Below are positions 1 to 32,000 of a stretch of 32,000 nt of DNA, one piece after another (positions within the stretch are counted from its first letter, which is position 1; each line of letters opens with the position of its first letter). Origin of the DNA: Nostoc punctiforme PCC 73102 (GTDB lineage Bacteria > Cyanobacteriota > Cyanobacteriia > Cyanobacteriales > Nostocaceae); NCBI RefSeq assembly GCF_000020025.1, contig NC_010628.1:750001-782000 (forward strand), read 5' to 3'. Position numbers and translations under genes: made by a program. The notes under the pieces were generated by a model. That model saw only the letters and a program-made list of their open reading frames with translations. It searched no databases and was not told where the DNA came from.

Positions 1-860
1 AAATTTATCCTCAAATCCTGGTGATTGAAGCTTGGGATGGGCCAACTGAGGTTGGGGACACTTCTGAGATTAAGAAAATGCACGAAGATTACATCCTGAA
101 ACAACTGGAATCAAAAAAAATTACCCACTTTTACTGTAGTGAATTTTACGGCGAACACGTAAGCCAGGCACTAGGAGCAGTTAATCGACTTGTGGATTGC
201 GATCGCAAAACTTTTCCAATTTCAGGAACGCAAGTCAGAACAGACACTTACGCAATGCGGGAGTATTTACATCCTGATGTATACCGCGATCTAATCGCTA
301 ACATTGTTTTTCTAGGCGCTCCTTCAACTGGTAAAACCACCATTGCATCACAATTAGCTAAAGAGTACAACACTGTATGGATGCCGGAGTACGGGCGCGA
401 GTATTGGGAAAAAAATCAAATCAACAGACGACTTTCGCTCTTGCAACTTGTGGAGATTGCCAAAGGGCATTTAGAACGTGAAGAAGCCTTATTATTGCAA
501 GCAAACCAGTACTTATTTACAGATACTAATGCCTTGACAACGTATCAATTTTCGTTGTATTACCACAAAACTGTTGCCCCAGAGTTAGTACAACTTGCCC
601 ATCAAGCCATGTCGCGCTATGATTTAGTATTTCTTTGCGATCTAGATATACCTTACGATGATACTTGGGATCGCTCTGGAGAAGCAAACCGTAGCATATT
701 TCAAAAACAAATTGAGAGCGATTTAATTGTGAGAAAAATTCCATTTTTTCGCTTGTCTGGCGACCTCATGACACGTATTAGTATTGTTAAAAAAGTCTTG
801 TATTATTACCAGAAATATGCCAGCTTAGGAGAGCTTTTTTTTAATAAACTTATTTTGTAA
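1..860 (+). CDS. nadR: NadR-type protein, C-terminal ribosylnicotinamide kinase (P-loop) part; 5'-partial
   Basis: The reading frame (phase of nt 3) is open to the left window edge, so the GTG at 21 is only the first in-window start. Walker A GAPSTGKTT is followed by WMPEYGREYWE, typical of the NadR RNK/AAA domain. The stop lies 11 nt before a PnuC gene, the classic partner. Confidence 0.75.
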   Translation, partial: IYPQILVIEAWDGPTEVGDTSEIKKMHEDYILKQLESKKITHFYCSEFYGEHVSQALGAVNRLVDCDRKTFPISGTQVRTDTYAMREYLHPDVYRDLIANIVFLGAPSTGKTTIASQLAKEYNTVWMPEYGREYWEKNQINRRLSLLQLVEIAKGHLEREEALLLQANQYLFTDTNALTTYQFSLYYHKTVAPELVQLAHQAMSRYDLVFLCDLDIPYDDTWDRSGEANRSIFQKQIESDLIVRKIPFFRLSGDLMTRISIVKKVLYYYQKYASLGELFFNKLIL

Positions 861-871
861 AGTGCATCAAT

Positions 872-1513
872 ATGCTGGAATTTTGGAGCGTAAATACTAT
901 AGCCTTCAATCTGATAGGATATCCCATGAGCTACATAGAACTCTTGGGAACGGTTTTTTATCTATGGTCAATTTGGCTAATTTCTCAAAGAAAAATTCTA
1001 ACTTGGCCTGTTGGGATAGTAAGTGTATTGCTATATATGGCACTTTTCTATCAAATTCGTTTGTATTCGGATTTTTTAGAACAAATCTACTATTTAGTTG
1101 TTAGTGTATATGGCTGGTGGCGATGGAGTACACCTGATTCTAGTAAAGTTTTGCAGATTCGATATAGTCCACCGCGTAAAATTGTTTTGATTGCGGCAAT
1201 CACAGTAGCAATTTCGTTTGCAACAGGAGCTTTGATGAGTCAAATTCACCTGTTACTCCCTGCAATATTTCTAGAAAAAGCTTCTTTTCCTTATTTAGAT
1301 GCACTCACAACAATTATGAGTTTTACTGCTATGTGGCTCATGGTGCAAAAAAGGATTGAAAGCTGGTATTACTGGATTATCGTTGATATTATTGGTATTT
1401 GGTTGTACTATGTAAAAGAAGTTAAATTTATTGCTTTTTTGTATGTAATTTTGCTATTGATAGCAATTAACGGTTCAATCTCTTGGCTAAAGACAGCTAA
1501 AATAGTGCATTAG
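872..1513 (+). CDS. pnuC: Nicotinamide riboside transporter PnuC
   Basis: 213 aa, multi-pass hydrophobic protein with the PnuC-like VYGWWRW motif and appropriate size. It sits immediately downstream of the nadR-like gene. Confidence 0.8.
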   Translation: MLEFWSVNTIAFNLIGYPMSYIELLGTVFYLWSIWLISQRKILTWPVGIVSVLLYMALFYQIRLYSDFLEQIYYLVVSVYGWWRWSTPDSSKVLQIRYSPPRKIVLIAAITVAISFATGALMSQIHLLLPAIFLEKASFPYLDALTTIMSFTAMWLMVQKRIESWYYWIIVDIIGIWLYYVKEVKFIAFLYVILLLIAINGSISWLKTAKIVH

Positions 1514-1571
1514 ATGTAGATTGGTTTGAGCAACGCGAAACCCAACATTGATCGGATCGGTTAAGGTAAGG

Positions 1572-1634
1572 GACGCGATTCATGATCGTCTCTACAAAAT
1601 ATTGATTATTGTAGAGACGATCATGAATCGCGTC
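1572..1634. terminator. 26-bp perfect inverted repeat (stem-loop) between convergent pnuC and fdhD
   Basis: GACGCGATTCATGATCGTCTCTACAA (1572-1597) is the exact reverse complement of 1609-1634, with an 11-nt loop at 1598-1608. It is followed on the + strand by TTTGTAATTTATAATTTT. It may be a bidirectional terminator and/or a copy of a dispersed palindromic repeat. Confidence 0.6.
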
Positions 1635-1726
1635 TTTGTAATTTATAATTTTCATCAAAAAACCTCAACCCAACCTCCAAATTTTTTGCAACAATTTATC
1701 ATCGCTATGCCATTACGAAAGTGTTC

Positions 1727-2566
1727 TTAAACAGCATTTATTCTTTGTAAACCAGTATAAATATTGAATCGTTCACCCCGCAGAAATCCAATTAGAGTGA
1801 TCCCGAATTCCTTGGCTACAGATACCGCCAAACTACTGGGAGCAGAAACAGAACAAACAATGGGAACTCCAGCAGTTGTAGACTTTTGCAAAATTTCAAA
1901 ACTAGAGCGTCCACTGACCAGGACAATACAATTATTTAAAGGTAACTCGTCACTGAGAAAAGCTGTACCAATCAATTTATCCAAAGCATTGTGTCGTCCA
2001 ACATCCTCCCACAGGTTTAACAAATTACCTTGAGTATCAAAGATAGCCGCAGCGTGCAAACCTCCTGTAGCTCTGAAGATACCTTGAGCAGCCCGGAGCT
2101 TATCAGGTAGGCTGTATACGATCTCAGGTGTTACTGTCGGGCCAGAAGGAATCACTGGACATCCTCGCAGACGCAAAGCCTCAAGGCTAGCTTTACCACA
2201 CACCCCACAGGCACTACTAGTATAAAAATGACGCTCCAAAGGCTGTAAATCTGGAATCAACCCATCCCGCAATTCTACATTTACAATATTATGGCGTTGC
2301 TCACCATCTACTAATTCATCAACGCAGTAGCTGATACGTCGGATATCTTCTCTGCGGCTAACGACTCCTTCACTGTAGAGGAAACCAGCTGCTAGTTCAA
2401 AATCTGCCCCTGGTGTCCGCATTGTTACAGCTACCGTCTTCTGGAAAGGAACAAGACGAATTTCTAAAGGTTCCTCAGTAGTGAGATGATCTAAACGAGG
2501 CCGTACTTGACCTTTTTCCACTACCCAAACAGTGGCTTTGGTTTTGCTTTTAGTTGGCATTGTCAT
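1727..2566 (-). CDS. fdhD: Formate dehydrogenase accessory sulfurtransferase FdhD
   Basis: 279 aa with the FdhD cysteine loop YTSSACGVCGK and family-typical length. ATG start (MTMPTK). Confidence 0.85.
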   Translation of the reverse strand: MTMPTKSKTKATVWVVEKGQVRPRLDHLTTEEPLEIRLVPFQKTVAVTMRTPGADFELAAGFLYSEGVVSRREDIRRISYCVDELVDGEQRHNIVNVELRDGLIPDLQPLERHFYTSSACGVCGKASLEALRLRGCPVIPSGPTVTPEIVYSLPDKLRAAQGIFRATGGLHAAAIFDTQGNLLNLWEDVGRHNALDKLIGTAFLSDELPLNNCIVLVSGRSSFEILQKSTTAGVPIVCSVSAPSSLAVSVAKEFGITLIGFLRGERFNIYTGLQRINAV

Positions 2567-2711
2567 ATTTATGTAAGAGTTAGTAAATCGAAATTTTGAT
2601 ACTAATCTGGCAATAGAGTCATGCTATTTGTATATCAGATGTCTCTTTGATACTCACCAACTACTTTGCGCAGTCGATCTAAATCGGGTAGGTTTCTATT
2701 TAGGAAGTAAA

Positions 2712-3893
2712 ATGAACCTAATATTTTTAGCTTTCAGAAAAATTTTATTTGCAATAGTCTTTGTGATTTCCCTTGGTTTTGCAGGATATCTAGTGAGTAA
2801 TAACATTAGTCAAAGAGTAATTGAAAAATCTTTTGCTAAACAAGTCATATCTACCTCCACCGTTGGAAAAAGTTCTCAGCTACAGACACTTTTAAATGAG
2901 ATAGTTGCAGAAGAAAAGATCCCTGGTGCAGTAATGTATGTTTCTACACCTAACGGTTATTGGGTGGGAGCATCTGGTGTCAATAACTTGTCAACTAAAA
3001 CTCGGATAAAACCTACAGATGGCTTTTCCATTGCCAGTATGAGTAAAACTTTTATGTCCGTGGTTGTGCTGAAACTAGTGGAGCAAAGGAAGATCGAATT
3101 AGATCGCGCGATCGCAACCTACCTACCAAGAGACATCACGCCTCATATTGTCAACAGCGACAAAATTACAGTTCGTCAACTGCTCAACCACACCAGTGGC
3201 GTTGCTGAATACCTAGATACAAAAGAGTTTATTCAAGCTACTGCAAAAAGAAGCCGCTCACAGCCTTGGACAGCGAGAGAAGCTATTCAGTATATGTACC
3301 AAGAACAACCGCAGGCAAATCCTGGAGAAAAATTTATTTATACTGATTGCAACTACATTCTTTTAGAACTGATCGTTGAAAATCTAACTAGGGAAACTCT
3401 CGCACAAGCAATCCGCAGTCAGATTTTAAAACCATTAGGATTAAAACACACCTTCACAGAATTGCGCGAACCGACAATTGGAGAAGTAGCTACAGGTTAT
3501 GGCGATCGCAATAAGGATGGTAAGCTAGATAGCTACGCCGAAGTCAATGATGGCAATGGTTTAGGAGATGGTGGATTGGTTTCAACAGCAGAGGATTTAG
3601 CCAAGTTTGCTAAAGCGTTATTTATCAAAAAAAGCTTACTTTCCTCGAAGATGATGAAAGAAATGCTGAAATTTAAAGATAATGGCAAAAGTTATAGTTA
3701 TGGGTTAGGTATAGAACGCTTCTCATCTCCTTTGGAAACAGCAATTGGCCATAGTGGTATAGCTTATGGCTTCACAACATTGCTGGCATATCTCCCCAAT
3801 CAAAATACCACTATAGTAGTGCTGCTAAACGATCAGGGTGTTGATATTAAATCAATAGCTAGGACAGGTTTAGAGGTCGTCAGTAATAAATAA
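2712..3893 (+). CDS. Serine hydrolase, beta-lactamase class C / PBP-like family, membrane anchored or secreted
   Basis: S-x-x-K motif SIASMSKTF, Y-x-N-like YTDCNY and HSG near the C-terminus. The preferred start is ATG 2712 (MNLIFLAF..., hydrophobic signal/anchor, AGGAAG 7 nt upstream) rather than the track start at 2628. Confidence 0.75.
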   Translation: MNLIFLAFRKILFAIVFVISLGFAGYLVSNNISQRVIEKSFAKQVISTSTVGKSSQLQTLLNEIVAEEKIPGAVMYVSTPNGYWVGASGVNNLSTKTRIKPTDGFSIASMSKTFMSVVVLKLVEQRKIELDRAIATYLPRDITPHIVNSDKITVRQLLNHTSGVAEYLDTKEFIQATAKRSRSQPWTAREAIQYMYQEQPQANPGEKFIYTDCNYILLELIVENLTRETLAQAIRSQILKPLGLKHTFTELREPTIGEVATGYGDRNKDGKLDSYAEVNDGNGLGDGGLVSTAEDLAKFAKALFIKKSLLSSKMMKEMLKFKDNGKSYSYGLGIERFSSPLETAIGHSGIAYGFTTLLAYLPNQNTTIVVLLNDQGVDIKSIARTGLEVVSNK

Positions 3894-4044
3894 GGCTACC
3901 CTTACCCTTACCCAAAATTTCAAGCATTTTCTCTTTGGCGTTAAATTCACGCACATTTAGATTGACTATTTCATTCTAAGATTTTCAGGGTGGATGGGAG
4001 TCATGGGCTGAGTCTCTTGGCAATGTAACTCTTGAGGTTTAATT

Positions 4045-4377
4045 TTAATTAAGTGCCTTGGCGATCGCAGTCCCAAGTTGATGCAATGTTTTCTCCCTGA
4101 CAAAATCGGCGGCGGCCCGTGCCGACTCTGCCAAGATCGTATCGGTGTTGGGAGTCAATTTCAGCGCACTCCCTAAGTATCCCAATGCCCTGCAATAAGA
4201 ATCGGCTAAATTAGTCGAAGCCAAACGCTTTACAGTCTGGTGATCGGAGCGACGAAACGCATCTAATGCCTGGGCGTGTAAATCTGAGTCAGGGTTTCCC
4301 AAAACCGTAATAATTGCATCAACAGCTTGATTTACTTGTTCTAGAGTTAATTCTTGGGTTTGTACTGTTTGCACCAT
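4045..4377 (-). CDS. Hypothetical protein (110 aa, helical, no recognised family)
   Basis: Non-overlapping ORF with host-like codon usage. No motif recognised. Confidence 0.45.
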   Translation of the reverse strand: MVQTVQTQELTLEQVNQAVDAIITVLGNPDSDLHAQALDAFRRSDHQTVKRLASTNLADSYCRALGYLGSALKLTPNTDTILAESARAAADFVREKTLHQLGTAIAKALN

Positions 4378-4473
4378 TGTCCGCGCATCCCCTTTTCAAA
4401 ACTTTCGACTGACTTATATTAGTATTTTTTAGTCTCAGTGGTGCGAAAAACTCTATATTCTTTCTTATTAAAT

Positions 4474-5646
4474 TCATTTGTTTGCCAGAATTTTTTGGTA
4501 GGCTTGGATTGTTTGCCTTGCGATCGCATCCCAGCTAAAATTTTCCAAGGCATATTTTTGGGCGTTTAATCCCCGTCGTTGGCGTTCTGCGGGATTTTGC
4601 AAAGCTGCTTGTAGTAACTCTACCAGTGCTTGGACATCTGTTGCACCTACCCAACCCGACTCACTATCACGTATCTGTTGACAAATATGCACTTGGTCAG
4701 AAATGACTACAGGTACACCTGCAACCATCGCTTCAGCTACAGCAATCCCAAAATTTTCGTAGTAGGAAGGTAAGACAAATAAATCAGCAGCTTGTAGTAA
4801 ACTAACTTTGAGTTCACCAGTAACAAAGCCAGTAATTGTAGTGTGCGATCGCAGTGGTGAATTTTGAATTTGGGATATTATCTTTTGTTCGTAATCTGGG
4901 TCTTGAGGATTTGTCCCAGCTAAGACAAAATGAAACTTATAACCAACTGCTAACAGTTTCTCTAGCGCCGGAATCAACAAGTTTAACCCTTTTTTCGGGT
5001 CAATTCGTGACATAAACAGCACCAAAGGCACATCCTTTGGTATTTCTAGCTGACTACATACATTTTTAAGAGAAGATTGACGGGGAATCACACCCAAGGG
5101 AATCACCAAATCTGGCGTAGACACTCCAAATCTTTCTGATATTTTAGCTTCTTGCTCGCTGGTAAAATGGATAGCTGCCGCACTAGCTAAATTTTGACGT
5201 TCTATAATTGCGACATAAAGCTGTTTTAATTGTTTTTTCTTGCGTAAATCAGCCGGATCGAGAGTACCCAAAGGACGGAAAATATAAGGTAGCTTTTGCT
5301 GACGACACACAATAGCAGCAGCGCTAATTATTGGGGAGAATAAAGCATGAATATGTGCTAAATCAAACTCGTGAGCATGACGTTTTAGCCATTTTAATAA
5401 ATCTAGAGAAAATTTATAGCGACGAAAAGGCGCACAACGAAAGTAAATTATTTCATAGCCATCTTGTTTAATTGGACGATTTAAAGGAACATCCAGAGGT
5501 GTTTGACCATTATCGCCATTACTATCAGTTGTGAGAATTGTAACTTCTACTCCCTCTTTTACCAATGCTGGAGCTAGCCCTAGTACCATTTGACTGGGGC
5601 CGCCGTAAATTAGAGAAATTGAAGGGACAATTTGTAATATTTTCAT
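4474..5646 (-). CDS. Glycosyltransferase family 4 (GT-B)
   Basis: 390 aa with the C-terminal E-x7-E region FGIAVAEAMVAGVPVVISD. Its start lies 3 nt after the stop of the upstream GT gene, so the two are likely one operon. Confidence 0.8.
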   Translation of the reverse strand: MKILQIVPSISLIYGGPSQMVLGLAPALVKEGVEVTILTTDSNGDNGQTPLDVPLNRPIKQDGYEIIYFRCAPFRRYKFSLDLLKWLKRHAHEFDLAHIHALFSPIISAAAIVCRQQKLPYIFRPLGTLDPADLRKKKQLKQLYVAIIERQNLASAAAIHFTSEQEAKISERFGVSTPDLVIPLGVIPRQSSLKNVCSQLEIPKDVPLVLFMSRIDPKKGLNLLIPALEKLLAVGYKFHFVLAGTNPQDPDYEQKIISQIQNSPLRSHTTITGFVTGELKVSLLQAADLFVLPSYYENFGIAVAEAMVAGVPVVISDQVHICQQIRDSESGWVGATDVQALVELLQAALQNPAERQRRGLNAQKYALENFSWDAIARQTIQAYQKILANK

Positions 5647-5649
5647 TTT

Positions 5650-6825
5650 TTATTTGCTCATGACTAACTCTTGATAAAACTCAAATTGCTGTTTAGCCAA
5701 AGCTTTATTTGTATATTTAACCATTGCTTTTTGATAACCCATTTCACCGAGAGTATGAGCAAAATCTGGTTTATCCATTAATTGAACTAAGCAATTAGCA
5801 AGAGCTTGAACATCACCTTCAGGAAATACTAAACCAGCATCGCCAATGACATAGGGAATTTCCCCTGAATCAGAACCAATCACAGGAACTTGGCAAGCCA
5901 TTGCTTCAATTAGCACATGACCAAATTGCTCTTTCCAGCCAACAGAAGTTAAGGTTTTAAACTTGTAAGTTGTTTCTGAAGGTAATACTAAAGTACTCAT
6001 TAAATTGATATAGCTTGCAACCTCGTTATGAGGAACACTTTCGATCAAAATTAACCGTTCTTTGATATTGTTTTCTGCCGCGATTTTGAGTAATTCAGTT
6101 TGCAACTCTCCTCGCCCTAATAGCAGTAATTTCCAAGGTTTATTTTTCAATATAATTAAGGATTGTAAGAGCGTTAATAAACCCTTTTCTTGCACAAATC
6201 GCCCAACAAAACCTACCACAAAATCTTCTTTATGAATACCAAATTTAGCTGCTAGCTCTGGTTGAGCTTTGGGAGTAAATAAACTTTCATCTACACCCAG
6301 TTGCGGCATGACTTTAATTGCCCCTTTATATCCTCGTTGTCGCAAAACTTCTGCTCCATCTTGATTGCCAGAAATAATCCCGTGACTGTGATTGAGGTTA
6401 TATTTTTCTAATAAAGCAACTGGCAACTTCAACTGATATGGTAAATTCCACCAGGTAAAAAATACATTTTTTGCCTTGAGTCTTAATAGCTGATTTAAGG
6501 CAATCATCTGAGTATAAGCTAGTCCCCTAGATCCTTGTTCGACTTGGATGATTTGGGGACGAAATTCTTTTAATAAAGATATCAAATCAGCTCCAAAAGT
6601 AAGGAGTCCCTGATGATTTTGACTAAAATTAGAAACTGGAACTATTCTAAATGTACCTTCATCACGGTATTCTGTTTCAATAATTCTGTTTTGTACACCG
6701 CCTGGTTTCCAACGTTTTGGGACTAAAACTGTCACTTCAACTCCCGATTCTAGTTGAGATAAAGCGCGTAATTTCTCACAGTTGAGGTCTACGATATAAG
6801 TATGACTAGCAACTAATATTTTCAT
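5650..6825 (-). CDS. Glycosyltransferase family 4 (GT-B)
   Basis: 391 aa with FGHVLIEAMACQVPVIGSDSGEIPYV, the GT1/GT4 signature region. Confidence 0.8.
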   Translation of the reverse strand: MKILVASHTYIVDLNCEKLRALSQLESGVEVTVLVPKRWKPGGVQNRIIETEYRDEGTFRIVPVSNFSQNHQGLLTFGADLISLLKEFRPQIIQVEQGSRGLAYTQMIALNQLLRLKAKNVFFTWWNLPYQLKLPVALLEKYNLNHSHGIISGNQDGAEVLRQRGYKGAIKVMPQLGVDESLFTPKAQPELAAKFGIHKEDFVVGFVGRFVQEKGLLTLLQSLIILKNKPWKLLLLGRGELQTELLKIAAENNIKERLILIESVPHNEVASYINLMSTLVLPSETTYKFKTLTSVGWKEQFGHVLIEAMACQVPVIGSDSGEIPYVIGDAGLVFPEGDVQALANCLVQLMDKPDFAHTLGEMGYQKAMVKYTNKALAKQQFEFYQELVMSK

Positions 6826-6868
6826 TTAATTTATTAATTTTTATTCACCAATACCCCATGCCTAATAA

Positions 6869-7849
6869 CTAAACTTGTTCATCCAATCGGCTGTAAATTT
6901 GACCATCGTTCCATAGTGATTGGATGACAGTACCCAAGGCTTTGAAAAAACCCAAAATGTAGAAAATAGCGCGAGTGGCAATTTTGATGGGGGAACCACT
7001 TTTATGGCAGGGTGGTCGTCCCAGAACGTGACAGTCAAATAAACGACCGTATAGGCGTAAAGCTTGAGTCGCAGTCAGGTTTTTCAGTCCTAGCAGGAAA
7101 TGGTTGTGATAAAAGGTGAGTTGATATTTTAGCGATCGCATACTAATATCATGACAACCCCCTGTTTCTTCGCCTAAATGCACCAAATGGGCTTCTGGGT
7201 CGTACCAAATTTTATATCCGGTTTGTCGCACCCGCAAACAAAAATCTGACTCTTCGCGCACTGCACTACCGCGAAACCTCTCATCAAACCTCAATCCATA
7301 CTTAGTAAAAATTTCGCGGCGAAATGACATATTACAACCCCTCGCTGTCAACACTTGCTGAGGTTTGGTGGTATGTACTAAATCAATATGATACCAAGCA
7401 ATTCCTGGGTCCATAGCTTCGGGAGGCAGATATTCAATCTGCAAATCTCCTCCAGAATCACCTAATTTCATTCTGTCAAACACCCGTCCGGCGACAGCCC
7501 CCACTTCTGGATTTTCCAAATAATTTTTCGCATGGGCTGCTAACAATTCTGGGGTTAGCTGAACATCATCATCAATAAATAATATTATTTCACCAGAAGA
7601 CCGCCGCACAGCATAATTTCGCGCTCCTGGTAAACTTGCCCAATCTAATCGCAACCATTTAATTTTACCTACATCTGCCATCTCTTCTAGGTAGGCTTGA
7701 ATTTCTGGCTGGTGCGTTGGGGTTTGGTCTATTACTAAAACTTCAAAATTGGGATAATCCTGTTTTAGGACATCTACAATGCTATCTCGTAGCGCTTCCT
7801 CTCTACCATAAGTCGGGATAACTACAGAAATTAAAGGATAATTATCCAT
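6869..7849 (-). CDS. Glycosyltransferase family 2 (GT-A)
   Basis: N-terminal ISVVIPTYGREE, DQ at the end of beta-2 and a DxD motif FIDDDV. Confidence 0.85.
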   Translation of the reverse strand: MDNYPLISVVIPTYGREEALRDSIVDVLKQDYPNFEVLVIDQTPTHQPEIQAYLEEMADVGKIKWLRLDWASLPGARNYAVRRSSGEIILFIDDDVQLTPELLAAHAKNYLENPEVGAVAGRVFDRMKLGDSGGDLQIEYLPPEAMDPGIAWYHIDLVHTTKPQQVLTARGCNMSFRREIFTKYGLRFDERFRGSAVREESDFCLRVRQTGYKIWYDPEAHLVHLGEETGGCHDISMRSLKYQLTFYHNHFLLGLKNLTATQALRLYGRLFDCHVLGRPPCHKSGSPIKIATRAIFYILGFFKALGTVIQSLWNDGQIYSRLDEQV

Positions 7850-7985
7850 GATTTTTATTAAGTGATTTTTCTATTTTGATAATAACCTGATAAAAATTAA
7901 TTTTCATTAACTTTACTAAGCTACTATTGCCTTAATTTACAGTCAGTCAAGAACCGAAGAACTAATTAAGATTACTTTTAATTCT

Positions 7986-9143
7986 TTATACTCCTGCCGC
8001 AGCCGCATAGAGATTATCAAATAACTCATTTTGCTTTTCGGAGTTATGTACAAGTTGCGCTTGATCTAATGCTCCTGCACTTAAAAATTCGTAATGTTCT
8101 CGTTTATCACTTCTATCAAGAAATTGCATGATTTGTTGCAATGCTTGTTCTGCTAAATAGTCATAAGTGCTATCGACAATTTCCCAATATTCATCAGTTT
8201 TAGTTTTCTCTCCATGTAGCCAATTGCTCCAGTGCCTAATTTCATTAATTGGTAACTCTAAAATATAACCATTTTCACCATTACGAACAAACTCTGGTAA
8301 GGCGCAAACATTTGTCGTAATTACAGGAGTTGCAACAGAAAAACCTTCAATGATACTATAACCATAAGTATCATGTAATGTTGCCATTAATTGAAAATGG
8401 CTTTGCGATAATAGCTCAATAACTTTGTCATTAGGAATATTTCTATGGAAGACAACGTTACTTAATTTCAGTAACTTTAAATCCTCTACATATTTACTGC
8501 GATCTGGGAAATCAGTTGGAACTCCTGAACCATGTTCCAGTCCAGATATTATATGTACAGTAATGGGCAAACCTAGTTTTTCAGCTTTCTGGGCTAGTCT
8601 TAAAGCAACAACCCCACCTTTACGGGCAATGTGATTTCCGATAAATACAAGCTGGAGATTTTGCTGTTCCTGATAAATTTTCGATTGTTTAACTTTGATT
8701 GGAAAGTTGGGATGAATAACATCCACTTTCTTACTTACTTTTTCTTCTATTTTCCAACCTTCTATCCGCTTGATTAATCTCAACTTGGCATAATCAGAAA
8801 TTGCAATAATTTTTTTACAATTGTCTAGTGCTAATCGATGATTTAATAATTCATAAATTGCTGCTTCAACTTTATTTTGAGGATTTCTATATAAGACACG
8901 ATGATCCTCAAAGGTGAGAAACCAAGGTTTATTAGTATATAAAATTCTGTTGAAAGAATGAATTGCTTGGTATCTTTGCCATACAGGTTGCCAAGCCATA
9001 AAACTGGCTAAAGGATACCAAATTTTTTCTATAGGATATCTGCCTGCGGGGAAAGGCTTGGGGTAGATGAGTGTATGCCGAGAATTTCGAGGTAAGTTGG
9101 GAATGCTGAGGTGTTTTTGACCTCCTATGATAACTTTTGCCAT
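7986..9143 (-). CDS. Glycosyltransferase, GT1/GT4-like (GT-B)
   Basis: 385 aa with YGYSIIEGFSVATPVITTNVCALPEFV, an E-x7-E-type donor-binding region. Confidence 0.7.
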   Translation of the reverse strand: MAKVIIGGQKHLSIPNLPRNSRHTLIYPKPFPAGRYPIEKIWYPLASFMAWQPVWQRYQAIHSFNRILYTNKPWFLTFEDHRVLYRNPQNKVEAAIYELLNHRLALDNCKKIIAISDYAKLRLIKRIEGWKIEEKVSKKVDVIHPNFPIKVKQSKIYQEQQNLQLVFIGNHIARKGGVVALRLAQKAEKLGLPITVHIISGLEHGSGVPTDFPDRSKYVEDLKLLKLSNVVFHRNIPNDKVIELLSQSHFQLMATLHDTYGYSIIEGFSVATPVITTNVCALPEFVRNGENGYILELPINEIRHWSNWLHGEKTKTDEYWEIVDSTYDYLAEQALQQIMQFLDRSDKREHYEFLSAGALDQAQLVHNSEKQNELFDNLYAAAAGV

Positions 9144-9154
9144 TTTTATTTCAT

Positions 9155-10837
9155 TTAAATTGTTTTTAGACGTTTTCTCTTGTTTTTTTGCTCAGGGTTG
9201 GCATCTTCCTTATCTTGTTTCTCTAATTCTGGCAGTTTAAAAAGAACTCCCGCAAAAAACCAATAATAGACAGCAACCGGGTCAACATCTAGAGGATAGT
9301 AGTAGGTGTTGTAGCTAATAAACAATATAAACACCCATAAAGCTGCTCCGTAACTGCGGAAATTACGGTTCTTTATGGAGCGATAGGTTTTAAAGCCCAT
9401 AATTGTTAAACTTGTTACCAAACCCAAAAAAGCTAGTACTCCAATAATTCCAACTTCAAAAAGGACTTTGGGGTAGTAGGTTTCTACCAGTTTAGTTTTA
9501 CCCATTGCGCGGGCAGAGTTAGTTGCTCGACCTAAGCCACTTCCTAAAGGCCCATCTACATTTTTCCAATTCTCTTCAAATTGCTGGACGATAAAATCTT
9601 GAGGTGGTGAAGCCTCCCACCGACCCGTAAAACTCTCGGTTCTCTCCTGGACGACGGTAGGGTTAGTTACCATCACAATTCCTAAAACTATAGCCAGTCC
9701 TATACCTATGGGGATAAATCGTTTAAGGTTGCCAATTTGACCAGTCAGCAATAGCAAAATCCCGAAACAGATTGGTACTAAGGCTAAGGCGATTCTTTGT
9801 CCAGAAATTACAGCATTGATAAAGACTGTTACTAAAGAACCTAAACCGACTAGCCGCCAAATTATAGAGGGATCGGTGAAGCCGGTGGCAAAGGTAAAAA
9901 AGGTGCTGGAAATTAAGAACCACGCCCATTGCCAAGGGGCTACAAATGTTCCTGGCAGACGAATTACTCCCTCTTCTGGACTATATAAAAGCGCTCCACC
10001 AAAATAACACCGGGCTTCTAGTGATGTGACAAATAGGGCATTTCCTTCAAGACCTCTAGTGCCTTGACATACACCAGTTAGTAGTAAGAGGTATTGGATA
10101 CATCCCAACACACAACATATCAGTATGAGAACAATTTGGAGGCGCGATAAAAAGAGAAAATCCCGCTTATCCCGAATTAGATAGTAAGCACAACCAATCA
10201 GAGGGACATAACCTAAAAATACTTTTAGCCCCAAAATTCCCATACCTAAAGGTATTTCTTTCTCTGCTTTTTCTAATAGTCCGACGCTAGGCGGGTTAAA
10301 CTGCTGTCCACCATTGACAAACAATAGTGTTAGTACACTGCAACCCAAGACAATATAAAGCGGAATTTTAATGCCTTGGGGAATAATTAAAGGTAATCCC
10401 TGCTTACGACAAGTTTGCCAAAGTCCAATTAGCGCTGGAACATAAAAGGCATCTTTAGCTAATTGGAGTATGGGACTACTGCCTAAATAGTAGGTGATGG
10501 TACCCCCAACAGGTACGTAAATGATGAAGGCATATAGCGCTTGGCGCGGGTATTTGTAAGAAAGGGATATGATGATTATCCCTAAAACACCGGGGACTGC
10601 TGCTTTAATTCCACCTACGAAAAAAAGCACAACGCCAACGAATAAACCGCCAAAAGTGGCGGTGGTGAGTAAACTAATGAGTTCTTTACGTGCTAGGGCT
10701 GCTTTGCGTTTTTGGGCTAACTGTTCTTTGAGACTAAGAGTAGAAGTTTCCTTAGAAGTCTGCTTTTTCGATTTTTTAGATGTCTTGGATTTTGACTTTA
10801 TTTTCGGCATAGTAGCGCTGTAGCCTATCAGCATCAA
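9155..10837 (-). CDS. O-antigen polymerase/ligase (Wzy_C)-like polytopic membrane protein
   Basis: About 12 hydrophobic segments. The loop GSGLGRATNSARAMGKTKLVETYYPKVLFEVGIIG resembles the Wzy_C/O-antigen-ligase signature ending in E-x-G-I-I-G. A K/S-rich N-terminal tail is present. The start could instead be ATG 10810 (MPKIKSK). Confidence 0.6.
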   Translation of the reverse strand: MMLIGYSATMPKIKSKSKTSKKSKKQTSKETSTLSLKEQLAQKRKAALARKELISLLTTATFGGLFVGVVLFFVGGIKAAVPGVLGIIIISLSYKYPRQALYAFIIYVPVGGTITYYLGSSPILQLAKDAFYVPALIGLWQTCRKQGLPLIIPQGIKIPLYIVLGCSVLTLLFVNGGQQFNPPSVGLLEKAEKEIPLGMGILGLKVFLGYVPLIGCAYYLIRDKRDFLFLSRLQIVLILICCVLGCIQYLLLLTGVCQGTRGLEGNALFVTSLEARCYFGGALLYSPEEGVIRLPGTFVAPWQWAWFLISSTFFTFATGFTDPSIIWRLVGLGSLVTVFINAVISGQRIALALVPICFGILLLLTGQIGNLKRFIPIGIGLAIVLGIVMVTNPTVVQERTESFTGRWEASPPQDFIVQQFEENWKNVDGPLGSGLGRATNSARAMGKTKLVETYYPKVLFEVGIIGVLAFLGLVTSLTIMGFKTYRSIKNRNFRSYGAALWVFILFISYNTYYYPLDVDPVAVYYWFFAGVLFKLPELEKQDKEDANPEQKNKRKRLKTI

Positions 10838-10846
10838 GGTAATACA

Positions 10847-11614
10847 TTATACTTGACAAATATTTTGGGATTGCTGTAAGTTGTACAATCCAAATTCGTC
10901 CTTAACTGATTGATTTAATAATTTGCGATTAAAAATGTTAAATTTCAATCTTTTTGAATTATCAAAAAGGTTTTCTCCTGTGTCCAGGATATAAACTGCT
11001 CCTGGAAATGGTAATGATTTAATAGCTTTTCCTTTATTCTCTAAAATATCCCTAACTTTGCCATGATCTATATAATATCTATAGTATCCGTAGCCACGAT
11101 TATACTCTGCGCTTTCGGGCAAATAGTTCAGATCGTAGCGAATAATGTTACAACTACCGCACATTTTATAAAAATTCCTTCTTTTAATATATACATATTT
11201 ACTACCTTCCTGATATTTATAACCTTTGTTAATAACCCATCCATCCGAATCAGGATGTTGTTGAATAAATTGGGCTAATTTTTTGCTGACGCAATCATCA
11301 GCATCAATTGCCATAGTGTGAGTAGGAGAAAATTGTTGAGCATAAATCAATCCTTTCAGGATTTTACGCCCTTTATCTGTGTCTCCTTTCGCTACAGGGT
11401 TAGTCTCGTTGGGAGGAGAAAAATCAACTGTAAGGTATGTAATATGAGAATGGGTGAATTCTATTTTTGGCTTTTCGTGACAAACAACAATAACGTGAAA
11501 GTTAGGTGAGGTTTGATTGCAAACTGATTTAATGCATCTTTCAAATAATTGGGTAACACGTTCCCAGGAATTGGAAACTTTTGCACTTTTAAGTGGGATA
11601 ACAAAAACAAGCAT
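10847..11614 (-). CDS. Glycosyltransferase, GT-A fold (family 2-like)
   Basis: 255 aa with N-terminal VFVIPLKS and DxD AIDADD. It is the first gene of the co-directional glycan cluster. Confidence 0.6.
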   Translation of the reverse strand: MLVFVIPLKSAKVSNSWERVTQLFERCIKSVCNQTSPNFHVIVVCHEKPKIEFTHSHITYLTVDFSPPNETNPVAKGDTDKGRKILKGLIYAQQFSPTHTMAIDADDCVSKKLAQFIQQHPDSDGWVINKGYKYQEGSKYVYIKRRNFYKMCGSCNIIRYDLNYLPESAEYNRGYGYYRYYIDHGKVRDILENKGKAIKSLPFPGAVYILDTGENLFDNSKRLKFNIFNRKLLNQSVKDEFGLYNLQQSQNICQV

Positions 11615-11770
11615 GATATTATCCTTAGATCAAGTTTAGGAATCTGCTTTGAGTTTTAAAGTTAAATTGCTTAAGAGGCAATAGTAAAAGAAGCATTTTT
11701 GAGTATTGCTGAGTTGGTTCAAAAATCAAATATAAGTTTTATAGCAAAGAATCTCGAAGTAATTGAAGAA

Positions 11771-11891
11771 GAATTCAGAAGTCAGAATTCAGGAGTCAGA
11801 ATCAAGACGCTCGATGACTCGCTAACGCTGCGCTATCCGCTTTTTCGTTCAGAATTCATTCTGAATTTTGACTCCTGACTCCTGAATTCTG
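11771..11891. repeat. Palindromic element built from heptamer arrays (GAATTCA/GGAGTCA)
   Basis: The left arm is GAATTCA GAAGTCA GAATTCA GGAGTCA (11771-11798). The right arm is TGAATTT TGACTCC TGACTCC TGAATTC (11862-11889), the inverted copy, around a unique core of about 60 bp. Confidence 0.6.
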
Positions 11892-11983
11892 TTCGATAAT
11901 AACACGTTCAGACTGATGTGATGAGGTGATGAGTTTTTTGATAATTAATTAAGCGGACATTATATAACAATACAAATACAAAT

Positions 11984-12034
11984 GTCACAGCTTCTACAGA
12001 TAACCAAGGCTGGTTAATTTGTAGAAGCTGTGAC
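11984..12034 (-). terminator. Stem-loop downstream of glmM
   Basis: GTCACAGCTTCTACA (11984-11998) pairs perfectly with TGTAGAAGCTGTGAC (12020-12034), giving a 15-bp stem and 21-nt loop. It lies about 40 nt past the glmM stop on the minus strand. Confidence 0.5.
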
Positions 12035-12074
12035 GGAAAATTGGCGTTTGTTAAAAGCTGAGATAATAGCTAAC

Positions 12075-13547
12075 TTAGTCCATCAGGTGTTGCTGGACTT
12101 TTGAAACTAATTCATTTGTCCAGTAGTTGGTAAGTTCGGCATTGGCGGCTTCTACCATAACTCTGATTACTGGTTCTGTACCAGAGGCGCGAACCAAGAT
12201 TCTACCAGAATCACCCATTGCCGCTTCAGCAAGGGCGATCGCTTGTTGCACCGGTTCGCAATCTTGCCACCCCAAACGGCGATCGCGGTCTGTAACTCGC
12301 ACGTTCCGCAATATTTGCGGATATGTCTGGAAGCTTTGATCTACTAATTCTGCTAGAGAAACACCCGCTTCTTTCACCAAAGCTGCCATATGCAAGGCTG
12401 TTAATAAGCCATCTCCAGTTACAGCATAATGACGGCAAAGAATATGACCTGATTGTTCGCCGCCTAACATTCCCCCAGTTCGCTGCATTTCGGCTTGTAC
12501 GTATTGATCGCCGACGGCGGTACGAATTAATTTACCACCAATTTGTTGCCAAGCTTTTTCAAAGCCCAAGTTGGCCATGACTGTAGATACAATCAGGTTG
12601 TCTGGTAGTTGTTGGTTTTTTTGTAAATGCCGTCCCCACAGGTAGAGAATGTAATCGCCGTTCACTTGCCTGCCAGTATTGTCTACTGCTAAGACGCGAT
12701 CGGCATCGCCATCGAAGGCAAAGCCGATGTCGGCGTTGTGTTCTTGGACTGTAGCGGCAAGAATATCTAAATGAGTGGAACCGCAGTTAACATTAATGCG
12801 ATCACCATCTGCTTCGTTATGCAAGCAGATTACCTCTGCCCCCATTTCTGTAAATACTGACGGTGCTAATCCGACTGCTGCACCCCACGCCAAGTCTAAA
12901 ACAATCTTCATTCCCTGAAGATTGAGGGTACTGTTTAAGGGTTTTTTTAACGCGTCGCCATAATGCCCCACTAACTCAAAACGTGAGTAATGCCGTCCGC
13001 AATTGCTAACTTTAGCAATAGGTGATATTTTCCCACGCAGTCCCGCTTCTATTTCTGCCTGTAATATTTGCGGTAGCTTTCCACCATTTGCACCAAAAAC
13101 CTTAATTCCATTATCCTCTGGAGGATTGTGGCTGGCAGAAATCATCACTCCACCGATCGCATCACTGATGCTGGTGAGATAGGCAATGCAAGGAGTGGGA
13201 CATAATCCCAAATACCAAACTTCTAATCCTGCTGCTGTTAACCCTGCACTCAAAGCCATTGCTAGCATATCGCTGGAGTTTCTAGAGTCCTGTCCGAGAA
13301 TGACTGGTCCTATTTGAGTAGCATGGTTACGTAAAACAATCCCCGTCCAAAAACCAACTTGTAATGCTAAGGGCGCACTCAGCAATTCTCCGACTCGCCC
13401 GCGAATCCCATCGGTACCAAATAAAGGATTTGCCGGTAGTGGGATTAAATTCAGTCCAAAACTGCTTTCGATCCCTTTACCCAATCCTTCAGCTTCGGAA
13501 GGAGAATCTCCAGGAATGCCTGGTATCCGAGTTATAGATGAAACCAT
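12075..13547 (-). CDS. glmM: Phosphoglucosamine mutase
   Basis: Phosphoserine loop [13 protein letters not shown], metal loop FDGDADR and sugar loop GGEQSGH. The preferred start is ATG 13547 ([10 protein letters not shown]) rather than the track start at 13568. Confidence 0.9.
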
Positions 13548-14116
13548 ATATTTAAACACTCCACACAATCACACTGAAAAATAGCACTTAAGACTTTATT
13601 CAGCAATTTTGACATGCTTTTTCTCTTTAGAAATTCATTCTAAATTCAGCCATTTTTACGTAATTATACTGAATTGCAGGCTTTAAAATTGTAAATATTT
13701 CATGAAGCCAGTATTGGTTTTTACATTATTAGTAAAGTCTCCACATTTTAGCTAATTATTCCCTTTATGCCATGCACTTTAGTCTTGATTTTTATCTATA
13801 TTTAGTTCACATTTTGCAATGCTACTAACAAGAAATAGAATGTAAGGAATATTACCTAGATTTCATTATGAATATTTTTAGGAAAACTAAGAAGGAAAGC
13901 AAAAGTTAGCTTATAACAACAGAAAATCAAAACACCGGAATGTAAAGTTATATTACGTAGTTTTATTGCTGTGTAAAAAACTACAAAATTATTGCAGCTT
14001 AAAAAATTTTAATATAAATTCTCATCAAATAGTTTTAAGGTAACGTTTTAATGGCTTTTTTAGCCGTTAGTGAATTAAAACTCCGGCAGTTAACTTTTTA
14101 AAGTTGAGAATTTAGC

Positions 14117-14833
14117 ATGAGCAGCAATTTAGCAACCAAATTACGTGTAGGCACTAAGAAAGCCCACACAATGGCAGAAAATGTAGGTTTTGTCAAGTGC
14201 TTTTTAAAAGGAGTAGTCGAAAAAAACTCTTACCGGAAACTAGTTGCTAACTTCTACTTCGTCTACTCAGCGATGGAAGAAGAAATGGAAAAGCATCGCC
14301 AGCACCCAATTCTTTCTAAAATCAACTTTCCCCAGCTAAACCGCAAGTATACCTTAGAGCAAGACCTGAGTTATTACTTTGGTGCTAACTGGAAAGAGCA
14401 AATCAAACTATCTTCCGCAGGTGAAGCTTATGTAAAGCGCATCCGAGAAATCTCTGCCACAGAACCAGAACTGTTAATCGCTCATTCATATACTCGTTAC
14501 TTGGGCGACTTATCTGGGGGACAAATTCTCAAAAACATTGCTGTAACGGCGATGAATTTGTCTGATGGGCAAGGAACAGCTTTTTATGAGTTTCCAGAAA
14601 TTCCTGATGAGAAGGGATTTAAAGCGAAATATCGCCAAATTCTGGATGAATTACCCCTTGACGATGCGGCAACCGATCGCATTGTTGAGGAAGCAAACGC
14701 CGCTTTTGGCACGAACATGAAGATGTTCCAAGAATTGGAAGGCAATTTGATTAAAGCGATCGGTGTAATGGTGTTCAACAGCCTCACACGGCGACGGACA
14801 CGCGGCAGTACTGAACTCGTCACTGCTGAGTAA
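14117..14833 (+). CDS. ho1: Heme oxygenase 1
   Basis: 238 aa. The N-terminus LATKLRVGTKKAHTMAENVGFVKCFLKG, with the proximal His, matches the cyanobacterial HO-1 pattern. Confidence 0.9.
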   Translation: MSSNLATKLRVGTKKAHTMAENVGFVKCFLKGVVEKNSYRKLVANFYFVYSAMEEEMEKHRQHPILSKINFPQLNRKYTLEQDLSYYFGANWKEQIKLSSAGEAYVKRIREISATEPELLIAHSYTRYLGDLSGGQILKNIAVTAMNLSDGQGTAFYEFPEIPDEKGFKAKYRQILDELPLDDAATDRIVEEANAAFGTNMKMFQELEGNLIKAIGVMVFNSLTRRRTRGSTELVTAE

Positions 14834-15103
14834 CGGTATTGACATTGCGGAGTATGGTGTGTGGATTCTAAGTCCAGATAGCCTGATGCAAGATAATTTA
14901 CAGGTATTTCTGGAATAAGAGCGATTAACGCTCAAATATTTAGGGGCAATAGCCCTGTGACTGTTTTCTATTTGTGAAAGCAAGCATGGGGAGATTGCCC
15001 CTCAATTATGATTAAAAGAGTTAGGAGTCATTCGATTTTAGATTTAGGATTTAAGGTTTTCTTTTAATCCCCAATTCAAAATTAGGTAATTTCTGGGCGA
15101 TCT

Positions 15104-17191
15104 TCATCCTAAACTGGATATTGCTGTGCGATCGCTATCTTCATCTTGTAGCGGTAAATCATATTTATTATAGAGAACTTTTATATGTCGGCTAAATTGC
15201 TCCTCTACAAAATAGCTGCTAGAAAATTCACTTGCAAAAGAAACTTGGTGAAAGTGATAATCTAGATTTAGTAGATTGTAGACAAGTCTTAAAAAATAAT
15301 CATCGATCCAGAAATCTACATCAAATAGTGAAATACCATATTTCCCTTCCAACCTACGATTTAAAGTTTTTAGTAACCAAGACCATTGAGGTTTGAGGGT
15401 GGGATCGATACGGTTCCCAAATACAGGATTAAAAAACTGATTTACTTGAGTTGTTCTCACATCAATCACTTTAGTTAGTAAATCTGCTGCTTTGATTGGA
15501 GATGAATTAAACCAATAGTTAGCAACTACTAAATCATGTAAATAAGCAACTACAATTTTAGGGTTTTCTTTAATGAACTGCGATCGACAAACAATTCCTC
15601 TGATTGATGGAATTCTTAAACTACTTGTTTGAGATAAAGGCAGCTTTCTCACAAAAGCGTAAGCTTCTAGAATTGAGGCGAAAGTGTAACAGCATACGTA
15701 AGCATCTATAGTTTTGTTTGCCAAACTCTTACTTGCTTTACGAGGATCTTCATTCACTAATCTACAATCTTTACTGACATCCATATTATAGAGGTCAAAA
15801 AGAGTGATGATGAACCTATGAGCATTGGAACCAAATAAGGTAGAAATTCGTTTACCTTTGAGATCCTGAACAGTATTTATAGAAGAATCTTTATGCAAAA
15901 CAATATTTATATCTTGACCTAAAAGATTATATGAAGCAATCCCAATTAATTTAGAACCAAAACTAAAATCATCAAAGAATTGACTACCATTATTCAAGAG
16001 ATAAATATCATCTAAAATACAAATATCTAGCTCTCCCCGCTTTATGTGTCGGTTCATTTGTTCGCCAGAGTCAAAAGGTAGAATTTGTAACTCGAAATTT
16101 CGAGTAATTTCAATATTTTTGAAAATAGCCTGTTCAAATGATGAAGATGCTCTCTGTAAATCAGAAATATACTTAGTCCCATACCCAGCAATAAACTGTC
16201 CTATAGAATCTCTCTGAATACCTATCCTCAGAATTTTTTCCTTTTTAGGAGAATACCTATTTAAAATTAAGTTTATATTAGTCAAGCTTTCCAAATTGTC
16301 TCGATCGAGTCTAAAGCTTCTCACCAAACCCTCTGCGGATATTAACAACTCACTAAAGCGAGGAACATGCAGATAAATACCATATTCATTAACATCTTGA
16401 ATAGTCAGAGTAAAAACTTGGTATTGAGCTATTATCTCAGCTTGGCAAAAGTCAGGTAAAATCGTTATTTTTTGGTTTTTTGAGGCATAATTTAGTACAT
16501 CTTTATAACTGTTTAGCACGTGTACGCCGCTTAATTGGTTTCTCAAAAATACATTTTTAGATAGTTCTTGATAAACCTCGTCTAAAAGCACAAGATCAGC
16601 CAGATTAATATCATTTATGTTAACTAAGCTATGCTCATTCAAATATTTATTTGCTCCAAAGACAAACAACAGCATTTTATGAGTTTTTAATCTAGTGCAG
16701 TGGTGTTCTTCTTTATATCCAGAGCAAGTGTTGAGTAGTAGCTCCATTTCTCTGAGGTGAGAATTGGAAAAAAATCTGCTATCTTTAACCGCAATTTTTT
16801 TGAGATTTCTGTCTGGAAAACAAAGCTGAAATCGCTGCAAATATTGTTTTAGCCAGACTTCTAAAATTAAACTAGTAGCCCCCAATATTAAATCTTCACC
16901 TTCAGCGCTAAATGTTGCCTGAAATTCTTCTTGCAGATTTTCTACAGTTTCTACAACATTAAATGTCTGGGAAATCAATTTCTTGCCTTTATTAGTCAAG
17001 CATATAGAGCCGGGAGAGCGATTTAACAGAATTACTCCGAAATAATCCTCTATCTGTTTGACTTTTTTACTAATTAATGATTGACTATAACCTAGTTTTT
17101 GTGCTGCTTTAGAGAAGCTACCACAGTCATCTACTGCTTTTAAAATTTTGATGTGGTTTAGGGTAATATCTTCGAGTTTAATTTTATTCAT
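15104..17191 (-). CDS. LysR-type transcriptional regulator fused to a C-terminal SsuA/NitT/TauT-like solute-binding domain (695 aa)
   Basis: Residues 1-70 form a LysR HTH (FSKAAQKLGYSQSLISKKVKQIEDYFGVILLNR). Residues about 95-295 have the length and layout of an LTTR effector domain. Residues about 318-640 carry SBP-type patterns: VQDLKGKRISTLFGSNAHRF...VNEDPRKASKSLANKTIDAYV and FIKENPKIVVAYLHDLVVANYW. The gene is visibly more AT-rich than its neighbours. Confidence 0.7.
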   Translation of the reverse strand: MNKIKLEDITLNHIKILKAVDDCGSFSKAAQKLGYSQSLISKKVKQIEDYFGVILLNRSPGSICLTNKGKKLISQTFNVVETVENLQEEFQATFSAEGEDLILGATSLILEVWLKQYLQRFQLCFPDRNLKKIAVKDSRFFSNSHLREMELLLNTCSGYKEEHHCTRLKTHKMLLFVFGANKYLNEHSLVNINDINLADLVLLDEVYQELSKNVFLRNQLSGVHVLNSYKDVLNYASKNQKITILPDFCQAEIIAQYQVFTLTIQDVNEYGIYLHVPRFSELLISAEGLVRSFRLDRDNLESLTNINLILNRYSPKKEKILRIGIQRDSIGQFIAGYGTKYISDLQRASSSFEQAIFKNIEITRNFELQILPFDSGEQMNRHIKRGELDICILDDIYLLNNGSQFFDDFSFGSKLIGIASYNLLGQDINIVLHKDSSINTVQDLKGKRISTLFGSNAHRFIITLFDLYNMDVSKDCRLVNEDPRKASKSLANKTIDAYVCCYTFASILEAYAFVRKLPLSQTSSLRIPSIRGIVCRSQFIKENPKIVVAYLHDLVVANYWFNSSPIKAADLLTKVIDVRTTQVNQFFNPVFGNRIDPTLKPQWSWLLKTLNRRLEGKYGISLFDVDFWIDDYFLRLVYNLLNLDYHFHQVSFASEFSSSYFVEEQFSRHIKVLYNKYDLPLQDEDSDRTAISSLG

Positions 17192-17267
17192 GCTAGGTAG
17201 GGCAAGATTTTAAAATAATTCGTAATTAAATTTTGTAACGGGGATATTAATTAGGCATCAAAACTTG

Positions 17268-17283
17268 CTGCCTTGGGAGGCAG
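17268..17283 (-). terminator. Short hairpin downstream of the LLM gene
   Basis: CTGCCT-TGGG-AGGCAG. On the minus strand it is followed by CAAGTTTTGA, about 28 nt after the stop at 17311. Confidence 0.35.
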
Positions 17284-17310
17284 GGGAATTAAACCCCCAA
17301 ACTCTTTTAA

Positions 17311-18360
17311 TTACAAGGGAATTAAGATATTCTGCTGTGTATATTTTGATATTACTAATTCGTGGAAGCGAATAGTATCTTCCAACATAGATTCAAATTT
17401 GAGTACTATTAAGTCAACGCCAACAGCTTCGTATTCTTTCAGGCGGTTAAGAATAGTATAGCGATCGCCAACGAGTTGAGCAGATAAACCAAGGTTAGCT
17501 TCAATGGTTTGCTTGATATCGAGTTTGTTATGGGCAACGACATTAGGATCGATTTGTTCTTGAAAGTACTTGATTTGCTGCTGATTGGCAGAACGATAAA
17601 TCGCTTCTAATCTGGCTTCGGCTTGGGAAGTATGTTCACGAACGATCGCAAATGCACTCATTGCTACTTTAATCTGACGGCCGTAGCGATCGCTAGCTAA
17701 TCTTTTCACTTTCTGCACCAATGCTGCCGTTTTTTCAGGTTCATCAGCATTGATAAATAGATAATCTCCCTGACGAGCCGCTAAGTCAATCGCCCTGTCT
17801 GATTCGCCGGCAATGAAAATAGGTGGTGTTGGTGTAGGCTTATCTGTGAGGATACCACCCGCAATATTGTAGTATTTGCCAACATAATTAAAGTCTTCAA
17901 CTGTCCACAGCCCCTTAATTACATCAATGTACTCTTCTAATCGCGCGTAGCGATCGCTGTGAGGTAGCCAGACATCTCCATAGCTTTCTACTTCTAATTT
18001 CCACCAACCTGCAATACCACTCAGAGCAAATCTGCCGTTACTAAGTTGATTTTGAATGTTTGCACTCAGCTTCGCAATAACCGCAGGCAATTTAAAACCA
18101 GGTTGTACAGCCGCAACAATCTTGATATTCTTGGTGTTCAAACTTGCTAAAGCTGCTGTAATCCAAGCATCAGCGACATTATAGTTAGGGCCATGAACTG
18201 CATTTAAGTAATGTTCAGGAATGTAATAAAAGTCATAACCTAACTCGTCTGCCTGAACTGCCAGTTTCACCAAATCTTGAGTGGATAAATTAGCTTCATG
18301 GTTGACAACCCGCAATCATCCACCACAGACCGGCGACCAAATTCCAAACTGAAGTGTCAT
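17311..18360 (-). CDS. LLM-class (RutA/SfnG-like) flavin-dependent monooxygenase with an in-frame TGA at codon 15; possible pseudogene
   Basis: The minus strand from ATG 18360 reads MTLQFGIWSPVCGG-TGA-LRVVNHE..., in the same frame as the 334-codon track ORF (TTG at 18315). The family N-terminus is ..GG/NG-W-L.. (RutA: PIGNNGWLIS), so the TGA at 18316-18318 sits where TGG (Trp) is expected. The rest of the frame is intact, with NGRFALSGIAGWW. Confidence 0.7.
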
Positions 18361-18635
18361 AAATCTTTTTCCTGTGCCTTTTTTTACGAGATATCTATTT
18401 AACTACGGTATCTATATCTTTTTGCCGTGGTTTAGTAGTTCACACTACCACATTTATTTCTGCTGTGCATAGTTGCAGATGACACATGTAAATCACTTGC
18501 TTATCACGTTCTGGAATAGTATCAAAACTTTAGTCAAATATTGATTTCTGGTTGTTCTGACTGAATCTGACTGAATCAGGATGATAGCCAGCAAATATAA
18601 AATAATAATTAAATACACAGCCAAATTGAGCAGTA

Positions 18636-18661
18636 TTCCATTTTGGAACATGGAAATGGAA
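18636..18661. promoter_or_regulatory. Candidate LTTR-type operator: TTCCA-N3-TGGAA (T-N11-A) followed by two more TGGAA half-sites
   Basis: TTCCA TTT TGGAA CA TGGAA A TGGAA. It overlaps the 9-bp inverted repeat ATTCCATTT/AAATGGAAT (18635-18643 and 18654-18662). It lies in the divergent region between the two LLM genes. Confidence 0.3.
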
Positions 18662-18783
18662 TTTAAGTATATCAAGTCACGACATCGGAAAAATTCTCGT
18701 GATAAAGTCTGATTCATTAAAAACTACGGTAGTTCAGTCGGCTTATAGTATATTGCGACCATAAGAACCTGAAATTGTCTACT

Positions 18784-18805
18784 TGTAAACTCAGAGTAGT
18801 TTACA
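18784..18805. promoter_or_regulatory. Perfect 8-bp-arm palindrome TGTAAACT-N6-AGTTTACA
   Basis: Seen directly in the sequence, 226 bp upstream of the sfnG-like start. Candidate dimeric regulator site. Confidence 0.25.
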
Positions 18806-18965
18806 GCCGCTCTCAAGCTTTCAATTTTGATCAAAATTTTGCCCTATCATTCTCGTTCGGATGCAATAACTTTAACCTCTCTCCTAAAAGCAGAGAAGCT
18901 TTGAATCTTACTCCCCAACGCTAGCAGGAAAGGGGCTGCTCTTGTTGTATGTATTCCAAATATTT

Positions 18966-18993
18966 CCTCCTGCCTCCTGGCTCCTGCCTCCTT
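18966..18993. repeat. Heptamer tandem repeat CCTCCTG x4 (STRR-like)
   Basis: CCTCCTG CCTCCTG GCTCCTG CCTCCTT, in the 5' leader region of the sfnG-like gene. Confidence 0.6.
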
Positions 18994-19030
18994 TTACTAA
19001 CCAAGCAGTTTCAATTACAAACACACAATT

Positions 19031-20128
19031 ATGGTAGATATTAAGTTCGCATACTGGATTCCCAACGTTAGCGGTGGGTTAGTTGTTAGTAAAATTCCCC
19101 AACGAACAGATTGGACTTATGAATATAACGCTAAACTAGCTCAGACTGCTGAAGAAGTTGGATTTGAATATGCACTAGCACAAGCCAGATTTATCGCCAG
19201 CTATGGCGCTGAATATCAGTTAGAGGCATTAACAACCGTATCAGCCTTGGCTCCAGTTACCAAGAAATTAAAGCTAATTGCAGCAGTTCACCCTGGATTG
19301 TGGCATCCGGGAGTAGTGGCTAAAATCGGCTCTAGCATTGATTTTCTCTCTAACGGACGGTTCGCTCTGAATGTAGTTAGCGGCTGGTTCAAAGATGAAT
19401 TCACTATATATGGTGAACATTGGTTAGATCATGACGAATGCTATCGTCGTTCAGAAGAATTTATCCGCGTTCTCAAAGGTTTGTGGACTGAGGATGAGTT
19501 TCACTTTAAAGGCGATTTTTACCGCATTAACGGCGGTTGGGTGAAGCCTAAACCAGTTAATCAGAATCCACACCCGGAGATATTCCAAGGTGGTAATTCC
19601 AAAGCTGCGCGGCGCATGGCTGGTCGTGTCTCTGATTGGTATTTTATGAATGGCAACACCATAGAAGGGGTGCGAGAGCAGATTGAAGAAGTGTCTGCAT
19701 TAGCGCGTCAAGCAGGACGCAAAATTAAGTTTGGTCTGAATTCCTTTATCATCGTGCGAGATACAGAAGCAGAAGCCCATGAAGTATTGCGCGATATTAT
19801 TGCCCAAGCCGATGTAGAGGCGGTGAAAGGATTTGGTGAAGCAGTGAAACAAGCCGGATCTTCTACTCGTGAACGTCAGGGAATGTGGGCGAATTCCAAT
19901 TTTGAAGACTTGGTGCAATATAACGATGGGTTCCGTTCAGGCTTGATTGGCACTGCCGAGCAGGTGGCTGAAAAGATTCGCCAGTTTCATGAAGCGGGAG
20001 TTGATTTAATTCTCGGTGGCTTCTTACACTACACAGATGATTTACCTGCATTTGGTAAGACAGTAATTCCGATTGTGCGCGAACTTAAAGCTACTCGTCG
20101 GACAGCTGATGAGTTAGTTGGAGTATAG
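19031..20128 (+). CDS. sfnG: FMNH2-dependent dimethylsulfone monooxygenase-like LLM enzyme (SfnG family)
   Basis: The N-terminus IKFAYWIPNVSGGLVVSKIPQRTDW, NGRFALNVVSGWFKDEF, VSDWYFMNGN and FEDLVQYNDGF closely follow my recollection of Pseudomonas SfnG. Confidence 0.75.
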   Translation: MVDIKFAYWIPNVSGGLVVSKIPQRTDWTYEYNAKLAQTAEEVGFEYALAQARFIASYGAEYQLEALTTVSALAPVTKKLKLIAAVHPGLWHPGVVAKIGSSIDFLSNGRFALNVVSGWFKDEFTIYGEHWLDHDECYRRSEEFIRVLKGLWTEDEFHFKGDFYRINGGWVKPKPVNQNPHPEIFQGGNSKAARRMAGRVSDWYFMNGNTIEGVREQIEEVSALARQAGRKIKFGLNSFIIVRDTEAEAHEVLRDIIAQADVEAVKGFGEAVKQAGSSTRERQGMWANSNFEDLVQYNDGFRSGLIGTAEQVAEKIRQFHEAGVDLILGGFLHYTDDLPAFGKTVIPIVRELKATRRTADELVGV

Positions 20129-20239
20129 ATCATACGGTTCGGTTTAAGGGCAAGATGTCCATCCCTCAAATGGGTATTTCGCGTTGTCTCATAGGAGTGG
20201 CGATTATGAGTCACTCAATCACAATCAAGGAGTTTTACC

Positions 20240-21448
20240 ATGACATCAGTAATTAATACTGGTCAGAAGGCGCATATTATTCGAGATGACAAAGAAGCGA
20301 TCGCGATCGCTCACGAATTAGCAGCTGAGTTTGCCAAGGGAGACTCAGAACGCGACCAAAATCGGCGTTTACCTGCTGAGGAAGTAGAAAAGTTCTCCCA
20401 GAGTGGATTGTGGGGAATTACGGTTCCTCAAGAGTATGGTGGGGCTTTTGTATCAAATGCAACCCTAGCAGAAGTAATTAAAATCATCTCCGAAGCTGAT
20501 TCTAGCCTCGGTCAAATTCCCCAAAACCACCTTTATATGGTGGAAGCAGTTCGGTTGGATGGCACTGATGAGCAGAAAAAGTTCTTCTTTGATTTGGTTC
20601 TACAAGGTAAACGCTTTGGTAACGCTTTCTCGGAAGTAGGTACTAAGTCTGTTAATGATGTGCAGACAAAGTTACAACCAGATGGATCTGACTTCGTACT
20701 TAATGGACGTAAATACTACTCTGCTGGGGCATTGCTAGCACATTGGGTTCCTGTCATTGCCAGTAATCCAGATGGTAAAACAGTGGTGGCATTTGTCGAA
20801 AGAGATGCCGAAGGATTAACCCTACTCGATGACTGGACGAGCTTTGGACAGCGTACCACCGCTAGCGGCACTACCATTATTGAAAATGTGAAAGTTAAGG
20901 CAGAACACGTGATTCCGCACTACTTAGCTTTTGAACGGGCGACACCAATGGGTGCGATCGCGCAAATCATCCAAGCCGCCGTAGATGTGGAAATTGCCAA
21001 AGCCGCAGTCCGTGACACCATTCACTTTGTGCGTAAATATACTCGCCCTTGGGTTGACAGCAATTTAGAAAAAGGTTACGAAGACCCCCTGACACTGTAC
21101 AACTTAGGCAATGTCCAAATTCAGGTTCACGCTTCTGAAGCATTGCTGCGTCGTGCAGGTGAATTTCTTGACATCGCCAACGAGTCAGGTTTAGAAGAAC
21201 TCAAGGTAGTTGAAGCATCGATCGCAGTTGCTGAAGCCAAAGCCTTAGCCACCGAAGCAGCATTACTAGCTACCAACAAATTGTTTGAACTAGCAGGTAC
21301 TAAGTCCACATTGGAGGAATTCAACTACAATCGCCACTGGCGAAATGCCCGCGCTCACACACTCCACGATCCCGTGCGTTGGAAGTACTACGCTGTTGGT
21401 AACTACTTTCTCAATGGTGTCTATCCCCCGCGCCATCCTTGGTTGTAA
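20240..21448 (+). CDS. Acyl-CoA dehydrogenase-fold sulfur-acquisition oxidoreductase (SfnB/DszC-like)
   Basis: 402 aa with an ACAD fold and the C-terminal signature NRHWRNARAHTLHDPVRWK typical of the SfnB family. An AAGGAG RBS lies 6 nt upstream of the ATG. Confidence 0.75.
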   Translation: MTSVINTGQKAHIIRDDKEAIAIAHELAAEFAKGDSERDQNRRLPAEEVEKFSQSGLWGITVPQEYGGAFVSNATLAEVIKIISEADSSLGQIPQNHLYMVEAVRLDGTDEQKKFFFDLVLQGKRFGNAFSEVGTKSVNDVQTKLQPDGSDFVLNGRKYYSAGALLAHWVPVIASNPDGKTVVAFVERDAEGLTLLDDWTSFGQRTTASGTTIIENVKVKAEHVIPHYLAFERATPMGAIAQIIQAAVDVEIAKAAVRDTIHFVRKYTRPWVDSNLEKGYEDPLTLYNLGNVQIQVHASEALLRRAGEFLDIANESGLEELKVVEASIAVAEAKALATEAALLATNKLFELAGTKSTLEEFNYNRHWRNARAHTLHDPVRWKYYAVGNYFLNGVYPPRHPWL

Positions 21449-21541
21449 TTGCCGCATTCTCTACTGGGGTGAAGCTTTCAGAATTAACATTTACCAGAAT
21501 GCTTTACCCCTAATAAATCCAACATTCTTTAAGTTGATACG

Positions 21542-21709
21542 ATGAGCGTTGCAAACCCAACCCAGAGGCGGAGCATTTGGAAAAGCCAGCCATTTAAAGG
21601 ACTGCTTTTCATTGCTATAATTGCTGTCATTAGCTATATTTTTGAACTCATCTTTGGTCAAGTTATTCAACTGAATGTGGGAACAAAGTTGACTTACATC
21701 ATGATGTAA
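21542..21709 (+). CDS. Candidate small membrane protein (55 aa), not in the supplied ORF track
   Basis: The ATG..TAA frame reads MSVANPTQRRSIWKSQPFKGLLFIAIIAVISYIFELIFGQVIQLNVGTKLTYIMM. It has a basic N-terminus followed by one TM-length hydrophobic helix and fills a 340-bp gap inside the apparent operon. No clear RBS. Confidence 0.3.
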   Translation: MSVANPTQRRSIWKSQPFKGLLFIAIIAVISYIFELIFGQVIQLNVGTKLTYIMM

Positions 21710-21787
21710 AACTATTTTAAATTCAAAGTTTTCCAGTTAAATTTATAGTTACTTCTCACAAGAAAGTTATAGGAGAAGTGGTAAAGT

Positions 21788-22939
21788 ATGCAATTAATCG
21801 AAACGAAAGAGTCTCAAAATTATCTTGATTTAGCTAAGTCTTTAGCAAAAGAATTTGCCCAAACTGCTGTAGAGCGGGATGCTCAAGGGGGCACACCAAA
21901 ACATGAACGCGATCGCTTGCGCCAAAGCAACTTACTGAAACTGATCGTACCCACAGAATTCGGTGGTTTAGGGCAAAGCTGGATTACTGTTCTGCAAATT
22001 ACCCGCGAGTTTGCCAAAGTTGATAGCTCTATTGCTCACGTCTTTTCTTACCACCATCTAGGTGTAGTAATCCCTCATATCTTTGGTTCAGCACAGCAAA
22101 AACAGCGATATTACTCAGAAACTATTCACAACAATTGGTTTTGGTGCAATGCTCTTAACCCATTAGATAAAAGAACTACTCTGACACCAGAAAATGATTA
22201 TTTCCGTCTCAACGGCATTAAAAGCTTTTGCTCTGGCTCTCAAGACTCGGATATATTGCCGATTACTGCCACTCATCAAGAAACTAATGAATTGAATATT
22301 CTGGTAATTCCCACCCAACGGCAAGGCGTTACAGTTCATGATGATTGGGATAATATGGGGCAACGCCAAACAGACAGTGGTAGTGTTACTTTTGAAAATG
22401 TGTTGGTATACCCTGAAGAAATTCTTGGTAGTAGAAACAAAGCCAATCAACCCTTCAATACTATTCGTGCCTGCTTGACTCAATTGAATCTTGCTAATAT
22501 CTACCTGGGAATTGCACAGGGAGTATTTGAAGCTGCTAAAACATATACTTCCACTAATACCAAACCTTGGCTGACATCAGGTGTAGAGAGTGCAACCCAA
22601 GATCCTTACATCCTTCAGCACTATGGCAAAATCTGGGTTGATCTCCAAGCAGCCGTGTATCTTACTGAGCAGGCGGGAGAATTACTACAAGCAGCTTGGG
22701 AGCAGGAATGGTCACTTACCGCCGAACAACGGGCAGAATGTGCGCTCTTAGTTGCTACTGCCAAAGTCTTCGCAACTAAAGTTGGTTTAGACATTACCAA
22801 CCGAATATTTGAAGTTATGGGCGCACGCGCTACTAGTGCCAAATATGGCTTTGATCGTTATTGGCGTAATCTCCGCACGTTCACTTTGCACGATCCAGTA
22901 GATTACAAAATCCAAGAGATTGGAAAGTGGGCATTATAA
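21788..22939 (+). CDS. Acyl-CoA dehydrogenase-fold oxidoreductase (SfnB/DszC-like paralog)
   Basis: 383 aa with C-terminal FDRYWRNLRTFTLHDPVDYK, parallel to the upstream paralog. A GGAGAAG RBS region is present. Confidence 0.75.
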   Translation: MQLIETKESQNYLDLAKSLAKEFAQTAVERDAQGGTPKHERDRLRQSNLLKLIVPTEFGGLGQSWITVLQITREFAKVDSSIAHVFSYHHLGVVIPHIFGSAQQKQRYYSETIHNNWFWCNALNPLDKRTTLTPENDYFRLNGIKSFCSGSQDSDILPITATHQETNELNILVIPTQRQGVTVHDDWDNMGQRQTDSGSVTFENVLVYPEEILGSRNKANQPFNTIRACLTQLNLANIYLGIAQGVFEAAKTYTSTNTKPWLTSGVESATQDPYILQHYGKIWVDLQAAVYLTEQAGELLQAAWEQEWSLTAEQRAECALLVATAKVFATKVGLDITNRIFEVMGARATSAKYGFDRYWRNLRTFTLHDPVDYKIQEIGKWAL

Positions 22940-23039
22940 TGATGAATTGCCAAAACCCAACTTTTATTCATAGTTACAGGGATTGTTTCATTAAGCTAAA
23001 GGCGCTCATGTTGCCCACTCCACAAGATTGGATAGTTTA

Positions 23040-24275
23040 TTATGAAGCGATTAAGTTCTTGAGGGCATCTTGAGCATCAGTGTTTTCTGGGTCTATTTGC
23101 AGCACTTCTCGAAAAACTGCTGCCGCCTCTTGTTTTGAACCATCACCAGATTCACCATAAGAAATATCTCTGCCAAGTTTGATGTAAAGTTCTGCCATTT
23201 GGCGACGTGGTATTAGATTCGCCAAAGGCTGATAAAATTCCATGACAGCAGGAAAGCCTTTTTGCTTGTAAAGTGGCAAGCTAATATTTGAGCAGGTGTC
23301 ATAACTGCCTTCACCAATTTTTACCACCTTCTGGCAATTTGCCAAGGCTTCATCTAGGTTTCCGTGTTGAGCTAGTGCTTCATTTAATTTACTGTAATAA
23401 TAATCAGTGGGTTTTGCGGCAACGGCTTGGCGGTAAAGAGCGATCGCTTCTTGGTGTTTTTCTTGTGTCATCAGCACATCACCCAGTTCTACATACCTTG
23501 AAGCTTCAGGCTCGATTTTAATTAATTGGCGGTAGGCTGCGATCGCTTCGTTTACAAAACCGCGCTTTAATGAAAGTTCAGCTAACCTTTCGTAATAAAC
23601 CTCATTTTTTGGGTCATTTTTACTCGCTTGGCGATAGATTGCGACTGCTTCGGAATATTCGAGAATATCACCCAGGCTGCTGTATGCTTGATAGCTCTTT
23701 GGGTTAATTATTAGGGCTTCTCGGTAAGCAGCTATCGCTTCTTCTCGTTTGCCTATTTTGAAGAGGGTATCGGCTAAATTGTTGTAATTATCGTCATCAG
23801 GCTCGATTTTAATCGCTTGACGATAAGCCACTACTGCTTCCTCTGGATTGCCCATTGCTATCAAATTCATCGCTAAAATGATGGAAGCTGTATCACTTTT
23901 AGCATCGAGTTTGACAGCTTGGCGAAAAGCAGCGATCGCTTCTGCGGTTCGTCCCTTTTCAACCAGAAAATTACCAAGTTTGAGGTAAATCGCCGCATCA
24001 GGAGTTAATTGCAACCCTTGACGATAAGCAGCAATCGTCTCTGCAATCTTGCCTTGGGAAGATAGAATGTCTGCTAGCTTGATGTAGGCATAGCTGTTTT
24101 TGGAATCCCGTTCAATCAAACTCCGCCAAATATTAGCAGCTTCTTGATAATTTTTCACTTCTTCGGCAGATGTCGCTTTTTGTTCCAACTCCTCTACTGT
24201 TTGCGCCACAGTAATTTGAGGAATCAAAACCAAACCTAAACTCAATAAAAACGGCAATATTTTCCAGCTAACCAT
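23040..24275 (-). CDS. Secreted tetratricopeptide (TPR) repeat protein
   Basis: Signal-like N-terminus MVSWKILPFLLSLGLVLIPQITVAQT, then about 9 repeats of the A-I-A-A-Y-R-Q-A pattern spaced about 34 aa apart. Confidence 0.8.
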   Translation of the reverse strand: MVSWKILPFLLSLGLVLIPQITVAQTVEELEQKATSAEEVKNYQEAANIWRSLIERDSKNSYAYIKLADILSSQGKIAETIAAYRQGLQLTPDAAIYLKLGNFLVEKGRTAEAIAAFRQAVKLDAKSDTASIILAMNLIAMGNPEEAVVAYRQAIKIEPDDDNYNNLADTLFKIGKREEAIAAYREALIINPKSYQAYSSLGDILEYSEAVAIYRQASKNDPKNEVYYERLAELSLKRGFVNEAIAAYRQLIKIEPEASRYVELGDVLMTQEKHQEAIALYRQAVAAKPTDYYYSKLNEALAQHGNLDEALANCQKVVKIGEGSYDTCSNISLPLYKQKGFPAVMEFYQPLANLIPRRQMAELYIKLGRDISYGESGDGSKQEAAAVFREVLQIDPENTDAQDALKNLIAS

Positions 24276-24382
24276 AGACTTTCAGCTTAAAATAACTAAG
24301 TCAATCTTCAAACCAAGCTTAATCTCAGTATTTAAGTTTGTAACCCGTAAAACTTCTCATACTGAGGAAATCAGGCAAAAAT

Positions 24383-25423
24383 ATGGCAACGAAAATTCCT
24401 GTCACAGTGATTACAGGCTTCTTAGGTAGTGGAAAAACCAGCCTAATTCGCCACCTGCTACAAAATAACCAAGGTCGTCGCATTGCCGTTTTAGTCAATG
24501 AATTTGGCGAACTCGGTATTGATGGCGAATTATTAAAATCCTGTCAAATTTGCCCCGAAGATGGTGAGGGCGACACTAATATCTTTGAATTAACCAACGG
24601 CTGCTTATGTTGCACCGTGCAGGAAGAGTTTTACCCAACGATGCAAGAGTTAATCAAGCGGCGAGATAGCATCGACTGCATTTTGATTGAAACCTCTGGT
24701 TTAGCTTTACCAAAACCATTGGTGAAGGCTTTTCGCTGGCAAGAAATTCGCAACGCCGCCACTGTGGATGCAGTAATTACGGTGGTAGATTGTGCGGCGG
24801 TAGCAGCAGGGACATTTGCTAGCGATCCAGATGCGATCGCAGCCCAACGGCAAGCAGATGATAATCTAGAACACGAAACACCCTTACAAGAATTGTTTGA
24901 AGACCAACTTGCTTGTGCAGACTTAGTGGTGTTAAATAAAATTGACTTGGTAGATGCTGAGACAAAAGCCAGAGTTGAGGAATTGATTAAGCAAGAGTTG
25001 CCCAGAGTGGTGAAAATTGTCGAGAGCGACCGTTCTCAACTAGACGCATCTATATTATTAGGATTCCAAGCCGCAGTGGAAGACAATTTAGATTCTCGTC
25101 CTAGTCATCACGATACCGAAGAAGACCACAATCACGACGAAGAAATTATCTCAACTAATTTAGTTTTGGATCGTACCTTTGATCCAGAAAAGCTGCAACA
25201 GCAGTTAGAGAAATTAGCACAACAACAAGAAATTTACCGGATTAAAGGCTTTGTGGCAGTGCCAAATAAATCCATGCGCTTAGTCATGCAAGGCGTGGGA
25301 ACTCGATTTGATAAATTTTACGATCGCCCCTGGAAACCCGAAGAAGCTAGGCAAACACGCTTAGTTTTTATCGGACGTGATTTGAAATCTTCAGAAATCG
25401 AATCTCAACTTGTAGCTTTATAA
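24383..25423 (+). CDS. G3E-family GTPase, COG0523/CobW-like putative metallochaperone
   Basis: P-loop GFLGSGKT, metal motif GCLCCT and NKIDL. The acidic/His-rich linker is SRPSHHDTEEDHNHDEE, and a CobW C-terminal domain is present. Confidence 0.85.
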   Translation: MATKIPVTVITGFLGSGKTSLIRHLLQNNQGRRIAVLVNEFGELGIDGELLKSCQICPEDGEGDTNIFELTNGCLCCTVQEEFYPTMQELIKRRDSIDCILIETSGLALPKPLVKAFRWQEIRNAATVDAVITVVDCAAVAAGTFASDPDAIAAQRQADDNLEHETPLQELFEDQLACADLVVLNKIDLVDAETKARVEELIKQELPRVVKIVESDRSQLDASILLGFQAAVEDNLDSRPSHHDTEEDHNHDEEIISTNLVLDRTFDPEKLQQQLEKLAQQQEIYRIKGFVAVPNKSMRLVMQGVGTRFDKFYDRPWKPEEARQTRLVFIGRDLKSSEIESQLVAL

Positions 25424-25431
25424 GTATACCC

Positions 25432-25464
25432 AGATCCTCGACTTCTTAAATAAGTCGGGGATCT
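25432..25464 (+). terminator. Stem-loop after the COG0523 gene
   Basis: AGATCCTCGACTT (25432-25444) pairs with AAGTCGGGGATCT (25452-25464) at 12 of 13 positions, with a 7-nt loop. There is no T-tract, so it may instead be a copy of a dispersed hairpin repeat. Confidence 0.4.
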
Positions 25465-25544
25465 ATATCGTGAGAGATACAAGTTAAGAATAATTAGTTA
25501 ATTTAAAACAAATAATAACTGAAAACTTTTCACCTTACAAAAAT

Positions 25545-26015
25545 ATGACAATCTCTCAAATTTTTAACTTCGCAAACCTTTTTGTGTTGCCATTTTGGGC
25601 GTTGATGATTTTATTGCCAAACTGGAAAGTTACACGGCAGATAATGTCATCATATTTGCCATTTGTGCTGTTAGCTGGCGCATATTTGTATTTGTTTATC
25701 AGCAGTATTACGCCAGAAAATGCCCAAGCTTTATCGAATCCTCAATTAACTGATATTGCGCGATTTTTTACAGATGAAACTGCTGCTGCAACAGGTTGGA
25801 TTCATTTTCTAGTGATGGATTTATTCGTCGGTCGTTGGATTTATTGGGAAGGGCAAAAAACAGGTGTTTGGACAATTCACTCTCTTGCACTGTGTTTATT
25901 TGCTGGCCCTATGGGATTACTGTCTCATATCTTGACTTACTGGATTGCTAAGACATTTTTCCCCAATTTTCAGCAGAATGAAACGGTGACAGTAGAAGAA
26001 AAAGCTACTTCATAA
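25545..26015 (+). CDS. ABA4-like / DUF4281 membrane protein
   Basis: 156 aa with four hydrophobic segments. The N-terminus FNFANLFVLPFWALMILLPNW and the WIHFLVMDLFVGRW pattern match what I recall for this family. Confidence 0.65.
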   Translation: MTISQIFNFANLFVLPFWALMILLPNWKVTRQIMSSYLPFVLLAGAYLYLFISSITPENAQALSNPQLTDIARFFTDETAAATGWIHFLVMDLFVGRWIYWEGQKTGVWTIHSLALCLFAGPMGLLSHILTYWIAKTFFPNFQQNETVTVEEKATS

Positions 26016-26020
26016 TCTGG

Positions 26021-26044
26021 CAGCTATTTTCAGGTAAATAGCTG
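26021..26044 (+). terminator. Perfect 9-bp stem-loop 5 nt after the DUF4281 stop
   Basis: CAGCTATTT-TCAGGT-AAATAGCTG. Confidence 0.4.
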
Positions 26045-26049
26045 TAATG

Positions 26050-26160
26050 GAATTCGCGGCTACACACGCAAAGTCCGCCTTTCCTGCGGAACGCTACGCG
26101 AACGCAGACTAAGAAAGAATTAAGGGTATGAAACTCACGGAGGTGGGAGTGTAGACGCGG
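26050..26160. repeat. Degenerate palindromic (MITE-like) intergenic element
   Basis: The ends CGCGGCTACAC... (26055-) and ...GTGTAGACGCG (-26159) are inverted copies, matching at 10 of 11 positions. The interior is GC-rich, unlike the flanks. Confidence 0.3.
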
Positions 26161-26189
26161 TTTTTAACTGCCCTTTTAGCTATTAATCA

Positions 26190-26405
26190 TTAAGCGTTGT
26201 CGTGTCTATAGTCGGCATCTAACCAACAGCGTGGTAAAACTTCACCTGAAGGAAAAACGAGATTTTCTTTTTTAAAACTTTCAGGTTGCTGTTCTTCTTG
26301 ACCTTCTTGGTCTTTTGCGTGAACAACATCATTATTCGGGTCAAGTAATTCCTGAATTTCAAGAATCTTGACTAATTCGCCACTATCTTTGACTTGTAAA
26401 AGCAT
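26190..26405 (-). CDS. Small conserved hypothetical protein (71 aa)
   Basis: Isolated ORF with an acidic middle and the C-terminal pattern FPSGEVLPRCWLDADY. I believe similar small proteins occur in other cyanobacteria, but this is unverified. Confidence 0.45.
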   Translation of the reverse strand: MLLQVKDSGELVKILEIQELLDPNNDVVHAKDQEGQEEQQPESFKKENLVFPSGEVLPRCWLDADYRHDNA

Positions 26406-26685
26406 AGAAATTGCCTCAATGAGTTTGCATGAAAGTTCAAAGCGAGTCTCAATATAAACTCGCTCAAATCTAAACTGATTTTGAACGCGGATATCCCTTA
26501 ATTGTTAAAGGAAATTTTTATCAGAAATCGACACAGAAATTACACGAGATTTATCTGTGTGTATCTGTAGAGTTAATTTTTATAAAATAGACAGAGCAAA
26601 CATATACCTAATTCAGCAACTAAAATTGAATTAGGAAATGCTGATTAATAAAATTGTCAACCTAAGATAATCTGGGTTTTAATGA

Positions 26686-26994
26686 TTAGAACTCACTTTG
26701 ATATTTTTCCAAAATATCAACTAAATTAACCTGGCATTGCAGTGGCAGTAAATCGATTAAAGGAATTTCACTTCTACCGCCGCCAATTTTTACTGAAATC
26801 GATTCCAAGACTTTTAAAACTTGGTCTTCATTTACGCTGTTGGAAGTAATTAAAGGATACAGTCGTTCGGCAACAAGGGTATGCAGTTTGGCATTGGATA
26901 GATAAAGATGCCATTTGGCAATGTCTATGTAGACATTTTCGCCAATTTCAGCTGCTAGGGCTTCCAGTAGTTCTGTGGTGTTAGTCTTAGCCAT
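26686..26994 (-). CDS. Conserved hypothetical protein (102 aa)
   Basis: Clean isolated ORF with host-like codon usage. Family not confidently recognised. Confidence 0.5.
   Translation of the reverse strand: MAKTNTTELLEALAAEIGENVYIDIAKWHLYLSNAKLHTLVAERLYPLITSNSVNEDQVLKVLESISVKIGGGRSEIPLIDLLPLQCQVNLVDILEKYQSEF

Positions 26995-32000: not shown

What the first reader, a model, noticed from the sequence alone, without database searches (positions are those of the whole stretch)
15104..17191. LysR-type regulator with an extra SsuA/TauA-like solute-binding domain fused to its C-terminus
At 695 aa this protein is more than twice the size of a canonical LTTR.

Domain reading:
- Residues 1-295 read as a complete LTTR, with a winged HTH plus an effector-domain-sized segment.
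- Residues about 318-640 (nt about 15272-16240) carry patterns I associate with periplasmic NitT/TauT/SsuA-type binding proteins: DLKGKRIS..GSNAH, ..P......L....IDAYV and F.KENP..V.AYL......YW.
- There is no signal peptide, so the domain would act inside the cell.

Interpretation: a transporter-type sulfonate/organosulfur binding module may have been recruited as a second cytoplasmic sensor on a one-component regulator. It sits next to organosulfur monooxygenase genes in a cluster that lacks the ABC transporter such SBPs normally serve. The gene is also visibly more AT-rich than its flanks. I do not know of a characterised regulator with this architecture.
Basis: partly seen in the sequence, partly recalled or inferred. 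Interest (0 to 1): 0.75.

Follow-up and report, generated by a model that had tools for sequence, protein, structure and literature searches.

The report
LysR regulator fused to SsuA-like domain
This cyanobacterial gene encodes a LysR-type DNA-binding regulator fused at its end to a cytoplasmic copy of the protein type that normally captures sulfonates outside the cell for import; the fusion is genuine, sits next to enzymes that strip sulfur from organosulfur compounds in 67 cyanobacterial species-representative genomes, and has apparently never been studied.

Summary
ORF 15104-17191 (minus strand, 695 aa) is one uninterrupted gene. It encodes a LysR winged HTH, a diverged LTTR effector domain, a disordered linker and an SsuA/TauA-fold NMT1-superfamily module (residues 319 to about 660). 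It has no signal peptide or membrane segment.

The fusion is not an assembly artefact. It is kept full length down to 47% identity and found at 67 loci among GTDB species representatives, all cyanobacterial.

It is almost always next to flavin-dependent organosulfur enzymes, in two arrangements:
- SfnG, SfnB and an SfnG-like monooxygenase.
- An SSF symporter, an SsuE-type reductase and an NtaA/DmoA-type monooxygenase.

The SBP-like module is better conserved than the canonical effector domain. Its pocket keeps two of four sulfonate-coordinating positions; invariant Asp394 and near-invariant Asn456 replace the others.

A T-N11-A palindrome (TATTCCA-N3-TGGAATA) is conserved in the associated promoters in both arrangements.

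Best reading: a cyanobacteria-specific one-component regulator of organosulfur assimilation with a transporter-type binding module as cytoplasmic sensor, analogous to NasS and the NrtC/CmpC regulatory domains. Ligand, DNA site and mechanism are inferred. No characterised example was found. Verdict: new variant of a known kind.

The parts
15104..17191 (-). Whole gene: 695 aa LTTR fused to an SsuA/TauA-fold module
   Evidence: ORF. Full-length homologues down to 47% identity. 67 genomic loci.
16985..17161 (-). Winged helix-turn-helix, residues 11-69. The recognition helix at 37-51 carries family-invariant S36, Q37, S41, K42, K43, Q46 and E48.
   Evidence: Pfam HTH_1 at 61.5 bits. Invariant columns. 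Helices in the model.
16310..16891 (-). Diverged LTTR effector-binding domain (PBP2 fold), residues 101-294. It is the fastest-evolving folded part but keeps invariant C124, H163, C165, C249 and H275.
   Evidence: PF03466 only E 0.018. The fold matches full-length LTTRs. Identity to distant members is 29-51%. Invariants.
16238..16309 (-). Disordered, poorly conserved inter-module linker, residues 295-318
   Evidence: pLDDT below 50. Identity 12-33%. GC 0.267 for residues 301-330. One metagenomic contig is split into two ORFs here.
15212..16237 (-). NitT/TauT-type (NMT1 superfamily) SsuA/TauA-fold module, residues 319 to about 660, including the hyper-conserved C-terminal helices at 591-660
   Evidence: Pfam NMT1 and TIGR01728. 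Profile against PDB: SsuA and TauA around 1e-19, DszB 2.7e-6. Foldseek. Conservation.
15107..15211 (-). Variable C-terminal end, residues 661-695, low confidence and poorly conserved
   Evidence: pLDDT below 50. Majority-residue fraction 0.34 and gap fraction 0.34.
18634..18650 (.). Candidate LTTR box (T-N11-A palindrome): TATTCCATTTTGGAACA. Consensus TATTCCA-N3-TGGAATA. One mismatch in this window.
   Evidence: One copy in nearly every type I divergent promoter, and upstream of the SSF operon in most type II loci.
18401..18432 (.). Bipartite conserved element, site B (TACGGTA-N12-TGCCGTG), 41-72 nt upstream of the ATG of the LLM-regulator operon
   Evidence: In type I loci, 84 sites at 19 nt spacing against 0-7 at other spacings.
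18722..18753 (.). Bipartite conserved element, site A (TACGGTA-N12-TATAGTA), on the sfnG side of the divergent region
17311..18360 (-). SfnG-like luciferase-type monooxygenase (349 aa in relatives), immediately upstream of the regulator on the same strand. In this window it is interrupted by TGA at codon 15 (18316-18318).
   Evidence: Adjacent to or overlapping the regulator gene in relatives.
19031..20128 (+). Dimethylsulfone monooxygenase SfnG, divergently transcribed
   Evidence: TIGR04021 at 622 bits against a cut-off of 383. Present in 49 of 67 loci.
20240..21448 (+). SfnB-family acyl-CoA-dehydrogenase-fold sulfur-acquisition oxidoreductase
   Evidence: TIGR04022 at 628 bits against 431. 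Present in 46 of 67 loci.
21788..22939 (+). Second ACAD-fold flavoprotein, DszC/SfnB-like, below both cut-offs

Best explanation
The gene encodes a soluble, cytoplasmic one-component transcription factor found only in cyanobacteria. It has three folded modules: a LysR DNA-binding domain, a diverged LysR effector domain that probably still provides the oligomerisation scaffold, and a C-terminal SsuA/TauA-fold binding module joined by a flexible linker.

The likely mechanism is as follows. The C-terminal clamshell binds a small sulfur-related metabolite in the cleft between its two lobes. Closure changes how the module packs against the LTTR core. That shifts the regulator between non-activating and activating states at a T-N11-A operator (TATTCCA-N3-TGGAATA) in the promoter region it shares with its target genes.

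The targets are the adjacent two-component flavin-dependent organosulfur-assimilation genes. Here these are sfnG-sfnB on one side and the SfnG-like monooxygenase-regulator operon on the other. In other lineages they are an SSF symporter, an SsuE-type FMN reductase and an NtaA/DmoA-type monooxygenase.

Shown here: the architecture, folds, cytoplasmic location, conservation, synteny and conserved cis-elements. Inferred: that the module binds a ligand, which ligand, that the palindrome is this protein's operator, and the direction of regulation.
For: **Architecture.**

**Folds.**
- SsuA 2x26: E 1.4e-16.
- TauA 6ssy: target TM-score 0.76.
- Full-length LTTRs: E around 1e-16.
- Isolated module: pTM 0.74, and the top eight hits are all SsuA or TauA.

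**A real, selected fusion.**
- 113 homologues in the protein search, most of them the full-length fusion.
- 67 loci, all cyanobacterial.
- Apparent stand-alone versions are a contig-end truncation (P0087) or a single split contig.

**The SBP module is under the strongest constraint.**
- Residues 591-660 keep 80-87% identity in the seven distant members compared.
- The two lobes keep 52-63%.
- The canonical effector domain keeps 29-51%.

**Pocket-position residues.**
- Q326 aligns with SsuA Q36 / TauA Q30.
- G376 aligns with G68/G61.
- H458 aligns with the His of the SsuA 'GSSAH' motif.
- D394, N456 and C501 replace G86/G79, S141/T132 and W185 respectively.
- Q326 and D394 are invariant, H458, N456 and C501 are at least 90% conserved, and G376 is the majority residue next to near-invariant S375. 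Residue roles come from PMC3839906 and PMC6906117.

**Synteny.**
- SfnG in 49 of 67 loci, the SfnG-like LLM in 47 and SfnB in 46.
- Most of the remaining loci have the SsuE-type reductase and the NtaA/DmoA monooxygenase.

**Cis-elements.**
- The recognition helix is invariant across the family.
- The same T-N11-A palindrome recurs in promoters of both gene arrangements, whose intergenic DNA is otherwise unalignable.

**Precedents for cytoplasmic NitT/TauT-type sensors.**
- NasS (PMC3795266).
- The nitrate-binding C-terminal regulatory domain of CmpC/NrtC, which releases auto-inhibition on ligand binding (PMC13287603).
Against: - No binding, DNA-footprint or expression data exist.
- The module scores far below the SsuA equivalog cut-off, 72 against 163.5 bits.
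- Two of four sulfonate contacts are changed. One is an invariant Asp at a position that is Gly in SsuA, TauA and DszB. A simple alkanesulfonate is therefore unlikely, and ligand binding itself is unproven.
- The canonical effector domain keeps invariant Cys and His residues and may be the real or an additional sensor.
- A second conserved element, TACNGTA-N12-TACNGTA, occupies the same promoters in type I loci only. It could be the true operator or belong to another factor.
- Site counts come from orthologous, non-independent loci. One spacing control was inflated by conserved coding sequence.
- The relative orientation of the modules in the full model is not reliable; pTM is 0.46.
Confidence: 0.6

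Rival explanations
1. The C-terminal module senses the cell's inorganic sulfur status (sulfate, sulfite, thiosulfate or a related anion) as a co-repressor signal. Pathway-specific induction, if there is any, goes through the canonical effector domain. This is the same architecture with the roles of the two sensors swapped.
For: The Gln/Gly helix-dipole scaffold used for sulfur oxyanions is partly kept. The same module is linked to two different enzyme sets, SfnG/SfnB and NtaA/DmoA-type. That fits a common sulfur-status signal better than a pathway-specific substrate. A YeiH-family putative sulfate exporter is adjacent in some type II loci. From established knowledge, sulfate-starvation LTTRs such as CysB and Cbl respond to sulfur-status metabolites.
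Against: An invariant Asp (D394) at the anion-contacting Gly position should disfavour a bare oxyanion. Nothing else discriminates between the two readings.
Confidence: 0.2
2. The module no longer binds a small molecule. It serves instead as a protein-protein or oligomerisation surface, for example docking onto a partner protein or onto the LTTR core. This would explain why its C-terminal helices are the most conserved part of the protein.
For: The tail at 591-660 is 80-87% identical in the seven distant members compared, more conserved than the HTH. Extreme conservation of a helical surface is typical of interaction interfaces. Canonical ligand contacts are only half retained. In the full-length model the tail has low AlphaFold confidence, as expected if it needs a partner.
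Against: The residues at pocket positions are conserved: Q326 and D394 invariant, N456, H458 and C501 at least 90%, G376 the majority residue. That is hard to explain without a cleft function. The tail folds with moderate confidence when the module is modelled alone. It corresponds to normal C-terminal helices of SsuA and DszB. An interface role and a ligand-binding role are not exclusive, as in CmpC-CRD.
Confidence: 0.12
3. The module is a DszB-like enzyme, a desulfinase acting on sulfinate intermediates such as methanesulfinate. The protein would then be a bifunctional enzyme-regulator.
For: The profile matches DszB at E 2.7e-6. hhalign gives 96% probability over DszB residues 73-361. Foldseek gives E 1.2e-13, with the longest alignment of any hit. 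DszB is cytoplasmic and works with DszA-type (NtaA/DmoA family) and DszC-type (ACAD-fold) monooxygenases and an FMN reductase. Those are the same enzyme classes that flank this gene. The module has conserved Cys residues at 500, 501 and 535.
Against: SsuA and TauA are much closer by sequence (around 1e-19) and rank above DszB by fold. In the alignment to E. coli SsuA, the residue at the end of strand 1 is the SsuA-type Gln (Q326) and not a Cys. That this position corresponds to DszB's catalytic Cys27 rests on my recollection of the DszB sequence, because the aligned region starts only at residue 73. SfnG-pathway chemistry already has an enzyme for sulfinate, MsuC/SfnB-type (PMC11588060).
Confidence: 0.06
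4. The 695 aa ORF is an artefact: two adjacent genes joined by a sequencing or assembly error.
For: One metagenomic contig (L078) has the gene as two abutting ORFs of 286 and 395 aa, split in the linker.
Against: The uninterrupted fusion is present in complete genomes and dozens of independent assemblies from different genera, at 46-97% identity. The one apparent stand-alone C-terminal protein that was checked (P0087) is cut by a contig end.
Confidence: 0.01

Closest known systems
Canonical LysR-type regulators, especially those of sulfur assimilation (CysB, Cbl) and cyanobacterial LTTRs (CcmR/NdhR, NtcB, CmpR)
   Same: N-terminal winged HTH, long linker helix and PBP2-fold effector domain. 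Best PDB sequence matches include NtcB and OxyR, and fold matches include CcmR, CbnR, BenM and OxyR. It is transcribed divergently from target genes, with a T-N11-A palindrome in the shared promoter.
   Different: It is more than twice the size. It has a third folded module of about 340 residues after a disordered linker. Its own effector domain is so diverged that PF03466 scores below threshold.
SsuA and TauA, periplasmic alkanesulfonate and taurine binding proteins of ABC importers (PDB 2x26, 3e4r/3ksj, 6ssy)
   Same: Same fold (target TM-scores 0.67-0.77) and recognisable sequence homology (around 1e-19). The Gln and first Gly that coordinate the sulfonate group are conserved, as is the DLKGK...G-x-x-x-H motif.
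   Different: No signal peptide. Fused to a transcription factor. No cognate permease or ATPase in the window. Scores 72 bits against the 163.5 equivalog cut-off. SsuA G86 becomes Asp394, S141 becomes Asn456 and W185 becomes Cys501.
NasS, the NrtA-like cytoplasmic nitrate/nitrite sensor that controls the antiterminator NasT
   Same: A NitT/TauT-type binding protein that lacks the export signal and acts as a cytoplasmic sensor controlling gene expression (PMC3795266).
   Different: NasS is a separate polypeptide acting through protein-protein contact with an RNA-binding ANTAR protein. Here the sensor is covalently fused to a DNA-binding LTTR and associated with sulfur genes rather than nitrogen genes.
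C-terminal regulatory domains (CRD) of cyanobacterial NrtC and CmpC
   Same: Cyanobacterial and cytoplasmic. A NitT/TauT-type SBP fold with an extra C-terminal helical subdomain, fused to the C-terminus of another functional protein. It works as a ligand-operated lock (PMC13287603).
   Different: The host protein is an ABC ATPase and the ligand is nitrate, so the output is transport activity. Here the host is a transcription factor and the context is organosulfur assimilation.
DszB, 2'-hydroxybiphenyl-2-sulfinate desulfinase of the 4S pathway
   Same: A cytoplasmic protein with the same SBP-type fold, homologous over about 290 residues including the tail. It operates alongside DszA-type and DszC-type flavin monooxygenases like those flanking this gene.
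   Different: DszB is a stand-alone enzyme. The fusion module is closer to SsuA and TauA, and it appears to carry Gln where DszB has its catalytic Cys. That mapping is not confirmed by alignment.
SfnR, the sigma-54-dependent activator of sfnG in Pseudomonas
   Same: It fills the same functional niche, as a dedicated regulator next to dimethylsulfone-utilisation genes (references listed in PMC13352529; pathway in PMC11588060).
   Different: An unrelated protein family (NtrC-type enhancer-binding protein) with a different sensing principle.

Membership tests
LysR-type transcriptional regulators (LTTR) | N-terminal winged HTH of the LysR type (PF00126) | tested here: met
   61.5 bits against a gathering score of 26.6, residues 11-69.
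LysR-type transcriptional regulators (LTTR) | PBP2-fold effector-binding domain (PF03466) following a long linker helix | tested here: inconclusive
   By sequence it is below threshold, 14.9 bits against 28. By fold it is met: the model has a linker helix at 67-94 and alternating beta/alpha structure at 101-294, and it matches full-length LTTR structures at E around 1e-16.
LysR-type transcriptional regulators (LTTR) | Size of about 300 residues with two modules only | tested here: not met
   695 residues with a third module of about 340 residues.
LysR-type transcriptional regulators (LTTR) | T-N11-A dyad operator near a divergently transcribed target promoter | tested here: inconclusive
   A conserved palindrome, TATTCCA-N3-TGGAATA, lies in the divergent region and in type II promoters. 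Binding by this protein has not been tested.
SsuA aliphatic sulfonate binding protein (TIGR01728) | Score above the curated family cut-off | tested here: not met
   72.4 bits against 163.5.
SsuA aliphatic sulfonate binding protein (TIGR01728) | Secreted or lipid-anchored, and encoded with the SsuB and SsuC transporter subunits | tested here: not met
   No signal peptide or membrane segment. No ABC transporter genes in the window.
SsuA aliphatic sulfonate binding protein (TIGR01728) | Sulfonate-coordinating set Gln36, Gly68, Gly86, Ser141 (X. citri numbering; PMC3839906) | tested here: not met
   Q326 and G376 are retained. G86 becomes invariant D394 and S141 becomes near-invariant N456.
SsuA aliphatic sulfonate binding protein (TIGR01728) | Two-lobe type II SBP fold of the NitT/TauT class | tested here: met
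   Top Foldseek matches are SsuA and TauA, with target TM-scores of 0.67-0.77.
NMT1/THI5-like superfamily (PF09084) | Score above the Pfam gathering threshold | tested here: met
   35.3 bits against 20.5, residues 429-550.
DszB-type desulfinase | Homology over the SBP-like fold | tested here: met
   hmmsearch E 2.7e-6, hhalign probability 96%, Foldseek E 1.2e-13.
DszB-type desulfinase | Catalytic Cys27 with His60 and Arg70 (residue roles from my own knowledge of the DszB literature) | tested here: inconclusive
   The alignment covers only DszB 73-361. The SsuA alignment places a Gln (Q326) at the end of strand 1. DszB Gly73 aligns with invariant Asp394.
Cytoplasmic NitT/TauT-type sensors (NasS; NrtC/CmpC CRD) | SBP fold without an export signal, acting inside the cell in regulation | tested here: inconclusive
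   Cytoplasmic SBP fold: met. Regulatory role: inferred from the fusion to an HTH.
Cytoplasmic NitT/TauT-type sensors (NasS; NrtC/CmpC CRD) | Nitrate-binding residues, and a partner NasT or ABC ATPase | not tested
   No NasT or ABC ATPase gene is in the window. Nitrate-pocket residues were not compared. The best matches are SsuA and TauA rather than NrtA or CmpA; 2i48 scores only E 0.008.

The most novel reading that the evidence does not exclude
The transporter-derived module, not the canonical LysR effector domain, is the primary sensor. Its remodelled pocket (Asp394, Asn456, Cys501 in place of Gly, Ser/Thr, Trp) recognises a non-anionic or sulfinyl organosulfur compound such as dimethylsulfone, DMSO or methanesulfinate. 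It signals by docking onto and releasing from the LTTR core, in the manner of the CmpC/NrtC regulatory domain. [quoted passage not shown] Together with about nine other LTTR-NMT1 fusion families, all of whose named members are cyanobacterial, it would point to a cyanobacterial habit of turning transporter binding proteins into intracellular sensors.
Probability: 0.25. Interest if true: 0.75.

Novelty: new variant of a known kind. Interest (0 to 1): 0.55.

Why it matters
LTTRs are the largest family of bacterial transcription factors. Their sensing is thought to reside in one PBP2-fold effector domain. A conserved lineage that adds a second, transporter-type binding module, and conserves it better than the canonical domain, offers a natural experiment. 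It bears on how allosteric control can be re-wired and how periplasmic binding proteins are recruited as intracellular sensors.

It also gives a concrete entry point into organosulfur (dimethylsulfone and sulfonate) assimilation in cyanobacteria, including many lichen-symbiotic Nostoc. I found no regulator described for this in the literature searched. The work here supplies a candidate regulator, a predicted operator, a predicted regulon and specific residues to mutate.

The module could also serve as a scaffold for biosensors of small organosulfur compounds.

Tried and rejected
- **Artefactual fusion.** Rejected: the full-length fusion is in many independent genomes. The apparent stand-alone C-terminal protein P0087 is cut by a contig end.
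- **Membrane-spanning, ToxR-like topology with a periplasmic SBP.** Rejected: no hydrophobic segment.
- **Recent horizontal acquisition inferred from low GC.** Rejected: the GC deficit is a family-wide trait in all 13 lineages tested.
- **The tail at 591-660 as a separate new domain.** Rejected: it aligns with the C-terminal helices of DszB and SsuA.
- **Presence outside cyanobacteria.** The one 'Acetobacteraceae' hit is a 2.5 kb contig 90% identical to Nostoc from a MAG, so probably mis-binned.
- **Spacing controls for the palindrome.** The gap-8 excess turned out to be conserved coding sequence. Spacing controls on orthologous loci are therefore only indicative.
- **Bipartite TACNGTA-N12-TACNGTA element as the family-wide operator.** Not supported: it is absent from type II loci although the recognition helix is invariant. 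It is kept as a second, unexplained element.
- **Mapping DszB's catalytic Cys27.** Failed: the hhalign alignment starts at residue 73.
- **Literature.** Five searches for the architecture, or for cyanobacterial sulfonate or sulfone regulators, found nothing relevant.
Full report
**1. The observation.**
The window holds a single uninterrupted ORF at 15104-17191 on the minus strand (ATG start, 695 aa).
- Pfam finds a LysR HTH at residues 11-69 (61.5 bits, cut-off 26.6).
- It finds only a sub-threshold LysR_substrate match at 101-282 (E 0.018).
- It finds an above-threshold NMT1/THI5-like match at 429-550 (35.3 bits, cut-off 20.5).
- NCBIfam's best non-LysR hit is the SsuA family model TIGR01728 at residues 410-598. 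The E-value is 3.6e-20, but the score of 72 bits is far below the 163.5-bit equivalog cut-off.
- The protein has no hydrophobic segment; the highest 19-residue hydropathy mean is 1.18. It starts with a DNA-binding domain, so the whole protein is cytoplasmic.
- Its GC content (0.330) is the lowest of 24 ORFs in a window that averages 0.402.

**2. Structure.**
An AlphaFold2 model built on 52 family members (mean pLDDT 72) shows these parts:
- an HTH at 11-65 and a long linker helix at 67-94;
- an alternating beta/alpha domain at 101-294;
- a disordered linker at 295-317;
- a second alpha/beta domain from 319.

Foldseek against the PDB returns two kinds of top hit. The first is SsuA and TauA: E. 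coli SsuA 2x26 at E 1.4e-16, and X. citri SsuA and E. coli TauA with target TM-scores of 0.73-0.76. The second is full-length LTTRs (CcmR, CbnR, BenM, OxyR).

Modelled alone, the C-terminal module reaches pTM 0.74. Its eight best matches are all SsuA or TauA, followed by a Staphylococcus aureus ABC-import ligand-binding component (3un6), then DszB and THI5.

A profile of the module matches SsuA and TauA chains at about 1e-19.

The highly conserved 'tail' at 591-660 aligns with the C-terminal helices of DszB and SsuA. The module therefore spans about 319-660.

**3. Is the fusion real?**
The protein search returned 113 homologues. Most are the full-length fusion, from 99% down to 47% identity. 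They come from Nostoc, Aulosira, Egbenema, Elainellaceae, Leptolyngbya, Phormidesmis and others, and are annotated only as 'LysR family transcriptional regulator'.

A scan of one genome per GTDB species found 67 loci, all cyanobacterial. The single exception is a 2.5 kb contig in an 'Acetobacteraceae' MAG that is 90% identical to Nostoc.

An apparent stand-alone C-terminal protein (P0087) is cut by a contig end. One metagenomic contig has the gene split into 286 and 395 aa ORFs in the linker. The assembly-error explanation is therefore rejected.

**4. Wider distribution of the architecture.**
An exhaustive search with residues 311-695 alone found a steep drop from the family itself to about 30% identity. 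The closest non-fusion relatives are Sulfuriferula binding proteins of about 485 aa that carry a C-terminal NosL domain.

Nine further 50%-identity clusters combine a LysR N-terminus with an NMT1-like C-terminus. Every one that carries an organism name is cyanobacterial, for example Cyanobium sp. NAT70. Four of the five clusters scanned against Pfam have a canonical, strongly scoring LysR_substrate domain; the fifth (P0147) has none above E 0.01.

**5. Genomic context.**
In the window the gene follows an SfnG-like luciferase-type monooxygenase on the same strand.

Across a 670 bp divergent region lie three genes:
- SfnG (622 bits, cut-off 383).
- An SfnB-family flavoprotein (628 bits, cut-off 431).
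- A second DszC/SfnB-like flavoprotein.

No ABC transporter is in the window.

Across the 67 loci there are two arrangements:
- **Type I** (Nostocales, Egbenema, Elainella): sfnB <- (SSF symporter) <- sfnG, divergent from SfnG-like LLM -> regulator. SfnG is present in 49 of 67 loci.
- **Type II** (Leptolyngbya-like, Halomicronema, Phormidesmis, marine MAGs): SSF symporter -> small unannotated protein -> regulator -> SsuE-type FMN reductase (230 bits, cut-off 164) -> NtaA/DmoA-family monooxygenase (485 bits, cut-off 280). RibBA and a YeiH-family putative sulfate exporter are often nearby.

In Pseudomonas, SfnG, an ACAD-fold MsuC and the LLM MsuD convert dimethylsulfone to sulfite with an FMN reductase (PMC11588060). 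There the regulator is the unrelated sigma-54 activator SfnR.

**6. Which module matters?**
Against seven distant family members, identity by region is as follows:

| Region | Identity |
|---|---|
| HTH | 58-81% |
| Canonical effector domain | 29-51% |
| Linker | 12-33% |
| SBP lobes | 52-63% |
| Residues 591-660 | 80-87% |

The transporter-type module is thus under stronger constraint than the classical LTTR sensor domain. Even so, the effector domain keeps invariant C124, H163, C165, C249 and H275. Their role is unexplained.

**7. The pocket.**
Published structures show how the sulfonate group is held:
- In X. citri SsuA: Gln36, the backbone NH groups of Gly68 and Gly86, and Ser141.
- In TauA: Gln30, Gly61, Gly79 and Thr132.
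- Trp185 of SsuA faces the pocket (PMC3839906, PMC6906117).

The profile alignments place family residues at these positions:

| Family residue | Conservation | SsuA / TauA position |
|---|---|---|
| Q326 | invariant | Gln |
| G376 | majority; S375 beside it is near-invariant | first Gly |
| D394 | invariant Asp | second Gly (also DszB Gly73) |
| N456 | near-invariant Asn | Ser/Thr |
| H458 | near-invariant | the His of the SsuA 'GSSAH' motif |
| C501 | near-invariant | Trp185 |

The cleft is therefore conserved but chemically remodelled. That argues for ligand binding, but against a plain alkanesulfonate.

**8. Candidate cis-elements.**
An alignment of the divergent region from four genomes revealed conserved blocks.

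- **Bipartite element.** The pattern is TACNGTA-N12-TACNGTA.
  - With at most one mismatch, it occurs 7 times at exactly 19 nt start-to-start spacing in 76 kb. Any other spacing from 10 to 30 gives 0-1, and shuffles give 0.37.
  - In all type I loci it occurs 84 times, against 0-7 at other spacings, at two fixed positions.
  - In Egbenema it also precedes the ACAD and ssuABC-like operons.
  - It is absent from type II loci.
- **Palindrome.** The pattern is TATTCCA-N3-TGGAATA, which has the T-N11-A form typical of LTTR boxes.
  - It occurs once in nearly every type I divergent region.
  - It also occurs upstream of the SSF operon in most type II loci.
  - The window copy at 18634-18650 has one mismatch.

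The recognition helix is invariant across the family. I therefore favour the palindrome as this regulator's operator, and the bipartite element stays unassigned.

These counts come from related loci. One spacing control was inflated by conserved coding sequence. The argument rests on conservation across lineages whose intergenic DNA is otherwise unalignable.

**9. Mechanism and precedents.**
Two characterised systems show NitT/TauT-type binding proteins working inside the cell:
- NasS is an NrtA-like protein without an export signal that releases the antiterminator NasT on nitrate binding (PMC3795266).
- The C-terminal regulatory domains of cyanobacterial NrtC and CmpC have the same fold, with an extra C-terminal helical subdomain, fused to an ABC ATPase. 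They lock the ATPase until nitrate binds (PMC13287603).

By analogy, the most likely mechanism is ligand-driven closure of the C-terminal clamshell. This would alter its packing against the LTTR core and hence promoter activation. This step is inferred.

The rivals are:
- a sensor of inorganic sulfur status;
- a ligand-free interaction domain;
- a DszB-like enzyme, supported by hhalign at 96% and Foldseek at E 1.2e-13 but weaker than the SsuA/TauA relationship.

**10. Novelty.**
Five literature searches found no description of this architecture or of a cyanobacterial regulator of sulfone or sulfonate assimilation. Databases name it only generically.

It combines two known kinds of part in a way that has known analogues but no characterised example. 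I rate it a new variant of a known kind, of moderate to good interest, with clear experiments available.

Noticed in passing
window 18316-18318 (minus strand; gene 17311-18360): The SfnG-like monooxygenase just upstream of the regulator has an in-frame TGA at codon 15. All 45 orthologous loci examined have Trp there (MTLQFGIWSPVCGG*LRVV against ...GGWLRVV). This is either a strain-specific nonsense mutation (TGG to TGA) or a sequencing error. The ORF finder reported only the TTG restart (334 aa).
   Followed up: yes
L003 14439 and 17285; L051 8094, 12759 and 12951: In Egbenema the bipartite TACNGTA-N12-TACNGTA element also lies upstream of the ACAD-type and ssuABC-like operons several kb from the regulator. 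Elainella (L051) has three extra copies whose gene context was not examined. This suggests a wider sulfur regulon. The factor that binds it is unknown.
   Followed up: partly
proteins P0147, P0159, P0223, P0167, P0132, P0226, P0208, P0246, P0166: Nine other 50%-identity clusters of LysR + NMT1-like C-terminal fusions (637-714 aa) share under 30% identity with this module. Four of the five scanned have a canonical, strongly scoring LysR_substrate domain. All named members are cyanobacterial, for example Cyanobium sp. NAT70. Whether these are independent fusion events was not resolved.
   Followed up: partly
proteins P0115, P0116 (Sulfuriferula): The closest non-fusion relatives of the module are binding proteins of about 485 aa that carry a C-terminal NosL (copper chaperone-like) domain. 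This is an unusual architecture in its own right.
   Followed up: no
protein P0124: A 779 aa protein combines N-terminal HEAT repeats with a C-terminal NMT1_2-type binding module. It is another apparently cytoplasmic use of this fold.
   Followed up: no
L078 124-2171: One metagenomic contig encodes the regulator as two abutting ORFs (286 aa HTH part and 395 aa SBP part), split exactly in the disordered linker and followed by the usual FMN reductase and monooxygenase. This is either a natural fission or a frameshift error.
   Followed up: partly
L001 4107-5414; L004, L005, L006, L052, L058, L076: A RibBA gene (DHBP synthase / GTP cyclohydrolase II, riboflavin synthesis) sits next to the type II operon, mostly divergent from it. 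This hints at co-regulated flavin supply for the FMN-dependent enzymes. In several of these loci the palindrome lies between ribBA and the SSF gene.
   Followed up: no
L001 7476-7979 and equivalents; L009 3686-4219: A conserved protein of about 165-178 aa, with no Pfam or NCBIfam match, always follows the SSF symporter gene and directly precedes the regulator in type II loci. It may be a transporter accessory subunit.
   Followed up: no
L015, L049, L071: These look like binning errors in public MAGs. A 2.5 kb 'Acetobacteraceae' contig is 90% identical to Nostoc. A locus assigned to a 'Microcystis' MAG (L049) has a flanking GC of 0.53, which to my knowledge is well above the GC of Microcystis genomes (about 0.42-0.43); L071, from another 'Microcystis' MAG, has the same 64%-identity match.
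   Followed up: partly
regulator residues 124, 163, 165, 249, 275 (window about 16365-16822): The otherwise fast-evolving canonical effector domain keeps three invariant Cys and two invariant His, including an HHCTRL motif. This raises the possibility of metal binding or redox sensing in that domain.
   Followed up: no
window 18967-18992: A tandem direct repeat, CTCCTGCCTCCT x2, lies just upstream of the sfnG start codon. It is absent from the aligned region in the three other genomes compared.
   Followed up: no
window 6869-10837: Hormogonium polysaccharide genes hpsN and hpsL score above their equivalog cut-offs and are flanked by glycosyltransferases. This is consistent with a Nostoc-type filamentous cyanobacterium as the source.
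   Followed up: no

Follow-up and report, generated by a model that had tools for sequence, protein, structure and literature searches.

An apparently eroded copy of a modular cyanobacterial sfn/msu-type sulfur-scavenging locus in Nostoc punctiforme PCC 73102

Gene content of the locus

We analysed a 32,000-nt stretch of Nostoc punctiforme PCC 73102 (NC_010628.1), called the window, in whose numbering all positions are given unless another locus is named. On rechecking, every ORF listed earlier was found in place. The genes between ho1 and a TPR gene are collected in Table 1. An earlier note on this DNA had described them as an organosulfur-scavenging block, and the sfn/msu type was borne out by SfnG and SfnB, which both scored above equivalog cut-offs. 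As the note had also claimed, the window holds neither a reductase nor a transporter: a search of its 28 ORFs of at least 100 aa, by Pfam/NCBIfam models or sequence, gave no flavin reductase or ABC importer component. ssuA, ssuB, ssuC, ssuD and ssuE were all absent from the window, where the sole SsuA-like sequence is the cytoplasmic domain fused to the regulator REG.

Table 1. Features of the block and its flanks (window numbering)
Feature	Position	Strand	Description
Flank ho1	14117-14833		
REG	15104-17191	-	LysR-type regulator fused to SsuA/NMT1-like domain; intact
LLM2	17311-18360	-	Luciferase-like monooxygenase, SfnG paralog, TGA-interrupted
Divergent control region	18361-19030		Between LLM2 and sfnG; conserved blocks
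SfnG	19031-20128	+	TIGR04021 equivalog; intact
SfnB	20240-21448	+	TIGR04022 equivalog; intact
MEMB350 stump (55-aa ORF)	21542-21709	+	First 53 codons of gene for 350-aa membrane protein
MsuC-like ACAD-fold monooxygenase	21788-22939	+	Homology to 6U76/6UUG; frameshifted 3' end
Flank TPR gene	23040-24275		

SfnG, SfnB and MsuC-like enzymes

SfnG scored 622 bits against the NCBI curated equivalog TIGR04021 (cut-off 383) and 466 bits against the solved SfnG of P. fluorescens (8T0U). All nine dimethylsulfone-contacting residues published for 8T0U (PMC11588060) were kept: W11, Q53, R55, Y60, W121, F267, W285, Y296 and N297. The gene had been called an SfnG-like dimethylsulfone monooxygenase, and these two results uphold the name; by homology, SfnG is predicted to be FMNH2-dependent and to convert dimethylsulfone to methanesulfinate and formaldehyde. 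SfnB likewise exceeded the cut-off of its NCBI curated equivalog (TIGR04022, 628 bits versus 431), in agreement with its earlier description as an SfnB-like ACAD-fold oxidoreductase. Its nearest solved structures were DszC (189 bits) and MsuC (153 bits), and its sequence places it in the SfnB family of two-component flavin monooxygenases with the ACAD fold (group D).

The last gene of the block had been read as a second SfnB/DszC-like paralog but proved to be MsuC-like instead. Its best solved relative was methanesulfinate monooxygenase (6U76/6UUG; 410 bits, ~55% identity over the full length), against ~331-336 bits for the best dibenzothiophene monooxygenase chains (TdsC 5XB8, 335.7; DszC, 331). 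It fell below both the DszC equivalog cut-off (378 versus 850) and the SfnB cut-off (308 versus 431). Homology thus points to conversion of methanesulfinate to methanesulfonate. Compared with the related loci L006, L007 and L008, the gene has gained a T at 22937; the resulting frameshift brings in a TAA stop and costs the protein its final 11 residues (NDELPKPNFYS).

LLM2

The ORF at 17311-18315 runs upstream in frame through a TGA (18316-18318) to an ATG (18358-18360), giving 349 codons with a TGG to TGA nonsense change at codon 15 (in-frame translation MTLQFGIWSPVCGG*LRVV). All relatives compared (43 of 43) had TGG at this codon, and TGA was confined to the five assemblies of this strain, so that LLM2 appears to be inactivated. 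LLM2 and SfnG are paralogs with 33% identity. LLM2 scored 204 bits with TIGR04021 (cut-off 383) and 99 bits with the RutA model (cut-off 498), exceeded no curated family cut-off among the Pfam/NCBIfam models and did not keep the SfnG substrate residues. Of its earlier label, RutA/SfnG-like, what stands is that it is nearer SfnG than RutA; it is a member of neither family. LLM2 and REG, on the same strand with LLM2 upstream, probably form one transcription unit.

The fused regulator and candidate operators

In REG (695 aa), a LysR part with HTH and effector-binding domain (residues ~1-294) is followed by a solute-binding domain that is SsuA/NMT1-like (~320-590) and, at the C terminus, by a highly conserved stretch (~592-695). 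Pfam recognised HTH_1 (61.5 bits) and NMT1 (35.3 bits), with no match to PF03466; TIGR01728 (SsuA_fam) gave 72 bits, under its cut-off of 163.5. An AlphaFold2 model of moderate confidence (pLDDT 65.8, pTM 0.40) resembled the full-length LTTRs CcmR, BenM, CbnR and OxyR as well as the SsuA structures 3KSX, 2X26 and 3UIF (TM 0.56-0.67). The family comprised 113 clusters, mostly of 660-713 aa with a minority of shorter, partial entries, and each match bearing an organism name was cyanobacterial. The proposal of a fused regulator of a different type was therefore correct: a full LysR protein carries an SsuA-like domain in a conserved family whose named members are all cyanobacterial. REG keeps such company in distant lineages too: its neighbours in Leptolyngbya, Egbenema and Elainella include flavin monooxygenases, an FMN reductase and symporters.

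CysB and Cbl are LysR-type sulfur regulators. REG shares with them the N-terminal LysR HTH, the effector-binding fold and a divergent promoter beside a target gene, but it differs in its length (~695 aa), its second, SsuA-type domain, its conserved 100-aa tail, the missing PF03466 match and the exclusively cyanobacterial origin of its named family members.

Alignment of 18 loci revealed conserved blocks in the divergent control region. AACTACGGTA occurs at 18401-18410 and 18722-18731, its only exact copies in the 32 kb, and the second copy extends to the palindrome AACTACGGTAGTT (18722-18734). Another palindrome, TCACGA-N14-TCGTGA, lies at 18677-18702. TACGGTA/TACCGTA was found at fixed positions upstream of sfnG in REG/LLM2 loci (1.9 per kb, compared with 0.078 per kb in the background) and was missing from ssuD-ssuE-type loci. 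The region gave no match to an Rfam family, and its candidate operator is no canonical T-N11-A LysR box. We infer that the conserved blocks are candidate operator sites; REG probably controls expression from this region, and the locus would be induced by sulfur limitation.

A gene stump at a deletion junction

The 55-aa ORF, previously a candidate membrane peptide, turned out to be a gene stump. It aligns to residues 1-53 of the MEMB350 family and consists of the first 53 codons of that gene (one transmembrane helix) followed by MM-stop. It ends at a deletion junction (~21703-21707), where the window joins positions 12717 and 16081 of L008. The 3,363 bp missing here contain the rest of the 350-aa polytopic MEMB350 and, encoded on the opposite strand, an SLH/OprB porin (full genes in L008: MEMB350 12554-13603, porin 13823-15517; NF033921, 545 bits, for the porin). 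The identical junction was found in L006 and L030. MEMB350 had no Pfam or NCBIfam match and no PDB fold match; topology and gene neighbourhood suggest that this uncharacterised 350-aa inner-membrane protein has a transport role.

Synteny across cyanobacteria

We compared 80 species-representative cyanobacterial loci, 63 of them from the Nostoc clade. sfnG and sfnB were neighbours in 77 of the 80; of the remaining three, two have a fragment or lie at a contig end, and Elainella L083 has a symporter in place of sfnB. The REG-LLM2 pair was divergent from sfnG in ~40 loci. With this conservation, the linkage of the block genes, proposed earlier, is not due to chance. ORF clusters for the porin, REG and MEMB350 were present in 47, 40 and 34 of the 80 loci, respectively. 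Intact copies in the 63 Nostoc-clade loci numbered 34 for REG, 40 for LLM2, 29 for MEMB350, 36 for the porin, 45 for the MsuC-like gene and 61 for sfnB, and fragmented copies of the accessory genes were common across Nostoc.

In most Nostoc relatives, MEMB350 and the porin separate sfnB from the last gene; MEMB350 also comes after sfnG-sfnB in Egbenema and in two genomes of Leptolyngbya. ssuABC is present at the locus in Fischerella and Chlorogloeopsis, a sodium/solute symporter in other relatives, and SsuD is encoded just downstream in some. Five loci (L077, L079, L081, L082 and L085) have the order ssuD-ssuE-sfnG-sfnB, with SsuE at 239 bits (TIGR03567, cut-off 164) and SsuD at 628 (cut-off 518). 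Among the 63 Nostoc-clade loci, none had an ssuE within 10 kb. Four genomes that share the locus type (Nostoc NMS8, FACHB-110, FACHB-280 and Peltigera cyanobiont 232) have their SsuE gene on contigs other than that of the locus, so supply by a reductase in trans is normal.

Discussion

In this strain, the block is probably the partly eroded copy of an sfn/msu-type sulfur-scavenging locus that is modular and widely conserved in cyanobacteria. The earlier note had taken the compact, transporter-less set as the system's own form. This was not upheld: relatives carry uptake genes and the window has lost 3.36 kb. The absence of transporter genes reflects a recent deletion, the damage to LLM2 and the MsuC-like gene is fresh, and the compactness results from erosion, not design.

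Homology suggests the following pathway. A thioether or sulfoxide would be oxidised to a sulfone, possibly by the ACAD-fold SfnB; SfnG would cleave the sulfone, for example dimethylsulfone, to methanesulfinate and formaldehyde; and the MsuC-like enzyme would produce methanesulfonate. Sulfite would then be released for cysteine synthesis by an SsuD/MsuD-type enzyme, or possibly by LLM2, whose place here is a guess given that it is without the SfnG substrate residues and under every curated cut-off. An SsuE-type reductase, with its gene at another place in the genome, would supply all these monooxygenases with reduced FMN, and the extra cytoplasmic SsuA-like domain of REG would sense a sulfonate or sulfone. 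Uptake in intact relatives would use the porin and MEMB350, a sodium/solute symporter or ssuABC. In this strain, with the uptake module deleted, a nonsense codon in LLM2, the MsuC-like protein shortened by 11 C-terminal residues and SfnG, SfnB and REG intact, at best a reduced pathway would survive, which would depend on small neutral sulfones entering by diffusion and on enzymes from other parts of the genome.

The SfnB family takes its name from the sfn genes of P. putida DS1 (sfnECR, sfnFG, sfnAB), where the linked gene sfnF supplies a reductase and the regulator is SfnR, a sigma-54 activator. Both systems combine sfnG with sfnA/sfnB-type genes of the ACAD fold for obtaining sulfur from sulfones and thioethers (TIGR04021 and TIGR04022 both recognise the Nostoc proteins), but the Nostoc block has no linked reductase and a regulator of another class. 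This lack is not unusual, because sfnG of P. fluorescens is an isolated gene served by MsuE, which is shared in the SfnG-MsuC-MsuD pathway (PMC11588060), and a single MsuE supplies all monooxygenases in A. baylyi (PMC13352529). The Nostoc locus resembles Pseudomonas sfnG and msuEDC in its SfnG ortholog with the substrate residues, its MsuC-like protein (~55% identity), its two-component flavin chemistry and a reductase not necessarily linked to sfnG (PMC11588060). It differs in having no msuD or msuE, in the extra SfnG paralog LLM2, in its regulator, which is a LysR-SsuA fusion and not CysB or SfnR, in the porin and MEMB350 of intact relatives and in its cyanobacterial host.

The DMS pathway of A. 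baylyi ADP1 (Dms1-3, SfnG, MsuC, SsuD and one MsuE; PMC13352529) similarly has ACAD-fold monooxygenases beside a sulfone-cleaving enzyme, and a single reductase serves every step in trans. Since DMS and DMSO are oxidised there by the ACAD-fold Dms1-3 (PMC13352529), thioether or sulfoxide oxidation, which we propose for SfnB, is plausible by analogy; the likeness is at the level of fold and gene neighbours and does not imply orthology. The genome survey in that study turned up mostly Pseudomonadota and did not mention cyanobacteria (PMC13352529). Classical ssuEADCB alkanesulfonate systems, including the Npun_F5882 cluster of Nostoc punctiforme (PMC7784912), share enzyme superfamily and purpose with the block, and ssuD, ssuE and ssuABC adjoin sfnG-sfnB in other cyanobacteria; in the window, by contrast, none of the five genes is present and the SsuA-like part is a REG domain.

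The substrates could be organosulfur compounds other than C1 sulfones, such as larger sulfones, sulfoxides or sulfonates of host origin (lichen fungi, mosses or soil), and the locus may then serve symbiotic sensing or nutrition. Most relatives are Peltigera lichen cyanobionts or come from similar sources, symbiotic Nostoc shows both enrichment and induction of organic-sulfur gene families, and loss of an alkanesulfonate monooxygenase by mutation prevents colonisation of moss (PMC7784912, PMC5702739, PMC5913679). SfnG accepts other dialkylsulfones (PMC11588060), monooxygenases of these kinds are promiscuous (PMC13352529), the substrates assigned to SfnB and LLM2 are putative, and the SsuA-like sensor domain of REG suggests a sulfonate. 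Against this, the aromatic cage of SfnG that fits dimethylsulfone is fully kept and the MsuC-like partner suits a C1 route, which makes this reading possible but rather improbable. The use of dimethylsulfone or related C1 compounds by a cyanobacterium with this gene set had been called uncharacterised, and our literature search found no paper on dimethylsulfone use by cyanobacteria. Organosulfur use by Nostoc has nevertheless been characterised in part, since its alkanesulfonate genes have already been examined in moss symbiosis (PMC7784912, PMC5702739, PMC5913679).

We consider it unlikely that the block is a complete, deliberately compact working island, with diffusing substrates, a reductase from general metabolism, a real 55-aa peptide and a TGA gene made productive by restart or read-through. 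Dimethylsulfone is small and neutral, and to our knowledge the sfn/msu papers mention no dedicated importer for it; SfnG, SfnB and REG are intact and a TTG directly follows the TGA of LLM2. Moreover, Nostoc sp. LEGE 12450 has the same deletion yet intact LLM2 and MsuC-like genes, so at least one lineage has retained the form without a transporter. However, the 55-aa ORF stops at the junction and reads differently in a sister strain, the TGA replaces an invariant Trp within the first barrel strand region, and a restart product would be without 15 conserved residues. The frameshift in the MsuC-like gene is a third lesion, and the frequent fragmentation of accessory genes across Nostoc argues for erosion.

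The TGA and the extra T are single-base differences, the typical form of sequencing errors, but it is very unlikely that the three lesions all arose in sequencing or assembly and that the living strain has an intact locus: the window sequence recurs at 100% protein identity, TGA included, in five separate assemblies (runs SRR6394273, SRR6394275, SRR16479520, SRR16479523 and SRR16479525), and two other genomes share the junction. A role outside sulfur metabolism, in pyrimidine, alkane or acyl-CoA metabolism, is hardly credible despite the functional diversity of both folds and the low family scores of LLM2, given the RutA scores (138 bits for SfnG and 99 for LLM2, cut-off 498), acyl-CoA dehydrogenase models below 91 bits and the recurrence of ssuE, ssuD, ssuABC and the SsuA-like sensor as neighbours across cyanobacteria.

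In the eroded-copy reading that we favour, the pathway is of a known kind, and what is uncharacterised is the fused regulator and the very rare MEMB350 membrane protein family.

Gene content and enzyme assignments

We found in the window all of the open reading frames listed in the earlier note, and searches of the window returned neither a flavin reductase (SsuE/MsuE) nor an ABC importer, as that note had also reported.

Features of the locus and its flanks
Feature	Position	Strand	Assignment
Heme oxygenase gene	14117-14833		Flank; PF01126
REG, LysR-SsuA fusion regulator, 695 aa	15104-17191	minus	LysR HTH and NMT1/SsuA-like region
LLM2, luciferase-like monooxygenase	17311-18360	minus	334-codon ORF after TGA
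Divergent control region, 670 bp	18361-19030		Between LLM2 and sfnG
sfnG, second luciferase-like gene	19031-20128	plus	TIGR04021
sfnB, ACAD-fold gene	20240-21448	plus	TIGR04022
55-codon ORF	21542-21709	plus	Stump of MEMB350
MsuC-like, second ACAD-fold gene	21788-22939	plus	6U76/6UUG
TPR gene	23040-24275		Flank on the other side

The sfnG product is, as judged from its sequence, SfnG, an FMNH2-dependent dimethylsulfone monooxygenase. It gave a full-length, equivalog-level match to TIGR04021 (622.2 bits, cut-off 382.95) and scored 466 bits against the solved SfnG of P. fluorescens (8T0U). Alignment to that structure showed that nine of nine residues were kept (W11, Q53, R55, Y60, W121, F267, W285, Y296 and N297), all of which contact dimethylsulfone or build the aromatic cage in the P. 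fluorescens enzyme (PMC11588060). SfnB was likewise an equivalog match (TIGR04022, 628.1 bits, cut-off 430.9). It has the Pfam domains Acyl-CoA_dh_N, Acyl-CoA_dh_M and Acyl-CoA_dh_2 of the ACAD fold, and its nearest solved relatives, at much lower scores, were DszC and MsuC.

The second ACAD-fold product had been described as a further SfnB/DszC paralog. It is only 29% identical to SfnB, and its best solved relative was MsuC (6U76/6UUG; 410 bits, ~55% identity, residues 13-383), the match spanning the full length, with the best dibenzothiophene monooxygenase chains at ~331-336 bits (TdsC 5XB8, 335.7; DszC, 331). Because MsuC led the other solved relatives by a clear margin, we relabelled this product MsuC-like. 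DszC itself (NF043015, cut-off 850 bits) was rejected for both ACAD-fold products, with 225 bits for SfnB and 379 bits for the MsuC-like protein.

LLM2, previously called RutA/SfnG-like, is 33% identical to SfnG. It fell below all curated cut-offs, those for SfnG (204 vs 383 bits), SsuD (139 vs 518) and RutA (99 vs 498), and an intact LLM2 ortholog does not keep the SfnG substrate residues (Q53E, R55Y, N116S, W285 deleted, Y296A). LLM2 is a predicted SfnG-related enzyme, neither SfnG nor RutA.

The regulator gene is AT-rich, with a GC content of 0.33 (15001-17000) against 0.45 for sfnG/sfnB (19001-21000) and a window average of ~0.40; this contrast may reflect different histories of the modules. 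The window shares a full-length TPR gene at the border with Nostoc sp. LEGE 12450 and a small number of further relatives (~75-78% identity). Most other relatives have short fragments of it or lack it, so the border of the locus is unstable on that side too.

A conserved but modular locus in cyanobacteria

We compared 80 species-representative cyanobacterial loci, 63 of them from the Nostoc clade. The synteny comparison proposed in the earlier note showed that the core genes are linked, with sfnB following sfnG in 77/80 loci. The locus is modular and often eroded.

State of each gene at the 63 Nostoc-clade loci (some of those scored as absent are contig ends)
Gene	Intact	Fragmented	Absent
sfnG	62	1	0
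sfnB	61	1	1
MsuC-like	45	5	13
LLM2	40	5	18
REG	34	9	20
Porin	36	10	17
MEMB350	29	9	25

In three loci (L057, L064, L067) sfnG and sfnB are separated by a sodium/solute symporter gene and a small ORF; a fourth (L058) has the small ORF alone. An ssuD-like gene directly follows the MsuC-like gene in L033 and L058 and lies a few kb further downstream in L032. More distant cyanobacteria have the order ssuD-ssuE-sfnG-sfnB, in which SsuE scored 239 bits (TIGR03567, cut-off 164) and SsuD 628 bits (TIGR03565, cut-off 518). In Fischerella and Chlorogloeopsis ssuA, ssuB and ssuC are found near sfnG-sfnB, and ssuABC-like genes also occur in Egbenema. Taken together, these linkages indicate that cyanobacterial sfnG-sfnB is regularly tied to reductase and uptake genes. 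No ssuABC linked to the sfn genes is present in the window, which stands at the reduced end of the cyanobacterial range.

Several further associations were observed. The SSS-family symporter is always accompanied by an ORF of 135-190 aa that matches no family, and this pair is embedded in sfn or REG loci across several orders of cyanobacteria (L057 11390-13450; L064 11606-13650; L067 11391-13520; L083 11172-13232; L093 6946-8979; L094 3374-5425). We regard the two genes as a putative alternative uptake module. Three Leptolyngbya-type genomes have the riboflavin synthesis gene ribBA (DHBP synthase and GTP cyclohydrolase II) beside an sfnG or REG locus (L087 11208-12488; L093 5107-6414; L095 5058-6332), a linkage that may couple flavin supply to flavin-hungry pathways. 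In Nostoc loci of the ssuD-ssuE-sfnG-sfnB type (L089, L090 12006-14774), the genes after sfnB encode a FAD_binding_4 protein and one with an Fe-S/CCG domain, GlcD/GlcF-like, and ssuE and sfnG are separated by a small DUF7219 ORF. LLM2 and sfnG 95-96% identical to those of Nostoc were found in an Acetobacteraceae metagenome bin (L020; CAZZZY010000918.1, 2787 bp), probably through a binning error in a lichen metagenome.

The N. punctiforme copy is decaying

The window holds a decaying copy of this locus. The LLM2 frame opens with an ATG at 18358-18360, is interrupted by a TGA at 18316-18318 and continues as a 334-codon ORF, reading MTLQFGIWSPVCGG-stop-LRVV. This codon, number 15, is TGG in 43/43 covering relatives; TGA is confined to the window and the five assemblies identical to it. 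Selenocysteine insertion or other recoding was rejected, as every relative encodes Trp. In the MsuC-like gene an extra T at 22937 creates a TAA stop. The polypeptide is incomplete, ending in ...KWAL where relatives read ...KWAL-NDELPKPNFYS, and thereby loses 11 C-terminal residues (NDELPKPNFYS). Window DNA recurs in five read-run assemblies, and their agreement counts against sequencing error.

In most Nostoc relatives among the 80 loci, ~3.4 kb of additional DNA separates the 55-codon ORF from the last gene. The extra DNA of Nostoc sp. LPT (L008) carries two genes, one for a polytopic membrane protein of 349 aa and, on the other strand, one for an SLH/OprB porin (NF033921, 545 bits). The first residues of the L008 membrane protein match the 55-aa ORF of the window. 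What had been proposed as a membrane peptide is residues 1-53 of MEMB350, a family of ~350-aa membrane proteins, followed by MM-stop. The window aligns to L008 until 12717 and resumes at 16081, with 3,363 bp missing and the junction at window 21703-21707. The window keeps the 5' end of the MEMB350 gene, which identifies the difference as a deletion from the window, not DNA inserted in the relatives. LEGE 12450 and one genome of lichen origin (L030) have an identical junction. LEGE 12450, whose sfnG is 99% identical to that of the window, has neither the LLM2 TGA nor the extra T in the MsuC-like gene, which indicates that the deletion came first; both point lesions are private to this strain.

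The compactness of the locus is secondary, and the cluster should be annotated as partly pseudogenised and not as a minimal functional system. SfnG, SfnB and REG are the only products that are clearly intact in this strain; LLM2 is impaired, as is the putative entry route, and MsuC function is probably impaired too. A 55-aa representative protein in a public collection (P0285) matches positions 1-55 of the MEMB350 profile (cf. L006, LEGE 12450, 12512-12676), and such a stump therefore seems to have been called as a gene in public data.

MEMB350, a cyanobacterial membrane protein family

No Pfam or NCBIfam model was found for MEMB350. A word-indexed search gave 36 clusters, in which all hits with an organism name were cyanobacterial, and an exhaustive profile search among 1.84 billion representatives gave only 29 representative clusters with E of 0.001 or less. 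Mean column identity is 73%, with motifs rich in Trp, Phe and Tyr. The AlphaFold2 model (pLDDT 72.7, pTM 0.74) has ~ten helices, and no significant fold match was found in the PDB (best E 0.12, TM below 0.3). In two Leptolyngbya genomes and Egbenema, MEMB350 follows sfnG-sfnB with an isochorismatase-family gene in between. Its topology, the neighbouring porin and the conserved association with sfnG-sfnB point to a putative role in uptake. The isochorismatase-family hydrolase between sfnB and MEMB350 (L086 9193-9969; L087 8978-9778; L094 1078-1863) was not seen in Nostoc.

The fused regulator and the control region

REG combines a LysR HTH (PF00126, 61.5 bits) with an NMT1/SsuA-like region. The Pfam search gave no PF03466 match, indicating that its effector domain is divergent. 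In the AlphaFold2 model, of moderate confidence (pLDDT 65.8), the HTH precedes a two-lobed effector-binding domain that ends near residue 294; a linker connects this to a second domain of binding-protein type (~320-590). Using Foldseek, we found that the first ~300 residues align to full-length CcmR, BenM, CbnR and OxyR, as for a LysR-type regulator, and that the second domain aligns to the SsuA structures 3KSX, 2X26 and 3UIF (TM 0.56-0.67). As a sequence, the C-terminal half scored below the SsuA cut-off (TIGR01728, 72.4 bits, cut-off 163.5). We rejected the possibility that this domain is a secreted periplasmic ABC component: it lies behind a DNA-binding regulator, there is no N-terminal signal sequence and no ssuB or ssuC is nearby.

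The REG family comprises 113 clusters at 43-99% identity, mostly of 660-713 aa, with a minority of shorter, partial entries. All named members are cyanobacterial (Nostoc, Aulosira, Elainella, Egbenema, Leptolyngbya, Phormidesmis and others). The last ~100 residues are the most conserved by sequence and are poorly modelled. Residues ~592-695 (window 15104-15412) contain long near-invariant runs down to 43% overall identity; they gave no family match, and model confidence there is very low.

In Leptolyngbya KIOST-1 the REG locus reads sodium/solute symporter, small ORF, REG, FMN reductase and luciferase-like monooxygenase. In Egbenema, MEMB350, isochorismatase, SfnB, a small ORF, symporter and SfnG are divergent from LLM2-REG, beyond which lie further monooxygenases and an ssuABC-like transporter. 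The presence of REG among organosulfur genes in such distant members supports its putative role as pathway regulator. The earlier note's proposal of a regulator of a different, fused type held for the LysR HTH and the SsuA-like fold; for REG, both ligand and operator are predictions.

The divergent region between LLM2 and sfnG contains conserved blocks in the alignment. AACTACGGTA has only two exact copies in 32 kb, at 18401 and 18722. In loci with REG/LLM2, TACGGTA/TACCGTA occurs upstream of sfnG at 1.9 per kb, against a background of 0.078 per kb, at fixed positions (~-220, plus a pair at ~-529 and -510), and it is absent from the ssuD-ssuE-type loci. A second conserved palindrome, TCACGA-N14-TCGTGA, is found at 18677-18702. 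We consider all of these sites no more than candidate operators.

Other readings of this region were rejected. There was no Rfam match in 18300-19100 at E up to 1 that would point to an RNA element or riboswitch upstream of sfnG, and a promoter/terminator consensus scan gave no more sites than in shuffled sequence. A 74-aa ORF (18493-18717) falls inside the control region; across the conserved DNA blocks its protein conservation is only ~50%, relatives often have just part of it, and it was not accepted as a gene. Across the whole window Rfam matched just one element (60.6 bits), an unrelated tRNA gene at 28464-28537, between moaC and an MFS transporter gene.

Reductase supply

The classical ssu/msu operon has a linked SsuE/MsuE and ssuABC, whereas the window has neither. 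No ssuE was found within 10 kb at any of the 63 Nostoc-clade loci; in other cyanobacteria it stands beside sfnG. SsuE-family reductases are common in Nostoc. In genomes with the same locus type, SsuE is encoded on other contigs (Nostoc sp. NMS8, FACHB-110, FACHB-280 and Peltigera membranacea cyanobiont 232); two strains that encode REG, N. muscorum FACHB-395 and FACHB-87, have it as well. In Leptolyngbya FACHB-261 it is on a different contig from the sfnG-sfnB-MEMB350 operon. The arrangement resembles that of P. fluorescens, where an isolated sfnG is supplied by MsuE (PMC11588060), and A. baylyi, where a single MsuE serves all monooxygenases of the pathway (PMC13352529). With unlinked SsuE in relatives and this precedent, the absence of a linked reductase is ordinary.

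Proposed pathway and its meaning

The homologous pathways of Pseudomonas and Acinetobacter (PMC11588060, PMC13352529) suggest a likely route. SfnB may convert a thioether or sulfoxide to the sulfone, SfnG would cleave the sulfone to methanesulfinate, and the MsuC-like enzyme would convert methanesulfinate to methanesulfonate. An SsuD/MsuD-type enzyme, or LLM2, would then release sulfite. Unlinked SsuE would supply FMNH2, REG would exert control, and the porin and MEMB350 would give entry.

The chemistry is of an already known kind, and NCBI models name SfnG and SfnB. What is undescribed is the cyanobacterial architecture, with its LysR-SsuA regulator, the SfnG paralog LLM2 paired with that regulator, and the MEMB350-porin module; our literature searches found nothing relevant on a LysR-SsuA fusion. 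We put forward tentatively, as somewhat less than an even prospect, that cyanobacteria have their own version of the DMS/dimethylsulfone pathway, centred on two uncharacterised parts. One would be REG, a one-component regulator in which an entire LysR-type protein bears a cytoplasmic SsuA-type domain that serves as second sensor, for sulfones or sulfonates. The other would be the very rare, structurally unclassified inner-membrane protein MEMB350, importing small organosulfurs together with a dedicated porin.

The view that organosulfur use by cyanobacteria is uncharacterised stood in part. Our literature searches found no paper on dimethylsulfone use by cyanobacteria, but Nostoc alkanesulfonate genes have been studied in moss symbiosis (PMC7784912). 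To date, Proteobacteria and actinomycetes have been given the main part in terrestrial cycling of sulfur derived from dimethylsulfide, and a recent survey of the DMS pathway deals mainly with Pseudomonadota and leaves cyanobacteria unmentioned (PMC13352529). The gene content described here suggests that many filamentous cyanobacteria, lichen and moss symbionts included, can draw sulfur from sulfones. This possibility bears on the proposal that organic sulfur is a currency of Nostoc symbioses (PMC7784912). Two concrete targets, so far uncharacterised, are the fused LysR-SsuA regulator and the MEMB350 family. Should cyanobacteria indeed have their own version of the pathway, soil and symbiotic Nostoc would carry the locus as a modular accessory trait that individual lineages acquire and erode.
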